From contig CAZCUC010000002.1 in assembly GCA_964502225.1 (NCBI GenBank), forward strand, positions 9,092 through 73,091: a DNA stretch of 64,000 nt. Reading direction: 5' to 3'. Numbering within the stretch: the first letter of the stretch is position 1; each line of letters starts with the position of its first letter. The translations under genes and the position numbers were made by a program. Source of the DNA: an uncultured Pseudomonadales bacterium (lineage in GTDB: Bacteria; Patescibacteriota; Microgenomatia; UBA1400; UBA12108). The notes beneath the pieces are model-generated. The model saw nothing but the letters and a program-made list of their open reading frames with translations, was not told the DNA's origin and searched no databases. Positions 1 through 64,000 of this stretch are shown here, piece after piece.

Positions 1-4
1 TCCT

Positions 5-907
5 ATGCCACATAAAATAGCCGAGGTGGCGATGGAGAGTAAAGTGGTCAGAGCCACAGTGTATCAATCAAATCTCCCCTACAAAGTGGGCGACATGGTG
101 ATTGTGAGTCATGATCCACAGTTTGAAGATCTCTATAGCGTCACTGACAAAGTCAGAACCCTAGCCTTGTATCGATTGTTTATCCTTTTTGTCGTCGCGA
201 TTGTGGCAGTAAGTGGGATAGCTGGAGTCCGCTCGCTCTTTGGACTAGCTTTCTCTTTTGCCGTCATCTTTATGTATGTACTACCCCAAATAGTGGGGGG
301 CAGTAACCCAGTGAGCGTAGCCCTCATCGCTAGCGCCATGATTCTCTTGGTCTCGTACTACCTGACGCATGGACTAAGCCACAAATCAACGATCGCAATC
401 CTTGGTACACTGGGAGCACTGTTTGTGACTGGGATCCTCGCCAGTCTGTTTGGGAGCTGGGCAGGACTCACTGGGTTTGGCGCTGAGGAGACTGGATTTT
501 TGCTCGACAAATTCCCGGTCGAGAGGTTTTACAATTTGCTTCTTGCCGGGATTATTATTGGATCGCTTGGAGTCTTGGATGATATTACAATTTCTCAGGC
601 CTCGATTGTATCTGAGCTCGCAGATAGCAACCCCAAACTAGGGATGAGGGATCTATATTTGAGGGCGATGCGGATCGGCCATGATCATATATCCTCACTC
701 GTCAATACCTTGGTCCTTGTTTATGCTGGGAGCTCGCTACCGTTACTCCTATTATTTGTCACCAGTCGAGCTACACCATTTGAACTACTCAACTACGAAG
801 CAATGGCAGAGGAAATAGTTCGAACTCTAGCCGGATCTATTGGGCTCATTGCGGCAGTGCCTTTGACTACTTTGATTGCTAGTTACTGGTACAGCAAAAA
901 GCGCTAA
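5..907 (+). CDS. YibE/F-like multi-pass membrane protein
   Basis: N-terminal soluble segment followed by about 6-7 hydrophobic helices. Overall layout resembles the YibE/F family. No catalytic motif seen. Confidence 0.45.
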   Translation: MPHKIAEVAMESKVVRATVYQSNLPYKVGDMVIVSHDPQFEDLYSVTDKVRTLALYRLFILFVVAIVAVSGIAGVRSLFGLAFSFAVIFMYVLPQIVGGSNPVSVALIASAMILLVSYYLTHGLSHKSTIAILGTLGALFVTGILASLFGSWAGLTGFGAEETGFLLDKFPVERFYNLLLAGIIIGSLGVLDDITISQASIVSELADSNPKLGMRDLYLRAMRIGHDHISSLVNTLVLVYAGSSLPLLLLFVTSRATPFELLNYEAMAEEIVRTLAGSIGLIAAVPLTTLIASYWYSKKR

Positions 908-908
908 T

Positions 909-1646
909 TTATTCTTTGACTAAGATCATGATCACAACTCCAAACAAGAATGTAGCGATCATGGCGACTGTGCGTTTTGTAGAGGTTTCGTGCTTGAGTT
1001 CGGGGATGAGATCGGCCGCCGAGATATAAATAAACCCACCAGCCGCGATCGGGATGAGATAGCTGGCAAACTCGGTCAAGGCGTGACTGGCAAAGTACCC
1101 GAGTACCCCACCAGCGACTGCAGTCATGCTAACAACTACATTGTAAATGAGAGCTTTTTTACGGGTAAAACCAGAGTGAAGGAGGACGCCAAAATCGCCT
1201 ATTTCCTGCGGTATTTCGTGCATTGCGATAGCCAGCGTAGCCACTAGTCCCAAACCATTGCCTGTCGCAAAGGAGGCGGCAATCAGGACACCATCGAGGA
1301 AGTTGTGGATCGCATCGGCGATCAGATTCATTGTGCCCATCGTGTGCTTGGCCAAGTGATCTTTGTCGTGACAATGACGCCAGTGGAGGAATCGCTCTAA
1401 AACAAAAAAACCAATAAAAGAAAGAAGGGTCAGCTGAAAGGGTAAAGTAGTACCCAAGGCATCGATCGACTCGGGGAGGAGGTGGAGAAGAGCGGCAGAG
1501 AGCATGGTACCTGCCGAGAGTGAAACGAGGGACATGAGGATTTTATTTAAAAATTTTTGCGAGAGTGCGAGTGCCGCGACACCCACAAAAGAGCCGGAGC
1601 TAATAATAATGGTAGCCAAAACTACTGACCACAATTCGCTAGACAT
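909..1646 (-). CDS. zupT: ZIP-family zinc transporter (ZupT-like)
   Basis: HEIPQEIGDFGVL and HNFLDGVLIAASF motifs typical of ZIP/ZupT, with multiple TM helices. Start chosen at the internal Met (MSSELW) to avoid overlapping zur; the ORF track extends to 1682. Confidence 0.8.
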   Translation of the reverse strand: MSSELWSVVLATIIISSGSFVGVAALALSQKFLNKILMSLVSLSAGTMLSAALLHLLPESIDALGTTLPFQLTLLSFIGFFVLERFLHWRHCHDKDHLAKHTMGTMNLIADAIHNFLDGVLIAASFATGNGLGLVATLAIAMHEIPQEIGDFGVLLHSGFTRKKALIYNVVVSMTAVAGGVLGYFASHALTEFASYLIPIAAGGFIYISAADLIPELKHETSTKRTVAMIATFLFGVVIMILVKE

Positions 1647-2070
1647 ATGTATTGCTCCTTTGACATTTATTACAAATACCAAATAATTCTAGAGCGTGCT
1701 TGGTGACTCGAAAGCCGGATTCTTGCTGAAGACGATTTTCGATGGCAAAGACCTCCGTCAATGTATCGACTACATCTTCAACCTTGCCACAGATATTACA
1801 CACCGCATGATGGTGGTGACCATGCATATATTCGTAGCGGAATTTACCTTCTTGGAAGTCGATCCGTTCTAGGATGCCGGCGCTGACAAATTTTTCTAGC
1901 GTGCGATAAACGGTAGCGAGATGGGCTTTAGTTCCTAGCTTACTCGCGACCTCGTCAACGTCGAGCGGGAGATCGCTGTCCATACAGATCCGAAGAATTA
2001 TAGTCCTAGCCGTAGATGGCTTTAAACCCTTCGAGCCCAGGACTTGATTGATAATGTCAGTGCGAGTCAT
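1639..2070 (-). CDS. zur: Fur-family metalloregulator, likely Zur
   Basis: Winged-helix N-terminus, His-rich HHHHAVC plus CxxC...CxxC Fur-family metal sites. Lies immediately upstream of zupT. Start codon uncertain (2070, 2076 or 2106). Confidence 0.75.
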   Translation of the reverse strand: MTRTDIINQVLGSKGLKPSTARTIILRICMDSDLPLDVDEVASKLGTKAHLATVYRTLEKFVSAGILERIDFQEGKFRYEYMHGHHHHAVCNICGKVEDVVDTLTEVFAIENRLQQESGFRVTKHALELFGICNKCQRSNTYV

Positions 2071-2083
2071 TCGCATAGTATAG

Positions 2084-2098
2084 TGCGAATTGTTCGCA
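2084..2098. promoter_or_regulatory. Candidate Zur/Fur-family box, 7-1-7 inverted repeat TGCGAAT-T-GTTCGCA
   Basis: Near-perfect 7-1-7 palindrome between divergent zur and the 2128 gene. Overlaps a TTGTCA -35-like hexamer. An adjacent second inverted repeat TCGCA-N8-TGCGA sits at 2071..2088. Confidence 0.45.
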
Positions 2099-2127
2099 TT
2101 TGTCAATCGTTAAAAATCTTATACAAT

Positions 2128-2622
2128 AACGGTATGAATAAACACTTGAAACTAGGAATACTGGGTTGCTTGCTCGTTGGAGCTATACTGGCTAACTGGC
2201 TATACTCAACCAAAACCCCTACTGACGCTGATCATGAGGACGTCCACTACCATGCTGGATTTAAGGTTTACATCGATGGCCAGCTCCAAGATTATAGCGA
2301 CTACAAGTATATGAACTTTGTGCCATGTACTGAACACAATGTAAAAAAATCGCCAGCCGAGGAGCAAATTGAGTTGGCACATCTCCACGATGGTGTGGGC
2401 GATGTGGTACACGTGCATCGCAGTGGAGCTAAATGGGGAGATTTGTTTAAGAATATCGGAGTTAAGCTCAGTGGTGAAGTGCCAGAACTAGACCAGCCGA
2501 TTGCTCCAGATAGCTCGATCGTAATAACCATCGGGAAACAAGTAGATAATCCCGAGAGAGTCAGCGTTGAACATATAAAAGAAGTAGAATCCAAAAGTGA
2601 GCTGTGTGGTAAGAGTGAGTGA
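2128..2622 (+). CDS. His-rich secreted/membrane-anchored protein, possible Zur-regulon metal-binding protein
   Basis: Signal/TM segment MNKHLKLGILGCLLVGAIL, then several HxH/HxxH clusters (HEDVHYH, ELAHLHDGVGDVVHVH). Divergent from zur and shares the box-containing intergenic region. Confidence 0.4.
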   Translation, partial: NGMNKHLKLGILGCLLVGAILANWLYSTKTPTDADHEDVHYHAGFKVYIDGQLQDYSDYKYMNFVPCTEHNVKKSPAEEQIELAHLHDGVGDVVHVHRSGAKWGDLFKNIGVKLSGEVPELDQPIAPDSSIVITIGKQVDNPERVSVEHIKEVESKSELCGKSE

Positions 2623-2624
2623 GT

Positions 2625-3125
2625 CTAGTTGAGTAGCCAAATTGAGAGATTAAGGAAACTAGCGAAAGTAACCCAGACGATATAGGGGTAGAGGAGATAG
2701 GCTGACCAAGGTGAGAGTTTTTCCCCTTCCTGGATAGAGCGCGCGATAAAATACCACATAGCTAAAATTTCGATAAACGCTAGGCCGGTAAATTTGAGAC
2801 CAAAGAAAAGGATCGACCAGAGGGCATTGAGGATTAGCTGAGATGCATAGACGTGCCAAAATGATCTGGCTTTTTTGCCAAACTGGTATTTGCGCCAAAC
2901 CAAGTATGCTGAGATCCCCATGAGGGTGTAGAGGAGTGTCCAGACTGGACCAAAGACCCAGTTGGGAGGAGAGAAAAATGGCTTGTTGAGATAAAGATAC
3001 CAATTGGTGATAGCAGAGAAAGTAAACAGCGAGCCGATCCCACCAGCTAATTGGGCGACGGCAATGCTTAAGATGAGCATCCAGTAGTTATCTTTGGGGC
3101 GAGACCATGGCCAGGTAATGTTCAT
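2625..3125 (-). CDS. tspO: TspO/MBR family tryptophan-rich sensory protein
   Basis: FFSPPNWVFGPVWTLLYTLMGISAYLVW Trp-rich motif, five TM helices, about 165 aa from Met MNITW. Confidence 0.75.
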   Translation of the reverse strand: MNITWPWSRPKDNYWMLILSIAVAQLAGGIGSLFTFSAITNWYLYLNKPFFSPPNWVFGPVWTLLYTLMGISAYLVWRKYQFGKKARSFWHVYASQLILNALWSILFFGLKFTGLAFIEILAMWYFIARSIQEGEKLSPWSAYLLYPYIVWVTFASFLNLSIWLLN

Positions 3126-3403
3126 AATTCGAGTATAACCTTTTTGAAGCGTGGCACAATAGCGCCATTCCACTCGACTTTTTCTAGCCAGGAGTCTAGG
3201 TCTCTAACAAATTCTGGGGCATTAACTTCTTGGATGTTCGTGTAGCGGATCGCGACTTTTTGGGTGACTTCTTGGATCACATAGCCCAATACCTTGTAGT
3301 CACGGTCTCTGTATTTGTAGTGCTTGTAGATGGCGCCAAGCTCTACCAACTTACTAGCTTCTGCAATTCTTTTGTTTAACTCTGTGTGGGAAATGTGGGT
3401 CAT
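3122..3403 (-). CDS. DUF1653-like small protein
   Basis: G-x-YKHYK...Y-V-LG...RYT...F-RDLDSW pattern matches DUF1653 (YRHYKG...Y.V). Confidence 0.4.
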   Translation of the reverse strand: MTHISHTELNKRIAEASKLVELGAIYKHYKYRDRDYKVLGYVIQEVTQKVAIRYTNIQEVNAPEFVRDLDSWLEKVEWNGAIVPRFKKVILEL

Positions 3404-3404
3404 G

Positions 3405-3881
3405 TTATACCTTCAGGGCCTGGCCCTGAAGGTCTAGGTAAGCTTGAATATCACGCTTGATGCCATCTACTGTGATTAGTTCAAGTGCTTCGGTTGGCGT
3501 TACCCAGGAATACTCTTCGTGCTCGTCGGACAATTTGATATCGAGTTGGTCGGTGGAAGCGACGAAAGTAATTCCGACTAATTCATTCTCTGCTGTTTCT
3601 TCGTGACCGCGATAAATATGCCAGCAAGTTAGTGGAGTGCCGGCAGTAATGGTGATACCTAGTTCTTCACCCACTTCGCGTACTAGACCAGCTTGAGGAG
3701 ATTCGTGCTGGGCGATGCGCCCATACATGATTTCCCATTCTCCTGGGTGCCAATCTAGTTTTTGACTACGTTTGATAAGGAGAATTTTGCCCACTGGATT
3801 GGTAATCACCGCACCGACCGCCACCATGAAACGACCAACTGGGTTATGCTCACTATTTGTATTATCGACTTTGTTTGTCAT
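3405..3881 (-). CDS. NUDIX hydrolase
   Basis: Nudix box GRIAQHESPQAGLVREVGEELGI (Gx5Ex7REUxEExGU). Start moved to the internal Met at 3881 to avoid overlap with the upstream aldo-keto reductase. Confidence 0.8.
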   Translation of the reverse strand: MTNKVDNTNSEHNPVGRFMVAVGAVITNPVGKILLIKRSQKLDWHPGEWEIMYGRIAQHESPQAGLVREVGEELGITITAGTPLTCWHIYRGHEETAENELVGITFVASTDQLDIKLSDEHEEYSWVTPTEALELITVDGIKRDIQAYLDLQGQALKV

Positions 3882-3885
3882 ATGA

Positions 3886-4803
3886 TTATTTAAAGTAAGG
3901 GATGTCCCACGAGTCGGATGGATCGACATAGCGTAGGCCTTTATCTAACATAGATAACTCTTTCATATCGGTTTCGTCGAGCTGGAAATCAAAAACTTCG
4001 ATATTCTCCTTGATCCTAGCTGGAGTGACGCTCTTGGGGATGACCACGGTGCCCCGCTCGATCGCCCAGTTGATAAGAATTTGCGCGACAGATTTGTTGT
4101 GTTTGGCGGCGATTTTCTTTACTACCGGATCTTCGTGGAGACGAGTAGTATTTAGCTCGACTCCCATGCGCCCAGTGGGCGAGTAGGCGGTGACTGCAAT
4201 ATTGTGATCCAGGCAGTAATCGACTAGCTCCTGCTGAGCGTTGTATGGGTGAAGCTCGATTTGATTCATAGCGGGGATGATGGTTGCATAGGACATAAGA
4301 TCATGAAGCATCATGGTGGAAAAATTTGCCACACCGATTGATTTAACAAGTCCAAGCTGGATGAGTTTCTCCATGGCCTCCCACGTTTCGCGGATGGAGA
4401 CTTTTTCCGTGACTGCTTTGCCGTCTTGCATAGGCTCTAACTCTTCTCCATGTTTAAAAGCCACACCCCAGTGCATGAGATAGAGATCGAGATAATCTAG
4501 CTGGAGATCTTGGAGGGTTTGTCGACAGGCGGCTTCGACGTTTTGTGAAGCGTGATTGGTATTCCAAAGTTTGCTAGTAATAAAAATGTCTTCTCTTTTT
4601 ATCGACTTAAACACTTCGGCGTATGCCTTACCTACTTCGGGCTCGTTGCGGTAGATCATGGCTCCGTCGATGTGGATGTAACCTGCTTCAGTTAGGGCAT
4701 ATCGCACTGCCTGACCGACTTGGTTGGGTAGGGACTTCCAGGTGCCCAAACCTATGGTTGGGATATTGTAGCCACTATTTAGTTTAATAGTTTTTTGTAA
4801 CAT
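3886..4803 (-). CDS. Aldo/keto reductase (AKR, 2,5-diketo-D-gluconate reductase-like)
   Basis: LNSGYNIPTIGLGTWKS N-terminal signature, IDGAMIYRNE, LYLMHWG, about 300 aa. Confidence 0.85.
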   Translation of the reverse strand: MLQKTIKLNSGYNIPTIGLGTWKSLPNQVGQAVRYALTEAGYIHIDGAMIYRNEPEVGKAYAEVFKSIKREDIFITSKLWNTNHASQNVEAACRQTLQDLQLDYLDLYLMHWGVAFKHGEELEPMQDGKAVTEKVSIRETWEAMEKLIQLGLVKSIGVANFSTMMLHDLMSYATIIPAMNQIELHPYNAQQELVDYCLDHNIAVTAYSPTGRMGVELNTTRLHEDPVVKKIAAKHNKSVAQILINWAIERGTVVIPKSVTPARIKENIEVFDFQLDETDMKELSMLDKGLRYVDPSDSWDIPYFK

Positions 4804-4811
4804 AACACTCC

Positions 4812-5435
4812 TTAGTTTGTAACTATTTTAGTTTCACCATCATTTACTATAACAGCTTGGTCGTCGCGGAGTGGGAGGACGATATTATCCTGATATCTTA
4901 AACTAAGGTCATCAAGTAGTGCTCTGTGTCGTAAGGCGTATTTTTCTCGCCCATAATGAGGAATTAACAGTTTCTTTATAAGATTGAGACCACTGAAATT
5001 GGTGAGTGCTGGAACTGGCATTTCTAGTGACTTCGCATATTCTATATCTGACCCCATGATGATAGATCCTGCACTACTACCGATATATACAGTCCCCTTG
5101 TCGATTAGCTCCTTGATGACGATGTCGAAACCAGATTTCTTCACTTCATTTAATAAATAGTAGGTGTTGCCACCGGCTACAAATATGACATGGAAAGGAG
5201 AGAGTTCGCTACTCAATATATCGACATTTTTATTTTTGAGATCGTAGTCGGTCACGGCAAATCCCATCTCTACCAACTTGGCTCGGTCGCCATCCATCCA
5301 CGGGCGACTATCTGCTGGGTAGGGATCTGCGGCAGTGGGGATAAAGGCGAGTTTGAGACTGCTTGGTTTGTCGGGGAGTAATGGGTAGACTAGGTCTAGT
5401 GTGGCACTGGCGAGACTGGCGAGAAAAAGTTTCAT
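4812..5435 (-). CDS. Peptidase S51 (dipeptidase E / cyanophycinase-like), paralog 1 of 3
   Basis: VAGGNTYYLL and YIGSSAGSIIMG nucleophile-elbow motifs of S51 peptidases. Confidence 0.75.
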   Translation of the reverse strand: MKLFLASLASATLDLVYPLLPDKPSSLKLAFIPTAADPYPADSRPWMDGDRAKLVEMGFAVTDYDLKNKNVDILSSELSPFHVIFVAGGNTYYLLNEVKKSGFDIVIKELIDKGTVYIGSSAGSIIMGSDIEYAKSLEMPVPALTNFSGLNLIKKLLIPHYGREKYALRHRALLDDLSLRYQDNIVLPLRDDQAVIVNDGETKIVTN

Positions 5436-5456
5436 TAAACCATTTTACAACAGTAG

Positions 5457-5753
5457 CTACTTGCGAAGACCAAAGTAGAGCATGGCAAGGAGAATGATTT
5501 TGAAAAAGTATCCACTGTAGGGGTCGATGGCCAGCTTGGTGAGTGGAGTCATGTTGCCGGTAGCGAAGTGGAAAAGGATACTAATGGGCAAAACGAGGAG
5601 CATCCATTGCCAGTGAGTGAGCTGTCTACCTGTAAATGTGATTAGCTTGTTGAGAAGAGGCACAAGGAGATAAATCCCAAGATAGGCAGTAGAAAAATCA
5701 AAAACTGCCAAATTGCCAATACGGAAAGAGCGGAGATATTCAATAGTGATCAT
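5457..5753 (-). CDS. Small hydrophobic membrane protein at the distal end of the cop operon
   Basis: 98 aa with three predicted TM helices. Overlaps the copZ stop by 4 nt. Confidence 0.35.
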   Translation of the reverse strand: MITIEYLRSFRIGNLAVFDFSTAYLGIYLLVPLLNKLITFTGRQLTHWQWMLLVLPISILFHFATGNMTPLTKLAIDPYSGYFFKIILLAMLYFGLRK

Positions 5754-5989
5754 TTGACCACAGTATAGCCTAGTTTCTCGATTATTGTGGTGAACTTAGA
5801 GGGGGACGTGAGTTTGGGGTCGTATGTGATGACTGACTCTTGCTTGGCGTAGCTGGTAGAGGTCGAGATGACACCAGGGAGGTCCTCTAAATCAGAGTCG
5901 ATGTTTAGTGAGCATGAGCTACAGTGGAGGCCACTCAGTTTGAGAGTAACGGTCGTTCCAACTGATTTTTTCTTGAATAAATTAAACAT
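5750..5989 (-). CDS. copZ: Heavy-metal-associated (HMA) domain copper chaperone, CopZ-like
   Basis: LKLSGLHCSSCSLNI: GMxCxxC-type HMA metal-binding loop. Confidence 0.75.
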   Translation of the reverse strand: MFNLFKKKSVGTTVTLKLSGLHCSSCSLNIDSDLEDLPGVISTSTSYAKQESVITYDPKLTSPSKFTTIIEKLGYTVVK

Positions 5990-6407
5990 GAATTTTGTCC
6001 AAATCCTGATTAATTACGCGTACGTCTAGTGCTAAGAGCTCGTCTTTGTAAGCGGCGTCATCGCTAAATTGGTTCCACACAAATATTTTTTTGTTTAAGT
6101 GAAATGCAAGACCAATTTCCATCAGTACGTTGGGGCCAATATAGCCTATTATTCCGTTTTTCTCGTTGTTAATGACAAGAATAGCATCGGATGAGGCAAT
6201 ATTGTCAAAATTTTCTTTAATGTATAGACCCTTTTGCAGACTCGTAGTTCTACCCTTGAAATTTTCTACTACAAAGTCGTTTTTGGCTTTCATCGTTTTG
6301 GCGGAGACGGGGATATCGACCTCAAATCCTTTGGCGATGAGATCTGTTTCAACTTGTACTAGTTCTTTATAAAAATTCATGCTGGCGCAGAGGAAGATCT
6401 TGGTCAT
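5982..6407 (-). CDS. Nucleoside 2-deoxyribosyltransferase-like (Rossmann-like) protein
   Basis: KIFLCASM...DAILVINNEKNGIIGYIGPNVLMEIGLAF resembles the NDT/PF05014-like fold. It sits inside the cop operon and overlaps both neighbours. Confidence 0.4.
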   Translation of the reverse strand: MTKIFLCASMNFYKELVQVETDLIAKGFEVDIPVSAKTMKAKNDFVVENFKGRTTSLQKGLYIKENFDNIASSDAILVINNEKNGIIGYIGPNVLMEIGLAFHLNKKIFVWNQFSDDAAYKDELLALDVRVINQDLDKIHV

Positions 6408-7444
6408 ATAACCTCCATAGTGCCACTATACATGCCCATAGAACAAGAGAAAGTATAGATACCCTTTTTGTCGGGAGTGAATGTAAAGACTTGATTGGTA
6501 TTGGGTTTAACAAAAGCATTGATACCAAAGGCGCGGAAAGTAAAAGCGGTAGCACAAGAGTAAACCTCGCCTGCATTTACTGTCAGTTTGACAGGGATAC
6601 CATTTTTTACAGCGAAATGTCTAGGCGAATAGCCACTATTCAAGATATTTATGGTAACTGGCTGGACGCCATCGACTAGGCTGGGAGTCGGGATGACCCT
6701 CTCTGTAGATTGGTCGTAGGGAGGCAAAAGTTTGACTATCCTAGGACCTAGCCGCTCGAGAGAATAGTTGCTGTCCATAACCTGGAGGATTCCGTTGAAT
6801 GAGTAGAGTGCCATGGCGATTAAGAGTACGGCGGCAGTACGGAGGAAGTAAATGCGCCAGACCTCACTGAGCTTGGCGGTCGCGATACCGATCAATACAA
6901 ACATGGGGGCAGTCCCCAGGACAAAAGTCCCCATAATCAGTGCACCCTGGAGAGGAGAGCCAGAACTGATGGCAAGGATCTCCATGGCCTGTGTGACTCC
7001 GCAGGGGATAAGAATAGTCAAGAATCCAAGGAGCCCGGGAGCGAACAATCGATCGGCTGTAGTATTATTCTTGATCAGTTTGCGCGCAAATTTGGGCGGG
7101 GTAAACGCCATAAAGCGGAAAATTGGGTGCACTTCGAGTAGGTTCATGGCAGAGGCAAACATGAAGAGCGCGGCAAAACCTTGGAAGAAGAGTCGCATGC
7201 TGAGGGAGAGTGTGATAGCAGATCCAAGCCAGCCGAGGAAAAAACCGAGGATGGTGTGGGCGATGAGTTTGGTCACAAGGAATGCAGTGACTCCTGCCCA
7301 GTCGTCTGCGCCGAAGCCTGGCTCTACTTTAAGCTTTTTTTGATTGGCGATGGTAGAGGCGAGGATCCCTCCTTGCATGGCGGCGCAGGTTACACCACCA
7401 CTGGTTAGACCAGTCAATAAAATGAGCCATAGATTCATATACAA
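6404..7444 (-). CDS. Polytopic permease with duplicated Cys motifs fused to a C-terminal cupredoxin-like domain, putative Cu transporter
   Basis: About 8 TM helices carrying two related motifs, GVTCAAMQGG and IPCGVTQAME. The C-terminal roughly 100 aa (VKLTVNAGEVYSCATAF...YTFSCSMGMYSGTMEV) looks like a Cupredoxin_1-type domain. Embedded in the cop operon. Confidence 0.5.
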   Translation of the reverse strand: MYMNLWLILLTGLTSGGVTCAAMQGGILASTIANQKKLKVEPGFGADDWAGVTAFLVTKLIAHTILGFFLGWLGSAITLSLSMRLFFQGFAALFMFASAMNLLEVHPIFRFMAFTPPKFARKLIKNNTTADRLFAPGLLGFLTILIPCGVTQAMEILAISSGSPLQGALIMGTFVLGTAPMFVLIGIATAKLSEVWRIYFLRTAAVLLIAMALYSFNGILQVMDSNYSLERLGPRIVKLLPPYDQSTERVIPTPSLVDGVQPVTINILNSGYSPRHFAVKNGIPVKLTVNAGEVYSCATAFTFRAFGINAFVKPNTNQVFTFTPDKKGIYTFSCSMGMYSGTMEVI

Positions 7445-7486
7445 GTGCTCCGATGTTCCGGTGTTCCAGTTTTCCGGTAGATATTT

Positions 7487-9775
7487 TTATAATTTAACAT
7501 ACTTTAAGCGTAAAGAATTGGTTACGACAGAGACTGAGGAAAAAGCCATGGCGGCGCCAGCGATCCCTGGGTTGAGCATGATCCCATAGAGAGGATAGAG
7601 GATACCTGCCGCAATCGGGATGCCAATAATATTGTAAGCAAAGGCCCAGAACAGGTTTTGCTTGATTACGCGGAAGGTGAGGCGGGATAATTTGATGGCT
7701 TGGGGTAGTCTCTCGAGATTGCCCCCTAGGAGCGTGAGTCCAGCGGACTCGATAGCCACGTCGGTACCAGTCCCCATGGCGATCCCCACATCGGCGGTCG
7801 CGAGAGCTGGGGCGTCGTTGACTCCGTCGCCTACCATGGCGACCTTGTATCCCTCGGCTTGCAATTTTTGCACTTCGTTAGCTTTGTCTCCCGGCATGAC
7901 TTCGGCAATAATTTTGTCAATTCCCACGGTTTTGCCAATATACTCGGCAGTCAAATGGTGGTCACCTGTCATCATAGCCACTTTGATCCCCAACTTGTGG
8001 AGATCTTTGATGGCTTGGATGGATTCGTCTTTGAGCGTGTCGCTGATGCCTAGGTACATAATAATCTCTTTGGATGAGGCCAAGATGATCGGGGTCGCGC
8101 CGACTGCGGCAGAACTTTCGATAACACCTTTGTCAATTTTGAGGCCCAAGGATGAGATAAGTTTGAGATTGCCTGCGTAGTAGAGTTTTTTCCCGATTTT
8201 GCCTTGCAAACCTTGGCCGGGAATCGACTTGAAGTCTGAGATTGATAAGAGTGTTAGTTTGTCTGATTTGGCTTTTGCGACGATCGCCTGAGCTAGCGGG
8301 TGCTCGGAGCTAGCTTCCAGTGAAGCGAGGTGGACGAGTGAGTCTTGTTCTGAGAGAGTACCTACTGTTTTGAGATTGGTAACGGTGGGCTCGCCTTTGG
8401 TCAGGGTACCCGTCTTGTCTAGAACAATGTAGTCTACCGCGCGCAACTTTTCGAGACTTTCGGCATTTTTGACCAAGATACCCTTTTGGGCGGCCTTGCC
8501 CACACCTACTATGATCGCGGTCGGGGTGGCTAGACCTAGGGCACAGGGACAGGCGATGACGAGGATGCCGACAAAACTGAGGAGTCCGAGGAGGGGGTTG
8601 CCTAGCGCTGTCCACAAAATGAAAACTAGCACGGATAAAACTATGACGATAGGCACAAAAACCGAGGAGATTTGGTCGGTCAGACGCTCGATCGGGGCGT
8701 GACTACCCTGTGCAGTCTCGACCATTTTGATGATCTGAGAAAGGATAGTCCCCTCACCCACAACAGTGGCGCGGAGATTGAACATGCCTTGTTTGTTGAT
8801 AGTGCCACCGATCACTTTGTCGCCGACGACTTTATCTACTGGGAGAGGCTCGCCGGTCAACATGGATTCATCCACGCTACTGTCGCCACTGATGATTTCT
8901 CCGTCCACTGGGATTTTGACTCCTGGTTTGACGATGACTATGTCTCCGATAATCACTTCGCTGACGGGGATCTCTGTTTCTTGACCATTGCGCAGAACGA
9001 GTGCTGTCTTGGCTTGCAAACCCAAGAGTTTTTCGATAGCTTCGCCGGTTTTCATTTTGGAGCCGGCCTCTAAGTATTTACCGAGGGTGATAAACGCAAT
9101 TACCACGATGGTGACGTCGTAATAGACTTGCTCTACTGCGAGGTATGGTGCGAGTATCCCCTCAAAGGCAGAAACGATAAACGAATAAAGAAATGCGACC
9201 GAGGTACCGATACCAATCAAGGTATCCATATTGGCAACTCTATACTGGACAAATCGAAACACAGACTTGATGTAGGGCAAACCTATGACAAATAACATAT
9301 AGGTGGCCATGATGGGGAGGAGATGGTGGAAAAAGGTTTTGACAGCATCAGGGTAGGGGAAGAATGATTCCCAAATCATCATCACGAGACTCACGGCGGC
9401 CAGCGGGAGAGAGATCTTGACCTGAGATTTTAGCTTGGCTAAATCCGCTAGTTTTTCGGCTTTTTTGGCAGGGTTTGTGCCTACGGGCCCCATGTCGTGG
9501 CCAGCATGGAGGGAATGATCCATTCTGGACATGTCGTAACCGGGGTGGCCCATAGGAGGATTGGGGTCGGTTGGTTTGATACTATAACCGAGGGGAGAGA
9601 TTAGCGAGTTAAATTTAGAATCATCAATGTTTTTGGTTGTCGACAACTCTGCAACCTCGGTAGCATAGTTTACGTCGACCGATTTCACCCCATCTACTTT
9701 GGAGAGCTTTTTCTTGATAATACTGGCACAACTGGCGCAATGCATACCAACCACTTCGTATTTTTTGGTGATCAT
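7487..9775 (-). CDS. copA: Copper-translocating P1B-type ATPase
   Basis: N-terminal [18 protein letters not shown] motif ([11 protein letters not shown]), DKTGTLT phosphorylation site, [10 protein letters not shown] hinge. Confidence 0.92.
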
Positions 9776-10215
9776 ACAACTCCTTTGTGTAAAGAATTAA
9801 ATTCTTTGAGACAACCTTTGCCGCAAAAGTAGTGGCGCACACCATCGTATTCGCAGGTATAGCTTGCAGAGCTAGGAGTTAACTGCATCTGGCAAACTGG
9901 GTCAACCACAGTGGGCTCGGCTTCGCTCATGGGTCTTGTTTTGGTTAGACCGTCGATAAAGATAGATAGTGTGGCAAAACGATCCATTGCGAGTACGTAA
10001 TACATTTCTTTGCCGATCTTTCTTGTCTTTACTAGACCGCACTGTTTGAGGAGTATGAGGTGCTGGGATACTGTTGCCTGGCGGAGCGCTGTCATCTGAA
10101 CTATCTGATTGACGGTGAGCTCGTGGCCATGCAAAAGACAGACAATTTCCAACCGTTTGGCGTGGCCGAGGACTTTGAGGTGGGCCGCGTTTTTTCTAAA
10201 CATTGATGACTGCAT
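9772..10215 (-). CDS. ArsR/SmtB-family repressor fused to a C-terminal TRASH/YHS-type metal-binding domain
   Basis: wHTH ([21 protein letters not shown]...VSQHL) plus DPVCQMQL...[11 protein letters not shown] Cys cluster. Its start overlaps the copA stop (ATGA). Confidence 0.7.
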
Positions 10216-10227
10216 ATATAGTCATCA
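10204..10227. promoter_or_regulatory. Perfect 8-bp inverted repeat TGATGACT-N8-AGTCATCA spanning the ArsR-family start codon, candidate auto-operator
   Basis: Seen directly in the sequence. ArsR/SmtB regulators bind imperfect inverted repeats overlapping their own promoters. Confidence 0.3.
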
Positions 10228-10253
10228 TATTCTATTTTTTGAATATGTCAAAT

Positions 10254-10730
10254 TTAGGATAGGGTAGAGATATAGGCATCGAGAGCTTGAACAAAAAATC
10301 CACTGTCTGCGCCAAAGTCGAATGATTTAAGCTCCTCAGGTTTCACCCATTTATACTCAGTATGTTCGCTAGACAAGACTACCTCCCCCTCCTTCGCCAA
10401 GGCTTCGGAGGACATGCCTTCCCAATCTGTGCTGGCATAACAGGCACCAAAAACTGTATCTCCTTTAAAAAACCCTTCCCCCACCCCTATCCTGTTGGTA
10501 AAAAAGATGGGTCGGAGAGAATGAACGATCAAACCGGCTTCTTCCATAACCTCTCGCTTGATGGCATCGATGACGTCTTCTCCCTGCTCATATCCCCCAC
10601 CGGGCAAGTCCCAGTTGCCACCACGCGAGTGATCGTCCTGTGCTCTTTTGAGTGCCAAAATTTTTCCGTCTTTGCCCACCATGATACATTTTTGGATTAA
10701 ACGAACCTTGTTGAGGATTTTTGTTATCAT
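10254..10730 (-). CDS. NUDIX hydrolase
   Basis: Nudix box GGGYEQGEDVIDAIKREVMEEAGL. Confidence 0.8.
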   Translation of the reverse strand: MITKILNKVRLIQKCIMVGKDGKILALKRAQDDHSRGGNWDLPGGGYEQGEDVIDAIKREVMEEAGLIVHSLRPIFFTNRIGVGEGFFKGDTVFGACYASTDWEGMSSEALAKEGEVVLSSEHTEYKWVKPEELKSFDFGADSGFFVQALDAYISTLS

Positions 10731-10761
10731 AAATACATTTTAGCACTGAAGACATACTACG

Positions 10762-10785
10762 ATAATTCGAATTATCGTAGTAATA
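10762..10785. repeat. Perfect 24-bp palindrome CTACGATAATTCGAATTATCGTAG
   Basis: Lies between the half-MFS gene stop and the NUDIX start. No U-tract follows on the minus strand, so it is either an operator or a processing/terminator hairpin. Confidence 0.4.
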
Positions 10786-10799
10786 ACTCCCACCACTAT

Positions 10800-11351
10800 T
10801 TATAGTGCTCGACGAGGGAGTAAATAGGTAAATATGGCACAGGCTATAGCGACTACTCCCATAAAATAGAACATAGGGTTAAACCCGTACCAAGTAACTA
10901 TAAAGCCTCCAATTAAGGTGGCCAATGAGGCGAGCAAATTGGAAATAGTTTTCCAGACAGCATAATCACGAATATGACTTGACCGGTCAAGATGTTCTGC
11001 CATGATGGCATCAAACCCAGTACTACCAACTGCTTCGCCGAGTCCAATGATGATTTGCAGAAGAATAATAGTTGGTAGACTGTGAGCGTAGATAAAACCT
11101 ATCCAAGCAATCGCTCTAAATACAAAGCCGACTATTAGAAAGTACTCGTGCTCCTTGACGCGATCACCGTAGCGGATCAAGAAAAAATTGACTAGTGTGG
11201 TGGTGAGGAGCATGACGCTCCAGGTCCCACTGACGACCGCAATGCTCCCACCCAATCCTTCGATGAAAACTGCGTATAGTGGACCCAAAAGATTGCCAGC
11301 TAGAACAAAAATACTATTGACCGCGAGGAGGATTTTGAGAGATTTATTCAT
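10800..11351 (-). CDS. Half-size MFS-like membrane protein (six TM, N-terminal MFS half only)
   Basis: Six TM helices. The loop 2-3 motif LIRYGDRVKEHEY resembles MFS motif A. Only 183 aa. Confidence 0.45.
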   Translation of the reverse strand: MNKSLKILLAVNSIFVLAGNLLGPLYAVFIEGLGGSIAVVSGTWSVMLLTTTLVNFFLIRYGDRVKEHEYFLIVGFVFRAIAWIGFIYAHSLPTIILLQIIIGLGEAVGSTGFDAIMAEHLDRSSHIRDYAVWKTISNLLASLATLIGGFIVTWYGFNPMFYFMGVVAIACAIFTYLLPRRAL

Positions 11352-11363
11352 GATTGTAAAACT

Positions 11364-12020
11364 CTAAATATTCGAGGAATTAGAGTTATTATTTTTTACG
11401 TCGATTATTTTGAATGAGTCGTCTTTGACTTCAACGTATTGAGTATCGGTGAGCATAATATATGGATAGTTTTCGTTATAACTGTTTGGAATTTTATATT
11501 CAAAACAATAATCTTTCTTTTTTACATCACCCCAATGAGGCATAACAACAAAATTGACTAGATTCAGCCCTTTCGTGCTCGCTAAATTGTACATATCAGC
11601 AGACTTACCAGGCCTATTAACAGATGATGTGTCGGGACCAGCAAGAATAGAGCCTGCACTAGTTCCTATATAAATTAATCCTTCCTCTACCTTTCTTTTA
11701 ACAAACTCAATGAAATTATTCTTTTGAGCTTCTTGCTGTAAGTAAAAAGGATTACCACCTTCAATGTACATAATGTCGTATTTATCCAAATCTAAAACTA
11801 TTTGCTCGGCCGACTTGCCCGCAATATCGTACATGTCAAAAACAAAGCCTGATTCCTCCATTTTTGACTTGTTCAGTTTGTGCCAATCAAGATTTGAATG
11901 TACTTGATCACGAATAGTCGTGTCGATAAATACGGCTTTCAGCTTAACCTCATCCCCAAGTGTTTCGGCGATCTTATCGGCAACGTGCTGTACCTGTGAA
12001 GTCAAAAAAAGTCTTTTCAT
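11364..12020 (-). CDS. Peptidase S51 (dipeptidase E-like), paralog 2
   Basis: IEGGNPFYLQ and YIGTSAGSILAGPD motifs. Confidence 0.7.
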   Translation of the reverse strand: MKRLFLTSQVQHVADKIAETLGDEVKLKAVFIDTTIRDQVHSNLDWHKLNKSKMEESGFVFDMYDIAGKSAEQIVLDLDKYDIMYIEGGNPFYLQQEAQKNNFIEFVKRKVEEGLIYIGTSAGSILAGPDTSSVNRPGKSADMYNLASTKGLNLVNFVVMPHWGDVKKKDYCFEYKIPNSYNENYPYIMLTDTQYVEVKDDSFKIIDVKNNNSNSSNI

Positions 12021-12661
12021 TTCTCTCTCCTGACATCGACAATTTTAAATTGGATGCCTACTACCTCAACATATTGGTCGTTGTTTAGAGTGATCAGTGG
12101 AGTCCTCTCTTTATACATCGGCTCAAGATTATTTGTGAGATATGATTTTTTGAAAATATCACTACCCCAATGTGGAAGTACACAGAAATTCACTAAGTTG
12201 TAGCCAGCATACCCATTCAATTCAGGGGCAAGCCTGACATCGTCGATACCTAAAATTGGTTCTAAATCTGGCCCTGCGATAACTGACCCTGCACTACTAC
12301 CGATGTAAGGTAGTCCATTTTCTACTTTTTCCTGGATGATTTTGATAAAGCCTGTTTTTTGAGATTCTTGGAGTAAGTAAAAGGTGTTTCCTCCTGACAT
12401 AAAAATAACGTCTATAGAGGCTAAAGCATCACTTAGCTGCTTTTCAGATTTACCACTGACTGAAAATTCAATAACATCAAATCCTGCACTCCTGAGTCCA
12501 TTCATATCATCTTCATACCATGAGAGATCTTGTCGCACCTTGTCTTCTGTGGCAGTTTTTATGCATAGTGTTTTAAGTGGAGAAGACTTTCCGATTTTCT
12601 TAAATATATCCTGGGTGACTGTGCGATTTTCAATACTGCTGGCCAGGAAAAGATGCTTCAT
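12017..12661 (-). CDS. Peptidase S51 (dipeptidase E-like), paralog 3, in tandem with and 4-nt overlapping paralog 2
   Basis: MSGGNTFYLL and YIGSSAGSVIAGPD motifs. Confidence 0.7.
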   Translation of the reverse strand: MKHLFLASSIENRTVTQDIFKKIGKSSPLKTLCIKTATEDKVRQDLSWYEDDMNGLRSAGFDVIEFSVSGKSEKQLSDALASIDVIFMSGGNTFYLLQESQKTGFIKIIQEKVENGLPYIGSSAGSVIAGPDLEPILGIDDVRLAPELNGYAGYNLVNFCVLPHWGSDIFKKSYLTNNLEPMYKERTPLITLNNDQYVEVVGIQFKIVDVRREK

Positions 12662-12972
12662 TTATCCTTTTTTTCCTTGGGTTTGTCGATTTTATCCAAG
12701 CCTAAACCATGAACACCAAAATAAACAACGGCGGCGATGACGGCAAAATCGATTAGGACCGAAACAAAGTGGCCCCACATGACTTGCTTGCCGGCGAGCC
12801 AAAAGGAAGCGTCGGCTAAATTGGCGGTAAAACCAAGCAGGATGCCAACAAGTGGATTGACGATGTCGGTCACGAGAGAGGAGACCACTTTGGAGATGGC
12901 GCCACCCAAGATAAACCCAACTGCCAACCCCATTACTCCCTGCTCGCGAATAAAGTTTAAGAAGCCTTTCAT
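12658..12972 (-). CDS. mscL: Large-conductance mechanosensitive channel MscL
   Basis: MKGFLNFIREQGVMGLAVGFILGGA N-terminus, two TM helices, about 100 aa. Confidence 0.85.
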   Translation of the reverse strand: MKGFLNFIREQGVMGLAVGFILGGAISKVVSSLVTDIVNPLVGILLGFTANLADASFWLAGKQVMWGHFVSVLIDFAVIAAVVYFGVHGLGLDKIDKPKEKKDK

Positions 12973-12990
12973 GACATGATCTTAGCACTA

Positions 12991-13022
12991 TTGACACATA
13001 AAGGCTAAATATGTGCTATACT
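12991..13022 (+). promoter_or_regulatory. Candidate sigma70-type promoter: TTGACA and extended -10 TGcTATACT
   Basis: TTGACA at 12991..12996 and TGnTATACT at 13014..13022. Spacer is long (20 nt), so mainly extended-10 driven. About 100-nt 5'UTR before the RRM gene. Confidence 0.3.
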
Positions 13023-13125
13023 ACGACCTAGTTATTTATGTGTACATGCTTTTCCCAACGATAGTGAATTTTTTCCTGTTTGTTTGAGTGATCAGTGATG
13101 GCACGCGTTTATGGAGGTGCCGCAC

Positions 13126-13491
13126 ATGGCAACCAAATTATTTGTCGGAAGTTTAGCCTGGGCTACAACTGACGATTCATTATCAGCTTTATTCTCCCAG
13201 GTAGGTACTGTCGTCAGTGCTCGCGTCATCACTGACCGTGCAACTGGTCGCTCCAAAGGCTTCGGCTTTGTGGAGATGAGTACAGAAGAAGAAGCCCAAA
13301 AGGCTGTCGCTGAGCTCAACGGCAAAGACCTAGATGGTCGCACAATCGTTGTCAACGAAGCACGCCCAATGGAACCTCGCGACAACAGTCGTGGTGGTGG
13401 ATTTGGCGGAGGCCGCCCACAAGGTGGTTCTTCTTATGGTGGTGGCCGCGACAATCGTGGTGGCTCCTCATATGGCCGTTCCAGTTACTAA
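13126..13491 (+). CDS. RRM-type RNA-binding protein with Gly/Arg-rich C-terminal tail
   Basis: RNP-2 LFVGSL and RNP-1 KGFGFVEM motifs. Tail GGGFGGGRPQGGSSYGGGRDNRGG. Confidence 0.8.
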   Translation: MATKLFVGSLAWATTDDSLSALFSQVGTVVSARVITDRATGRSKGFGFVEMSTEEEAQKAVAELNGKDLDGRTIVVNEARPMEPRDNSRGGGFGGGRPQGGSSYGGGRDNRGGSSYGRSSY

Positions 13492-13530
13492 TTTTAGATT
13501 TAAGTTATTAGATTTAAGATATAAGAAAAA

Positions 13531-13553
13531 CCCCGTCGCAAGGCGGGGTTTTT
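13531..13553. terminator. Bidirectional Rho-independent terminator
   Basis: CCCCG-tcgcaagg-CGGGG stem followed by TTTTT and preceded by AAAAA. Sits between the convergent RRM and NRAMP genes. Confidence 0.7.
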
Positions 13554-13564
13554 GCTGGGAGAAG

Positions 13565-14842
13565 CTATACGAATAGAAGCATATAGACGGTACCAAGTGC
13601 GGCACCCGCCATAACTATGAAAGTAACCCAAATTAGGGTGCGGGAGAAAATACCACTTTTGTATTTGCCCATGATCGCTTTGTCGCTACTGATTTTGGCG
13701 ATCAAGTAAATAAGTGGTACTGCCACAAACCCATTAATTACTCCCGCATAGACTAGAGCTTTAATGGGGTCTATACCTATATAGTTAATCCCCAGGCCGA
13801 CTAAAGTAGCAATTGTCATGGTCAAGTAAAAGCCGTGAGCTTGTTTAAACTTGAGATTGAGCCCATCACGAAAACCTACTGCTTCAGAGACTGCGTAGGC
13901 GGCTGATCCGGCAAGAACGGGAATAGCCAAGAGACCCAAGCCAACTACGCCCGTCGTAAAGATAAGTTTGGCGAGGTATCCAGCGTTGGGGAAACCGGCA
14001 ACAAGTGGCTCTAGAGCGGCGGCGGCATCAGCGGCAGTTTGGATATCAACGATCCCATGTGAGTGCAAGACAGTAGCGGCCACAATAATGATCGACCAAG
14101 TACCTAGCTCGGCAAAAATCATGCCGAAAATAGTATCAAAGCGAATGTTTTTGACAAACCTGGCAGTCAAGTGCGGGATGCCATATTTAATCATTTTTTG
14201 TGATCGCTCCTCCTCTACTTCCTCGGATGCCTGCCAGAAGAATAAGTATGGTGAAATGGTGGTACCCAAAATCCCTGTAAACAACAGAAAAAATGGTAGC
14301 GTAAACTCAAAATGTGGGGTGATGCTAGCGGGGAGAATGGTTGACCAGGGAGCATTGATGATAAAAAGTGTTAGTGGGTATGCGAGGAGCGAGAGAGCGA
14401 GCCATTTAAGGATTTTGGAATAGACGCGATAGGATGTAAAAATCTCCAGTAACAGGATTGAAATAGTGATAACAACGGTAAGTGGCATAAAGGGAAAAGG
14501 AGTAACGAGCTGGAGTGCAGAGGCCATGGCACCAATGTCCGCCCCGATATTGATGGTGTTGGCGATAAGGACCGCAAAAACCATAACAACTAGAATACGC
14601 TTGGAGTAATGACGCTTGACTGCGCCCGAGATCCCACGTCCTGTAACCGCTCCAATCCTGGCGCAGGCCTCCTGAACTGAGATTAGAAAAGGCAACATGT
14701 ATAGAGCGGTCCAGAGCTGAGTAAAACCAAACTGGGCTCCTGACTGACTATAGGTAGCAATCCCAGATGGGTCGTCGTCGGCAGAGCCACTAATTATCCC
14801 AGGGCCGACTGTTTTGAGAAACTTCTTTATATTCTTTAACAT
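13565..14842 (-). CDS. mntH: NRAMP-family divalent metal (Mn2+/Fe2+) transporter
   Basis: GPGIISGSADDDPSGIATYSQSGAQFGF consensus region, about 11 TM helices. Confidence 0.85.
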   Translation of the reverse strand: MLKNIKKFLKTVGPGIISGSADDDPSGIATYSQSGAQFGFTQLWTALYMLPFLISVQEACARIGAVTGRGISGAVKRHYSKRILVVMVFAVLIANTINIGADIGAMASALQLVTPFPFMPLTVVITISILLLEIFTSYRVYSKILKWLALSLLAYPLTLFIINAPWSTILPASITPHFEFTLPFFLLFTGILGTTISPYLFFWQASEEVEEERSQKMIKYGIPHLTARFVKNIRFDTIFGMIFAELGTWSIIIVAATVLHSHGIVDIQTAADAAAALEPLVAGFPNAGYLAKLIFTTGVVGLGLLAIPVLAGSAAYAVSEAVGFRDGLNLKFKQAHGFYLTMTIATLVGLGINYIGIDPIKALVYAGVINGFVAVPLIYLIAKISSDKAIMGKYKSGIFSRTLIWVTFIVMAGAALGTVYMLLFV

Positions 14843-14879
14843 GTTTCCATTGTGCTACAAAATAGACTATATTGTAAGC

Positions 14880-15440
14880 ATGACCAACTCACCAAAATAT
14901 AGAATCGATGTTTTGATCAGTGAAGAAGAGATTGGGATGATCGTAGCTGGGTTGGCAAAGCAAATATATCGCGATTTCCAGTCTGAAGAAGTTGTGCTCG
15001 TAGGAGTGCTGGATGGATCGTTCGCTTTCTTAAATGATTTATCTAGAGAGCTACATAAGTTGGGTATGAAAAATCTGATTATTGATTTTATGGGGATGGA
15101 TACCTATGGTGACTCTGAGCAGTCTTCGGGAGAACCAAAAATTACTAAAGATTTAAAGCATGATATCCGCAACAAAAATGTCATTGTGGTCGAAGACATT
15201 GTAGATACTGGCTTTAGTCTGTCGATACTTCAAGCGATGCTAAAGGCTAGGCAACCGAGCAAATTGGTCTCGGTAGCAATGCTATCAAAAGATGAGCGGA
15301 GGGAGGTCGAAGTCACGGTCGATTATATCGGTAAGCATATCCCCAACAAGTTTGTGATCGGATATGGGATGGATTACGATGGCAAGTATCACCGCGAACT
15401 CCCATACATAGGCACTGTTAGTTTTGAAGAAACGAATTGA
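14880..15440 (+). CDS. hpt: Hypoxanthine(-guanine) phosphoribosyltransferase
   Basis: PRPP-binding motif VIVVEDIVDTGFSL. Size fits from Met MTNSPKY. Confidence 0.8.
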   Translation: MTNSPKYRIDVLISEEEIGMIVAGLAKQIYRDFQSEEVVLVGVLDGSFAFLNDLSRELHKLGMKNLIIDFMGMDTYGDSEQSSGEPKITKDLKHDIRNKNVIVVEDIVDTGFSLSILQAMLKARQPSKLVSVAMLSKDERREVEVTVDYIGKHIPNKFVIGYGMDYDGKYHRELPYIGTVSFEETN

Positions 15441-15993
15441 TATTTTCGATATCTTGGTCGTGTTTGGTGAGGACTGCGTCGCTCTTGCGTTTACGGAGGA
15501 TATCGGCCAAGTGGGCTGATTGATCCTGGACCTCGACCTCAAGATCACCCAGTTTACCTGCAACTGGTCCAGGGAAGTCTATGGGTGAGTTGGTTATGAT
15601 ATTACCATCTAGCTTGACCACTTTGTTGAGATTGACGTATGGATCTTCGGCTGTTTGGACGTAGTAAAAATTACCATGAAAAATAGTACTCTTTACTTTG
15701 ATATCTATCAAAAACTCTTCGTCTTTGGCGATGATCTCAATATTGTTTATTTCGCTCTTGAGATGATCCGACACTTTGGCTAGTGCTTGAGCGCGCGGCT
15801 TGAGACCATAAACCACGAGATCAATATCGCCATGATTTCGCGTAATAGTTTGCAAGTAGCCGTCTAGTCCGTAGCCACCATAGACTACGAGACGCCATCC
15901 CTCTGCCTGACACCATACATGAAACGCCTCGATAAATTTTAGGTGGTTTTTAAGCTTGATTTGATCAATATTTGATTTAATAATCATTTTCAT
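15418..15993 (-). CDS. ANT(2'')/Lnu-like nucleotidyltransferase
   Basis: VVYGGYGLDGYLQ...RNHGDIDLVV resembles the GGWA(I/V)D...HDDIDL core of aminoglycoside/lincosamide nucleotidyltransferases. Confidence 0.5.
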   Translation of the reverse strand: MKMIIKSNIDQIKLKNHLKFIEAFHVWCQAEGWRLVVYGGYGLDGYLQTITRNHGDIDLVVYGLKPRAQALAKVSDHLKSEINNIEIIAKDEEFLIDIKVKSTIFHGNFYYVQTAEDPYVNLNKVVKLDGNIITNSPIDFPGPVAGKLGDLEVEVQDQSAHLADILRKRKSDAVLTKHDQDIENINSFLQN

Positions 15994-16817
15994 TTTGTTA
16001 TCTTCTTGTAATTCTTCTCTGAAATAATCGGTCTACCTAGTTTTTGCTCAATCTTCACCCTCGCTTCGCCGGCGATACTACCACCGATATTAGCGTCTTG
16101 CGCGAGTTTCTTTAATCCTTGTGAATCTTCGTTTTTGTGAATCTCGGTGGTGGTTTTTTCTCCCAGCATGGTGAAGATGAGTTCAAAGTCGTTCATGTGG
16201 TCACGAAGGTTTTCTCGCTTTAGCCCTTTTAGTTTTTTATAACTGCTTGGTGTTAGACCAAACGTGGCCTTACTGATTTCAGCAGTTAAAATCTCATAAT
16301 CCCGGCGTTCTCTAGCTCCCCTCATTTGCCACTCTTCTGTTAACTCTTCGCGAATAGCAATACCTCTCATCCTCTTTTCGATCCAGTCGTCGGGGTAACC
16401 CTTGGCTCTATAGAGCATGCGAGTACGCTTTGTGGCTAGCTCGGGATCCTCAATTTCCTGGATCCGATCATAGCCGACTTTGGCGAGCCAGCGTTTGAGT
16501 GGTTCTGCCTTGGGGGATGGGATGGACTGAACAATGCGGAAAATACCCTCAGTATTTGCACAATCAGTTAAATACTTTTTACCATCACTTGATTCCAATT
16601 TCAGTTGTCGACAAATTGTCGATAACTGAAACCCATCCTCACTTTTTACTCTCATTTTCATTCGGTACCAATAATCTTTGGAATCTTCACTTTCTGTTAA
16701 GACAGAAATAATATCCACCACCGAAAACCACCACTGCCCATTTTGAAGAACCCTACGGATCTGTTTGTGCTTGAATAATACTATTTTCGTTGGTTCCATA
16801 GTTATAGTATTAACCAA
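15990..16817 (-). CDS. Bro-N domain protein, DNA-damage-inducible protein D (DinD)-like
   Basis: N-terminal Bro-N-like IRRVLQNGQWWFSVVDIISVL. The C-terminus (KGLKRENLRDHMNDFELI...GEARVKIEQKLG) parallels E. coli DinD. Confidence 0.55.
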   Translation of the reverse strand: MVNTITMEPTKIVLFKHKQIRRVLQNGQWWFSVVDIISVLTESEDSKDYWYRMKMRVKSEDGFQLSTICRQLKLESSDGKKYLTDCANTEGIFRIVQSIPSPKAEPLKRWLAKVGYDRIQEIEDPELATKRTRMLYRAKGYPDDWIEKRMRGIAIREELTEEWQMRGARERRDYEILTAEISKATFGLTPSSYKKLKGLKRENLRDHMNDFELIFTMLGEKTTTEIHKNEDSQGLKKLAQDANIGGSIAGEARVKIEQKLGRPIISEKNYKKITK

Positions 16818-16830
16818 ATACTACCCGAAG

Positions 16831-17391
16831 TCAACTATATTTTTTGATTACCTCTAAAATCTCTGGGAAGGTCTTGTTGAGCGGGTTTTGATCGGTCATG
16901 TAGTGGCCACGATCGGATAATTCATAATATTCGCTGTCCAACTGCTCATGAATCAGGTGAGGAACGGCGATCGGGATATAGGGATCATCGGTCGAGGCAA
17001 ACTGGACTATCCAACCTGCGTTGGCTTTGATTTTGTCCCACTGCCAAGGAGAGTCGTAGTAACCACTATCTTTCTCATCTTCAAATCCTAAGTCTGTATG
17101 CATCACCCCAATGATAATGACACCTCGTAGTTTGTGAGTTTCGAGATATCGAAGCGCCGCCACACCACCTGATGAATGACCAATGATAATTGCGTTTGCG
17201 TCGGCTTTAACAGTATTTTCGATATGCGGGAGCCAAATATTTGCGTGAGCGGCCACGGGATCGGGCATGTCCTCGGCTATTACTTCGTATCCCCTACCCC
17301 TGAGCTCATCACGCACCCACGCATACCAATGATCGGTTGCAATATGCGATCCGCCATTGCCGGGAATGATAATAATTTTTGGTTTAGTCAT
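16831..17391 (-). CDS. YdeN/RBBP9-family serine hydrolase (alpha/beta fold)
   Basis: IIIPGNGGS N-terminus and GHSSGG nucleophile elbow, about 185 aa. Confidence 0.65.
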   Translation of the reverse strand: MTKPKIIIIPGNGGSHIATDHWYAWVRDELRGRGYEVIAEDMPDPVAAHANIWLPHIENTVKADANAIIIGHSSGGVAALRYLETHKLRGVIIIGVMHTDLGFEDEKDSGYYDSPWQWDKIKANAGWIVQFASTDDPYIPIAVPHLIHEQLDSEYYELSDRGHYMTDQNPLNKTFPEILEVIKKYS

Positions 17392-17392
17392 G

Positions 17393-18763
17393 TTATTTCT
17401 CCTGAGCTATGACTTTTACCTGTGTCACGTCCTCAAAGCCATACTTGCCGTGCTCACGACCTAGACCAGATTGCTTGTAACCACCAAATGGATCGTACGG
17501 CTTGATATAGCTCAAGTTGTTTTGACTGACCATGCCAGATTGTAACTGGGCAGATACCCTAGACATCAGTTCTTTGTCTGTCGTAAAGACAAAGGCTCCA
17601 AGTCCATACTTGGTATCGTTGGCGAGCTCGATGGCTTCCTGTACAGTCTCAAAGCTGACAACGGGCAGAACTGGACCAAAGACTTCTTCTGTCCAAACCT
17701 TCATATCTTTGGTGACACCAGTAAGGAGCGTTGGCTCGTAATATGCCCCGTCGAATCCTGTCGGTCGTTTACCTCCAGTTAAAATAGTTGCACCTTTAGC
17801 GCGAGCGTCTTCTACTTGGATTTCAAGTGCTTGGACTTGGCGCTCTGCAACAAGTGGTCCGAGCTCGGTTGCTGGATCTATAGCCTGACCTATTTGTTTA
17901 GCATTAATTTTTTCGGTTAATAGCTTGATGACTTCGTCATAGCGAGACTTGTGGACGATGAGGCGTTTGAGCCCATCACACATTTGACCGCAACCCATAA
18001 AGCGGTTGCCATATATCGTATCGATTACTCCGGTAAGATCAACATCTTCAAAGATAATTCCAGGGGCTGATCCACCCATTTCCATGACGGCCGGGATGAA
18101 CTTTTCGGCGGCCACGGTGTACAAATACTTACCAGTTTTTGTACTACCAGTAAAACACAACATATCAATATCTGCATGGGCTAATTGATCACCGACTTTG
18201 CCGTCGCCATACACAAAACTCAGTACTCCGGCGGGTATTTTGGCTTCAACTGCAAGCTCTTCCAGTTTTTTCTCAAATAGAGGTACTTCTTCTGAGTGCT
18301 TGAGGATAACCACGTTCCCGGCGACGAGGCTTTGACCACATTGCCAGACGAAATTGGCGAGCGGATAATTCCAGGGAATGATGGAAGCGACCAAGCCACG
18401 AGGCTCCCTATACACCCGGTGAATCTCTTTATCGTTTTCAAAAGTGGTATAGGGAGAGAGATGTTCGATCGCGTGATCACTGTACCAGCGCAAATAATCA
18501 ATACTACCCTCGATGTCCCCTACCGCCTCACTAATTATCATACCCATTTCAGTAGACTGTAGCTCTGCCAGTTCTTGTTTATTTTTTTCGAGTAAATCAT
18601 AAAAATTGCGCAAGATTTTATTGCGACCTTCTATGCCTAGCTCTCGCCAGGATTGTTGTGCTTTGCGTGCAGATTTTACTTTGGCATCGATTTCTTCTTT
18701 TGTAGACATCTCTACCTCACCAAGTACTGCATTGGTTGAAGGATTAATTGATACTAGTTTCAT
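17393..18763 (-). CDS. NAD(P)-dependent aldehyde dehydrogenase
   Basis: FTGSTKTGK, EMGGSAPGIIFED (Glu active-site region) and FMGCGQMCDG (catalytic Cys) motifs. Confidence 0.85.
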   Translation of the reverse strand: MKLVSINPSTNAVLGEVEMSTKEEIDAKVKSARKAQQSWRELGIEGRNKILRNFYDLLEKNKQELAELQSTEMGMIISEAVGDIEGSIDYLRWYSDHAIEHLSPYTTFENDKEIHRVYREPRGLVASIIPWNYPLANFVWQCGQSLVAGNVVILKHSEEVPLFEKKLEELAVEAKIPAGVLSFVYGDGKVGDQLAHADIDMLCFTGSTKTGKYLYTVAAEKFIPAVMEMGGSAPGIIFEDVDLTGVIDTIYGNRFMGCGQMCDGLKRLIVHKSRYDEVIKLLTEKINAKQIGQAIDPATELGPLVAERQVQALEIQVEDARAKGATILTGGKRPTGFDGAYYEPTLLTGVTKDMKVWTEEVFGPVLPVVSFETVQEAIELANDTKYGLGAFVFTTDKELMSRVSAQLQSGMVSQNNLSYIKPYDPFGGYKQSGLGREHGKYGFEDVTQVKVIAQEK

Positions 18764-19413
18764 AACACCTCCTTGATAAATTGAGCTAGAGCGCGACCGA
18801 GTAAACGATTATTTTCGGCGTCCAAGTGGATTCCATCAACCTGCGAGACAGTCACAACTTTCGAGGCATCGAAAGTGAGTACCTTGTTGTCATCGGCTAG
18901 TTGTTTGATCAGTTTTTGCATTGACAAAATTTTTTCTCCACTCCCGCTAAAGATATTTTTAAATGCTTTGTCGGAGGCAGGCTCGTCGATAGCTGGCGGA
19001 ATCACGAGAGCGATCCGAGGCTTGGGAAAGCCGAGGTGTTTGGCCCACCAAGACACACCACGAATATATTTGATAAGCGGGGAGATTAATTCTTCGGGCG
19101 AAGATTTGCGCGAGCTATTTACATCGTTGGTGCCAAGGAAGATGATGACAAGATCGAGTGGCAAATGGCTACCGATAATGCCGTCAAATTGCGTTAGTCC
19201 ATCGCGATGTGGGAAGAAGCCGTTTTCACCAGAAATAGTACGACCGCGTAACCCCTCTTCGATAATTTCATATTCACTACCTAAATAACTTTGGGTAACT
19301 CCCGTGAAACGGGTGGCAGGATCAAAGCGAAGGCCGCCGGGGATCTTGCCAAATGTATAGGAATCACCGTAGATGAGGATGCGTTTGGCTGAGACGTTGG
19401 TATTCATGGCCAA
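18760..19413 (-). CDS. SGNH/GDSL hydrolase (arylesterase-like)
   Basis: ILIYGDSYTFG block I and LGTNDV block III. Confidence 0.8.
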   Translation of the reverse strand: MAMNTNVSAKRILIYGDSYTFGKIPGGLRFDPATRFTGVTQSYLGSEYEIIEEGLRGRTISGENGFFPHRDGLTQFDGIIGSHLPLDLVIIFLGTNDVNSSRKSSPEELISPLIKYIRGVSWWAKHLGFPKPRIALVIPPAIDEPASDKAFKNIFSGSGEKILSMQKLIKQLADDNKVLTFDASKVVTVSQVDGIHLDAENNRLLGRALAQFIKEVL

Positions 19414-19414
19414 A

Positions 19415-19657
19415 TTATACCAGGATAAGGGAAGATTTTTGTCTGTGTGTAAGTTTTTTGAGAGTCGCCTCGCGTTTGAGAGCGGAAGACTTATCTACTA
19501 GTTCTTCACGGTATACAACTTTTACTGGCTTGTGGGAACGGGTATAGCTCGCTCCTTTGCCGGCTACGTGCTTGATAAACCGCTTATCAACGTCGTTGGT
19601 GGTACCAATGTAAAAACTAGAATCCTCACAAATTAGCATATAGACAAAGTACGACAT
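19415..19657 (-). CDS. GIY-YIG nuclease-domain protein (UPF0213-like)
   Basis: YFVYMLICEDSSFYIGTTNDVDKRFIKH. Confidence 0.8.
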   Translation of the reverse strand: MSYFVYMLICEDSSFYIGTTNDVDKRFIKHVAGKGASYTRSHKPVKVVYREELVDKSSALKREATLKKLTHRQKSSLILV

Positions 19658-19675
19658 ACCCTCTATTATGTCCTA

Positions 19676-20221
19676 ATGGAAGAGAAATGTCCCAAATGTG
19701 GTAAAGATCTCAGCCCAGTCGCAGAAACCAAAACTGGTCGCCAACTACAGCGTTGTAGTGGTGGGAGCTGGAACCCCGATACCCGTAAAAACGAAGGGTG
19801 TGATTACGTCAAATGGCTCGAAGTCCAACCCAAAGAACTCGACGAGAAATGTCCCAAATGTGGCAAGCCACTGGTACTCAATGTCACCCGCTTTGGCAAG
19901 AAAATGAAGAAGTGTTCGACCAACGTCTGGAATGCTGAACTCAAGAAAGCCGAGGGCTGTGACTATATCGAGTGGATCAATGGCACAACCGAAAAACTAG
20001 ATGAGGACTGCCCCGACTGTGGCAAAAAGCTCGTACTCTATACAACAGCCGCCGGGAAGAAAATGAAGAAATGCTCTACTTCTGGATGGGACCGCGACAA
20101 AAAAGAAGCCACTGGATGTCCCTACGTAGAATGGCTCAAGCCTGAACAATACGCTCCAATGACTGATCAGGGTGATGAGTTCCTCCCACCTGAACCCATG
20201 CCGAGCGATCTAGCAAATTAA
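19676..20221 (+). CDS. Standalone protein of three tandem topoisomerase-type C4 zinc-ribbon repeats
   Basis: Three repeats of about 54 aa: (E/D)KCP(K/D)CGK..L......G(K/R)..(K/Q)(K/R)CS...W.....(E/T)GC(D/P)Y(I/V)(E/K)W(I/L), like zf-C4_Topoisom. Repeats 1 and 2 share an identical 20-nt DNA stretch. Confidence 0.6.
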   Translation: MEEKCPKCGKDLSPVAETKTGRQLQRCSGGSWNPDTRKNEGCDYVKWLEVQPKELDEKCPKCGKPLVLNVTRFGKKMKKCSTNVWNAELKKAEGCDYIEWINGTTEKLDEDCPDCGKKLVLYTTAAGKKMKKCSTSGWDRDKKEATGCPYVEWLKPEQYAPMTDQGDEFLPPEPMPSDLAN

Positions 20222-20234
20222 ATTTTCTGTGAAT

Positions 20235-20477
20235 TTATAGCTTCAAGAGCTTGAGAGCTTCGTACACGAGGAATCCTGGCCATGCGAGTGATTTGAAAAT
20301 AGCGAGGAGAAATTGTTCCCCGCCGACAGCTTGGGGGAAGAAATAAAAGGCGGCGCCAAATATACCTAGTCCATAGACTGCTCCACCACTGCTATTACCG
20401 GTATTGTGGACATGCACTGGTTTGCAGTGTTCATGATCACATACACATTTTTCTTCAACTACTTTTTTGCTGGCCAT
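20235..20477 (-). CDS. Small protein with Cys/His-rich N-terminus and two-TM C-terminus
   Basis: EEKCVCDHEHCKPVHVH followed by GGAVYGLGIFGAAFYFF hydrophobic segments. Confidence 0.3.
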   Translation of the reverse strand: MASKKVVEEKCVCDHEHCKPVHVHNTGNSSGGAVYGLGIFGAAFYFFPQAVGGEQFLLAIFKSLAWPGFLVYEALKLLKL

Positions 20478-20506
20478 ATTACCCTCCTAAATATAGTATA
20501 GATATA

Positions 20507-20851
20507 TTATAGTTCTTGGACGCGATATTTGACAATTTTGGTAAAGAGATCAAAGGGGAAAGGTTTGTCGTGGGGGAACTGGATGGATCCTTTGGCGGTT
20601 TTGTACTCTAGGAGCTCGGAGGCAAAGGCGTCTACACCGGAGGGGGTGGGATAAACACCCAGATGATTTTTGAAGGAGGCAAAATAAATGAGTGGCTTGC
20701 CGTTTAGTTTGTATCCTGGCATGCCATAACCTAGGTATTCCTGTGCGGTCGGCGCCCACTCAAACACTATTTCGCGGAGTTTAGAGAGTTTGACCTGGAT
20801 ATCAGATGGAAAACTGGCAATGTATTCTTCGACGGTCGAGTATTTTTTCAT
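20507..20851 (-). CDS. DUF1801/YdhG-like protein
   Basis: EYIASFP...KLREIV...GYGMPGYKLNGKPLIYFASFKNHLGVYP pattern. Confidence 0.6.
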   Translation of the reverse strand: MKKYSTVEEYIASFPSDIQVKLSKLREIVFEWAPTAQEYLGYGMPGYKLNGKPLIYFASFKNHLGVYPTPSGVDAFASELLEYKTAKGSIQFPHDKPFPFDLFTKIVKYRVQEL

Positions 20852-20963
20852 TTGATAATCCTGACAAATTCACATTCACTGACTACTTGTTGTGTTTGCA
20901 AAACTATTTTATCAGGCTCGATGAGATATGGCACTACAGCATGAATGTGGGATAATATATCCT

Positions 20964-22022
20964 ATGAAAACTAAATCTTTTGCTGCACCAGCGTCTGATA
21001 AACCCCTTGAGTACTACGAGTTTGAACGGAGAGAACCAACTGCTACAGATGTGGTGATTGATGTTCACTACTGTGGAATTTGTCATAGCGATATCCATAC
21101 CGCCCATGGTGACTGGGGTGAAGTCGAGTATCCCTGTGTACCAGGCCATGAAATTGTTGGGGTGGTTACTCGCGTTGGCTCGGCAGTTACCCAATTTAAA
21201 CCCGGCGAGCGAGTTGGAGTGGGATGTATGGTTAATAGCTGTGGGGAGTGCGAAGCCTGCAAAGGCGGATTTGAAAATAGTTGTTTTAAGGATCCTACTT
21301 GGACGTATAGCTCCACTGACCCAGTGGATGGGACCGATACCAAAGGCGGTTACTCAACTGTGATGGTCGCACCTGAACATTTTGTACTCCACATCCCCGA
21401 ATCACTAGACATGGCACAGGCCGCTCCCCTACTCTGTGCCGGTATCACCACCTATTCACCACTAAGACACTGGAAAGTAGGCCCTGGGATGAAAGTGGGG
21501 ATTATTGGACTGGGTGGCCTCGGTCATATGGGTGTGAAATATGCTGTAGCGATGGGGGCAGAAGTGTGGGTGATAACCACCTCCGCCAACAAAGCTGAAG
21601 TCGCCAAATCATACGGCGCCCAGGGAACCATCGTTTCGACTTCACCACAAGAAATGGAAAATGCGGCACACCGATTCGATTTCCTCCTCGACACCATCCC
21701 CAAAGCACACGAGTTGTCACCTTACTTAAATTTACTAAACCTCCACGGCACGATTTGTCTCGTGGGCCCGATAGAGCAGATGCCTGGCTTCCATTCGATT
21801 GGTGTGATCAATGGTCAGAAATCAATTGCAGGATCTGGAATTGGTGGAATTCGCGAAACCAAGGAAATGTTAGAGTACAGTGCGAAACATAATATACTCC
21901 CCGAAATAGAAATTATTGATATTAAAGATGTAAATAAAGCATGGAAATCAATGTTGAACAAACAGGTGGCGAAAAGATATGTGATTGATATGCGAAAATC
22001 TTTTTCGAGTATAGATAAATAG
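20964..22022 (+). CDS. Zn-dependent NADP alcohol dehydrogenase (CAD/YahK-like)
   Basis: GICHSDIH, GHEIVG, Cys-rich structural-Zn loop CGECEACKGG, GLGGLGHMG Rossmann motif. Confidence 0.85.
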   Translation: MKTKSFAAPASDKPLEYYEFERREPTATDVVIDVHYCGICHSDIHTAHGDWGEVEYPCVPGHEIVGVVTRVGSAVTQFKPGERVGVGCMVNSCGECEACKGGFENSCFKDPTWTYSSTDPVDGTDTKGGYSTVMVAPEHFVLHIPESLDMAQAAPLLCAGITTYSPLRHWKVGPGMKVGIIGLGGLGHMGVKYAVAMGAEVWVITTSANKAEVAKSYGAQGTIVSTSPQEMENAAHRFDFLLDTIPKAHELSPYLNLLNLHGTICLVGPIEQMPGFHSIGVINGQKSIAGSGIGGIRETKEMLEYSAKHNILPEIEIIDIKDVNKAWKSMLNKQVAKRYVIDMRKSFSSIDK

Positions 22023-22058
22023 ATTAGTGTTGGCGGTTAAGGATTATGTTAGAACCTA

Positions 22059-22649
22059 TTATCTAGAAATGCGTTGTGAGTTGAGAAAATATTCCTGTAT
22101 TTCCTTATAGCTATTTTCTATTAGTATTCGACTTGAAATAGCAAAGATTTCGATAAGTGTGCCACTTTTCTCACCAATACGCCTTTTGACATCCAAAGGT
22201 CTGCTATTTTTATCTTGTACTAAGACGATGTCAACGTCATAGTAAAATTCATTTGCAGATGGTGGACTCATGTCTACATATTGCTCAAATTCTGGAATTG
22301 GCAGAACGTCTCTACCGTCGATATTGGCACCTAAAATAGGGAGATTGCTAGCGAGATAAGCTATAGATTTTTCACTGAGTTCATGACCCCAGTACCGCTT
22401 TAATTTAGAGTGGTTCCAGTAAATTTTACCTACTTGTCTACTTCCTACTAATCCTACATATTCTGGTTCAGAATTATTTCTTGAGTAATGGTCAATAAAT
22501 CCCCATATATCAATTATTTCGCTGACGTTGCGAACATGCGAGCCTACCTTTAAAGGTCCTAGGAAAGGTCTTTCGTTTAACTGATTTTTCCATTTCTCGT
22601 GATTAAGTTGTGGTGATAAATGATCTGGAGTCATGTTAACATTATACAC
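22059..22649 (-). CDS. Hypothetical protein just downstream of the tRNA-Gln 3' end
   Basis: ORF only, no motif recognised. Confidence 0.3.
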   Translation of the reverse strand: MYNVNMTPDHLSPQLNHEKWKNQLNERPFLGPLKVGSHVRNVSEIIDIWGFIDHYSRNNSEPEYVGLVGSRQVGKIYWNHSKLKRYWGHELSEKSIAYLASNLPILGANIDGRDVLPIPEFEQYVDMSPPSANEFYYDVDIVLVQDKNSRPLDVKRRIGEKSGTLIEIFAISSRILIENSYKEIQEYFLNSQRISR

Positions 22650-22661
22650 TATAGGTCAATG

Positions 22662-22732
22662 TTGCGGGACTAGGACTCGAACCTAGGAGACGACATTCAG
22701 AGTGTCGCATGATACCACTTCATCATCCCGCA
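22662..22732 (-). tRNA. tRNA-Gln (anticodon CUG)
   Basis: Manual fold of the minus-strand sequence: 7-bp acceptor TGCGGGA/TCCCGCA, D-arm ATGA-AGTGGTA-TCAT, anticodon stem CGACA/TGTCG with loop CTCTGAA (CTG at 34-36), T-arm CTAGG-TTCGAGT-CCTAG. CCA not encoded. Confidence 0.8.
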
Positions 22733-22747
22733 TCTGCATGGAGTATT

Positions 22748-23104
22748 TTACCTCAAAAGTGGCCTATACACACTGGTGGATTGATTTTGTTCATCATTAC
22801 CAAGCAGTATCCAAAGAACTCCGTCAAAGATTAACTTTAAAATAGGTGTTCTTTCGATATACTCTGTCGTTTGTTCCTCAACCAAATATTGAACATGGTC
22901 ATTTAGCAGAATGGCGCCACATAATACGCTTGGGAGTATAGCGACTTTGGCTTTCCAAACCTTCAGTTTTATCTTGTCAGTAACAAATTTAAGACCAGAA
23001 TTAGTTAGCTCCCCCATACCTGAGAGAAGACTCTCATATTCGATTAAACTTAGTGGTGTGAATGAATCAATCATATTTACCCCACGTAGACTAAGATGGC
23101 ACAT
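22748..23104 (-). CDS. Hypothetical protein
   Basis: ORF only. Confidence 0.3.
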   Translation of the reverse strand: MCHLSLRGVNMIDSFTPLSLIEYESLLSGMGELTNSGLKFVTDKIKLKVWKAKVAILPSVLCGAILLNDHVQYLVEEQTTEYIERTPILKLIFDGVLWILLGNDEQNQSTSVYRPLLR

Positions 23105-23113
23105 CGCAAGCCT

Positions 23114-24232
23114 TTAGAGTGATTTGAGGTGGGAGTGGGTGTATCCCCAGATCGCACCGAGGCCGACCCAGGTAAATAACATAGTAGTAACCCAGCCGAT
23201 CCCGGGGAGCGCACGCAGGAGATAAAAGATGGCTAGACCAACAAAATAGGTGGCGTAGATACCCATCTTGTTCCAGCTGAACTGGCGGGCGACAAAGCGA
23301 CCGAGGGCGTAGCTACTAGCTAGCTTGGCTAAGACGAGGCACAGCGCAAATACAGGAATCATAAACCCAACAATCGGGAGACCGATTACGCTGATTGCGA
23401 GAACCAACATCAGGGGGAGCGCAAAAATAACTATCAAAAACCCAATACCTAGACTGCGCAGGAGAGAGTTCTCGACAGTTTGCGCCAGCCCCATGCCAGA
23501 CTTGGGGAAGAGACGGAGGAGCAATGATCCGAGCAGGAGATAACCAAGGAATGAGATAGCTAGCCAGCCACGATGGGCGACCAGACCGAATTTACCAAAA
23601 TCTTCTTTGGCTTTATCCATGTCACGGCGAGCATCTGATGGAGGGGTGAAACGAGAGATAGTCCCTGCGACAGTAGAGGTGGGACTCTGGGTGAGCGTAG
23701 AGCTATCTTCCCCTAGCGCATAGGTGAGGTTGCCACCGATACGAGAGTTTGGGCCTAGATCGATCACTCCTCCCCCGAGGCGAGCTTCTTTACCGACTTT
23801 GCTGTCTAGATAAATGGTCCCGGCGCCTACCATGAGATTGCGACCAATGGGAGCGTAGTTTTTGAGGTTACCAGTGCCTGTGACAAGAGAGCCGCCGATT
23901 TGACTGGTTGAGTCAATTGTGACATTCCCAGCCCCTGCGACGACTGAGTTGCGGACTGTGGCGCCCGTCAAGATGAGATCTCCGGTACCTACAAAGAGTC
24001 CTCCTTTGATATCTCCACTGATGCGGACAGTACCTGCACCTACAAACACATCGCCAGTGATAGTACCGTCGATACTAAGCGATTCTGCGGCGACAAAAAG
24101 ATCATCATCGATTGTTTCGGTAGCAGGAATGACCACACTACCCTGCTCTTGGATAATGACTTTGGCTAGTGCCTGAGATGGGAAAGCAAAAACTGAGAAG
24201 ACGGTAATGAGGACAAGCAGTTTTTTGAACAT
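23114..24232 (-). CDS. Secreted/membrane-anchored beta-helix (bactofilin/DUF583-like repeat) protein with C-terminal polytopic membrane domain
   Basis: Signal peptide, then about 150 aa of G-x-(V/I)-x repeats (GDVFVGAGTVRISGDIKGGLFVGTGDLILTGATV...), then about 6 TM helices. Confidence 0.45.
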   Translation of the reverse strand: MFKKLLVLITVFSVFAFPSQALAKVIIQEQGSVVIPATETIDDDLFVAAESLSIDGTITGDVFVGAGTVRISGDIKGGLFVGTGDLILTGATVRNSVVAGAGNVTIDSTSQIGGSLVTGTGNLKNYAPIGRNLMVGAGTIYLDSKVGKEARLGGGVIDLGPNSRIGGNLTYALGEDSSTLTQSPTSTVAGTISRFTPPSDARRDMDKAKEDFGKFGLVAHRGWLAISFLGYLLLGSLLLRLFPKSGMGLAQTVENSLLRSLGIGFLIVIFALPLMLVLAISVIGLPIVGFMIPVFALCLVLAKLASSYALGRFVARQFSWNKMGIYATYFVGLAIFYLLRALPGIGWVTTMLFTWVGLGAIWGYTHSHLKSL

Positions 24233-24242
24233 AGGACTCCTT

Positions 24243-24599
24243 TTAAGCTAATTCTTTGTATTGTTTTGGTTTAGATTTGCGGGCTTCGATTTTTTTGAGA
24301 GTTTGAAGAATTCTTTCATGAAGATTGATGTCTTTGATACGGGCAATCCGGAGGATGGTCACAACCAAGTCACCTAGCTCTTGCTCATAGGACTCGTCCT
24401 GCTGGGCGGCCAAGTTGAGGGGTTTGCGTCCGTGCTCGGCCAGGTAGGCACGAGCGATCTCCCCGACTTCTTCGGTGAGTGAGAGTAGGAGAATGGAACC
24501 GTACTCTTTGGAATATCTTTTACCTCGATCGATGCGAGATAGGTAGTTAAAATACTCAGCAAATGGAGACTTGTAGTGCGGTCGTTTTACTGTGGTCAT
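24243..24599 (-). CDS. MazG-like nucleotide pyrophosphohydrolase
   Basis: LSLTEEVGEIARAY and ELGDLVVTILRIARIKDINL EExxE/D-type motifs. Confidence 0.65.
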   Translation of the reverse strand: MTTVKRPHYKSPFAEYFNYLSRIDRGKRYSKEYGSILLLSLTEEVGEIARAYLAEHGRKPLNLAAQQDESYEQELGDLVVTILRIARIKDINLHERILQTLKKIEARKSKPKQYKELA

Positions 24600-24620
24600 A
24601 CCATTATTTTACACTATAAA

Positions 24621-25286
24621 TTAGTATTTAATGGTGGCTGGGACAGTACCAAGTAAATGAAAAGAGCCGGATTTGAAATTGGCTGACTGGATGTCGGCCC
24701 CGCCTATCTGTTTGATCCGCCTTTGGATCATATCCCCAACAGCTTTTGCGGCTGGGCTAGTAATGGAGTCCGGGACTGTGACACGGCCGATCTGAAAAGT
24801 ACTAGGGCTGATACTGAGCTGGTTACTAGTCATCCCGCCCGTACCTTTGACATAAAAAGGCAGATCTCCGGAGACGTACTTGATATACTCTTTACCTTTT
24901 TCGATGTCTTGATCTGAATAGCCGAGGTTCTTGGCTAGGGAGATGGCAGTCCCAATTTTGAGATAACCTGAGGCTTCGCCAGTGCCATCTGCGTTAAATC
25001 TGACCTGCACATTTTTAAGCGGGAAGTAAACATCACGATCTTCCCAAACTGCGAATATTGAGGTGATCTCCTCGCTCGTGAGATTGACGTCTAGTTTGAC
25101 TTTACCGGTAGGGTTTTGCTCCCCATATTTGGACTCAAATGCAGAGACGAGAGACTTGTCAGTTTTGATTCCGAGATCAATGGGTTTGGTCACATATGGT
25201 GAGAGACTGGGAACGAGCCCGAGATAGGTCAGGACACCGACGGGAATGAGAATAAGGATCAGCAAAAATAATAGTAATTTTTTCAT
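24621..25286 (-). CDS. Hypothetical membrane-anchored exported protein
   Basis: N-terminal TM/signal anchor MKKLLLFLLILILIPVGVL. No motif recognised. Confidence 0.35.
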   Translation of the reverse strand: MKKLLLFLLILILIPVGVLTYLGLVPSLSPYVTKPIDLGIKTDKSLVSAFESKYGEQNPTGKVKLDVNLTSEEITSIFAVWEDRDVYFPLKNVQVRFNADGTGEASGYLKIGTAISLAKNLGYSDQDIEKGKEYIKYVSGDLPFYVKGTGGMTSNQLSISPSTFQIGRVTVPDSITSPAAKAVGDMIQRRIKQIGGADIQSANFKSGSFHLLGTVPATIKY

Positions 25287-25316
25287 AGTACCTCCAGTTG
25301 ATTGACTATGAATATA

Positions 25317-26084
25317 TTAAACTACTTTGATTTTGGGAAAGAAAGCCGGGGTACGCTTTGCATATGCTCGCCAGTCTGCGCGCCCTTTATATTTGGCTTC
25401 GAGAAGTGGGATACCAGAAACAAATAGGAGGAGAAAATCGATGACTAGTGGTCCGACAAAAACGAAGTAGTTGCGAGAGACACCATAGGCGAGCAGAGCA
25501 ACGCCCCACCACAAAGTAGCTTCCCCAAAGTAATTGGGGTGGCGGGTTAGACTCCACAAACCCGTGGTCATGAGCTGGCCTTTGCTAGATTTTTTCTTTT
25601 TGAACTGAGAGAGTTGATAGTCCCCCACCGCCTCAAAGAAAAATCCAGTGAGCCATATGAACATACCCAAATACATCATCCAAGGACTGATCGTCGCCAC
25701 CCCGATAATCCCTAGTACCACAGGGATAGAGACCAGTTGCATGAGGATCCATTGTAGTAGGAATATTTGTACAAGAGAGCGGATCACCCAAGTTTTGCCC
25801 CAATCTCTACGCCACTGAGCGTAGCGAAAATCTTCTCCCCTACCCCAGTTACGGGCGAGGATATGGAGAGCCAGACGCACACCCCAAACGACGACATAGG
25901 CTAACACTAGCTGAGAGATAAAGTTGCCACTGCTAAATATGTAAGCTACCCCAGCGATTACGACAAATCCGATGCCCCAGACGACATCGACAATGCTGTT
26001 GTTGCGGAGCATGACGGCCAAGAGAAAAGTCATGACAAAGAGAAGGAGTGAAATGCAGGCGGTATAGAAGAAGATGTTGAGCAT
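25317..26084 (-). CDS. DUF1295 / steroid 5-alpha-reductase-ICMT-like membrane methyltransferase-fold protein
   Basis: RHPNYFGEATLWWG motif with multiple TM helices. Confidence 0.6.
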   Translation of the reverse strand: MLNIFFYTACISLLLFVMTFLLAVMLRNNSIVDVVWGIGFVVIAGVAYIFSSGNFISQLVLAYVVVWGVRLALHILARNWGRGEDFRYAQWRRDWGKTWVIRSLVQIFLLQWILMQLVSIPVVLGIIGVATISPWMMYLGMFIWLTGFFFEAVGDYQLSQFKKKKSSKGQLMTTGLWSLTRHPNYFGEATLWWGVALLAYGVSRNYFVFVGPLVIDFLLLFVSGIPLLEAKYKGRADWRAYAKRTPAFFPKIKVV

Positions 26085-26121
26085 AGTTTGATAGTAGCAT
26101 ACTCTGCGCTATACTGCCTTT

Positions 26122-26757
26122 ATGACGATCAAACAACTTTATGCAAAGTATCAAATTATGCCACAACTTGAAACTCACATGTTGAGAGTCGCTGGAGTGG
26201 GTAAAATAATTGCGGAAAACTGGCAGGGTGAGTGTGACACAAAACTTACAACCGATCTCTGTTCGATCCACGATATGGGGAATATTGTAAAGTTTGATTT
26301 GCGTGATGGGATTGATATGTCAAAGTTTGGCAGAATCGAAAATTTGAAACATTGGCAAGAAGTTCAGCGAAGATACTGGGATAAATATGGCAAGGATGCT
26401 CACGATGCGACTATCGGGATTTTGCGCGAGGCCGGACTGCCTCATTTTGAGTCTTATATCGACGAAGAGGAAAGACTCTATTTTGCGGAGGCTCGGGAGG
26501 AACAATTGGCGAAGGCGCGAGTAGAATCGATTATTCTCATGTACGCAGATTGCAGAGTTATACCGAGTGGGGTAGTGAGTTACCGCGAGCGGGTCAATGA
26601 TTTAAAAGACCGGTATGGGACAAGAAGCGATACCTGGTACGATTGGACGTTTTGGTTTGAAAATTGGTTACATACCAAGGTCGGAGTTGATTTGCAAAGT
26701 ATTACGGAAGATAGTGTTACCCCCCTCTTTGACGAGCTGCTATCACGTACTATATAA
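26122..26757 (+). CDS. HD-domain phosphohydrolase-like protein
   Basis: H..R.....(x)nLCSIHDMG consistent with an H...HD metal site. Confidence 0.45.
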   Translation: MTIKQLYAKYQIMPQLETHMLRVAGVGKIIAENWQGECDTKLTTDLCSIHDMGNIVKFDLRDGIDMSKFGRIENLKHWQEVQRRYWDKYGKDAHDATIGILREAGLPHFESYIDEEERLYFAEAREEQLAKARVESIILMYADCRVIPSGVVSYRERVNDLKDRYGTRSDTWYDWTFWFENWLHTKVGVDLQSITEDSVTPLFDELLSRTI

Positions 26758-26779
26758 TGGTCTTAATTGATAAAGCGAT

Positions 26780-26946
26780 GAAGGGGTTTCCCGCCCTTTC
26801 GACCGCCTCCCTGGCGAGTCAAGCTGAGTACGATGAGTGCTACGTAATCTGCACGAGACGCAGTAAATTGAGTAAAACCGCAAGGTGGTACCGCCCAGAG
26901 AAGGCCCTTGCATGTTCCCATTTTTGGGTGCATGCAAGGGTTTTTT
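26780..26946 (+). ncRNA. T-box riboswitch leader with intrinsic terminator upstream of csaA-proS
   Basis: T-box sequence caaGGTGGTACCGCC at 26881..26896 matches the AGGGUGGNACCGCG consensus. Antiterminator GCAAGG-UGGUACC-GCC-cagagaa-GGC-CCUUGC overlaps the terminator CCCTTGCATG...CATGCAAGGG (26905..26940) plus T6. GCGAUGA K-turn-like element at the 5' end of the putative stem I. Confidence 0.6.
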
Positions 26947-26967
26947 GTATATATAAGGAGTAAACAT

Positions 26968-27303
26968 ATGATCGATTACAACGACTTTGCCAAAGTGGAT
27001 ATCCGCGTGGGGCGCATAGTGGGGGTCGAAGACTTCCCCGAAGCCAAGAAACCCGCCTACAAACTGACCATCGATTTTGGGAGCGAAATAGGACAGAAAC
27101 GATCGAGTGCGCAAGTGAAAAAGTATTACACTAAAGAGACTCTGATGGGCAAAATAGTTTTGGGAGTTGTCAATTTCCCACCCAAACAAATTGGACCGTT
27201 TATGTCGGAGTGTCTCACTCTTGGAGCCCCTGATGAAGACGGACAATGTGTGCTAATCTCACCAAACAATGAGAAGGCAGTCATCGGCGGAAAATTATTT
27301 TAA
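26968..27303 (+). CDS. csaA: tRNA-binding protein (CsaA/Trbp111-type OB-fold)
   Basis: DFAKVDIRVGRIVGVEDFPEAKKPAYKLTIDFG typical of the EMAP/Myf tRNA-binding domain. SD AAGGAG lies 8 nt upstream. Confidence 0.7.
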   Translation: MIDYNDFAKVDIRVGRIVGVEDFPEAKKPAYKLTIDFGSEIGQKRSSAQVKKYYTKETLMGKIVLGVVNFPPKQIGPFMSECLTLGAPDEDGQCVLISPNNEKAVIGGKLF

Positions 27304-27323
27304 CAACTAATCAAAGGAGATTT

Positions 27324-28574
27324 ATGAAATATTCGAAAATGTTTGTCAAAACTTTAAAGACTGCACCCAGTGCGGCCGATACGGCGAACCACCGTCTACT
27401 TGTGCAGGCCGGATTTGTGCGCCAGGTCATGGCTGGAGTTTATACCTACCTCCCCTTGGGACTGCGGGTGCTGAACAAAATATCTAAAATTGTGCGCGAG
27501 GAGATGGATAATATCGGTGCCCAAGAAGTACTCATGCCACTACTTCACCCCTCTAGTTTGTGGAAGCAGACAGGGGCATGGGACAAGGCCGACGTATTAT
27601 TTAAAGTAAAAAGTCGGACTGATAAAGAATATGCATTAGCTATAAGCAATGAGGAGACAGTGACACCGCTCGCCAAAGAGTGGATTCATAGTGCTAAAGA
27701 TCTACCTCTAGCCATCTACCATATTAACTGGAAGTTCCGCGACGAGCTACGGTCAAAATCCGGTATTATGCGCGGGCGCGAGTTCCTCATGAAGGATATG
27801 TATAGTTTCCATGCTACCCAAGCGGATTTTGATACTTTTTATGCCAAAGCTAAAGTGGCTTACATGAATGTGTACAAACGATTGGGACTGGTCGCTAAAG
27901 CAACCGAAGCGTCGGGTGGGGCATTTACTGAGAAAGTCAGTTACGAGTTTGAAGTACTTACCGATGCGGGTGAAGCACCTGTTTTGTACTGCGACCAGTG
28001 TGACTACTGCGTGAACGTCGATGATATCAAAACCTACAAACTGGGTGATGAGTGCCCTATTTGCCACAAAGACAAACTAAAGTCGGCGATGGCATCTGAA
28101 GTGGGGAATGTGTTTGACCTAGGTCTGAAGTACTCCAAAGCGTTTGATCTCACTTTCAATAATGAAAGTGGAGAGAAAACCTACCCAATCATGGGTTGCT
28201 ACGGGATCGGGATCTCGCGCACTATGGGAGTGATAGTCGAAAAGTTCAATGATGCGCGTGGGATACTGTGGCCTGCCTCGATTGCGCCTTTTACTGTCCA
28301 CCTAGCGAGTCTAAACACAAATGATGAAGCGGTCATTAAGCGAGCGGATGAAGTGTATGAGCTCCTCACCAAAGCCGGTGTCGAGGTGCTCTATGATGAG
28401 CGAACAGATGTGGGTGCAGGGCAAAAACTGGGTGAAGCCGATATGATCGGTTGCCCTATCCGCGCGGTAGTATCCTCCAAAACTCAAGACAAAGTTGAAG
28501 TTAAGATGAGGAATGAGAAAGAAGCAAAATTAATGAGCGTGGAGGAGCTAATAAAGTTATGCTTAGAAAAATAG
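27324..28574 (+). CDS. proS: Prolyl-tRNA synthetase, bacterial type lacking the INS editing domain
   Basis: N-terminus FVKTLKTAP...HRLLVQAGFVRQ...GVYTYLPLGLRVLNKI parallels bacterial ProS. Class II motifs present. Only 416 aa. Confidence 0.8.
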   Translation: MKYSKMFVKTLKTAPSAADTANHRLLVQAGFVRQVMAGVYTYLPLGLRVLNKISKIVREEMDNIGAQEVLMPLLHPSSLWKQTGAWDKADVLFKVKSRTDKEYALAISNEETVTPLAKEWIHSAKDLPLAIYHINWKFRDELRSKSGIMRGREFLMKDMYSFHATQADFDTFYAKAKVAYMNVYKRLGLVAKATEASGGAFTEKVSYEFEVLTDAGEAPVLYCDQCDYCVNVDDIKTYKLGDECPICHKDKLKSAMASEVGNVFDLGLKYSKAFDLTFNNESGEKTYPIMGCYGIGISRTMGVIVEKFNDARGILWPASIAPFTVHLASLNTNDEAVIKRADEVYELLTKAGVEVLYDERTDVGAGQKLGEADMIGCPIRAVVSSKTQDKVEVKMRNEKEAKLMSVEELIKLCLEK

Positions 28575-28894
28575 TTGTTTTGATACTTTCAATTTTTATT
28601 GGACTTGCGTTTACTGCATTTTCAACCCGCTTAAATTTTAATGGTTTGACATTGTTTATGTCGAATCAGAATGGAGGTTGTGGAGACCACTGGGGTGGAT
28701 TACCTTTCGCGTATACCTACACCAGAGTAAAACCAACGCCACTCCCGATTGGTGGAATTATTCCTCAACCATTTTGTGTTGGAGTTAGCAATAACTTGCC
28801 AATGTTTATTGATTGGTTTATTTGGACTTTTGCTAGCTACGTTGGGATTGAATCAATCGTCAAACGAATGAAGCGACGCAGATCACAACATTGA
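28559..28894 (+). CDS. Hypothetical small membrane protein
   Basis: Two hydrophobic helices. Overlaps the proS 3' end. Confidence 0.3.
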   Translation: MLRKIVVLILSIFIGLAFTAFSTRLNFNGLTLFMSNQNGGCGDHWGGLPFAYTYTRVKPTPLPIGGIIPQPFCVGVSNNLPMFIDWFIWTFASYVGIESIVKRMKRRRSQH

Positions 28895-28903
28895 GAACGG
28901 TCT

Positions 28904-30325
28904 TCAGTTTACAGAGGACAGGCGGGCAAGCACTTTTTCACGACCGAGAACTTGCATGGTTTCAAAAAGTGGAGGAGTGGCGGTCTTGCCGGTCACGGCT
29001 ATGCGGAGCATCATGAAGTATTGACCTGGCTTCCAGCCATTGGCCTCGGCGAGTGATCTAACTTTTTGCTCGATGTTTTCATGCGTCCAAACTTCTTTAT
29101 CAAGTCCTTCTAGTGCAGACCTAGTGGCGGAGAGCTGAGTAGCAACTTCTTCGGTAGTTGATTTTTTGGTCAGGACTGTTTGATCAACATTGATGTCGCG
29201 GTAGAAGAAAGTGGTGAGCTCCTCGAAATCCTTGAGGGTGACTAGGCGTTCTTTGATCAGGGGAAGAATCTGTGGGACAAGGGTATGTGGACAGTCGGAT
29301 GGGACAAAGGGAGCAAGACGCTTGGTAAGCTCTGTGTCTTCCATCTCGCGGATGTACATGCCGTTGTACCAGTTGAGCTTGTCGATATCAAAGACAGGAG
29401 CGGTGAGGGCTATCCGCTCGATCGTAAAGGTGCGAACAAATTCTTCCATATCGAAAATATCTTTTTTCTCCGGATGCGACCAACTCATGAGTGCAAGAAA
29501 GTTGAGCATAGCTTCTGGTAGGTATCCCTTGTCGCGATATGAAAGGACTGAAACATCATTTTTCCGCTTGCTCATTTTGGAGTGATCTTTGTTCCTGATC
29601 ACGGGTAGGTGCACGAAGATGGGCAGATCCCAGCCAAATGCCTCGTAAATAAGGACGTGCTTGGGGGTGGAAGAGAGCCATTCTTCACCCCGAATAATGT
29701 GGGTGACTTCCATGAGATGGTCATCTACTACTACACCCAAATGGTAAGTGGGGTAACCGTCGGATTTGAGGAGCACTTGGTCATCGATGCCAGAGTTTTG
29801 GAACTCGATGGGACCGCGAATGGCATCCTGGCAGATAGTGACGCCCGTTTCTGGGACTTTGAGGCGGATGACATATGATTCTCCGGCGGCGACGCGCTTT
29901 TTGGCTTCGTCTAAATCTATATTGCGACAAAATTTGTCGTAGCGTGGCAATTCTTTTTTTGCTTGCTGATCAGCACGTACCTGATCGAGGCGCTCTTTGG
30001 TACAGAAGCAGTAATAGGCTTTGCCGTTTTCGATCAGATCCTTGACGTGTTTTTGGTAGCTGGGTAGACACTCGGACTGGATGTAGGGAGCGTGAGGACC
30101 ACCGACGTTAGGCCCTTCATCATTGTCGATACCTAACCAAGCGAGTGCTTCAAAAATAACGTTTACGGCACCCTCTACCAACCTAGTCCTATCCGTATCT
30201 TCGATGCGAATGATAAACTGGCCGCCACTTTGACGGGCCAGTGCCCAGTTGCGCATGGCAGTATAGGCAGTACCTAGATGGAGCATGCCAGTGGGTGAGG
30301 GAGCGATGCGTGTACGTACAGACAT
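28904..30325 (-). CDS. gltX: Glutamyl-tRNA synthetase
   Basis: PSPTGMLHLG (HIGH) and KMSKR motifs. Start set at the internal Met MSVRTR (30325). Confidence 0.88.
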   Translation of the reverse strand: MSVRTRIAPSPTGMLHLGTAYTAMRNWALARQSGGQFIIRIEDTDRTRLVEGAVNVIFEALAWLGIDNDEGPNVGGPHAPYIQSECLPSYQKHVKDLIENGKAYYCFCTKERLDQVRADQQAKKELPRYDKFCRNIDLDEAKKRVAAGESYVIRLKVPETGVTICQDAIRGPIEFQNSGIDDQVLLKSDGYPTYHLGVVVDDHLMEVTHIIRGEEWLSSTPKHVLIYEAFGWDLPIFVHLPVIRNKDHSKMSKRKNDVSVLSYRDKGYLPEAMLNFLALMSWSHPEKKDIFDMEEFVRTFTIERIALTAPVFDIDKLNWYNGMYIREMEDTELTKRLAPFVPSDCPHTLVPQILPLIKERLVTLKDFEELTTFFYRDINVDQTVLTKKSTTEEVATQLSATRSALEGLDKEVWTHENIEQKVRSLAEANGWKPGQYFMMLRIAVTGKTATPPLFETMQVLGREKVLARLSSVN

Positions 30326-30347
30326 AGAAGTATTATATACTAGGGAT

Positions 30348-31397
30348 ATGGCTAATTTAGGCGAAACAGCGATTGTGGCGCGAAAAGCGATCAAGTTTGG
30401 TGGATTTGCTCTAGTGTTTTTGATGGTGGGGAGGATAGTCCTCACCGCTTCGGTTGCATATTGGAAGAAACTGCACCCTGCCCCACCCCCACCACCAGAC
30501 GTGTTGTTTGGCAAACTCCCCAAAATTGTATTCCCGCAGGCCCAGACAGCGAGCTATACATATTCGCTAGAAACACCTACCGGAGGACTGCCCACTCGAC
30601 TACCTAATCAGTTTAAAGTCTTTTTCATGCCGATTAAAAAAGCGAATTTGTTGGCTTATGACGCAGCGGCGGCAGTTGCGACACGACTAGATTTTATCCA
30701 AGAGTCAAAAAAATTGTCTGAGACAGAGTACCGCTGGGACTCAACTGATCCAATCGCGGCGTCGCTGACAATCAATATTATTACCGGAGCTTTTACTCTG
30801 GATAAACGCTGGCAAGATGACCCCAGCTACACAACCCCGACAATCTACTACTCAGATGATCAAGCCATGGAGAGAATGTTGAACTTGCTCTCTAGGGTAG
30901 AGCTATTGCCAGACGATATCAAAGATGGCAAACCGACAGTGCAGTATCTAAAGGCAGATAAAGATCAACTCGTTTCGGCAGTCTCTCTGTCTCAGGCCCA
31001 TTTTGTCCAAGTAAATTTGTATAGAGCACCGGTTGATGGAGTTGAAGTAGTAAATCCCAGCTCAAAACAAGGTCTAATTACAGGTGTCCTGGCCCTCCAG
31101 AGGGAAGATGCTAGGCAGTTTGTCAATTTGCAGTACAACTATTTCCCGGTCGATCTGACCAGATCTGCGGTTTACCCGTTGATTGGAGTAGCAGAGGCGT
31201 GGCAAAGATTACAAAAAGGCGGCGGATTTGTAGCTGGGGTAAAACCAAATACTACAAATGTCGTAATCCGAGATATCACCCTGCAATATTATGACGCCGA
31301 TACTCCCCAACAATTTATGCAACCGGTATATGTCTTTATTGGTGACCCTGATTTTGTTGCCTATGTACCGGCAGTTGCTGATGCGTGGATAGAATAA
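30348..31397 (+). CDS. Hypothetical membrane-anchored protein (N-terminal TM, large extracytoplasmic domain)
   Basis: TM FGGFALVFLMVGRIVLTASVAYW followed by a Pro-rich linker. No motif recognised. Start at Met 30348. Confidence 0.4.
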   Translation: MANLGETAIVARKAIKFGGFALVFLMVGRIVLTASVAYWKKLHPAPPPPPDVLFGKLPKIVFPQAQTASYTYSLETPTGGLPTRLPNQFKVFFMPIKKANLLAYDAAAAVATRLDFIQESKKLSETEYRWDSTDPIAASLTINIITGAFTLDKRWQDDPSYTTPTIYYSDDQAMERMLNLLSRVELLPDDIKDGKPTVQYLKADKDQLVSAVSLSQAHFVQVNLYRAPVDGVEVVNPSSKQGLITGVLALQREDARQFVNLQYNYFPVDLTRSAVYPLIGVAEAWQRLQKGGGFVAGVKPNTTNVVIRDITLQYYDADTPQQFMQPVYVFIGDPDFVAYVPAVADAWIE

Positions 31398-31436
31398 AAA
31401 TCTCAAATCCTAAATTCTCAAATTCTCAAATGATGA

Positions 31437-32723
31437 TTATGGGCGCAAGCGTTTGACATCTCGTGGCAAGAACGTGGCCTCTTTGACACTAGCTAATCCC
31501 AAGATTTGCGCGACGATGCGACCTGGTCCAATGCCAACCCCACCGTGTGGAGGACAACCAAATTTGAAGAACTTCAAATAATCCGATAATGATTCTTCCG
31601 TTAAGCCTTTTTCTGCCGCTTGCTTGACTAGCATGTCGTAGCGATGCTCGCGCTGGGCACCGGTTGTAATTTCAACCCCTTTGTAGAGTAAATCAAAGCC
31701 TTTGGTTAAACCAGTTGCCTCATCACGCATATGGTAAAAGGCGCGGTTATCTTTGGGATAATCGGTGATAAAGACAAACTCACTACCAGTTTCTTCTTTG
31801 ACTATTTTGCAGATACCCCGCTCTTCGTCAGGCGAGAGGTCACCAGCTTTTTCACTGCTTATACCGGCTTGCTTGAGTTTGTTTTTTGCTTCAGCAAAGG
31901 GAATGCGAGCAAATGGGACCTTGATCTCCTCATCAATTAATCCGGCCGTCAATAAATTGGCAAAACCTGATTTGAGCATCGCCTCTTCGGTGTCCATTAT
32001 GTCGTGATGTGAATTAATATAGGCGATCTCAAAGTCCCAGCCAGTAAACTCGGTCATGTGGCGGGTAGTAAAGCTGAGCTCGGCGCGAAAAACAGGTCCT
32101 ACCATAAAGATTTTTTCAAACCCACTAGCAATGGCCATTTGCTTGTAAAACTGCGGCGATTGAGCAAGGTAAGCTTTTCCTTCAAAATACTTAACCTCAA
32201 ATACTTCTGCCCCAGATTCGCTGGCTGCGCTCATTAAAGCTGGAGAGTAGATTTGGGTAAAATTGTTCTTGGCAAAATACTCGCGTATCCCCTGTTCGAG
32301 TACAGTCCAGACACGGAAGATTTTATGAGATTCGCTTTTGCGCAGATCGAGCCAGCGCCAGTCAAAACGATTAGTGACGTCGACGTCGGCAGCACCTTTT
32401 TCTAAGGCTACAGGAATGGGGAGCTGGGCGTCGGATACTGAGAGCACTGTGGCTTTCAAACCGTCAATTTCAAACCCTTCTTGGACTTGTTTGGATTCTT
32501 TAACTAATCCTTCAATCTCCACAACAGATTCGAGCGAGAGATCTTTGACCACGGCGAACACATCTGCGTTCCAGGTACCACTCACTACCTGGACTGAGCC
32601 AGTCTCGTCGCGTAGACGCAGGAAAGCGATCTTGCCCTGGTTGCGGAGACTATGGGCAAAGCCAGCAACTGTGACAGTTTCACCGATTTTTGTTGATAGC
32701 TCTTTGACTTGGACTCTTTTCAT
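31437..32723 (-). CDS. Class IIb aminoacyl-tRNA synthetase, archaeal-type AspRS or AsnRS
   Basis: N-terminal OB anticodon-binding domain, motif 2 FRAE, C-terminal GGVGIGPGRIVAQILG motif 3, about 430 aa. Confidence 0.8.
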   Translation of the reverse strand: MKRVQVKELSTKIGETVTVAGFAHSLRNQGKIAFLRLRDETGSVQVVSGTWNADVFAVVKDLSLESVVEIEGLVKESKQVQEGFEIDGLKATVLSVSDAQLPIPVALEKGAADVDVTNRFDWRWLDLRKSESHKIFRVWTVLEQGIREYFAKNNFTQIYSPALMSAASESGAEVFEVKYFEGKAYLAQSPQFYKQMAIASGFEKIFMVGPVFRAELSFTTRHMTEFTGWDFEIAYINSHHDIMDTEEAMLKSGFANLLTAGLIDEEIKVPFARIPFAEAKNKLKQAGISSEKAGDLSPDEERGICKIVKEETGSEFVFITDYPKDNRAFYHMRDEATGLTKGFDLLYKGVEITTGAQREHRYDMLVKQAAEKGLTEESLSDYLKFFKFGCPPHGGVGIGPGRIVAQILGLASVKEATFLPRDVKRLRP

Positions 32724-32737
32724 ATAGCGATTATAGC

Positions 32738-33700
32738 TTAGAGATCAGGAGTTATCCAACTATGGTGGGAGTAAGCCCAGTCGATGAGTTTGGCAGAATC
32801 GCCGAATCTATCGAGGGAACCCAAGACTACGACGACAATTTTGTGCCCATCTCGCTCTACATAACTCACGAGACACTCCCCTGCGGCAGTAGTCCAGCCG
32901 GTTTTGAGTCCGATCATACCTGGTACAACTCCCAAGAGTTCGTTGGTGGTTTCGAGCTTGTGGGTGATGGTGCCAGCAACATCTGTCACGGTCACAAATT
33001 TTGTACTTGCCATGTCGGCAATGATCGGATTATCCATGGCAACCGAGGCTAGGATCGCCAGATCGCGAGCTGTGGTTGTGTGACCGTATTGCTCAACCCC
33101 AGATGGGTTTTTGAAGGTTGTATGGTCAAGATGGAGCTCCCCTGCTTTGTCGTTCATAGCTTTGACAAAAGCGGTGTATCCACCAGGGTAGTTATCGGCT
33201 ACGGCGAGGGCCGCGTCGTTGCCCGAATGTACGATCAAACCATAAAGAATGTTTTTGAGCGTGATAGTCTCGCCTTTTTCGAGATCGATGGTTTGACCGA
33301 TAGCTCGGTCTTCATTTTTGACTGTAATCTGAGTGTCTAGATCACTCCAGTGCTCCAGGGCAACGAGGGCAGTCATGACTTTGGTGATAGATGCAGGCAG
33401 GAGGAGGGTGTCGGGATTTTTGCTATACAAAATGGTCTTGCTTCCGACGTCTTGGATAACGACTGCTCTGGCGGTAGTGTAGGGAGCTTTGATACCGCCT
33501 GATATTGGGTAGAGTAAAGGCGTGATCTCGCTGAGACTATAGGCACGGATAGGTCCAGGATGTAAAACTATTGTTTGGAGCTGGTTGTGACCAGGATAAA
33601 GGAACGCAAGGAGATAGAGGCTAGATGCGAGGAGATAGTGAGATGGAGGCAATCTCAGCAGAAACGAAATAAATGTTGAAAAAGATTTAAAGTTCCACAT
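32738..33700 (-). CDS. D-alanyl-D-alanine carboxypeptidase (peptidase S11, PBP5-like)
   Basis: SITKVMTA (SxxK), HSGND (SxN) motifs and a KTG-like region. Confidence 0.75.
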   Translation of the reverse strand: MWNFKSFSTFISFLLRLPPSHYLLASSLYLLAFLYPGHNQLQTIVLHPGPIRAYSLSEITPLLYPISGGIKAPYTTARAVVIQDVGSKTILYSKNPDTLLLPASITKVMTALVALEHWSDLDTQITVKNEDRAIGQTIDLEKGETITLKNILYGLIVHSGNDAALAVADNYPGGYTAFVKAMNDKAGELHLDHTTFKNPSGVEQYGHTTTARDLAILASVAMDNPIIADMASTKFVTVTDVAGTITHKLETTNELLGVVPGMIGLKTGWTTAAGECLVSYVERDGHKIVVVVLGSLDRFGDSAKLIDWAYSHHSWITPDL

Positions 33701-35354
33701 AGCTACCGATCAGTTGGAGTGATTCTTTGTTCTGCCAAACATTAATATCGATCGTACAAATTAGCGCTTTAATATACTTTAAGGGGTAGTCTTCTTTGGC
33801 GTTAAAAAGCATTAGTTCACGGGTTGTCCCGTTTTGCTCGACCGTAAGTTTGCGGTGCTTCCCTTCTGCCCCCAGTTTTCTATCCTCGAGGACCGTAAGA
33901 TTTTCTAAGAGAAATTTGGGTTTTTGGTTTCTCATCCCAAATGGCTCGAGTGTATGGAGTAGCTTGGCGAGTGAGAGCGAGGTTGATGAAAGAGGGAGAC
34001 TCAGGTCGGCCGAGTGTGATTTGAGCAGTAAACTATCGGCAATCGTGGTATCGGCTAGTTGCTCGAGCTCGTCCTTCATGGGAGCCACTTGATCTTTAGC
34101 CAAACTAAAACCGGCGGCTTGATCGTGTCCGCCCAGTCCGAGGAAAGGAGTTTGGAGGGAACGGAGTAGATCGGTGATGTTGACACCACTGACCGATCTT
34201 GCGGATCCTTTGATCACGTCACCATTGTCGCTCATGACTACGGCTGGGCGATGGAATAGTTCGGTCAATTTACCAGCTACGAGTCCTATCACGCCTTCGT
34301 GATAGTCGCCAGTTACAACAATAATTTTGTGAGCGATATCCTTGCCTACGACCATTTTGAGCGCACGGTCGGTATATTCTTGCCGATCTTTGTTGTGTGA
34401 TTCTATTTTTCCCGCTAAAACCTGAGAGATTTCTGGATTACTACTGCAGAGGAGCCTCAAGGCATCGAGAGGATTGTATATCCGACCAGAAGCATTGATC
34501 CGTGGCGCAATACCAAAACTGATATCGTAGGTGGTGAGCGACTTTTCTGCCACACCCATGACGGTCTTCATGGCAATTAAACCTACCCGCTTGGTATGAG
34601 ATAGCAGTTTGAGCCCGTGGGCGGCAATTGACCGGTTGAGCCCAGTCAAAGGCATCATGTCGGCAACTACTCCGATTGTGACGAGATCTAGTAACTGCAT
34701 ACCTGGTTCTCCAAGGAGATACATGGCAAAAATCCAAGCTACACCTGCACCGGAGGTGTGGAGCGTGTGGATGATCGCAGTCGCAGGAGGCAAACCAACC
34801 TCTAGGGGTAAGTGATGATCGGTGACGATTACATCGATACCTGCATCGCGAAATGACTTGATACCGGCGTGGGCTACTATCCCAGTATCCACCGTGATAA
34901 TAAGTTTGGGTGAGAAATCCTTGTATTGCCCTGTCCCAAAGGCTGTACCCGTGATTACTTCACCCACTGCCTTGTCTCCTAGGCCATAGCCGTGTTTGTG
35001 TCGGTCTGGGATAAAAGGCAAGATACGTGAGCTCGAGCTTTGCTGTTTGGCGTAGGCAGTGATGGTCTGCCACATGATGGCGCAACTGGTGACCCCATCG
35101 GCGTCGTAATCGCCAAAAACACAGATATCATGACCGAGGGAAATGTGGGCATCTAGTATTTTCTTGGCTTTTGTGAGGACTGTTTTGGTTATCCCAGATT
35201 CTTTGAGGAGATATTCTAGTGAGGGCTCGGGTGGGTGGAGAAATGCGTCTTGTTCTTTGGCTGTTTTGTATCCCCGACTTTCCAATATGGCCTCAAAAAT
35301 CTCTTGAGCGTTTGCCCCATCTTTCACTTTTGTTTTGATTTTGATATCAGTCAT
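33687..35354 (-). CDS. recJ: Single-stranded-DNA-specific exonuclease RecJ
   Basis: DHH-family motifs DYDADGVTS, VTDHH, GGHDQAAG. Start ambiguous: 35354 (MTDIKIK) places the palindromic motif upstream, whereas 35399 would run through it. Confidence 0.85.
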   Translation of the reverse strand: MTDIKIKTKVKDGANAQEIFEAILESRGYKTAKEQDAFLHPPEPSLEYLLKESGITKTVLTKAKKILDAHISLGHDICVFGDYDADGVTSCAIMWQTITAYAKQQSSSSRILPFIPDRHKHGYGLGDKAVGEVITGTAFGTGQYKDFSPKLIITVDTGIVAHAGIKSFRDAGIDVIVTDHHLPLEVGLPPATAIIHTLHTSGAGVAWIFAMYLLGEPGMQLLDLVTIGVVADMMPLTGLNRSIAAHGLKLLSHTKRVGLIAMKTVMGVAEKSLTTYDISFGIAPRINASGRIYNPLDALRLLCSSNPEISQVLAGKIESHNKDRQEYTDRALKMVVGKDIAHKIIVVTGDYHEGVIGLVAGKLTELFHRPAVVMSDNGDVIKGSARSVSGVNITDLLRSLQTPFLGLGGHDQAAGFSLAKDQVAPMKDELEQLADTTIADSLLLKSHSADLSLPLSSTSLSLAKLLHTLEPFGMRNQKPKFLLENLTVLEDRKLGAEGKHRKLTVEQNGTTRELMLFNAKEDYPLKYIKALICTIDINVWQNKESLQLIGSYVEL

Positions 35355-35361
35355 AGATTTT

Positions 35362-35387
35362 ATTCCGTTGAATCGATTCAACGGAAT
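35362..35387. promoter_or_regulatory. 26-bp perfect palindrome ATTCCGTTGAATCGATTCAACGGAAT (copy 1 of 3)
   Basis: Seen directly in the sequence. Lies 7 nt upstream of the recJ Met 35354. Confidence 0.6.
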
Positions 35388-35388
35388 A

Positions 35389-36108
35389 TTATTTTTCAAG
35401 AATAAATTTAGTAGCTAAGTTTAGCATTTCTAGCCAGGCTACTTTCTCAATATCGCTCGTGGGTCTGAGCATAGGGTGGCCATAGCCACTGATCTCGTGG
35501 AATTGAGGATGTAAAGCTGACTCTCTAAAAGAAGTTTTCACTCCCTCTGGGATTACTTTGTCATCTAATCCGTAAATAATCAACGTGTGGCTTAAATACT
35601 TCTTCAAGTCTGTAAATGCTCCACTGGAATTCCAGTTCTCAGGTTTATTAATAATTTCTGTAAAGTCTGGACCAAAAGGCTGTGATTCTGCCTCTAATCC
35701 ATACGCGGCCGCTGATTGGAGTATTAAACCTTTGATCTTTAGATGTTTGGAAATCAATCTACAGGCTATGTGTCCACCCATGCTGGATCCCCAAAGATAT
35801 ATTTGATTCTCGGATAATCCTGTTGTATTAATAAAATATTGCAAGGCTGATTCGGCATCGATTAATCGGTCGTTGAGAGTACTGTTTGTCAGATATCCTT
35901 CACTATTTCCGCAACCTCTAAAGCTAAATGCTAGGCTAATAATCCCCTGATTGGCTAGGTATGCCTGCACTTCCCCATATCGCTCAGCATCAGCGTGACC
36001 GCCCCCATGAAAAAAAATGACTCCCTTTTTGACTGTGGGATTGGGTGTCACCAAGACGCCATCGAGTAATAGGTTGTTGGATTTAATTTTTAAGTGCGTA
36101 GTATTCAT
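35389..36108 (-). CDS. Alpha/beta hydrolase (dienelactone hydrolase/peptidase S9-like)
   Basis: WGSSMGGHIA nucleophile elbow and a HGG-type oxyanion region (FFHGGGH). Confidence 0.65.
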   Translation of the reverse strand: MNTTHLKIKSNNLLLDGVLVTPNPTVKKGVIFFHGGGHADAERYGEVQAYLANQGIISLAFSFRGCGNSEGYLTNSTLNDRLIDAESALQYFINTTGLSENQIYLWGSSMGGHIACRLISKHLKIKGLILQSAAAYGLEAESQPFGPDFTEIINKPENWNSSGAFTDLKKYLSHTLIIYGLDDKVIPEGVKTSFRESALHPQFHEISGYGHPMLRPTSDIEKVAWLEMLNLATKFILEK

Positions 36109-36116
36109 ATACTTGT

Positions 36117-36142
36117 ATTCCGTTGTATCGATACAATAGAAT
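36117..36142. promoter_or_regulatory. 26-bp palindromic motif ATTCCGTTGTATCGATACAATAGAAT (copy 2 of 3)
   Basis: Lies 8 nt upstream of the hydrolase start codon (36108) and downstream of the HTH gene. Confidence 0.6.
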
Positions 36143-36150
36143 ATTTGATT

Positions 36151-36603
36151 CTACCTCAGTTGACTTCGAAGGTTGCGGGATTTTAGGCGTGTGACTTTTT
36201 CATTTCCAGCTTTTTGCCAGTTACGGTACTTGCCGGGAGGCAATTTGTCTAAGATAGCCTCTATCTGGTCAAAAAACTGTTGCCAATCTTTTTTGAGATC
36301 AAGCAATCCTAAGGCTTTTCTTGTGGTTGGACTGGCGTTTTTGAGCCAACTACTGACACTCATGACGGCGGAGTTACTGACAAATAAAGTATCCTTGATA
36401 TGTTCCACTTTCTGTCCACGCATGAGTAACACCATTATCATGAACCTTTTGCTTAACATTATTTTTTCCGTCTGTGTCAAAAAGTCGTTTAAAAACTCAT
36501 AAAATCCATTTTTTGCAGAGATTAGTGAAGCAAACTCACAAAGTTCTCCAAAAATGAGTTTTTCCATCTCTGGCTGGAGCTGATGCCTAGAAATCTGGGT
36601 CAT
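36151..36603 (-). CDS. TrpR/YerC-YecD-like helix-turn-helix protein
   Basis: SKRFMIMVLLMRGQKVEHIKDTLFVSNSAVMSVSSWLK resembles the TrpR-family HTH (ER..I..LL..G.SYREIA...GVS.ATITRGS..LK). Confidence 0.5.
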   Translation of the reverse strand: MTQISRHQLQPEMEKLIFGELCEFASLISAKNGFYEFLNDFLTQTEKIMLSKRFMIMVLLMRGQKVEHIKDTLFVSNSAVMSVSSWLKNASPTTRKALGLLDLKKDWQQFFDQIEAILDKLPPGKYRNWQKAGNEKVTRLKSRNLRSQLR

Positions 36604-36610
36604 ATTTTTT

Positions 36611-36636
36611 ATTCCGATCTATCGATACAACGGAAT
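36611..36636. promoter_or_regulatory. 26-bp palindromic motif ATTCCGATCTATCGATACAACGGAAT (copy 3 of 3)
   Basis: Lies 7 nt upstream of the HTH gene start (36603), in the region divergent from cca. Confidence 0.6.
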
Positions 36637-36695
36637 GAAACTAATTGAGTCTCATTACATGATACACCCCTAGTAGGCGTGGTAGACTATATGCT

Positions 36696-38075
36696 ATGAA
36701 ATACAAGTTTGATCATGGGGTGGTGAAAATAGTAGAAACGATTGAGAAAGCGGGATATGAGGTGTGGATAGTGGGGGGAGCTGTGCGCGACTTACTGCTT
36801 GATATCCCCTCTTCTGACTGGGACGTAACCACAAATGCCTCGCCTGAGCAAATCCAACCTTTATTTGCCGATAGTTTTTATGACAATGAGTACGGCACAG
36901 TCAAAGTAGCTGGTAAACATATAAGCGAACAATTTGGGCTGGCAGAAGGCGAGATTGATGACTCGGTTCTCTACGATATCACCACCTACCGTAGTGAGAG
37001 TGAGTATAGCGATAAGCGTAGGCCAGATAGTGTTGAATGGGGCAAGACCGTGGAGGAAGACCTTAAGCGTCGTGACTTTACGATCAACGCGATTGCCCTT
37101 CGACAAGCTCAGGGTAAACTCACAGAAATCATAGATCCTTACGGTGGACAAGAGGATTTGAAAAATAAATTGATCAAGGCAGTCGGGGATCCAACTGAGC
37201 GATTTGAAGAAGATGCCCTCCGGATCATGCGGGCGATCCGACTATCGTCCCAACTAGGATTTATGATTGAGGATCAAACACTTGTGGCGCTCAAAGAAAA
37301 AGTAGCCAATTTGAAAGAGATTTCGTGGGAAAGGATTGGCGCTGAAACAATGAAGCTCCTGGGAACCGAGCACGCGGCCGATGGGATCCAGCTAATGGTC
37401 AATACTGGGATTATAGAGATCGTGATGCCAGAACTACTCTCGATGAAAGAGGTCAAGCAAGGTGGTCATCATATATATGACGTCTTCACTCATAGCCTAG
37501 AAGCACTTAGGGCTTGCCCCTCTCCTGATCCGGTCGTACGCCTAGCAACACTGATCCATGATATTGACAAACCGGTGGTAGCCAAAGCTGGCGGTGAGCG
37601 GGGAGTGACGTTTTATAACCACGAAGTGTCTGGGGCGCGGACAGCCAAGCGGATAGCCGAGCGACTAAAGCTGTCCAAAAAAGACCAGGACCGGGTGTTT
37701 ACCCTCGTTCGCTGGCACATGTTTGTGTACGAATCCAAAATGACCGATGCCTCGATCCGCAGATTTATCCGCCGGGTGGGCAAAGAAAATATTCATGACA
37801 TGATGGCACTGCGTATTGGTGACCGCGTGGGGGGTGGATCGAAGGCTACTAGCTGGCGACTGACGGAACTACAGAAGAGAATTGGTGAACAGTTCTATGA
37901 ACCACTGTCGCTCAAAGATATGAATATAAATGGGGCTGAGATTATGACACTCTTAAATATCCCCCCTTCCCGTAAAGTGGGCGAAATACTCAATGTCCTA
38001 TTTGAAGAAATATTGGATGATAGCTCTAAGAATACTAAAGAGTATTTGGAAAAACGAGTGAAGGAATTAGCGTAG
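36696..38075 (+). CDS. cca: CCA-adding tRNA nucleotidyltransferase with HD domain
   Basis: Head motif VWIVGGAVRDLLL...DWDV, RRDFTINA, and a C-terminal HD region (HS...IHDIDK). Confidence 0.85.
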   Translation: MKYKFDHGVVKIVETIEKAGYEVWIVGGAVRDLLLDIPSSDWDVTTNASPEQIQPLFADSFYDNEYGTVKVAGKHISEQFGLAEGEIDDSVLYDITTYRSESEYSDKRRPDSVEWGKTVEEDLKRRDFTINAIALRQAQGKLTEIIDPYGGQEDLKNKLIKAVGDPTERFEEDALRIMRAIRLSSQLGFMIEDQTLVALKEKVANLKEISWERIGAETMKLLGTEHAADGIQLMVNTGIIEIVMPELLSMKEVKQGGHHIYDVFTHSLEALRACPSPDPVVRLATLIHDIDKPVVAKAGGERGVTFYNHEVSGARTAKRIAERLKLSKKDQDRVFTLVRWHMFVYESKMTDASIRRFIRRVGKENIHDMMALRIGDRVGGGSKATSWRLTELQKRIGEQFYEPLSLKDMNINGAEIMTLLNIPPSRKVGEILNVLFEEILDDSSKNTKEYLEKRVKELA

Positions 38076-38921
38076 GAGCATGACTCCAGCGAAGGCTGAG
38101 ATTGTGGCAAGAATTTTCCTAAAAGGTTTGTCTTTTTCGCCAAGAAAAATTGTAGCCAGAATCACAGTCACAATTACTGATGAATTACTGATACCGTAGA
38201 TTTTTCCCGCATCACCGCCACTGACATAGGCCCTGAAAACAGTGATTGCCCCAAGTAAATATAGGACAGAGAAGGATATAATTTTTGATAAATATTCTTT
38301 AGTGACTAACTGTCTTACTTTTTCTAATGCGCGTGGCCTTAAAGCCAAGACTAGCAATCCTGGCAATAAAAATCCGACTAGTAAATCTTGTAACACACCA
38401 ATTTGGCTAGCGACATATGACTCGCTAGCGAATACTGCTCCGAACGAGGTAGCAGATATTAAGGTGTACAGATGGCCTTTGTGCCATGCTAGTTTCTCTT
38501 TTTGAGAAAATTCTGTGACTGTAAAAATACTTAAGATAATAAGAAGTGTTCCGATGATTTTTGTGATTGTTAATGGTTCACCCAAGAAGATCGTTACGAC
38601 AAATAAATTTACGAACGCCGAGAAAGTCCCAATGATTGTATACTCTCCAGCCTCTGTGTATTTAGTTGCTTGAAACATAGCCAAGCTAGCGATCGCAACC
38701 AAGACGCCATTTAATATTAGAAACGGCCAGACCTTCATAACGTCCGGCCAGGGCGAGCCAGATAAGAAGATATATAGGGAGATAATCGCGCTAACAACAA
38801 ATTGAAAAATGATCATCGATGCAATAGGGTCGCTATCTACGTCTTTCATTAGTTTCCGCTGAACTATGGTGGAGATCGAGTAAAAGAAAACTGAAATTAA
38901 TGCGAGAAAAAACCATGACAT
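38067..38921 (-). CDS. EamA/DMT-superfamily transporter
   Basis: 10 TM helices in two 5-TM halves, about 284 aa. Confidence 0.55.
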   Translation of the reverse strand: MSWFFLALISVFFYSISTIVQRKLMKDVDSDPIASMIIFQFVVSAIISLYIFLSGSPWPDVMKVWPFLILNGVLVAIASLAMFQATKYTEAGEYTIIGTFSAFVNLFVVTIFLGEPLTITKIIGTLLIILSIFTVTEFSQKEKLAWHKGHLYTLISATSFGAVFASESYVASQIGVLQDLLVGFLLPGLLVLALRPRALEKVRQLVTKEYLSKIISFSVLYLLGAITVFRAYVSGGDAGKIYGISNSSVIVTVILATIFLGEKDKPFRKILATISAFAGVMLLR

Positions 38922-38954
38922 ACGGGAATTATACCCTTAAATGTTATAATTCTC

Positions 38955-39230
38955 CTGCCTTGGGTAGGTGGATGATCGGGCGAGTCGCAAGATGAGTCAG
39001 GAAAGTCCAGACAGCAGTGTGCGGGGTGGCTAGCGCAAGCTAGCACGGGTAACCGCTAGTTTAGAGCAACAGTGACGAATCCCTTTAGTGGGAGTGAAAC
39101 GGGCAATCCTCCCTGCTGCAACCGACGAATGGATCGACAAAGACGGACGCACACCCGAGATCCGAAGTTTGCGGGCATTAGAGAAATGATTATCTTAAAA
39201 ACAGAATCTGGCTTATGCCTACCCAAGGCA
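38955..39230 (+). ncRNA. rnpB: RNase P RNA (bacterial type, compact)
   Basis: P4 halves AGGAAAGTCCAGAC and ACAGAATCTGGCTTATGCC. P1 pairing GCCTTGGGTAGG (38957..38968) with CCTACCCAAGGC (39217..39228). Confidence 0.85.
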
Positions 39231-39239
39231 AACAAAAAT

Positions 39240-39833
39240 CTAGATAATTTCCTGGTATTTAGGGATCCCCTTTTGGCTATAATCTAGCATGACTAGGCCA
39301 CCCATGGGGATGTAGCGAATCTTGGAATTTTCAAATTCGTCAATCGTATGGGGAATCTTCTTCGTGAGGGTAGCGATTAAAAATATGGTTATTGGGTCAC
39401 CGTGTGAAACAAGTACGTGAGATGAGTGTTTACTCATTCCTTTAAGTTTTTCTACAAAAGTAGTGATGCGTGTAAAAATCGCTTCGGGGGATTCGCCGCC
39501 ATTTTTAAGATGTGCGGGAACGTCGTAAGGGTAATTGGGAGATAATTTGGCGAGTTGCGACTTAGATAATCCCTGTAGAGGAGTGCCCGTCTCGATTAGT
39601 TCTCCGTATTGGTTGGGGTGTAAACCTATTACGTGCCCGATTATGGTGGCTGTTTCAACACAGCGTTCAATCGGACTTGTGGAGAGTGAGCGAATTTTTT
39701 CTCCCAGTAGCTTATCTGCCTGAATGTTGGCTTGTTTTATCCCTAGCTCTGACAACGGAAATCCCGGCAGTTGATATGGAACCACGCTTTTTGGATTTTG
39801 GTACTCGCCGTGGCGTGCAAAATAAATTTTCAT
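39240..39833 (-). CDS. Histidine phosphatase family protein (phosphoglycerate mutase-like)
   Basis: MKIYFARHGE (RHG motif) and later LVSHGDPI. Confidence 0.7.
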   Translation of the reverse strand: MKIYFARHGEYQNPKSVVPYQLPGFPLSELGIKQANIQADKLLGEKIRSLSTSPIERCVETATIIGHVIGLHPNQYGELIETGTPLQGLSKSQLAKLSPNYPYDVPAHLKNGGESPEAIFTRITTFVEKLKGMSKHSSHVLVSHGDPITIFLIATLTKKIPHTIDEFENSKIRYIPMGGLVMLDYSQKGIPKYQEII

Positions 39834-40705
39834 TATTTAACCCGATGTGCGAGTTTGTCCCAGACAATCAGGAGTGGAGCGGCAGTGAAAGTCGAGGAGT
39901 AGGTGCCAGAAATTGTGCCGATAAGCAGGGCAAAAATAAACCATTTAGTGGTCTCACCACCAAGTAAATACATCGCTAGGAGCATGAATACGATGGTCAG
40001 TGAGTTGTTGATACTCCTCCCCATGGTCTCGACCACTGCGCGGTTAATAATGTCGTCATTTTCGAGGTAGCCATGCTTTTTCTTGAGTTCGCGAATGCGA
40101 TCGTAAACTACGATGGTATCGTGAACAGAAAAACTAAGGATGGTAAGCAGAGCTGTGACGAATAAAGTATCCACTTCTACTCCCCAATACCTCCCAATCA
40201 AACTAAAGATACCAAGCAAAACTAATGAGTCGTGAAGCATAGCTAGGATAGCCGAGACACCAAACTTGATATTTTTGAACCTGTAGGCAACATACAGCAA
40301 AATCATTGACGCCGCGAGGATGATGGCTGTGAGAGTTTTTGAGATCAACTCGCTACCCAGAGCTGGACCGACAGTGTCGTAGGATAGCTCGACGATATTG
40401 CCGAACTTGGTTTTGTAGTTCTGATAGGTGTCCTTTGCGATTGGAGCAGTGCTGATCGTCCAGACATTATTATTTTGTGATAAAGTGCGAATCTCAATCG
40501 AGGATTCGAGGGCATACTGACGAAGATAGTCTTCCTCTATTTCTCCCTGCCAGACAATGGTAGTGCCACCGGTAAAATCAATCGAAGGTTTGAGTCCGTA
40601 CTTGAGGAGTGAGTAAGATCCAGGGATGATGACAGTCAGCGAGATCAAGAAATAGAGCCACCAATATTTCATTGGCTGAAGGATATGTAGATGTTCACCA
40701 ATCAT
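39833..40705 (-). CDS. secF: Protein translocase subunit SecF
   Basis: Six TM helices with the SecD/F conserved C-terminal region. Start set at Met 40705 with a GGAGAA SD. Confidence 0.85.
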   Translation of the reverse strand: MIGEHLHILQPMKYWWLYFLISLTVIIPGSYSLLKYGLKPSIDFTGGTTIVWQGEIEEDYLRQYALESSIEIRTLSQNNNVWTISTAPIAKDTYQNYKTKFGNIVELSYDTVGPALGSELISKTLTAIILAASMILLYVAYRFKNIKFGVSAILAMLHDSLVLLGIFSLIGRYWGVEVDTLFVTALLTILSFSVHDTIVVYDRIRELKKKHGYLENDDIINRAVVETMGRSINNSLTIVFMLLAMYLLGGETTKWFIFALLIGTISGTYSSTFTAAPLLIVWDKLAHRVK

Positions 40706-40724
40706 AAATTCTCCAATTCTCAAA

Positions 40725-42032
40725 TTATTTTTTAGTAAGTGCCCGTAGTAAGTTGCGTGTGACAAAGATGCCCGTAAAGAGTGAGATACAGATCCCGAGG
40801 AACAAAGTGAGCGCAAAGCCACGTACCATCCCCGAGCTATTGAGGAATGTCCAGTCGAGGGGGTTGAAAAGAATAAAAGTAGTGATCAAGGTGGCAATAT
40901 TGGCATCCTTGATTGCGTCCCAGGCTTTACCAAAACCAAGCTCCATACTACGCCTCCATTCATTACCTTTCCGGAGCTCTTCTTTCATACGTTCAAATAT
41001 CAAGATATTACTATCGACTGCCATCCCAATCGAGAGAATGAACCCAGCAAGGCCAGGTAGAGTAACCGTGATTGGAACCAGTTTGTACACTGCTAGCGTC
41101 AAGAGAGCATAGATCACTAGCCCAATATCTGCGACCAGTCCGAGCCAGCCGTAATTGAGGATCATAAAGAGCGCAACCAAACCCAATCCTACTAGACCTG
41201 CTGAGATGCTTTTACTGACACTCTCTGCACCCAGTGTAGGGGCGATATTCTGCTGTTTAATAATCTCGATCGGGACAGGGAGCGCGCCGGCATTTAAAGC
41301 AATGACTTTGTTTTTGGCATCTTCTACCGTAAACTCGCCATTAATCACAGCATTGCCATCGAGAATGGCTTGCTGGACAATGGGAGCTGTGAGTTCTTGC
41401 CCGTCAAGCAAGATCCAGACTGGTTTGCCAATATTGCGAGAGGTAATCTCCCCAAACTTTTTACCCCCCTCTGGTGTGAATTGGAGGGAAATTTCTGGTT
41501 TGCCGTTTTCGGGGTTGAAAGTGACGGCGGATTTTTTGAGGTCTTTGCCGGTCAAGCCAGTCGGTTTGAGATCGGCGTAGGTAGGACTGTCTGTAGCTAC
41601 TGGCAAGTCGTAGAAATCTAGGGAGGCAGTTTGTCCGATAAGATCGAGTGCTTCGTCTGGATTGCTGACACCAGGGAGCGCTACTAAAATGCGATAAGTG
41701 TCGTTGGTGACCAAGGTTTTGATTGATGGTTCGGCGACACCGTAGAGATCGACGCGGCGAGCGATGACTTCTTTGGCTGAATCGAGCGCGTCTTGGCGAT
41801 CTAGTGGGTCGACACCACTCATATCAGCGGCCAAAGTGACTTCTGTCCCACCCTGGAGATCTAGTCCCTGTTTGATGTCTAGCGAGCGGACGAAGCTACC
41901 GATTTTGATGGTAGGACTGGAGAGGACAAAACTGCGCTCACCCAGGTTAAGCGTATAGTTTTTGGGGGCATCGATAATGAGAGCCATGGCCGAGAGGAGA
42001 ATAATAAAGAAGATATTGCGTCGCAGTTTCAT
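40725..42032 (-). CDS. secD: Protein translocase subunit SecD
   Basis: N-terminal TM, large periplasmic domain, C-terminal six-TM SecD_SecF domain. Confidence 0.88.
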   Translation of the reverse strand: MKLRRNIFFIILLSAMALIIDAPKNYTLNLGERSFVLSSPTIKIGSFVRSLDIKQGLDLQGGTEVTLAADMSGVDPLDRQDALDSAKEVIARRVDLYGVAEPSIKTLVTNDTYRILVALPGVSNPDEALDLIGQTASLDFYDLPVATDSPTYADLKPTGLTGKDLKKSAVTFNPENGKPEISLQFTPEGGKKFGEITSRNIGKPVWILLDGQELTAPIVQQAILDGNAVINGEFTVEDAKNKVIALNAGALPVPIEIIKQQNIAPTLGAESVSKSISAGLVGLGLVALFMILNYGWLGLVADIGLVIYALLTLAVYKLVPITVTLPGLAGFILSIGMAVDSNILIFERMKEELRKGNEWRRSMELGFGKAWDAIKDANIATLITTFILFNPLDWTFLNSSGMVRGFALTLFLGICISLFTGIFVTRNLLRALTKK

Positions 42033-42070
42033 ATGATTAGTTTAAAGGTTAAAGGTGTAAGTGTATAGTC

Positions 42071-42256
42071 ACCCCGTTATTTCACATCTAGCTTTAGTTG
42101 TCTGGTTTGAGTGAATGAAGCTGAGAGGATTTGGGTAGTCTGATCGTAGGAGAGCTCGACCTCATCTCCCTCGTCCAGCGCGAGTGCTTTAATAACGATG
42201 CTTGGAATAATGATACCTTTGGAGTTGCCTATTTTGGTGATCTTGGTGGACATCAT
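42071..42256 (-). CDS. AbrB/MazE/SpoVT-domain small protein (61 aa), not in the ORF track
   Basis: Hand-translated minus strand: MMSTKITKIGNSKGIIIPSIVIKALALDEGDEVELSYDQTTQILSASFTQTRQLKLDVK*. The KIGNSxGxxIP looped-hinge motif is present. Its ATG overlaps the upstream gene stop (ATGA). Confidence 0.6.
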
Positions 42257-42834
42257 GCCACAAGCTCCTCTTCGTCGCCTACTACCATCACTCTAGAGGC
42301 TTCGAGAATACGGCCAATAAAGGGGTCGTTGTGAGTCTTGCGATAGGAGAGCTCGGCTTCGGTCATGACCGTGTAGTTGATTTCCCGGGACAATTTGGCT
42401 TCTTGCTCCTTGATGAGCTCGGTAAGCTGGGGCATGATCAAATCGCCAACTAGGAGGAGATCGACTGTATCTTTGGCTCTAGGCATGTGGCGGACAAAAC
42501 GACCAGAAACCATGGCAAATTTGAGTTTGCCGAGCTTGGGAGCAGATTTGGTAATAGCCAAGCCTAGACCGGTAGTTTTACCGATCATACTCATAAGCTC
42601 TTTGTGAAAAAGGTAGTTTTTATTAAAAGTGTAGTAGATGCGATTGCCACGCTTTTCGTCTTTGACCATACCCACACTCTGCATATGGATCAATTCGCGT
42701 CTGACAGCATTGATTTCCTCGTCCAGTTTGCGGGTGAGCTCGCGGATGTAAAACATTTGCTCAGGATGAATCAGGAAAACTTCGAGAAGTTTGACGCGTA
42801 CTTTAGAAACAACAAAGTCAGATAGACTAGCCAT
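42253..42834 (-). CDS. Winged-HTH fused to a minimal nucleotidyltransferase (MNT, Pol-beta-like) domain
   Basis: N-terminal wHTH (FYIRELTRKLDEEINAVRRELIHMQSVGMV). C-terminal MVSGRFVRHMPRAKDTVDLLLVGD matches GS-x9-13-(D/S)DxDLLV of MNT nucleotidyltransferases. Confidence 0.5.
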   Translation of the reverse strand: MASLSDFVVSKVRVKLLEVFLIHPEQMFYIRELTRKLDEEINAVRRELIHMQSVGMVKDEKRGNRIYYTFNKNYLFHKELMSMIGKTTGLGLAITKSAPKLGKLKFAMVSGRFVRHMPRAKDTVDLLLVGDLIMPQLTELIKEQEAKLSREINYTVMTEAELSYRKTHNDPFIGRILEASRVMVVGDEEELVA

Positions 42835-42885
42835 GCTTCAATTGTATAACAAAAATACTCGAACACAATAGGTGTACGACCTACC

Positions 42886-44085
42886 CTAGTACTCGACCTC
42901 GTTGTCGAGAGGGAGAATTTCGAAGACAATCTTGCCTCGATTGAAAGCGAGCGCTTTGCCTTTGGCATCTTTCCAGATAGTCTTGGCTTCACGATCTTTC
43001 TTGGACCAAGTAGCCTCGGTGGCTAGACCATCTTGGAAAACAATTCCCTTGCCAGTCCCGATCAATTCGTAAAGCATGTGCTTGTGTTCATCTAGGGGCC
43101 CTAGCTCTTTGGTGAACTGAACCACGACCACTTTGGCGGATAGCTGAGAGTCGTCGTTTAAGTCTTTGTGAGCGAGACCACCGTTTTCACGAGTGTAAGC
43201 ATTTTTAGCAGAGTCATAATTCCAGACTACATCGTAGTCATGGTAGCTCTCCCAGAATCCAAATGCGATTTTGGCAATTGAGCCTTTGTCTTTGGCGTCG
43301 TCTTTGAATGTGAATGGAGTGTATTTGTCAGACCACTCGGTCTTGCCATCGGGAGTTTTGTTGGTCCATCCCCTGGTACCAGCGGCATACTTCCAGAGCT
43401 TTTCGGTGCTTGTGTACATGGTGTGTTCGGTGGCAACAGTCCGGCCTAGACGCTCGTAGTCACGCCAGAAAGTGGGGAAACCGATTGAGAACTGGTTGAG
43501 ATCGTTACCCTTGGCTCCACCCCAGCCATACTGATTGATTTGCTCGAGAGCCTGGACACGCTTGTCGGTGTTGCAAGTTTTGGGATCGCTAGAGCCACAG
43601 TTGGCACCCCCGACGTGAGTATAGAGTGGATAGTTGTACTCTGAAGCGGCGTTGATAAAGTGTGTCCTGGCACTACGAACCGGTCCCAAGATTGTGTCTT
43701 TGGCGGCGACACCACAGTAGAAGACAGCACCAAAGCGAGATACCCCACCCTCGGCAACGGCTTCGTAGATGATGTCGGCTGAGCCGAGACCAGATTGTGG
43801 GCGGGCATCAGGCGTGTTTTCGATCATGACAAAAAGCGGGCGGCGAGATTCCCAGACTTTTTTCTCTGCGGTTGTGTACATGACACCATTGATTGGGCAC
43901 TCTGAAGTACGTGGGGCAGATGGATCAATATTCAAGCCACCACCAACGGGAGGAGTGGCAACTGGAGTGAGAGCACCACCTGATTCGGGTGAGTAGAGGT
44001 AATTGGTCAAAGCATAACTTGCGCCCCCAGAGAGGGAGAAAGCGAGGACGAAAACCAAGATACCTTTAACGAGTGGATTTTGCAT
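42886..44085 (-). CDS. DUF3048-domain secreted/lipoprotein (YerB-like)
   Basis: Signal peptide. PLFVMIENTPDARPQSGLGSADIIYEAVAEGGVSRFGAVFY matches the DUF3048 core. Confidence 0.6.
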   Translation of the reverse strand: MQNPLVKGILVFVLAFSLSGGASYALTNYLYSPESGGALTPVATPPVGGGLNIDPSAPRTSECPINGVMYTTAEKKVWESRRPLFVMIENTPDARPQSGLGSADIIYEAVAEGGVSRFGAVFYCGVAAKDTILGPVRSARTHFINAASEYNYPLYTHVGGANCGSSDPKTCNTDKRVQALEQINQYGWGGAKGNDLNQFSIGFPTFWRDYERLGRTVATEHTMYTSTEKLWKYAAGTRGWTNKTPDGKTEWSDKYTPFTFKDDAKDKGSIAKIAFGFWESYHDYDVVWNYDSAKNAYTRENGGLAHKDLNDDSQLSAKVVVVQFTKELGPLDEHKHMLYELIGTGKGIVFQDGLATEATWSKKDREAKTIWKDAKGKALAFNRGKIVFEILPLDNEVEY

Positions 44086-44087
44086 AT

Positions 44088-44558
44088 TTATTTGCCCTTT
44101 CGATTAATTGTTTTTTGTTCTTCTTCAGAGAGAGGATGATCTATGCCAACCCCACCTTTGACTGATTTTACATAGAATCGCGTATTTTCTCTACTATGTA
44201 GAGATGTTATCACTACCCCGTCTTTATTGCCATCGAGGATTGCTAAGATAAAGCTTTGATCGCCACCGGTGTCACCAAAGGGATTAAATCGCTTCATGGT
44301 CAAATTTTGCAGGTGGAGTATGCTGTGCTCCTTTTGTTTTTGGAGCTCTGATCTACTTACCTCTAGCTGTCGCTCGTGCTGAGATAGAGAATGCTGGATA
44401 CCTTGGAGAGCATTCATCAGAGTTTTGGGATCAACTCCCTTGGTGAGTGAGTTGTAGTGTAGGCGCAACTTGCGGATAGAGAGGAAAAGAACGAGATTGA
44501 GAAGCAAGGACAAGATCCCGATACTGCCCACAATGATAGTGTCTAGCGTAAATTGCAT
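44088..44558 (-). CDS. DUF4446-family membrane-anchored protein
   Basis: N-terminal TM, coiled-coil, then RFNPFGDTGGDQSFILAILDGNKDGVVITSL characteristic of DUF4446. Confidence 0.6.
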   Translation of the reverse strand: MQFTLDTIIVGSIGILSLLLNLVLFLSIRKLRLHYNSLTKGVDPKTLMNALQGIQHSLSQHERQLEVSRSELQKQKEHSILHLQNLTMKRFNPFGDTGGDQSFILAILDGNKDGVVITSLHSRENTRFYVKSVKGGVGIDHPLSEEEQKTINRKGK

Positions 44559-44584
44559 AAAATTATGATAGCATAGTTATATAT

Positions 44585-45163
44585 ATGGCATATCTCGAAT
44601 TTGAGAGCGCACCCGCTTCGGTTAAAACTGGGGCGATCATCAAGATAATCTCCCTCTTTGGATTTGCGATCGTATTTGGTATTTTCTTTTTGGTGAGAGG
44701 ACTTTTCTTTAAATCGAGAGTCAATCAAGTTTCTGTGACTGACTCCTTTGGCAAACTAGAATACACCGTGCCCTACAAAAATACCCTTTATGAAAGTTTT
44801 GGATTTGTACAAGAGCCAAAGGTAACGATGCCACTCAAGACTACCAATGGTTATGTAAATACGACTTTCTTGCTGGATTCTGGTGCAGTGGTTACTACCC
44901 TACCACTCCAAGCCGCGCAAGATACGGGAGCGGACTTGGCGCAAGCCAAACGGATTACCCTCCAAGGATTCTCTGGGGTACCCGCTTTTGCTTACCTGTC
45001 TAAAGTCACAATTAAAATCGGCAATACCGACTATGAGCTACCGGCTACTTTTACCGAATCTAACTCGACCACCTATATCCTCGGACGCAAGGGCTTGTTT
45101 GATGACTTTACTATCAACTTTGATCACGAAGAAAGAATGATTACAATCAGTAAAAGGAGTTAA
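44585..45163 (+). CDS. Membrane-anchored retropepsin-like (clan AA) aspartic protease
   Basis: N-terminal TM, then FLLDSGAVVTTLP (DSGA catalytic motif) and a second GADL region. Confidence 0.65.
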   Translation: MAYLEFESAPASVKTGAIIKIISLFGFAIVFGIFFLVRGLFFKSRVNQVSVTDSFGKLEYTVPYKNTLYESFGFVQEPKVTMPLKTTNGYVNTTFLLDSGAVVTTLPLQAAQDTGADLAQAKRITLQGFSGVPAFAYLSKVTIKIGNTDYELPATFTESNSTTYILGRKGLFDDFTINFDHEERMITISKRS

Positions 45164-45168
45164 GTGGT

Positions 45169-45987
45169 ATGAACGAAAATATCTACGATCGCATTCAACA
45201 AGCACTGACATGGAAAAGGATTATCTCGTTTAACTTGGTTTTGTTTTTGGTTTTAATTGTCCCGATCTCTATCCAATTGGCACAGCAAGATACCGAAAAT
45301 AGGTCTGGAGCGGCAGGCGAAGTAGAGCCAGCGCCGATTATCCCCCCAGCCAATTACCCAGTAAACCCCCCATCGATCGACAGAGTGAGTACTTTTTTTG
45401 GCAAAACAGGTGACACGATCGTGATCCTAGGAGCCAATTTTGGTGATTACCAATGGGAGAGCAAGGTGTTTGTGGGCAATACCGAGGCGCCAAAGGATGC
45501 GGTCGTCAGGTGGAGCAATAACGTAGTTGAAGTCAAAATACCAGATAGTGCAAGAACTGGGCAAGTTTGGATTAACTCCAATAATCGGGAGGCCAAATGG
45601 GAGGGTTCGCTACTCCTTTATGATGTGGCGAGAGCGGCTCAGATAGGGATGCAAAAGATATCCTCAACTAATGGCAAGGTTTATACCGTAAATGCAAGTG
45701 GGGTAGTCAGAGGGATGGTCGAGTTTGCGTATGTGAGTGAGCCACTTGTGATCACACCCCTAAGCGGGATCACGGTCACTAGTCAGACACAAAATGCAGA
45801 TAGCTTGGGCAAAAAAATGAAAATTATGTTTGAAACTAGCCCACTTCAAAGTACTAAAACGGAACTGTTTGATTATAGCTACCCAGGCCTGGGAACGATC
45901 GAGATAATCCGGGCAGAGATATTTGATGCGAGTGGTAAGCTACTGCCAATCTTCTCTAATCCACTGGCGATTAAGGTAACACCTTAA
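45169..45987 (+). CDS. Membrane-anchored protein with IPT/TIG-like beta-sandwich domain
   Basis: TM then IDRVSTFFGKTGDTIVILGANFGD...VFVGNTEA...VVEVKIPD pattern of IPT/TIG domains. Confidence 0.4.
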   Translation: MNENIYDRIQQALTWKRIISFNLVLFLVLIVPISIQLAQQDTENRSGAAGEVEPAPIIPPANYPVNPPSIDRVSTFFGKTGDTIVILGANFGDYQWESKVFVGNTEAPKDAVVRWSNNVVEVKIPDSARTGQVWINSNNREAKWEGSLLLYDVARAAQIGMQKISSTNGKVYTVNASGVVRGMVEFAYVSEPLVITPLSGITVTSQTQNADSLGKKMKIMFETSPLQSTKTELFDYSYPGLGTIEIIRAEIFDASGKLLPIFSNPLAIKVTP

Positions 45988-46744
45988 ATAAACCTAAGAT
46001 TCCGCCAAGCACCAGTCGGTACCAACCAAAAACCCTGAGTGTGTGGGTACCCAAGTAGGAAATGAACCACTTGACCACGATGTAACCGGAAATCAAGGCC
46101 ACAACTGTCCCGAGGATGATTAAACTCCAGCCGTTGCCAGTACTTAACAGTAGTTCTCGATTTTGGATTAGATCAACCATGGTGGCGGAAAATATTGTGG
46201 GTAGGGAGAGCAAAAAAGTATATTTGGCCGCCTCTGTGCGCTTGTATCCCAAAAGCATCATGATGACAATAATCGATCCAGAACGAGAAACTCCAGGTAT
46301 AACTGAGGTGGCTTGGGCTAGCCCAATCAAGAGTGCGTCTTTGGTAGTCACATCCTGACATTTTTTAACCAAGTTGGTGATACGCGATTCGAGGACTAGG
46401 AAGATTACACCCATGCCGACAAAAACACTCAACATGAGCCAATCAGATTCAAAAAATACATCTTTGATAATCTTGTGGAGCACAAATCCAACTACGGCGG
46501 TGGGAATAAAAGAATAAATAATATTGACAATGAGCTTGCGGTCGCGGATGAGAGTTTGAAAGTAAATAAAGAGGAGAGCAATGACCGCGCCACTCTGGAT
46601 GACGACTTCGAATAACTTGAGAAAATTGTTAGACTCGAGCGCAAGCAAGCGCGAAGTAAGTATGAGGTGAAAAGTGGAAGAGATAGGGAGAAACTCAGTC
46701 AACCCCTCTACTACGCCCAAGATTAGTACTTGAAGAATATTCAT
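45971..46744 (-). CDS. uppP: Undecaprenyl-diphosphate phosphatase
   Basis: VEGLTEFLPISSTFHL N-terminal motif and SRSGSII second motif, 8 TM helices. Confidence 0.88.
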   Translation of the reverse strand: MNILQVLILGVVEGLTEFLPISSTFHLILTSRLLALESNNFLKLFEVVIQSGAVIALLFIYFQTLIRDRKLIVNIIYSFIPTAVVGFVLHKIIKDVFFESDWLMLSVFVGMGVIFLVLESRITNLVKKCQDVTTKDALLIGLAQATSVIPGVSRSGSIIVIMMLLGYKRTEAAKYTFLLSLPTIFSATMVDLIQNRELLLSTGNGWSLIILGTVVALISGYIVVKWFISYLGTHTLRVFGWYRLVLGGILGLFKVLP

Positions 46745-46753
46745 AAGAAAGCG

Positions 46754-47446
46754 TTATTTCTTTAGATCGCGCTTGAGCTCTTTGTACCAATCGGAGAGTG
46801 CTTGACCGATCACATCTTTGGCACCCAGTCCGATCGCCAAACCAAAACCTAGAGCCAGCATGGCGACAAAGCCGATGAAGAGAATGTTGATAAAAGCAGT
46901 CGCAATCTTGAGTTCGGAAAAAGCGGCGAGGGTGGCGATAGTGACGACGGTGTAACTAGCGATTTTGCCCATGAGCCTAGAGGTTTTGAGATCAACAGTA
47001 GCGAGAGCCCCTTTTACAACCCCTTCGATGAGACCAGCCAGGAGGACTCCGATAGCCATGACGATCACGGCTGAGATCACGTTGGGGACATAGCCCAGTA
47101 CCCCACCTAGAACGTTTGAGACAGTAGTAAGACCGAGGATGTTGGTTGCGGCAATAAAGAAGGTCAGAACGATTAGCCATTTTAGAATACTACCAATCAC
47201 TTCTTCGACTTTACTCTCGACTTCGGCTTTGACTAGAAATGCTTTGAACTTTGAATCTTTGATCAAGGTTTCGAAGCGAAGCATTTGCAAACTTTTGATG
47301 ATAATCATTTTGACCCAATTGCCTAGGAATATCCCAGCCCAAGCGACTACGACTGCCCCGAGGATGTGAGGGAATAAAGTCAGAATAGAAGTCGTGGTGC
47401 TATACCACACAGCTGCAAGCGCACTTTGCCAGGCCATGATATCCAT
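46754..47446 (-). CDS. Membrane protein with conserved TM-helix repeats (MscS-N-terminal-like)
   Basis: Repeated hydrophobic helices with KxxLQxLRF-like connecting segments. No catalytic motif. Confidence 0.35.
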   Translation of the reverse strand: MDIMAWQSALAAVWYSTTTSILTLFPHILGAVVVAWAGIFLGNWVKMIIIKSLQMLRFETLIKDSKFKAFLVKAEVESKVEEVIGSILKWLIVLTFFIAATNILGLTTVSNVLGGVLGYVPNVISAVIVMAIGVLLAGLIEGVVKGALATVDLKTSRLMGKIASYTVVTIATLAAFSELKIATAFINILFIGFVAMLALGFGLAIGLGAKDVIGQALSDWYKELKRDLKK

Positions 47447-47448
47447 AG

Positions 47449-48441
47449 TTAACTCCTCTCCCGATGTAGATCGGGACTAAATGCTTTGATAACTGTTTTG
47501 ATCGTCAAGTAAATGGGCATAGCCAGGATAGCACCAGTCACCCCACCCAGAGTAAAGCCAACAAGGAGAACGAGAATGGTCACGAGTGGCTCGGTGCCGG
47601 TAGCTGATTCCATAATTTTGGGAACAATTAAATTGTTTTCCAGTTGCTGAATGACAATACTCAAAATAAGTGCACCCAACCCTACATAGGGAGAGACAGT
47701 GAGACCAATGAGAATAGCAGGGATGGCGGCGATAGTGGGTCCCAAGTTTGGCACGGCCTCTAGGAGACCAGCAATAACTGCGAGGGGTAAAGCATAGGGA
47801 ATACCAAGTGCCTGAAGACCCAGGTAAGTCATGAGCCCAATAATCGCCATCAGGAATAGTTCGCCTCTGACCCAGCCACCAACCTGACGTTCGACTGCGA
47901 TGACCAATGCTTCGGCGCGTGATTCGGCGTTGCGATTATCAAAGAATCTGAGTAAATAACGATGGAGGTTGGGACGTTCCAGTACCAAGTAGTAGGACAT
48001 AAAGAAGAGGGCCAAAATATTCATAATATTTGAGAAGGCACCGGCGGCGATTTTGAGCAGATTGGAGGGAACCGAGCTCAAGTAGTTGCCTACTACGTTG
48101 GGATCAAATTGAGCATTAAACATGTCTTCGAGATTGTGCATATAAGTCGGGAGGACGAGTGTCAAATCTTTGGTTTGTTGCACTACAGCTGGGACAAGTG
48201 AAGCAATGACTGTAGAAATCAGGGCAATCAAGCCAAAATAAATCACCAACATAACGATGATCGTGGGGATTTTGATTTTTTTGGCGAGTTTGATAACTGG
48301 ATTGACGGCAGTCATTAAAATGAAGGCAATGAATAACAGCACGATAATACTGCGAACCTGGTAAATAAACCAAAGTCCCAAGACAAGGCTAAACGTAAAA
48401 ACAATAGTTTTTTGTGAAATCTCGACTTTTTTGGTTTCCAT
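47449..48441 (-). CDS. AI-2E family transporter (PerM/UPF0118)
   Basis: 8-TM topology of about 330 aa with the conserved C-terminal half typical of AI-2E. Confidence 0.55.
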   Translation of the reverse strand: METKKVEISQKTIVFTFSLVLGLWFIYQVRSIIVLLFIAFILMTAVNPVIKLAKKIKIPTIIVMLVIYFGLIALISTVIASLVPAVVQQTKDLTLVLPTYMHNLEDMFNAQFDPNVVGNYLSSVPSNLLKIAAGAFSNIMNILALFFMSYYLVLERPNLHRYLLRFFDNRNAESRAEALVIAVERQVGGWVRGELFLMAIIGLMTYLGLQALGIPYALPLAVIAGLLEAVPNLGPTIAAIPAILIGLTVSPYVGLGALILSIVIQQLENNLIVPKIMESATGTEPLVTILVLLVGFTLGGVTGAILAMPIYLTIKTVIKAFSPDLHRERS

Positions 48442-48444
48442 AGT

Positions 48445-49305
48445 TTAGTCCTCTTGTATATAGCTATCATACCATTTTATACTTTTAACCTTGTTAAACC
48501 AAGTCATTTGCCTTTTAACGTAAGCCATTTCGTCCCTTACCCAATTCTCTATCAGTTGAGCGTAGGACAAATCACCTTTTAGGTAGCTAATAATACTTTT
48601 GTAGCCAATAGCGGTCATAGATTTGAGGTTGGGATCGTATTTGGAAAGGAGTGTTTTGGTTTCTTCGATCGCTCCATCATTTAGCCGGTCTATTACCCGA
48701 GATTTGATAATACTACGATGATTCGAATCATCGTAGTATTTAAGTCCAATGAGATTAGATTCGAGCTTAGAGAGGCTAGATTCTCGTGTGGACTTGGGAG
48801 ATACGGCAACTTCAATTGCACGACTTAATCGCCGGGGATTGTTCACATCACTATTGTTCATACTGGCAAATTTGGCTAGATCTAACTCTTTTAACTTGAG
48901 CTTTAGCTTGGAGGTAGATAGGAGCGATAGCTCGTCGCGGAGTGATTGATTGATGGGGACACTGAGTGTCGCAATCCCATCAGTTAAGGCTTTGACGTAG
49001 AGGCCAGTACCACCCACCACAATAACCTGTTTATCCTCTTCCCATGCACGCTGGATATGAGGCATGACAGAGTTGTACCAGACAGATACTGAGCATTCCT
49101 CGTCTGGATCCACGATGTCGATCCCGTAGAGCACAAGATCTTTTGGATGATCTTTGCCGGTGACGATGTCCATACCTCGATAGACCTGGCGAGAGTCGGC
49201 AGAGACCAAAATGCTTGGTGAGAGTTTAGATAACTCGATGGCTTTTTTGGTTTTACCGGTGGCAGTTGGTCCGACGACACAGTGGAGTTTGTGCATATTA
49301 GTCAA
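48445..49305 (-). CDS. miaA: tRNA dimethylallyltransferase
   Basis: P-loop VVGPTATGKT and SADSRQVYRGMDIVTGK motifs. Confidence 0.88.
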   Translation of the reverse strand: MTNMHKLHCVVGPTATGKTKKAIELSKLSPSILVSADSRQVYRGMDIVTGKDHPKDLVLYGIDIVDPDEECSVSVWYNSVMPHIQRAWEEDKQVIVVGGTGLYVKALTDGIATLSVPINQSLRDELSLLSTSKLKLKLKELDLAKFASMNNSDVNNPRRLSRAIEVAVSPKSTRESSLSKLESNLIGLKYYDDSNHRSIIKSRVIDRLNDGAIEETKTLLSKYDPNLKSMTAIGYKSIISYLKGDLSYAQLIENWVRDEMAYVKRQMTWFNKVKSIKWYDSYIQED

Positions 49306-50086
49306 CGGAAATTAATCCACGCTTAAGAATGTGAGAGAAGCTACGGTGAATCATAAGCATGGCAATTACAAAATAAATTAGACAGAGGAAGGTGGGCCAA
49401 ATCAAATCTGTTAAGGGTGATGGTGAACCATTCGCGGCGGAGCGCATGGCTTCAAAAACGTAGCTGGCTGGGACATAGCTGGCCACTGATTGTGCCCAGG
49501 GCGGCAAACTACTGACGGGATAGTAAACAGCGGCAAAGGGAGCCACGATGTAGATTGAGGTCCATGCCAAAGTTTGGATCTTGGTACCATAACGCATGAT
49601 AATCCCAGCAACTAGCAAGCCAAAAACCCATCCAAACATAATTAGGAGTACTGCCCAGGGCACTAAGACGAGACCAACAGAGAGAATATTGGCGGAATAA
49701 AGAAAATAAACGAGGAGACTGGCATAGGTGAAGGAAATGATGGCCTTGCCTACTCCAAGCAACAACAACGTGATTACCCACTCCATAAATTTAACGGGTG
49801 AGACAAAAATATTGACCAAGTTGCGGTTCCAGAGATCTTCGAGCAGATTGACGGCAATTTCATACTGACTACGCCAAGGGAAGATCCAGAGAATAATGCC
49901 TCCGAGGAGTCCGAGGATTAGAGTACTGCCCCCGCCCTCTAGATTTTTGGCAAAGTAGCTACTAGTCATGCCCCAAAGGATAATATCCACAGTTGGCCAG
50001 AAAAAAGCATCACTCAAACGATCAAGGGAGTGCTTGAATAGATAGAGATAGCGAAGAGTAAGACCCCAAATACGATATAACTTCAT
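49298..50086 (-). CDS. ABC-2 type transporter permease
   Basis: Six TM helices. Start overlaps the stop of the 50083..50991 ATPase. Confidence 0.6.
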   Translation of the reverse strand: MKLYRIWGLTLRYLYLFKHSLDRLSDAFFWPTVDIILWGMTSSYFAKNLEGGGSTLILGLLGGIILWIFPWRSQYEIAVNLLEDLWNRNLVNIFVSPVKFMEWVITLLLLGVGKAIISFTYASLLVYFLYSANILSVGLVLVPWAVLLIMFGWVFGLLVAGIIMRYGTKIQTLAWTSIYIVAPFAAVYYPVSSLPPWAQSVASYVPASYVFEAMRSAANGSPSPLTDLIWPTFLCLIYFVIAMLMIHRSFSHILKRGLISVD

Positions 50087-50991
50087 TTTTCCCTCGCAAT
50101 CTTCATAAAGTAATCTTCTAGATTGGGCTTGTCGATAGAAATCTCGGTGTAGCCAATATTTTTCTTGGTAACCTCGTAGAGGAATAAAGGCAGTAAAGTT
50201 TCTTTGATGGTAATCGTATATTGTTTGTCATCGACCAACGACTCCAGTTTGCGAAGAGTGATGAGCTTATCTAGTTCGGCTGAGTTTTTGGTCACGCGTA
50301 GTCGTAAGTGGGAGAATTCGAGTTTTTTAGCGAGATTGGCGGGTGAGTCAGCTCCCACAACGAGTCCGTCCTTGAGAATAATCACTCGGTCGCACAACTC
50401 CTCTACCTCGGCCATATTGTGAGAGGTTAAGATGATCGAAGTATTGAACTTGGTCCGCTGATCGGCGAAGAACTCTCGCATGTAGGTAGCGACTTCGGGG
50501 TCTAAACTGGCAGTAGGCTCGTCGAGCAAAAGGACCTTGGGAAAGTTGACCATAGAGCGAGCGAGATTGACCCGAGTACGTTGCCCGGCAGAAAGTGAGC
50601 CAAAAGGCTGATGCCAAATTTTATCTAGTCGAAAGATTTCTTTGATTTTATTTAATCTCTTTTTACGATCGTCGATTTTGTACAACCAAGAAGTCCATGT
50701 TAGATTTTCGGCAACTGTAATCCGCCAAGGTAGATCGGTATAGGTAGAGGAAAAGTTCATGGATTCGAGGATCTCGGATTTGTGCAGGGAGAGATCCTTA
50801 CCAAAAACATTGATTGCTCCACTAGTTGGCGTGAGAATACCAAGGAGCATTTGGAGAGTCGTGGTTTTGCCCGCGCCGTTGGGGCCGAGGATCCCTAAAA
50901 TCTCCCCTTCTGCCATGTCGAAACTAATCCCTTTGATGACGGGATTTTGCTTAAAACTCTTTTTTAAATCTTTTACCTCAAGTATCGCCAT
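50083..50991 (-). CDS. ABC transporter ATP-binding protein
   Basis: Walker A GPNGAGKTT, signature LSAGQRTRV, Walker B LLLDEPTASLD. Confidence 0.9.
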   Translation of the reverse strand: MAILEVKDLKKSFKQNPVIKGISFDMAEGEILGILGPNGAGKTTTLQMLLGILTPTSGAINVFGKDLSLHKSEILESMNFSSTYTDLPWRITVAENLTWTSWLYKIDDRKKRLNKIKEIFRLDKIWHQPFGSLSAGQRTRVNLARSMVNFPKVLLLDEPTASLDPEVATYMREFFADQRTKFNTSIILTSHNMAEVEELCDRVIILKDGLVVGADSPANLAKKLEFSHLRLRVTKNSAELDKLITLRKLESLVDDKQYTITIKETLLPLFLYEVTKKNIGYTEISIDKPNLEDYFMKIAREK

Positions 50992-51013
50992 TTAATGATT
51001 GTATCATGCTAGA

Positions 51014-51817
51014 TCAGGAGGAAGCAGAGGAATAGGATAGGAGGGCGCGGTGCCAGAACCATAATGCGAGGCGGAGCTGGACCAAAGCAAGGAAAGCAAA
51101 CCCAAGCAAGTACCACGGATTGTAGAGACCAAAAATAATCCTGGCGGGGATAGTGGCCATGAGCGCGAAAGGAAACAAGTAGGTGAGAACGGAGCTACCG
51201 ATCTTGCCGTAGATCTCGATGGGCATAGAAGCCATTTTTTCTAGATCGCGATAAAGCATAATTGTGTTGTCGACTTCGAGATACTTGACCCCGATGGCGA
51301 TGATTGCAATGTGCCAGGCCAGGATTGTGAGTGCACTGATTGCGATCGCAGAGATTACAGCTAGGATAATGGGTAGACTGAGGGGAAAGCCTGTGGCGAG
51401 CCAGGCCCAAATGACAATACCAAGGTAAGGCAGAAATAAAATCAAGTCTAGTGGGTCGGTATAGGAAAAGAGACTATAAAATAATTCGGACAAGGGGTTG
51501 AGTAAGTAAAAATCAAAAGTACCATCCACAACTTTTTGGCGAAAAAGATAAATCCCGCGCATAAACAATTGAATCAGCGAACTAACCAAGTTGAATAAGG
51601 CAAGGATAAGGATGGCTTGAGATAGCGTGTACCCTACGATAAGTTGGGCACGTCCAACTATGAGGTAGACCATCAAAAAAGCTGTACCCAGTCTAAACAA
51701 TTTACTGACTATGAATAGTACCGCGGCGAGACGAGCATTGGCTATTTGACTTTGAAACTGCTGAGCCGTGAGCTTGAGCCAGACACGCAGATAAGCTTTG
51801 AAAAAATGTGATTTCAT
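51014..51817 (-). CDS. ABC-2 family transporter permease (second permease of the upstream ABC system)
   Basis: Six TM helices. Start at Met 51817 overlaps the stop of the upstream permease. Confidence 0.55.
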   Translation of the reverse strand: MKSHFFKAYLRVWLKLTAQQFQSQIANARLAAVLFIVSKLFRLGTAFLMVYLIVGRAQLIVGYTLSQAILILALFNLVSSLIQLFMRGIYLFRQKVVDGTFDFYLLNPLSELFYSLFSYTDPLDLILFLPYLGIVIWAWLATGFPLSLPIILAVISAIAISALTILAWHIAIIAIGVKYLEVDNTIMLYRDLEKMASMPIEIYGKIGSSVLTYLFPFALMATIPARIIFGLYNPWYLLGFAFLALVQLRLALWFWHRALLSYSSASS

Positions 51818-52602
51818 CGTCCCTCGGCCTCGTATGATTTGATCCCCTTTTGCCATATAAAGCGAGCCAATAATCCAAGGATTACGACCCAACAGATGCT
51901 CGTAAGGAGATGAAAAGTAATATTGGTGTCTGTACCCAAGTAGATTTTAAGAGGAGCATATAAAAGGTAAGGAAAAGGCGTAAAGTGAAGCCATTGTTGC
52001 CATACAAGTGGGAGCATATCGAGAGGAAACATGGCACCGGTCGCAAACTCCATAACTACCATGAGGAGGAATCTGGGTGCCCAGATATCGCGTGACCAAA
52101 AAGCCAAAGAACCAAAGATAACGTTGATGTAAAAATAAATCAGGATAGCTAGGATTACGGAAAGAGAAAATAGAATGATAGTCATCGGGTTGGATTGCAA
52201 GAATATGGGTGGGTGAAAAACAAAATATATCAAAGGCAATTCGATAAACATAAAGCCCAAGTTAAAAAGTTTGTCGGCAGAATCGCGGACGAAGAAAAAG
52301 CTAAACATGTTGATCGGTCGCATGAGCGGGATAGTGAGTGCACCGGTATTGATCATCCCACCTAAATCAATAGTGCGTGACCCCATGACGAGTGAGCGGA
52401 GAATGGTCGTCCCAAAAAGGTAGGTCATGATGGCGGGAAAAGCGTAACCGTAGATATCACCCCCCTGCCCTAGGACTGATTTCCAGATGAAAAATGGGAT
52501 GAGAAAAACAAAAATCTGTCTTACCCTCCACATGACCATGTTGAGTCGGTAGGCAAAGATCTCTTGGAGAGTGATCGTGAATAGTGAGAAATATTTTCGC
52601 AT
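51814..52602 (-). CDS. ABC-2 family transporter permease
   Basis: Six TM helices. Start abuts the ATPase stop. Confidence 0.55.
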   Translation of the reverse strand: MRKYFSLFTITLQEIFAYRLNMVMWRVRQIFVFLIPFFIWKSVLGQGGDIYGYAFPAIMTYLFGTTILRSLVMGSRTIDLGGMINTGALTIPLMRPINMFSFFFVRDSADKLFNLGFMFIELPLIYFVFHPPIFLQSNPMTIILFSLSVILAILIYFYINVIFGSLAFWSRDIWAPRFLLMVVMEFATGAMFPLDMLPLVWQQWLHFTPFPYLLYAPLKIYLGTDTNITFHLLTSICWVVILGLLARFIWQKGIKSYEAEGR

Positions 52603-53522
52603 TATTTGCCCGCAAAAACTTGGCGAATGACATCTTCAATCTCTACTTCTTTAATGTTGATGTCGACTACCCCAGGATCTTTGAGGAGATCGACGGCTTT
52701 TTCGGCTACTTGCGCCCGCAAGACTTTGTGGGTGGTCGTGCCAGAGGGAGTAATAACTTCGATGATTTTATGCTGGCTAAATTTGGCGATCACGTCGGAG
52801 AGCAAGCCGTCATAGAGGATGCTACCCTGATCGATGATGATGACCCGTTTACAGAGCTCTTTGACATCGTCCATATAGTGACTAGTTAGGATAATCGAAC
52901 CCTCGCTATTTTGGTTGTATTCTTTGAGAAAGTTGCGCATGGATTGTTGCATGACGACATCTAAACCGATGGTGGGCTCGTCGAGAAAAAGGATTTTGGG
53001 GGAGTGAATGAGGGCGGCTACGAGCTCGGCTTTCATTCGCTGACCGAGAGAGAGCTTGCGAACCTGGACGTTTAAGACGTCGCCAATCTCGAGCATTTCT
53101 ACCAGTTTATTGAGAGTTTTTTTGTAGACGCTATCTCTTATCCCGTAGATATCTTTGGCTAAATTGAATGACTCGATTGCGGGCAAGTCCCACCACAACT
53201 GATTTTTTTGACCCATGACTAGGGAGATCTGGCGAAGGAAATCGTAATCACGTTTCCAGGGATCATGACCGATCACCCTCACCTCGCCAGAGGTGGGATA
53301 AAGTAAACCGGAGAGCATTTTGAGAGTCGTGGTTTTGCCCGCACCGTTTGGCCCGATAAAACCTACTAGCTCCCCTTCGTCGATCACAAAGGAGACATCT
53401 TTGACGGCAACTTTCTCTTCTTTGATTGGAGCAAATAAATCTTTAATTGAACCCGAGAGGCCTGTACGCTTTTTCTGGACGGAGTAGACCTTTCTCAGGT
53501 TATCAGCGATGATTGTGTGCAT
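52602..53522 (-). CDS. ABC transporter ATP-binding protein
   Basis: Walker A GPNGAGKTT, signature LSLGQRMKA, Walker B LFLDEPTIGLD. Confidence 0.9.
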   Translation of the reverse strand: MHTIIADNLRKVYSVQKKRTGLSGSIKDLFAPIKEEKVAVKDVSFVIDEGELVGFIGPNGAGKTTTLKMLSGLLYPTSGEVRVIGHDPWKRDYDFLRQISLVMGQKNQLWWDLPAIESFNLAKDIYGIRDSVYKKTLNKLVEMLEIGDVLNVQVRKLSLGQRMKAELVAALIHSPKILFLDEPTIGLDVVMQQSMRNFLKEYNQNSEGSIILTSHYMDDVKELCKRVIIIDQGSILYDGLLSDVIAKFSQHKIIEVITPSGTTTHKVLRAQVAEKAVDLLKDPGVVDINIKEVEIEDVIRQVFAGK

Positions 53523-53531
53523 GGAATAATC

Positions 53532-53807
53532 TTACCAGATTATTTTGCGCAAAGGCTTGGCGGCCTTGAAGTTGACGACGTGGTGAGATTTGACGGTCAC
53601 ACGTTTGTCAGACTTGCCAAAGGGAACAACATCTTTTGGCCCTACTTTACCGATAGAAAGTGTCCCAACTCCGGACAAGACAACTTTGTCGCCCTTTTTG
53701 AGGGTTTTGATAATCTCATCGAGAAAGGTGTCGATGGCATCTTTGGCGGTTTTTTTGGTCATGTGGGCAGATTTGGCAATAATTTCGTAGTAATCAGATT
53801 TTTTCAT
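53532..53807 (-). CDS. hup: HU-family nucleoid DNA-binding protein
   Basis: MKKSDYYEIIAK...AKDAIDTFLDEI...GDKVVLSGVGT...VNFKA, with the arm region. Confidence 0.88.
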   Translation of the reverse strand: MKKSDYYEIIAKSAHMTKKTAKDAIDTFLDEIIKTLKKGDKVVLSGVGTLSIGKVGPKDVVPFGKSDKRVTVKSHHVVNFKAAKPLRKIIW

Positions 53808-53836
53808 TTGATCTCCTCAATATTATTTAATAACAC

Positions 53837-53856
53837 GGGCGGATAATAATCCGCCC
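53837..53856 (-). terminator. Candidate intrinsic terminator downstream of rny
   Basis: GGGCGGA-taataa-TCCGCCC hairpin followed on the minus strand by a U/A-rich tract. Confidence 0.45.
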
Positions 53857-53868
53857 CTACAAATATGC

Positions 53869-55401
53869 TTATTTGGCGACTTGCTGGGCGCGGGTCTCAC
53901 GAATGGTCGTGACCGTCACGGTACCTGGATAGGTCAGCTTGGCTTTGATCTCGTCGCGGATGTCGCTGGCCAGTCTGACGGCTTCGTCGTCGGTAGCCTT
54001 ACCTGGATCGACCATAACACGCACTTCGCGTCCGGCTGAGATGGCGTAGGCTTCAAATACCCCTGGTTTGCTCATAGCGATGTCTTCGATGGCTTTCAAG
54101 CGCTTGACGTACTCGGCGACGTTCTCGTAGCGAGCACCTGGGCGTGAACCGGAGATGGCGTCAGAGATATAAACCAAGATGGCTTCTTTGCTCGTAAACT
54201 CGACATCTTCGTGATGCTGAGCGACACAGTCCACAACAGCTTTGGGCATGTTGTATTTCTCTAGTAGCTTGACACCGAGCTCGACGTGACTACCCTCTTC
54301 ATCGGTCACGATCTTGCCGATATCGTGGAAAAGACAACCGAGTCGGACGATGTCGACGTTGGCGTGCGTCTCAGCCGCCAAGTTCATGCCGATACGGGTT
54401 TCTTCGAGGGTGTGAGCCAACATGTTTTGGCCATAACTAGAGCGGAACTTGAACCGACCGAGCATGGCGATCAGATCGGTGGGAAGATTGTAGGCACCTA
54501 CCATGTGGCAGAGTTTTTTGCCTTCTTCAAACATGATTTTTTCGATATCGTGACGAGCTTTGGCGACGTATTCCTCGATGCGAGTAGGCTGGATACGACC
54601 GTCCTTGATCAACCGTTCGAGGGCGACACGGGCCACCTCGCGACGAACCCCGTCGTAACACGACAACCTGACTTCACCGGGAGTTTCGTCCATGTCGATA
54701 TCGACACCAGTGACTTTTTCGAAAGTACGGATATTCCTACCCTCTTTGCCGATAATGCGACCTTTGACGTCGTCATCGGCGATCTTGACGGTCGAAATGG
54801 TAAACTCGGCAACGTACTCGGTAGAACCATGGTACATGGCATCGATGAGAAGACTTTGGGCTTTTTCTTCGACAGATTCCTTGATTTCGTCTTCGGCGGT
54901 GCGGATACGCTCGGCTACATCGCGTGCGAGTTTTTTGTCCACGGCAGAAAGCAAAACATCTTTGGCTTTTTCTTTGGTGAGTCCACCGATCTTCTCTAGT
55001 TTTTCGACTTGTTTGAGACGGAGTTCGGCGATTTCGGCTTTAGTTTTTTCGATTTCGGCTAATCTAGACTTTATTTCGTTGTCTTTTTTGACTAGCTCGG
55101 CCTCGCGAGCAACAATTAAATCCTCGGCACGCTTGAGTTTGTCTTCTTGACTCCTCAATGTACTTTGGAGTGCTTGCATCTCGACTTTGGCTGTTTCTCT
55201 GATTTTGTCGGCTTGCTCACGAGCAAATGCCAAGACTTCTTTAGCGGTACTCTCGGCTTGCTTTAATATTTCGGTGTTTTCGGCTGATTTTTGAGCCTCT
55301 TTCTTCACGGGAGCTGTGACTTTGACAGCCTTGGGGGTTTCAACTTTAGCTTTTTTGGCTTTGTTAAAAGTGGCAAGTAATGACTTGAGTAATATCGACA
55401 T
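53869..55401 (-). CDS. rny: Ribonuclease Y
   Basis: N-terminal TM, long coiled coil, KH domain (GRIIGKEGRNIR), HD domain (LFHDIGK). Confidence 0.9.
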   Translation of the reverse strand: MSILLKSLLATFNKAKKAKVETPKAVKVTAPVKKEAQKSAENTEILKQAESTAKEVLAFAREQADKIRETAKVEMQALQSTLRSQEDKLKRAEDLIVAREAELVKKDNEIKSRLAEIEKTKAEIAELRLKQVEKLEKIGGLTKEKAKDVLLSAVDKKLARDVAERIRTAEDEIKESVEEKAQSLLIDAMYHGSTEYVAEFTISTVKIADDDVKGRIIGKEGRNIRTFEKVTGVDIDMDETPGEVRLSCYDGVRREVARVALERLIKDGRIQPTRIEEYVAKARHDIEKIMFEEGKKLCHMVGAYNLPTDLIAMLGRFKFRSSYGQNMLAHTLEETRIGMNLAAETHANVDIVRLGCLFHDIGKIVTDEEGSHVELGVKLLEKYNMPKAVVDCVAQHHEDVEFTSKEAILVYISDAISGSRPGARYENVAEYVKRLKAIEDIAMSKPGVFEAYAISAGREVRVMVDPGKATDDEAVRLASDIRDEIKAKLTYPGTVTVTTIRETRAQQVAK

Positions 55402-55552
55402 ATGTCTCCTAAAAAACTGTTATATACATTCAAGAAAAACGCTTACCAAAAACCAAAAAAACCACTTATGCTTTGACTGCTGGACTTAGTGAATAAAATT
55501 TAGTCATGTTTTTTGTATTTTTGTAATATCTTTCTTAAAAGGTACCCTCATT

Positions 55553-56173
55553 CTACTCTGATTCCCAATTTTTGACAACCTCGGTGATCTTGTCCCAGGC
55601 GAAACCCTGGCGAGCCAAATACCCCACTATTTTTTGCTTTTCGGCAGGCTCGAGCCGATGAGGCAACCCGAGTTTTTTCTCTAGGAGATGATAGATCGTG
55701 GCTGACTCATCGCTGATAGAACCTGATACTGCCTGGATAATGTCCTCGGCGATTCCCTTGGCTTTGAGCTCAGCGCTTAAATAGCGTTTAGAGCGAGGAC
55801 GATGCGAGTTGCGGGAGGAGATAAACCACTCTGCAAATGCGCGATCGTCGAGGTAGCCATGACTTTGGAGCCTGGCGATGATGACGTCTTGCTTGGCGGA
55901 CTCTCTGAGTTCGTACTTCCAGAGTCGATCTCTAACTTCTTTCACCGTGCGGGGACGGTACGAGAGGAAATTGAGGATCTTGGAGTAGAGATATTCATCT
56001 TGATCGGCAGACTTTAACTGCTCAATCAAATCTGGACTGATTTCTAGTCCTTTCTTGAGATTATGTCTGGCGACTTCATCGATAGAAAGCGCAAAAGCAA
56101 ACTCGTCGTCCAAATAAAGATTGACCCGGTTGGGATTCTTCTTGCCTTGGACTAGACGCGTGACTATTGGCAT
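55553..56173 (-). CDS. recX: RecX regulatory protein
   Basis: Lies downstream of recA. Three-helix repeat pattern NRVNLYLDDEFAFALSIDEV... typical of RecX. Confidence 0.7.
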   Translation of the reverse strand: MPIVTRLVQGKKNPNRVNLYLDDEFAFALSIDEVARHNLKKGLEISPDLIEQLKSADQDEYLYSKILNFLSYRPRTVKEVRDRLWKYELRESAKQDVIIARLQSHGYLDDRAFAEWFISSRNSHRPRSKRYLSAELKAKGIAEDIIQAVSGSISDESATIYHLLEKKLGLPHRLEPAEKQKIVGYLARQGFAWDKITEVVKNWESE

Positions 56174-56718
56174 TATTTTAGATCGATTGTTTGGGCTAGT
56201 TTTTCTAGCGCCCTACGACGCATATTATTGTCTTCACTTAATTTTTCCTCTACTGACATTTCGGCAAAAGTTTTGGAGGATCCTGTAGGCATAAAAATAG
56301 AATCCCAGCCAAATCCGTTGGAACCCCTTGACTCTACAATAACACCATCGACACTACCTTCAAAGAAGGATATGTCACCGTTCTGGCTGATGTACCCGAA
56401 AATCGAGACCGCAGTTGCTGTGTTATTGCCTATCTGCGTGGCTAAACTGGATAAACCCTCTACTCCAAGCGATTTCATAAACCACTTAATTAGTGGACCT
56501 GGCAATCCATTTAATCCTTTGAAGTAGAGCGAAGTATCCTCTACGAGGATTTCACCGAGACAATTTTTTTGAGCCTCTTTAAGTTTTGCAGTGATAATAT
56601 CTTTCGCATCATTTGATTGAACTTCTACTAGATCAATTGGCAGTTGTTCAACTGATGGTAGATAAGATTTTACTTCGGCAAACTTTCCAGCATTGCCTGT
56701 CACAAAATATAAAGTCAT
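56173..56718 (-). CDS. rdgB: Non-canonical purine NTP pyrophosphatase (RdgB/HAM1)
   Basis: LYFVTGNAGKFAEV N-terminal motif and FGWDSIF. Start at the internal Met 56718 to clear recA. Confidence 0.8.
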   Translation of the reverse strand: MTLYFVTGNAGKFAEVKSYLPSVEQLPIDLVEVQSNDAKDIITAKLKEAQKNCLGEILVEDTSLYFKGLNGLPGPLIKWFMKSLGVEGLSSLATQIGNNTATAVSIFGYISQNGDISFFEGSVDGVIVESRGSNGFGWDSIFMPTGSSKTFAEMSVEEKLSEDNNMRRRALEKLAQTIDLK

Positions 56719-56726
56719 AGATAAAT

Positions 56727-57791
56727 TTACTCCGCTAGTTTTTCCTGATCTTTTTCGACTTTTTTGATTTTGTCCCAAATAGCTTTTTCAAGCTTTTCCA
56801 TGAGCTCAGGCTTTTCTTCAAGAAGCGCCTTGGTAGCTTCCCTCCCCTGGGCGAGCATGGTGCCATCGTATTTGAAGAATGAGCCGGACTTTTCGATAAT
56901 GCCTTTGTCGACTGCAACGTCGAGGATACCACCAGAGCGAGAAATGCCACTTTCGGTCATATCAAACTCGGCCACCTTGAAGGGGGGCGAGACTTTGTTT
57001 TTGACAATTTTGGCCCGATGATGAGAGCCAATGATGACATCACCCTCGGTAATGTTGCCGATTTTGCGCATGTCGATACGAACCGAGGAATAAAATTTGA
57101 GTGCCTGGCCACCGGCAGTTGTTTCTGGGTTGCCAAACATGACCCCGATCTTCATGCGGAGCTGATTGGTAAAGATCATGACGGTATTGCTCTTGCTGAT
57201 CGCACCAGTTAGTTTGCGCAGTGCTTGAGACATGAGGCGGGCTTGCATACCCATCACGGCGTCACCCATCTCTCCCTCGATTTCGGCTTTGGGAACCAAG
57301 GCGGCGACAGAGTCGACCACAATGACATCGACAGCACCGGAGCGGATCAAGGTCTCGGCGATCTCTAAGGCCTGCTCACCGGTATCTGGCTGAGAAATAA
57401 GGAGCTCGTCGAGATTGACGCCCACGGCACGAGCACGAGCAGGATCGAGTGCATGCTCGGCATCGATAAAGGCGGCAGTACCACCAGCTTTTTGAGCCTG
57501 GGCGATGACATGGAGACAGACAGTGGTTTTGCCACTGGCTTCTGGGCCGTAGATCTCGGTGATGCGACCGCGGGGGAACCCGCCGATACCTAGTGCGAGA
57601 TCGAGAGCCATGGCCGAGGTGGGGATAGAGGCGATGTCCATATGGTGAGAGGTGCCGAGCTTCATGATGGAGCCAGTACCAAACTGCTTGTCGATCTGCT
57701 CCATGGCCACTTTAATTGCCTGAAGTTTCTCTGATTGTAGTGCGCTCTTTGGTGCTACAGTTTTATCTGCTTTGTCGCTATTTTTTGCCAT
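56727..57791 (-). CDS. recA: Recombinase RecA
   Basis: Walker [10 protein letters not shown] and the [31 protein letters not shown] core. Confidence 0.95.
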
Positions 57792-57914
57792 ATATTCCTT
57801 TCTTTAAATAATTATTTATTACGGTTAATTAATCTCAGTATATCCTACTATCGGACTAGTTTGCATTTTTGTTATATTTTGTTATACTCTCCTTATCACG
57901 ATGACTGGACTAGC

Positions 57915-58451
57915 CTAAGGTTTCGACCGACCGCGAATGCCAGTCTTTTGATATTCAAGTGCTTTTCTCAGTAAATCAATCCTTACGATATAGCTATCCT
58001 TATTAAATCTCCTGAGTAAACTGGAGTAGTGATTTGTGGGTGCTAATACTTTTAATAACTTCTTATTTGCTTCGAGATATTCTACTAAACAGAAAAAATC
58101 GCCATCTCCTGAGACAATGATCGCCTTGTCGTAGTGCTTGTACTCGATCATGGTGTGTAATACCAGTTCGGCATCGACATTCCCTTTTACAATGACTTTA
58201 TCACCCTCTTTGTGTTCAAGAGTTGGTTTGAAAATGCAAATATATCCTGCTTTCTTAAGTGAAGCGTAGAGTGGTTCGTTGCCTTGGATAAGACCGATAA
58301 ACAAGTAAGCTTTAGACACATGATATTTGTCGGTTAAGTAGCGGCGAAACTTGGCGAAATCTAGCGTCCAACCCTGAGACTTGACACCTAGGTTAAGGTT
58401 TTGACTATCAATAAAGGCGTAAACTATTTTTTCTTTCGTTTTCTTTTCCAT
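57915..58451 (-). CDS. NYN/LabA-like PIN-fold domain protein
   Basis: IVYAFIDSQNLNLG...AIIVSGDGDF, conserved NYN acidic residues. Confidence 0.65.
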   Translation of the reverse strand: MEKKTKEKIVYAFIDSQNLNLGVKSQGWTLDFAKFRRYLTDKYHVSKAYLFIGLIQGNEPLYASLKKAGYICIFKPTLEHKEGDKVIVKGNVDAELVLHTMIEYKHYDKAIIVSGDGDFFCLVEYLEANKKLLKVLAPTNHYSSLLRRFNKDSYIVRIDLLRKALEYQKTGIRGRSKP

Positions 58452-58526
58452 GCTTCCAATTTATCCCAAACACTACCCGAATGTCAACGGGATCAAAATA
58501 TCACGTCACTTATTAATTTGTGTAAT

Positions 58527-59087
58527 TTATGTCAATAATTCAGGAAGTCCAATTCTGGATAAGTATCCTGAGAATCTTTGAGATAGTTCCTCACGGAACA
58601 ATTCACTTAAACTTGCCAAGTAAATTTCCTTCTTTCTATCGTATAGAAATTTTCTAGGTAATGTAAAAAAGTGCTTAAAATCTAATATTAATTCTGGAAT
58701 TAAGTAGTCTTCATGCTTACTTAAATAATGATATCTTTTATACTCATCATTTTTTCTTAGTTTCTCTAACTCCCGGTTACTAAAAACTCTCATTGGCCAA
58801 TCATCGATTTGTTTGCCTAGTGCAAATTGTTCTATGTGATATGCGGGACATACCAGCATTGATCTTAAATACTTGTCATTATTACTTTCCTTGCCGCGAC
58901 TATTGTAATCTTGTTCTATATCACAGTCTTGACTAAGTATTACTGCATATTCTAAAGAAACATGATCCTTTTCTGTATCTAATCCAGCATCACCCACAAC
59001 GAAATCGAGGTCTTTCAGTATGTCTCCTTGATATAGTCTTGAATTAGGACTTTTCCTATACTTCTTTTTAATCTTGCTTTTGAGCAT
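58527..59087 (-). CDS. Hypothetical protein C (186 aa) of the low-GC island
   Basis: ORF in about 31% GC DNA with basic termini and a central acidic D/E cluster (LSQDCDIEQD). Nothing recognised. Confidence 0.4.
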   Translation of the reverse strand: MLKSKIKKKYRKSPNSRLYQGDILKDLDFVVGDAGLDTEKDHVSLEYAVILSQDCDIEQDYNSRGKESNNDKYLRSMLVCPAYHIEQFALGKQIDDWPMRVFSNRELEKLRKNDEYKRYHYLSKHEDYLIPELILDFKHFFTLPRKFLYDRKKEIYLASLSELFREELSQRFSGYLSRIGLPELLT

Positions 59088-59259
59088 AGTTAATTGTACC
59101 GAAAGATGTTCTTTTTACAGTGTAGCTTTGATTATCACGGGAAAGAACTGCGTCTGTTTCGTCAGGATAACCATTTTCAGTTGTTTGAGGTGTCCCTGAG
59201 AAATCCTGATAATCCGTAGAATCGGCATGATTTGGTTGATATATATTTAATCCATCCAT
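59068..59259 (-). CDS. Small acidic low-complexity protein B (63 aa) of the low-GC island
   Basis: Short ORF between genes A and C on the same strand. Overlaps C by 20 nt. Coding status uncertain. Confidence 0.25.
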   Translation of the reverse strand: MDGLNIYQPNHADSTDYQDFSGTPQTTENGYPDETDAVLSRDNQSYTVKRTSFGTINYAQKQD

Positions 59260-59262
59260 ATA

Positions 59263-60015
59263 CTATTTATTCATCAGACTTCTTAAGCCATCTTTTATGG
59301 ATAATTCGAACAAACTTAGTATTTTAGAATGATAATTTTCAAGAACATCATTCAAGTATAAACCTTCAACATCTAATGGAAATTTTGAGTAAACGTTGTA
59401 ATCTAGGATAAAAAATTTATCAACTATTTCGCTTGGAAATTTTGGATTCCAAAGGCCGTAATTCAAGCGAATATCTCCAACTTCATCCTTAATTACTATT
59501 AATCCCATTAATCTAGCAAGTGATTTACTATTCTCTATAGCAAAACTGATTGGTCCCAACATTTTTTCGTTAATGTATTTATTCCAATTTAAAGGATCTT
59601 CTTCCTCTATTTTAATTTCATTAATAAAGCGGAGTCTTAGTTTCGTTACTGTATTAATTTTAAATTTTTTTACAAAATCTTCAACAATTGGAATACTCTC
59701 AATAACCTGCTTAAATCCAACGTATTCCGAATACTCAATCGTCAAGGAAACGGGTGAAAAGTTAATTTTAGTTCTTCGTGACTTATCGTAGATATTCCAC
59801 GCTGAAATTGCATGTGCAACCTGTTTAACTTCTTTGGTTTTGAAGTTAAAGTTTATCAATCCTTCTGCACCTGAAACTTCTTCAATTATGGGAAATTCTT
59901 TTTCGTATTTGGTATGAAAAGCCTTTAGTTTTCCCAACTCAACTTTATCAAAATCTATACCCAAAACGACTTTTTTTAGAAAGTTTCGTTTATACGTCAT
60001 AATTATCTCCGTCAA
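59263..60015 (-). CDS. Hypothetical protein A (250 aa) of the low-GC island
   Basis: Long ORF in low-GC DNA. Possible resemblance to uncharacterised conserved families (a TIGR04255-type impression only). No motif. Confidence 0.4.
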   Translation of the reverse strand: MTEIIMTYKRNFLKKVVLGIDFDKVELGKLKAFHTKYEKEFPIIEEVSGAEGLINFNFKTKEVKQVAHAISAWNIYDKSRRTKINFSPVSLTIEYSEYVGFKQVIESIPIVEDFVKKFKINTVTKLRLRFINEIKIEEEDPLNWNKYINEKMLGPISFAIENSKSLARLMGLIVIKDEVGDIRLNYGLWNPKFPSEIVDKFFILDYNVYSKFPLDVEGLYLNDVLENYHSKILSLFELSIKDGLRSLMNK

Positions 60016-60168
60016 CTACGAATTGTATCACATCTAAATAACGAGGGTTTCAATAAGATTCCCATGATTGCAGATAACAAAAACAGGATAGGTTTAGCGC
60101 TTGGGTGATTGCTTGGTGCGGCGAGTCATCCTACGCTAAAGCTACGGACTGACTGCGAACAAGAAAGA

Positions 60169-60630
60169 TTAACGTTTCGGTGATTGTTTCGTTCTTCTGG
60201 CCTTGCCACCGGTGCCGATCATGCGGCGCTGACGGGTGCGAGAGTCGCGAGTCAAGAGACCAGCGGATTTGAGAATACTGCGGAAAGCTTCTTTGTCGAG
60301 CGCTGATAGAGATCTGGCAATACCGTGGACAGTGGCATCGAGCTGACCCATTTTGCCGGATCCAGCCACTACGACTGAAGCGGACATTTTGGTTAGAGTT
60401 TCTGTGATGATAAAAGGTTTGCGATAAGCGGCTTTGGCAGTTTCCCCTGGGAAATACTGCTCTGCTGGCTTGCCATTGACGATCATTTGGATACCATCAA
60501 AACCAGGAACACTAGCAGATTTGTACAGTCGAACGCGAGCGTTGGCGGTTTTCCTGCGACCAACAGCGTAGGTGTAATTAGCTTTACTAGTGGTTTTACT
60601 GGTGGTTTTTTTGACGGTTTCTTTAGCCAT
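60169..60630 (-). CDS. rpsI: 30S ribosomal protein S9
   Basis: YAVGRRKTANARVRL...GGKARRTKQSPKR C-terminus. Confidence 0.9.
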   Translation of the reverse strand: MAKETVKKTTSKTTSKANYTYAVGRRKTANARVRLYKSASVPGFDGIQMIVNGKPAEQYFPGETAKAAYRKPFIITETLTKMSASVVVAGSGKMGQLDATVHGIARSLSALDKEAFRSILKSAGLLTRDSRTRQRRMIGTGGKARRTKQSPKR

Positions 60631-60633
60631 AGG

Positions 60634-61062
60634 TTAATCCTCTTTTTTAAATTGAGCAGTATGTGGATGGACATCTGACTTGTATACTTTTAAGCGAGAC
60701 ATACGTGGATCCTGGAGCTTGTTCTTGGCAAGCATACCGTTTACGGCGTGCTCAATGACTTTGCGTGGATCACGATCCATGAGACGACCGGCAGATTCTT
60801 GACGGAATCCCCCAGGCTGACCTGAGTGGCGAGAGTATTGTTTGGCGAGCAATTTGTTGCCGGTCAATTTGATATCTTTGGCATTGATCACGACGACAAA
60901 ATCACCCATATCCATATGGGGAGTGTAGTCGACTTTGCCTTTACCAGTTAAGAGAGTAGCAATTTTGGTGGACAAACGACCTAAAGTTTGACCCTGGCAA
61001 TCGATCAAGTGCCAAACTCTTTTGATATCGGCTGTTTTTACCATGGATGTTTGTTTTTTCAT
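60634..61062 (-). CDS. rplM: 50S ribosomal protein L13
   Basis: WHLIDCQGQTLGRLSTKIATLLTGK. Confidence 0.9.
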   Translation of the reverse strand: MKKQTSMVKTADIKRVWHLIDCQGQTLGRLSTKIATLLTGKGKVDYTPHMDMGDFVVVINAKDIKLTGNKLLAKQYSRHSGQPGGFRQESAGRLMDRDPRKVIEHAVNGMLAKNKLQDPRMSRLKVYKSDVHPHTAQFKKED

Positions 61063-61574
61063 TATTTGTCGCCTCTCTTACCAGTGCGTTTAACTAATTT
61101 GGGAGCGGCTTTGGTTGCTTTAACTACTTCGGGTACTACGGCGGCTACCTTCGTTGCCTTGGGAGCTGATTTAGCCTTATTGGGCTCGTTAGCCGAATTT
61201 GATTTGGGAGTGACGACCGATTTTTTGGTGAGGGACAGACGCACGAGAGGAGCGTTGTCCCCTTTGCGGTTGCCGATCAAAGTCAGATTGGTGTAGCCAC
61301 CGCGAACCTCTTTGTAGAGAGGAGCGATCTTCTCGAAGAGCTTTTTGACCAATTTGCCTTCCTGAACATAAGCCTGCACCATACGACGATTCTGAATAGA
61401 ATCAACTTTGGCACGTGTGATAAGCTTTTCGAAAATGGGGGTAACAGCTTTGGCTTTGATTTTGGTGGTGACAATAGCCTCGTGCTCGATCATCGAGTAG
61501 ACAAGGTTTTTCATCAAAGCCAATCTAGCTTGTGAATCACGACTTAGTTTGTAACCACTAATGTGTTTTTTCAT
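61062..61574 (-). CDS. rplQ: 50S ribosomal protein L17 with Lys/Ala-rich C-terminal extension
   Basis: LSRDSQARLALMKNLVYSMIEHEAIVTTKIKAK core, plus about 50 aa of tail (KAKSAPKATKVAAVVPEVVKATKAAPK). Confidence 0.88.
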   Translation of the reverse strand: MKKHISGYKLSRDSQARLALMKNLVYSMIEHEAIVTTKIKAKAVTPIFEKLITRAKVDSIQNRRMVQAYVQEGKLVKKLFEKIAPLYKEVRGGYTNLTLIGNRKGDNAPLVRLSLTKKSVVTPKSNSANEPNKAKSAPKATKVAAVVPEVVKATKAAPKLVKRTGKRGDK

Positions 61575-61591
61575 ATATTTACGTTAATCCG

Positions 61592-62491
61592 TTATTTGGT
61601 GCGGGTAAGCCCTTTCGAAGATAAAGCTTCGTCAATTAACCCGAGCGATTTACCGCCGAGGTTTTTGACAGTTTTTAAGTCTTTGTCAGTGGCGGTAGCA
61701 AGTTCGGCGGCTGTTTTGTAACCAGCGGCTTTTAAGGCATTGGTCACACGAGTAGGTAGACCAAGATCGTCGGTCATAACGCTACTGGCAGAAGAAGGAA
61801 CAACACTGACATCTTCGGCTACAGCGGGATCGACAATTTGGTTAAAGGTAGCAACCAAGATACTAGCCGCTTCTTTGAGGACTACTGAAGGTAGACGTGA
61901 ACCATCGGTATAGATCTCCATGACAACTTTGTCAAAATCTGTGCGACGGCCGACACGAGTAGATTCTACTTTGTAGGCAACACGCTCGACGGGAGAATAG
62001 ATGGCATCGATCGACATTTGACCGATAGCTGAAGCTGGGCGTTCGTCGGCAGGAGAGTAACCATAACCAGTCCCGATTGTGAGTTCGAGATCTAGTTTGC
62101 CATCTTTACTGAGAGAGGCAATGACTGCGTCACCGTTGACGATTTTGACCGTAGCGGGGGCGACAATGTCTTTGGCGGTTACAGTGCAGGGACCTTTGGC
62201 ACTGAGTTTTGCGACAACTGTCTCGTCGCCTTCGTAGGCAACCTTGACTGATTTGAGGTTCAAAATCAAGTCAATCATATCTTCACTGAGTCCAGCTAAA
62301 GTGGAGAACTTGTGGTTGACACCGGCAACTTTGACTTCTGTAATTGCGGCACCACGGAAACTGGAAAGTAAAACACGGCGGAGTGAGTTGCCGAGAGTGT
62401 GACCGAAGCCAGTAACTAGTGGTTCAATAGAAAAAACACCATAATTTGGTTTTTCTTCGATGACTTTGACGGAAAAATTCATAGATTGCAT
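61592..62491 (-). CDS. rpoA: DNA-directed RNA polymerase subunit alpha
   Basis: GFGHTLGNSLRRVLLSS NTD motif and alpha-CTD present. Confidence 0.9.
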   Translation of the reverse strand: MQSMNFSVKVIEEKPNYGVFSIEPLVTGFGHTLGNSLRRVLLSSFRGAAITEVKVAGVNHKFSTLAGLSEDMIDLILNLKSVKVAYEGDETVVAKLSAKGPCTVTAKDIVAPATVKIVNGDAVIASLSKDGKLDLELTIGTGYGYSPADERPASAIGQMSIDAIYSPVERVAYKVESTRVGRRTDFDKVVMEIYTDGSRLPSVVLKEAASILVATFNQIVDPAVAEDVSVVPSSASSVMTDDLGLPTRVTNALKAAGYKTAAELATATDKDLKTVKNLGGKSLGLIDEALSSKGLTRTK

Positions 62492-62514
62492 GATAACCCC
62501 CTTTATATAGCTTA

Positions 62515-63126
62515 TTAACGGGAATAAAACTCCACAATTAATTGTTCGTTAATAGCCTCAATAATGTCGCTTCTTATAGGTAAGCGAGTAACCTTGCCGA
62601 GTGCGGCTTTTCTGTCTAACCAAGCGGCCGATTCTTTCTCTTTGTCGGCGAGAAGTACTTTGATATAAGGTATTTCGGTGGCGGTCTTGGAGAGAGAGAT
62701 GACGTCGTTTAGCTTAACTTTGTAGGAAGGAATATTGAGTTTTTTGCCGTTGACCATAACGTTGCCATGGCTAACCAACTGACGTGCTGAGGAGCGAGTA
62801 GGCGCAAATCCGAGTCGATAAACACAGTTGTCCAGGCGGCGCTCTAGGAGTGAAAGCATAACCTCACCAGTAGCAAGGGGATTTTTGGAGGCTTCGACAT
62901 AGTATTTTTTGAACTGGCGCTCAAGAATGCCGTAAATGTTTTTGGCTTTTTGCTTTTCGGCCAATTGGACGCCGTAATCGGAGACTTTGCGGTTACCACC
63001 TTTGCGACCGTGAGCTCCTGGGGGAGTACCAATGCGACGCTCGAGTTTGACACCACTAGTTTTGAGCCCTAGATCTACTCCGAGTCTACGAGCTTTTTTA
63101 TTTTTTGGACCAGTATAGCGAGCCAT
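62515..63126 (-). CDS. rpsD: 30S ribosomal protein S4
   Basis: MARYTGPKNKKARRLG N-terminus and S4 domain. Confidence 0.92.
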   Translation of the reverse strand: MARYTGPKNKKARRLGVDLGLKTSGVKLERRIGTPPGAHGRKGGNRKVSDYGVQLAEKQKAKNIYGILERQFKKYYVEASKNPLATGEVMLSLLERRLDNCVYRLGFAPTRSSARQLVSHGNVMVNGKKLNIPSYKVKLNDVISLSKTATEIPYIKVLLADKEKESAAWLDRKAALGKVTRLPIRSDIIEAINEQLIVEFYSR

Positions 63127-63177
63127 ATTTTTTTAGATTCCAGATTCTAGATTTTAGATTCTAGTTATAAATAATGT

Positions 63178-63549
63178 TTAGCCGTGGCGTGGCTTTTTGG
63201 CACGGGTGCCGTTGTGTGGAATAGGAGTAACATCTTGCATTTCGGTGACTTTGATCCCGATCGTACGCAGGACACGGAGAGCGGCATCGCGACCTGGACC
63301 TGGACCTTTAATAAAGACAGTAGCGGCGCGCAAACCCATACCTTTGGCGGCATCTACTGCGGCCGTGATAGCCTGGGTAGCGGCGTAAGGAGTAGACTTG
63401 CGTGAACCTTTGAAACCTACCTTGCCGGTAGAACTCCAGTTGAGGACGTTGCCTGTCGAGTCAGTTACGGTAACAACAGTGTTGTTGAAAGTAGCTAAGA
63501 TATAGATGCGACCGTCGGTAATGGTCTTGGTGTTACGGGAAATAGCCAT
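63178..63549 (-). CDS. rpsK: 30S ribosomal protein S11
   Basis: ATFNNTVVTVTDSTGN...STPYAAT. Confidence 0.92.
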   Translation of the reverse strand: MAISRNTKTITDGRIYILATFNNTVVTVTDSTGNVLNWSSTGKVGFKGSRKSTPYAATQAITAAVDAAKGMGLRAATVFIKGPGPGRDAALRVLRTIGIKVTEMQDVTPIPHNGTRAKKPRHG

Positions 63550-63550
63550 A

Positions 63551-63946
63551 TTATTTAGCTCCTCCTACTTTAGCGGCATCTTCTTTTTTCATGGCTCCGA
63601 TAGTCTTGCGCTTACCACGTAGAGTACGAGCGTTGGTTCTAGTGCGTTGACCGCGAACTGGGAGACCGACAGAGTGACGCGATCCACGATAACTACTGAT
63701 TCGCTTGAGACGCTGGATGTTTTCACGGATTTCTTTGCGGAGGTCACCTTCGACTTTGAATGATTCGAGTGCTTTCTGGAGTTTGGCAACCTGATCGGCT
63801 GTAAGATTTTTGGCGCGGATGTTGCCGTCAATTTTGCAGGTAGTGAGGAGGGTTTGAGAGATTTTTGGGCCAATACCATAAACGTAGGTCAAGGCGACCT
63901 CAATACGCTTGTTTTCTGGTAGGTCAATTCCGACTAGACGTAGCAT
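63551..63946 (-). CDS. rpsM: 30S ribosomal protein S13
   Basis: MLRLVGIDLPENKRIEVALTYVYGIG. Confidence 0.92.
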   Translation of the reverse strand: MLRLVGIDLPENKRIEVALTYVYGIGPKISQTLLTTCKIDGNIRAKNLTADQVAKLQKALESFKVEGDLRKEIRENIQRLKRISSYRGSRHSVGLPVRGQRTRTNARTLRGKRKTIGAMKKEDAAKVGGAK

Positions 63947-64000
63947 AATTTATCCTTGACGTTGTTTGTGGCGAGGATTCTCGCAAACTATAAATAAAAC

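Follow-up and report, generated by a model that had tools for sequence, protein, structure and literature searches.

The gene pair considered here lies on the minus strand of the window, by which is meant the whole 64-kb stretch of DNA that was analysed. It sits within a conserved block of genes that begins with a DUF4446-family gene (44088-44558, minus strand; PF14584, E 2.2e-31) and a DUF3048-family gene, the conserved upstream neighbour (42886-44085, minus strand; PF11258, E 5.5e-31, and PF17479, E 1.8e-22), and that ends with secD and secF. The first member of the pair is an ORF (42253-42834) encoding a protein of 193 amino acids, in which a winged helix-turn-helix domain that looks ArsR-like (about residues 8-74; 42613-42813) precedes a degenerate MNT-like domain of nucleotidyltransferase fold with a conserved C-terminal extension (about residues 101-193; 42256-42534). 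The second member (42077-42256) encodes a protein of 59 amino acids with an AbrB/MazE/SpoVT domain (PF04014). As the first-pass annotation of this DNA had stated, the two same-strand ORFs are joined by an ATGA stop/start overlap at 42253-42256, and direct reading of the junction bases shows that the 193-aa gene ends GCA-TGA and that the small ORF begins ATG-ATG-TCC. The same annotation had correctly placed the pair directly upstream of secDF on the same strand, but two of its lengths require correction, since the small ORF has 59 rather than 61 amino acids and the spacer from its stop codon to the secD start is 44 nt (42033-42076) rather than 38 nt. The spacer contains the hexamer TATACA at 42062-42067. 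secD itself (40725-42032, minus strand) matches TIGR01129 (E 7.9e-106) and the Pfam families SecD_1st, SecDF_P1_head and SecD_SecF_C, while secF, which encodes 290 amino acids from the ATG at 40705 (39833-40705, minus strand), matches PF02355 (E 5.8e-49) and Sec_GG. Just upstream of the 193-aa gene stands a promoter-like element, TTGTGT-16 nt-TACAAT (42841-42868, minus strand), which was recognized by consensus match only.

The remaining neighbours are ordinary, and comprise a histidine phosphatase, an EamA transporter, a CCA-adding enzyme, BacA, a TIG-domain protein and an aspartyl-protease-like protein. No toxin-type gene of the HEPN, PIN, MazF or Doc kinds was found adjoining the pair when the window neighbourhood was checked, and a search of the 64-kb window for HEPN, using HEPN profiles and tblastn, gave no match; the earlier statement that no recognisable toxin is present thus stands. 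Neither gene of the pair has a paralogue within the 64-kb window, and no Rfam family was matched across the operon region. Two features of the surroundings were observed in passing. The aspartyl-protease-like gene (44585-45163, plus strand) is divergently oriented and encodes a protein of 192 amino acids with an N-terminal membrane segment and a retropepsin-like domain (PF13975, E 4.8e-7), and it adjoins the DUF4446-DUF3048-secDF block in relatives as well. Between the EamA and histidine-phosphatase genes (38960-39230, plus strand) lies a match to bacterial RNase P RNA class A, whose 271 nt cover the whole 367-position model at 80.2 bits against a gathering score of 100 (E 1.3e-24); this RNA looks reduced.

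When the 193-aa protein is compared alone with Pfam and NCBIfam, only weak winged-helix matches are obtained; a sequence search against PDB chains gave nothing significant, and an exact-sequence look-up returned no record. The PADLOC profile for PDC-M05A (PDLC04368), on the other hand, matches the protein over its full length (E 2.8e-39; residues 2-191 on positions 4-195 of the 201-position profile). Among 75 diverse family members, 35 match PF01909 and 33 match PF18765, and the proposed fusion of a winged helix with a nucleotidyltransferase domain is therefore correct. In the AF2 model (pLDDT 84) the C-terminal domain retains the minimal nucleotidyltransferase (Pol-beta-like) fold, and its best structural match is an MNT antitoxin. 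The homologues retrieved number 4689, the nearest of which are all 193 amino acids long and come from Microgenomates-group CPR bacteria. An exhaustive representative search returned 3601 clusters at E<=1e-3, with the same architecture of about 190 amino acids maintained down to 28% identity, and 1355 of the family's clusters are found at E<=1e-10.

Conservation among close relatives is high. The mean column identity is 80% over 30 sequences that are 67-95% identical, the recognition helix EEINAVRREL is invariant within the close clade, and its INAVRREL portion is kept across lineages in which the neighbouring genes differ. The dN/dS ratio of the 193-aa gene is 0.02-0.05, which denotes very strong purifying selection. 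The translation contains no cysteine, and the protein therefore has no Cys-based metal or metalloid site of the alpha3N or ArsR CXC type.

The family alignment divides the family into a canonical group, which carries the motif Y-G-S...S-D-I-D, and a second group, including the window protein, in which the motif is lost. The signature that had been reported at first pass as a minimal nucleotidyltransferase motif, GS...DTVDLLLVGD, proves to be accurate in its second half, since DTVDLLLVGD is present, but the supposed GS is really V-S-G-R-F. Column counts in the alignment place the eroded active-site segment at residues 110-130, S-G-R-F-V-R-H-M-P-R-A-K-D-T-V-D-L-L-L-V-G (42445-42507, minus strand), in which G111-R112 align with GS and T123-V124-D125 with DxD, so that the catalytic signature is degenerate rather than minimal. 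Both replacements, GS to GR and DxD to TxD, are fixed in the window clade, where an intact GS...DxD is absent. Across the 30 sequences of 67-95% identity, G111, R112, D122, V124 and D125 do not vary, T123 has a conservation of at least 90%, and the loop residues R112, R115 and R119 are invariant; across the 75 family members, D125 is conserved in 71 and E151 in 60. The GS position of the wider degenerate clade is highly variable (SLS, TRR, SKN, TEN and others). On a neighbour-joining tree, which like all of the trees in this work is crude, 39 of the 41 degenerate sequences group together in a single clade from which canonical members are absent. Judged by its motif alone, the nucleotidyltransferase domain of the window protein is probably dead; D125 and E151 are retained, and D122 might replace the lost Asp.

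The canonical relatives occupy a different kind of locus. In four of the five distinct genomic contexts that were examined an overlapping HEPN gene of about 141-149 amino acids (PF05168) lies downstream, and these HEPN neighbours match PDC-M05B with E values of 1e-17 to 1e-32; in the fifth context, which lies within a toxin-antitoxin (TA) island, the downstream gene looks decayed. Since they combine GS...DxD with an overlapping HEPN gene of the PDC-M05B type, the canonical relatives represent HEPN/MNT toxin-antitoxin or defence modules, and the link to MNT antitoxins that the first-pass annotation had drawn is borne out. PDC-M05 pairs a nucleotidyltransferase with a HEPN protein in a toxin-antitoxin-like architecture that is enriched in archaea (PMC12988326); its M05A component consists of an ArsR-like HTH and an NT_KNTase_like domain, and one PDC-M05 example shielded E. 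coli from at least one phage (PMC12881386). The 5' gene of an MNT-HEPN dyad is the MNT gene, and it encodes the antitoxin (PMC3710099), which works by adenylylating the toxin and needs the GSx(n)DxD catalytic motif to do so (PMC7641770).

The small ORF represents a genuine gene, which matches PF04014 at 33.3 bits against a gathering score of 24.7 (E 4.7e-8), in agreement with its first-pass assignment to the AbrB/MazE type, and a word-index-limited search retrieved 135 homologues. One of these, P0121, is an identical protein of 59 amino acids that is already on record with PF04014, and others carry the NCBI names AbrB, MazE or SpoVT, so that the ORF, which is called as a gene in relatives, cannot be described as unannotated. 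It is conserved in many genomes under purifying selection, with dN/dS of 0.05-0.17 against five relatives at synonymous sites that are near saturation. Beyond the AbrB domain there is a tail of about 15 residues, whose terminal (K/R)QLxL motif is conserved between lineages. The NCBIfam antitoxin equivalog models all score below their cut-offs on the small ORF, the best match being an antidote family; sequence search against PDB chains gave nothing significant, and the weak matches were to small AbrB-family regulators and MazE. The domain, which scores above the gathering threshold, is shared with MazE/ChpS/Phd-type antitoxins and with small archaeal AbrB regulators. Unlike the MazE-type antitoxins, however, the small protein has its short tail in place of a long toxin-binding one, and unlike the MazE/ChpS/Phd-type antitoxins it has no cognate toxin gene (MazF, PIN or Doc) nearby. 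It further differs from AbrB/MazE/SpoVT proteins in that its gene holds a conserved position inside a housekeeping operon.

The organization of the locus in other genomes was determined by a locus scan over one genome per species, which matched at least 585 genomes and from which the synteny counts given here are taken for the best 80 loci. The scan was run with a narrower alignment, the 75-sequence alignment being too diverse. The best 80 loci all belong to Microgenomates-type CPR (Woese-, Chisholm-, Gottesman-, Shapiro-, Collier-, Ames-, Beckwith- and Pacebacteria). Among them secD lies directly 3' of the 193-aa orthologue, on the same strand, in all 79 of the loci that have downstream DNA, and is followed by secF in 71 of 73; DUF3048 lies upstream in 77 of 80, and DUF4446 is conserved upstream in most. 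The fixed order DUF4446-DUF3048-193-aa gene-[AbrB]-secD-secF spans 49-95% identity. No HEPN gene stands next to the 193-aa orthologue in any of the 79 loci. The rare insertions between the gene and secD (loci L037, L149 and L123) contain unrelated genes only, with no toxins among them, and the gap between the two genes in locus L072 is an assembly gap. Many of the records that bear this CPR-type locus (L008, L011-L014, L030-L034 and others) are titled 'uncultured Pseudomonadales bacterium' or 'uncultured Gammaproteobacteria bacterium', titles which look like wrong or placeholder taxonomy.

The AbrB gene is the variable element of the block. Of the 79 loci, 37 have it between the 193-aa gene and secD, and the other 42 lack it while retaining the 193-aa gene; in the loci that lack it, the distance from the 193-aa gene to secD is mostly -23 to +75 nt. 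All 13 genomes of the window clade contain it, and in 10 of these it overlaps the 193-aa gene by 4 nt (ATGA or GTGA). Since its presence follows clades on the protein tree, with ten changes by parsimony and the root state 'present', the AbrB gene looks ancestral, dispensable and repeatedly lost.

The regulatory signals around the pair are of consensus quality. The TTGTGT-16 nt-TACAAT element stops 6 nt short of the ATG with which the 193-aa gene begins, and its TGTnTACAAT part is kept in the close relatives L008-L013, L015 and L024. Some close relatives keep the short distance from TACAAT to the start codon and others insert a Shine-Dalgarno leader; where the distance is short, as in the window, the mRNA of the 193-aa gene may be leaderless. 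A stricter promoter scan did not flag the element. The promoter/terminator scan predicted no terminators between the genes, with counts that were not above those of shuffled controls, and no direct or inverted repeats or operator were found in the two short spacers of the window. With the promoter-like element directly 5' of it, the 193-aa gene is likely to head a unit that extends into secDF, in so far as a consensus-level match can indicate this. Such a regulator-first layout is typical of ArsR-type repressors and autoregulating antitoxins.

Two other short motifs were noticed in the course of this analysis. A TATAC(A/T) hexamer of the -10 type recurs before secD in the window (42062-42067, minus strand) and in loci L010, L013, L015 and L018, often 8-12 nt from the secD ATG; it is weak and consensus-level, and secD may in some genomes have its own promoter and possibly a leaderless mRNA. 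Elsewhere the spacer before secD is just 6-8 nt, which leaves no room for a promoter. The second motif, CTGCC(C), is missing from the window clade. Among 66 distant Microgenomates loci, 44 have it at -45 to -8 of the 193-aa orthologue, against an expectation of about 2.4, and in loci L021-L086 it stands 12-26 nt upstream of the orthologue start codon. About nine of the copies fall within the end of the DUF3048 coding region, the motif occurs at only about 2% of other gene starts, and it is sometimes repeated just before secD. It could represent half of an operator that the conserved winged helix recognises. The possibility that CTGCCC forms a hairpin that hides the ribosome-binding site was rejected, because the folds reach just -3 to -5 kcal/mol, which is weak, and shuffled sequences fold as well.

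The 193-aa gene is vertically inherited in Microgenomates-type CPR under very strong purifying selection, and it is concluded with high confidence that its product is a domesticated, catalytically eroded, HEPN-less homologue of PDC-M05A that is fixed in the DUF4446-DUF3048-X-[AbrB]-secDF block. The likeness to PDC-M05 includes the full-length M05A match, the two domains in about 190 amino acids and the same conserved C-terminal extension. The window locus differs from PDC-M05 in that M05B neither adjoins the gene nor occurs anywhere in the 64-kb window, in that GS and the first Asp of the motif are replaced, and in that the slot usually taken by HEPN is taken by an AbrB gene or by secD itself; the locus is also fixed in the secDF operon across a CPR lineage, rather than being patchy or mobile. 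Type VII HEPN/MNT systems (MntA/HepT; Shewanella SO_3165/SO_3166, PDB 5yep) share with the window protein the minimal nucleotidyltransferase fold of its C-terminal domain, and the 193-aa gene lies 5' of the next gene and overlaps it, as MNT does with HEPN (PMC3710099). They are unlike the window locus in that its GSx(n)DxD motif is broken and no HEPN toxin gene accompanies it, and in that the window protein has an extra N-terminal winged helix and behaves as a housekeeping component.

A second comparison is with the ArsR/SmtB winged-helix repressors, which are often encoded by the first gene of an operon under their own control. The weak NCBIfam ArsR matches and the position of the 193-aa gene as the first after a promoter-like element resemble this group, but the score of 23.5 bits is below the cut-off of 55, there is no cysteine in the 193-aa protein, and its C-terminal half has a nucleotidyltransferase fold, not the usual helical dimer interface alone.

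The more specific reading, that the protein is a domesticated, toxin-less descendant or sister of the PDC-M05A family which now serves as the DNA-binding first gene of the secDF operon, is on balance probable. Under this proposal the protein would dimerize, and its ArsR-like winged helix would bind the promoter-like element that lies just before its own gene; the bound protein would then set the transcription of [193-aa gene]-[abrB]-secD-secF, as autoregulating antitoxins and the repressors of repressor-first operons do. The dead nucleotidyltransferase domain would be a module for dimerization or for binding (sensing) a ligand or partner, and the AbrB protein would be a second, optional, small DNA-binding co-regulator. 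DNA binding and autoregulation of the secDF-containing unit, which are suggested by the domain type and the gene order, are proposed with moderate confidence. Specific control of secDF is a possibility that would fit the layout of the operon, and the gene order in a sister CPR clade weakens it.

The sister clade (P0264-like; loci L092-L102), which a metagenome scan returned when a degenerate member at a greater distance served as the seed, has orthologues that are 32-42% identical to the window protein. In all seven of the loci with enough upstream DNA the orthologue lies directly after recA, the downstream genes vary, and neither secD nor DUF3048 is present near it. The link to secDF is consequently confined to the Microgenomates-type lineage, and it could be synteny of historical origin. 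Several features of the sister-clade loci were recorded. In L092-L101 the conserved block consists of a holA-like gene, a gene for a secreted SH3-domain protein, recA and then the orthologue of the 193-aa gene. In two loci an inverted repeat overlaps the TATATAAT box just upstream of the orthologue (CTGCTAAT...ATTAGCAG in L096 and TTAGTTAATTA...TAATTAGCTAA in L092), and these repeats could be operators. In L093 a putative fused HEPN-MNT protein of 260 amino acids is encoded directly 3' of the degenerate orthologue (5617-6399, plus strand of that locus), and reads as a HEPN-like N-terminus joined to a canonical GS...DxD nucleotidyltransferase.

The placement after recA is also evidence for the alternative that the protein is a conserved global DNA- (or RNA-) binding factor with no specific link to secDF, that is, a core CPR regulator or nucleoid-type factor whose position before secD reflects inherited order in a compact genome. 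The unchanged INAVRREL recognition helix in lineages with different neighbours and the large size of the family (the 1355 clusters at E<=1e-10) point in the same direction. Against this, the gene is never found apart from secD in the 79 genomes, which span 49-95% identity, the junctions are often of 0-30 nt or overlapping, and the promoter-like element at the 5' end makes the 193-aa gene the first of the secDF-containing unit; a global factor of this kind is considered somewhat unlikely.

A role as an active, non-canonical nucleotidyltransferase, which would use D122, D125, E151 and the Arg-rich loop to modify the AbrB protein, SecD/SecF, DUF3048 or a small molecule, draws on the retained fold, on the conservation of D125 and E151 in the family and on the invariance of D122, R112, R115 and R119 in the clade. 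It is improbable, given that the window clade has lost the Ser of GS together with the first metal-binding Asp, that the GS position of the wider degenerate clade varies in a way that would be unexpected for an active site, and that a substrate-binding, HEPN-like partner is absent. TA modules are typically mobile and patchily distributed. The pair could be imagined to be a working TA or defence module, with two antitoxin-like genes guarding an unrecognised toxin or with the AbrB protein serving a toxin in trans, since both domains are antitoxin-typical, the 193-aa gene matches the PDC-M05A model, the overlapping genes resemble a TA operon and the best NCBIfam match of the small ORF is an antidote family (though under its cut-off), but this is highly improbable when HEPN, PIN, MazF and Doc genes are absent from the neighbourhood and the window, the rare insertions at the site are toxin-free, the locus is not mobile but has a fixed place and descends vertically, the AbrB gene is missing from 42 of 79 genomes that keep the 193-aa gene, the latter has a dN/dS of 0.02-0.05 and the AbrB tail extends only about 15 residues past the domain. 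The degenerate or novel TA-like pair that the first-pass annotation had entertained is abandoned on the same grounds (an eroded motif, no HEPN partner, housekeeping synteny in 79 of 79 loci and an AbrB gene that is absent in about half of them), and it is concluded with high confidence that the 193-aa gene and the AbrB gene are not a toxin-antitoxin pair.

A more elaborate form of the domesticated-regulator reading would make the pair a two-protein switch that has been rewired from a HEPN/MNT module, in which the dead domain would have kept the surface by which it binds a partner and would now hold the conserved (K/R)QLxL tail of the AbrB protein, or would recognise a nucleotide signal by way of its invariant Arg-rich loop, and in which the two DNA-binding proteins would together tune secDF and the envelope genes of these ultra-small CPR bacteria. 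As it stands such a switch is distinctly unlikely, but if it existed, a defence or TA component would have been turned into a core regulator of protein export.

The locus is thus not a new toxin-antitoxin system, and it calls for caution in defence annotation, because the M05A profile matches housekeeping genes at E 1e-39. It presents a case in which a TA or defence component (PDC-M05A) has lost its toxin partner and its catalytic residues and has become a strongly conserved, vertically inherited member of a housekeeping operon throughout an entire CPR lineage, and it supplies a concrete candidate for a regulator of secDF in organisms that have almost no characterised regulators.

Follow-up and report, generated by a model that had tools for sequence, protein, structure and literature searches.

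Between the ribosomal-protein gene rpsI and a gene for an NYN-domain protein, the DNA that we analysed (a stretch of 64,000 nt, referred to as the window) carries three AT-rich genes. Such a locus raises three questions: whether these genes were acquired as a unit, whether they belong together with the NYN gene, and what their products might do. An earlier note on this DNA had described a low-GC island of three tightly coupled, co-directional genes, probably acquired horizontally and possibly acting in defence together with the NYN protein.

Composition and layout of the island

The GC content of positions 58527–60015 is 31.8%, as against a window mean of 45.4% (SD 2.9%, 1.5-kb windows); at the 1.5-kb scale, this is the minimum of the window, ~4.7 SD below the mean. 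The flanking genes recA, rpsI and rplM have GC contents of 52.0%, 49.6% and 44.1%, respectively. Both large island genes have a GC3 of 0.27 and occupy the bottom two places among the 62 window ORFs that are 150 aa or longer (mean 0.474, SD 0.067). Computation thus bore out the low GC content that had been estimated by eye, and GC along the window is not uniform. The three co-directional ORFs are present where the earlier note had placed them, on the minus strand and tightly coupled, and the NYN gene and rpsI were both identified at the sides of the island (Table 1).

The gap between ORF-A and ORF-B is 3 nt, and ORF-B and ORF-C overlap by 20 nt. For ORF-A, the alternative ATG at 60000, which stands behind a GGAG and yields a protein of 245 aa, is the likelier start because it fits the length and the N-terminus of the TIGR04255 family (see below). 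The cassette leader may carry a promoter of its own, as it contains an extended -10 element (TG-n-TACAAT) at ~60034–60026 and, 20 nt away, a TTGAAA hexamer; owing to this 20-nt spacing, the site was left unscored in the consensus scan. No intrinsic terminators were found in 57700–60300, and the hairpin that follows rpsI is not exceptional in its stability (z -1.3).

Table 1. Features of the island and its immediate surroundings (window coordinates)
Feature	Position	Strand	Description
ORF-A	59263..60000	-	245 aa, TIGR04255; given in the ORF list as 59263-60015, 250 aa from TTG
ORF-B	59068..59259	-	63 aa, acidic (pI 4.2), low-complexity, translationally coupled to A and C
ORF-C	58527..59087	-	186 aa, MazF/CcdB-fold protein, presumed toxin/effector
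Cassette leader	60001..60093	-	possible own promoter and putative GGAG ribosome-binding site, as read from the sequence
rpsI relic	60094..60125	-	remnant of an additional rpsI 3' end, bordering the insert on the rpsI side (repeat and L006 comparison)
Distal insert edge	58488..58526	-	39 nt from the ORF-C stop to resumed L006 homology (L006 alignment)
NYN gene	57915-58451	as island	PF01936, E 1e-12
rpsI	60169-60630		neighbour of the island

Insertion next to rpsI

In the closest relative genome, L006 (recA 91% aa identity), the gene order is rpsI, ~200 bp, NYN, recA, and the island is absent. This empty-site test involves a single close relative: among 80 recA loci, L006 alone shows the rpsI-NYN-recA synteny. 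The absence of the island from L006 indicates that it is an insertion and that the NYN gene is a resident. We conclude that the island is a horizontally acquired insert of ~1.64 kb, extending from about 60125 to 58488; it combines the two hallmarks of a genomic island, deviant composition and absence from the orthologous site of a relative, the latter in one relative. Low GC and GC3, the empty L006 site and the foreign rpsI-end relic described below all point to acquisition, in agreement with the earlier note, and the recA–rpsI interval differs between the window and L006.

The rpsI-side edge is formed by a short segment (60094–60125) that is the remnant of a foreign rpsI end. Its sequence, CTCGCCGCACCAAGCAATCACCCAAGCGCTAA, encodes ..RRTKQSPKR followed by a stop, and 60094–60117 forms a direct repeat (D2) with 60169–60192. 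The relic is 93.9% identical to the rpsI end of L006 by BLAST (30 of 32 positions as counted by eye), whereas the functional rpsI end of the window is identical at 23 of 32; over the whole gene, rpsI of the window and that of L006 are 74% identical. At the other edge, identity with L006 picks up again at TTGACATTCGGGTAGT (58487 downwards), in the promoter-like TTGACA-18-TAAATT site of the NYN gene. The rpsI-end duplication was the sole find in the search for att sites and flanking direct repeats around the island; no terminal inverted repeats were found around it, and no integrase or transposase ORF adjoins it in the 55000–64000 ORF list.

The functional link between the island and the NYN gene that the earlier note had suggested did not survive this comparison. 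If the NYN nuclease acted jointly with the three island genes, they would make up a defence locus of four genes. This model could draw on the fact that the NYN gene physically adjoins them in the same direction, on its own low GC content (38.7%) and on a domain-level match to a PADLOC NYN-domain model (E 1.3e-9). It is contradicted by the empty site, since L006 has the NYN gene (78% aa identity) with the same conserved promoter; moreover, the gene is equipped with its own promoter-like site, and no NYN homologue was ever found beside the cassette in >90 other loci examined. Joint action of the four genes is thus hardly credible: the NYN gene lies outside the island and is a resident neighbour with no relation to it. 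The island itself is mobile and, for the window, dispensable.

The cassette in other genomes

The A-B-C cassette is widespread in bacteria, plasmids and phages. In all 65 metagenome loci that had sufficient sequence, ORF-A is positioned immediately upstream of ORF-C; in 70 of 72 loci, the two are bridged by an ORF of 56–100 codons that is equivalent to ORF-B. Proteins of the ORF-B type are 53–100 aa long and compositionally biased. The A-B-C order is also held in the complete cassettes of 7 of 7 IMG/VR viral contigs, on the Methylocystis plasmid NZ_CP143318.1 and at ORF-A identities of just 26–29%. Flanks differ at every locus, and the cassette was poorer in GC than the DNA around it at each of the non-redundant loci compared (34 of 34; median difference -8.6 points, p 1e-10). 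The three genes are inherited strictly together, are translationally coupled and are all under purifying selection, with median dN/dS values of 0.21 for ORF-A, 0.28 for ORF-B outside the overlap (0.14–0.19 in the closest pairs) and 0.14 for ORF-C, and ORF-A is the obligate first gene. Its recurrence in unrelated surroundings, among them viral contigs and a plasmid, upholds the view that the genes are tightly coupled as one unit.

Analysis of 150 neighbouring ORFs revealed no conserved fourth gene or partner, and no helicase or ATPase accompanies the cassette. Restriction-modification genes, Abi genes and integrases are frequent in its vicinity. Nearby genes encode an AbiJ-type Abi protein and a recombinase; an Mrr nuclease together with a terminase and a serine recombinase; a phage integrase; and a large serine recombinase. 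Restriction-modification genes of types I, IIG and II, MADS, AriA and AbiEii-like ATPases, and transposases were also seen. Many loci lie amid housekeeping genes.

The three window proteins had no match in PADLOC-DB v2.0.0 at E≤1; 150 family members gave only scattered PADLOC matches (E 0.002 or weaker) with nothing consistent, and ten further diverse members gave nothing consistent either. Beyond TIGR04255 and phrog_4575, searches of Pfam, NCBIfam, PADLOC and PHROGs returned nothing for the three proteins, and we found no description of the A-B-C cassette in the literature on MazF-like, tripartite and TBP-like systems.

The three proteins

ORF-A is a member of TIGR04255, an uncharacterised family that NCBIfam calls 'sporadically distributed', so that the earlier statement that no motifs could be assigned fails for this protein. 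The match to the NCBIfam HMM (76.2 bits, cutoff 30; E 3.5e-21) is full-length, residues 8–249 aligning with positions 2–252 of the 252 in the profile, and cassette homologues are annotated as TIGR04255 in RefSeq and JGI. No Pfam domain was found in the window protein or in family members. The fold is a duplicated sheet, TBP-like/guanidino-kinase-like. In the window, ORF-A departs from the family at 7 of 38 conserved positions and has lost several near-invariant residues, because of which this copy of the cassette may not be fully functional. A literature search found no paper naming TIGR04255, and the literature searched makes no mention of the obligatory link between one TIGR04255 clade and a small protein plus a MazF-fold protein.

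ORF-B is a fast-evolving, low-complexity protein that is yet under purifying selection. Its N-terminal part is variable and rich in K, S, D, E and T; its C-terminal motif, Y-x-K/R-T-x-V-K-R-K...Y-V-x-K-x-D, is conserved. Across five loci, the pI ranges from 4.2 to 10, and charge complementarity with ORF-C is inconsistent. ORF-B had no match in Pfam, PADLOC or NCBIfam, and Pfam detected no DNA-binding domain (RHH, HTH, AbrB or PHD) in either ORF-B or ORF-A. Its gene has the layout of a type II system, being small, adjacent, co-oriented and translationally coupled to the ORF-C gene, and ORF-B is a candidate antitoxin or adaptor. A type III RNA antitoxin at this position was considered and rejected: there are no tandem repeats in 59068–59262 and no Rfam match, and the ORF is under purifying selection.

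The fold of ORF-C is the SH3-like barrel known from toxins of the CcdB/MazF/ToxN superfamily, with additional helical insertions. The structure check proposed earlier thus yielded a fold for this protein. Pfam, including PF02452 (PemK/MazF) and CcdB, gave nothing at E≤1 for ORF-C and nothing for 56 family members. Comparison of the ORF-C family profile with Escherichia coli MazF by hhalign produced no signal (probability 0.6%), and family-profile searches of PDB sequences were negative. ORF-C matches phrog_4575 of PHROGs (function not assigned) and belongs to an unnamed family of >2000 clusters at 50% identity, whose own set of invariant polar residues includes C55, D56, R118, H120, D136 and K138. 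In an alignment by secondary-structure order, which was made by hand and is not a measured superposition, the MazF catalytic positions, an Arg in the beta1-beta2 region and a Thr/Ser following beta3, appear to correspond to E46/Y47 and A82 of ORF-C. The canonical catalytic Arg and Thr are therefore apparently not conserved, and RNase activity of ORF-C is not assured; a non-canonical active site could be formed by Q53/C55/D56, R118/H120 and D136/K138. Its toxin fold of the MazF/CcdB type makes a role as a toxin or in defence plausible. N-terminally extended homologues of ORF-C were considered as B-C fusions and rejected, as the extensions are mutually unrelated and look like miscalled starts.

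Possible functions of the cassette

On balance, we lean towards the view that the cassette is an autonomous mobile three-gene operon encoding a tripartite toxin-antitoxin or abortive-infection-type module, with the NYN gene unrelated to it; its toxicity, the identity of its antitoxin and its role in defence are what we infer. The presence of a small upstream gene that overlaps the ORF-C gene, as in type II operons, supports a toxin-antitoxin function. The A-B-C operon would move as a unit between genomes, plasmids and phages. ORF-C would be a growth-arresting effector, acting most likely on RNA like MazF, Kid and ToxN, and ORF-B would keep it inactive through its conserved C-terminal motif in the manner of type II antitoxin tails. 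ORF-A would supply a third function on its large beta-sheet, either sensing or binding nucleic acid or a phage product, or controlling ORF-B or ORF-C enzymatically. In a small CPR genome, such a cassette might serve as an addiction or phage-exclusion element.

Several observations count against a toxin-antitoxin function: ORF-C has no sequence similarity to MazF/PemK; ORF-B has no DNA-binding domain and an inconsistent pI; there is no convincing PADLOC match, and many loci are found amid housekeeping genes; and the window ORF-A has lost several near-invariant residues.

Other divisions of labour among the three proteins have to be weighed against this tripartite module. ORF-A rather than ORF-B could be the true neutraliser of ORF-C, for example as a type VII-like enzymatic antitoxin, with ORF-B reduced to an adaptor, a substrate or a coupling peptide; ORF-A weakly resembles guanidino and protein-arginine kinases and has conserved Arg/Asp/Glu residues on beta-strands, which lends some colour to this two-partner system; we regard such a system as unlikely. 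There may also be no toxin at all, the cassette being a mobile nucleic-acid-handling accessory complex, such as an RNA-processing or ribosome-associated factor, in which the MazF-like barrel would be a binding module. Nucleic-acid binding is a generic property of the SH3-like barrel, and placement beside ribosomal-protein operons would then reflect function: the window cassette follows rpsI, that of locus L001 lies inside a ribosomal-protein operon, between the S5 gene and NUDIX/secY, and at locus L168 the L16 gene is 4 kb away; many loci elsewhere have housekeeping flanks. We consider such a complex distinctly unlikely.

A selfish or counter-defence module that serves a phage or mobile element rather than the cell, by superinfection exclusion, addiction (for prophages and plasmids) or anti-defence, the window copy being stranded and possibly decaying, would account for the complete cassettes on viral contigs and a plasmid, for the match of ORF-C to a phage protein family (phrog_4575), for the integrases and recombinases that adjoin several loci and, in the window, for the deviant ORF-A positions and the lack of an adjoining mobility gene. 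On the other hand, most loci are on ordinary chromosomal contigs, and the window ORFs are all intact, with an identical copy recovered in an independent read-set assembly. A selfish or counter-defence role seems improbable to us. Mechanistically, it overlaps with the tripartite toxin-antitoxin module that we prefer, addiction modules being toxin-antitoxin systems themselves.

Relation to known systems and significance

The tripartite module would differ from the systems described so far in several respects. ORF-C shares the barrel fold with the toxins of MazEF, Kid-Kis (PemIK) and CcdAB and has no detectable sequence similarity to them; it is ~70 residues longer, with helical insertions, and its invariant residues, including an invariant Cys, are different. 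Furthermore, ORF-B lacks a recognisable DNA-binding domain, and the operon begins with a third, obligate gene (TIGR04255, 245 aa). In type III systems (ToxIN, CptIN, AbiQ/antiQ), a tandem-repeat RNA that lies upstream of the toxin serves as antitoxin, whereas the upstream stretch here is a conserved protein-coding ORF without tandem repeats or an Rfam match. The toxin-antitoxin-chaperone system of Mycobacterium tuberculosis is similar in being a three-gene operon whose third protein is obligatorily tied to a pair of toxin and small partner; its third component is a SecB-like chaperone and its toxin is HigB-like (PMC9098466), whereas ORF-A has a duplicated TBP-like/guanidino-kinase-like sheet and ORF-C a MazF fold. 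In the recently validated anti-phage type II Gabija system, GajC, a presumed nuclease effector, has a MazF-like domain split by helices (PMC13069673); the likeness to ORF-C, a MazF-like barrel with helical interruption, is one of description, and the partner of GajC is the UvrD-type helicase GajB, whereas the present cassette has no helicase or ATPase.

The cassette provides the first testable functional context for two large uncharacterised families, TIGR04255 and that of ORF-C. If it is a toxin-antitoxin or abortive-infection system, it would represent a new architecture in the MazF superfamily and a module for defence or addiction that is common in CPR/Patescibacteria. To our knowledge, these bacteria largely lack CRISPR, and their immune repertoires are poorly known.

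With invariant Cys, His and Lys residues on a MazF scaffold, ORF-C could have a new toxin chemistry. Tentatively, one may go further and see in the cassette a new tripartite class, in which a TIGR04255 sensor or enzyme controls a MazF-fold effector via a hypervariable small protein; we regard this as possible, though doubtful. The ORF-A sheet would then bind a trigger of phage origin or modify one of its partners, ORF-B or ORF-C, covalently, and ORF-C would use a Cys/His/Lys-based site with a chemistry unlike that of MazF RNases or the gyrase poison CcdB. TIGR04255 proteins with other downstream partners are encoded by an archaeal phage and a Thermus plasmid; if the cassette does represent such a class, these proteins would mark a wider family of modular systems.

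Composition and gene layout of the island

The segment 58527–60015 has a GC content of 31.8% and is the lowest-GC 1.5-kb stretch within the 64-kb window (mean 45.4%, SD 2.9% for 1.5-kb windows). It is flanked by recA (52.0% GC) and rpsI (49.6% GC), so that the AT-richness reported in an earlier note holds on calculation. Codon composition points the same way, as the third-position GC (GC3) of 0.27 in both ORF-A and ORF-C is the lowest among the window's 62 ORFs of 150 aa or more (mean 0.474, SD 0.067). The three co-directional ORFs of that note were found on the minus strand exactly as described, with 3 nt between ORF-A and ORF-B and a 20-nt overlap between ORF-B and ORF-C. The ATG listed for ORF-A is the likelier start because it lies behind GGAG and the resulting length (245 aa) fits the family.

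Features of the island, its surroundings and other deviant regions of the window
Feature	Position	Strand	Remarks
ORF-A	59263–60015	−	likelier start ATG at 60000
ORF-B	59068–59259	−	63 aa, pI 4.2
ORF-C	58527–59087	−	186 aa
rpsI 3'-end relic	60094–60125	−	32 nt, encodes ..RRTKQSPKR*, rpsI-side edge of the insert
NYN-domain gene	57915–58451	−	resident gene
Ham1/RdgB-family NTP pyrophosphatase gene	56173–56718	−	PF01725, E 1e-39; between recA and recX
Orphan ORF	22059–22649	−	196 aa, no Pfam match
Peptidase_S51 paralogues	11364–12661	−	two, overlapping in tandem, 218 and 214 aa

Phylogenetic spread of the cassette

A word-indexed search returned 198 homologues of ORF-C, and an exhaustive profile search found representatives of 2144 clusters at 50% identity (E ≤ 1e-3; 1036 of these at ≤ 1e-10), nearly all of them stand-alone proteins of 170–220 aa. 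A TIGR04255 gene lies directly upstream of the ORF-C homologue at all 65 metagenome loci that offer 1 kb or more of upstream sequence, and an ORF of 56–100 codons spans the interval from the A stop to the C start in 70 of 72 loci. The A-B-C order is kept even in members with an ORF-A identity of only 26–29%, on the plasmid NZ_CP143318.1 of the alphaproteobacterium Methylocystis iwaonis and in all seven IMG/VR viral contigs with a relative of ORF-C. Purifying selection acts on each of the three genes (median dN/dS 0.21 in A, 0.14 in C and 0.28 in the non-overlapping part of B; B falls to 0.14–0.19 in the closest pairs).

The flanks of the cassette vary between loci. On a related CPR contig (L001, 1–11206) it is found inside the ribosomal-protein operon, with the S5 gene upstream and NUDIX/secY downstream; many genes of this contig (L5, SecY) are fragmented, which suggests a frameshift-rich assembly. 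Elsewhere, for example, it adjoins large serine recombinases, a phage integrase, an Mrr nuclease with a terminase, or an AbiJ-type Abi protein with a recombinase, or it lies behind DUF4145 and TrmB genes. Among 150 neighbouring ORFs at 32 non-redundant loci we found no conserved fourth gene; these neighbours include housekeeping genes mixed with DNA methylases, type I and IIG restriction enzymes, MADS components, AriA-like and AbiEii-like ATPases, integrases and transposases. At all 34 non-redundant loci compared, the cassette is poorer in GC than its flanks, by a median of 8.6 points (Wilcoxon p 1e-10), in hosts of 28 to 60% GC. A, B and C form one conserved, mobile cassette. It is absent from PADLOC v2.0.0, and in the literature searched by keyword TIGR04255 is named in no paper and the cassette is described nowhere; an earlier description beyond that literature is possible.

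The insertion site

A search with recA, covering one genome per species, yielded a single close relative (L006, CAJAUT010000013.1; 91% amino acid identity in recA). Its gene order is rplQ-rplM-rpsI, a spacer of ∼ 200 bp, NYN, recA and recX, and all three island genes are absent. Homology between the two sequences ends just past the rpsI stop and restarts at the NYN promoter, at about position 58487 of the window. The NYN proteins are 78% identical and a promoter-like element of this gene, TTGACATTCGGGTAGT-N-ATAAAT, is conserved. The island is an insert, and the NYN gene does not belong to it. The latter has a low GC content (∼ 37–39%) in both genomes and may have been acquired earlier.

The island has no terminal repeats, and neither an integrase nor a transposase gene adjoins it between 55000 and 64000. 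Close behind the true rpsI stop there is a relic of a second rpsI 3' end that is 93.9% identical to L006 in BLAST (30/32 by eye), whereas the window's functional rpsI end matches L006 at 23/32 positions and the whole gene is 74% identical. Judging from these alignments, the relic looks like a footprint left when the island was brought in, together with adjacent DNA, from a donor resembling L006. This donor would have had the cassette at the same position, and the segment of ∼ 1.64 kb, with its scrap of rpsI, would have been joined by homology on the NYN side and illegitimately on the other.

At this position L006 carries a 108-nt intergenic element 3' of rpsI (7128–7235 of that contig) that forms a long hairpin (−39.5 kcal/mol, z −4.8 against shuffles), and the window carries the island.

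The three proteins

The AlphaFold2 model of ORF-C, built on 67 sequences, is confident (pLDDT 89.9, pTM 0.85) and its top 50 Foldseek matches are all MazF-family toxins (E from 2.5e-4, probability 0.98–1.00, target-normalised TM 0.56–0.67). At the sequence level there is no Pfam match at E ≤ 1, a PDB sequence search came back empty and hhalign against Escherichia coli MazF gave a probability of 0.6%. ORF-C is ∼ 70 residues longer than MazF and has helical insertions. The MazF fold predicted from the model is much more secure than any inference of function. Among 244 representatives, Q53, C55, D56, R118, D136, F137, K138, R178 and P182 are invariant and Q20, H120, R165, E166 and R171 are 97–99% conserved. 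In a hand alignment by the order of secondary-structure elements, the segments QGDI, AVxLSQDCD, CPAY, RYHYL and LxxDFKH would correspond to MazF β1, β2, β3 and the following strands, and the canonical catalytic Arg and Thr of MazF appear not to be conserved; to judge by the invariant Cys, His, Lys and Asp residues, the active site may differ from that of MazF. The window's ORF-C is typical of its family (two deviations in 37 conserved columns).

ORF-A matches NCBIfam TIGR04255 over its full length, with 76 bits where the cutoff is 30. Its confident model (pLDDT 90, pTM 0.84) has two β-α-β(3–4)-α repeats forming a single large sheet, the strands of which bear conserved Arg, Asp, Asn and Glu residues (motifs RIDF, GLRYINE and FILDxD). 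PDB matches to this model are only moderate and point to no function. The window copy deviates at seven of 38 columns with at least 85% conservation (R14G, R120K, G122R, Y125F, D202N, I12V, L147M), ranking 117th of 120, possibly a sign of relaxed selection on this copy or of a diverged function.

Distant TIGR04255 homologues were also seen in a Methanobacteriales phage (BK063677; L087, 3992–5636), followed by a 160-aa ORF and a 137-aa ORF (phrog_5176), and on the Thermus brockianus plasmid pTB1 (L172, 3989–5291), followed by a 147-aa ORF and adjoining VapBC, a methylase and cas6. The differing downstream genes hint that the partners of TIGR04255 proteins vary.

ORF-B has a composition skewed towards K, S, D, E and T, and both its length (53–100 aa) and its charge vary; its C-terminal motif, Y-x-K/R-T-x-V-K-R-K-x3-Y-V-x-K-x-D, is conserved. 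Tandem repeats are absent from this stretch and Rfam gives no match, which excludes an RNA antitoxin of type III.

Possible function

The cassette is on balance probably a toxin-antitoxin or abortive-infection module, as judged from fold and context only: ORF-C, with its toxin fold, is preceded by a small, fast-evolving and translationally coupled partner, ORF-B. This architecture fits, as do the strict co-inheritance of the genes, their mobility and foreign composition, and their occurrence on plasmids and phages. Its proposed working would be most like that of the type II systems MazEF, Kid-Kis and CcdAB, although at the sequence level it falls outside these families and the small partner, unlike theirs, has no DNA-binding domain. 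Type III toxins have the same fold but rely on an RNA antitoxin that is missing here, and the toxin-antitoxin-chaperone system is likewise tripartite but has an unrelated third protein. A recent precedent for a MazF-like barrel with a helical insertion as a defence effector is GajC of type II Gabija, whose partner differs from those of the cassette (PMC13069673).

The conserved polar residues of ORF-A could suit an enzymatic, type VII-like antitoxin, which we regard as unlikely. It is somewhat less likely still that the cassette encodes a non-toxic accessory complex handling nucleic acids, and improbable that it is a selfish or counter-defence module of a phage or mobile element, a reading consistent with the viral contigs and adjoining recombinases. 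The NYN-coupled locus proposed in the earlier note is highly improbable, as the NYN gene is conserved with its promoter in the island-free relative. That note's horizontally acquired accessory module stands, with the island absent from L006 and of foreign GC content; its link to NYN falls. The island is plausibly a toxin or defence system, as far as fold and context tell. The cassette is widespread, uncharacterised and clearly delimited; its three genes include one with a confident toxin fold, and the system is directly testable.

Other anomalies in the window

Near the island, the Ham1/RdgB-family gene (38.9% GC) is apparently another small insertion, because recA and recX abut in L006 without it. 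The orphan ORF is compositionally deviant, with the third lowest GC3 in the window (0.29), and the Peptidase_S51 paralogues have GC3 values of 0.35–0.36, below the window average.
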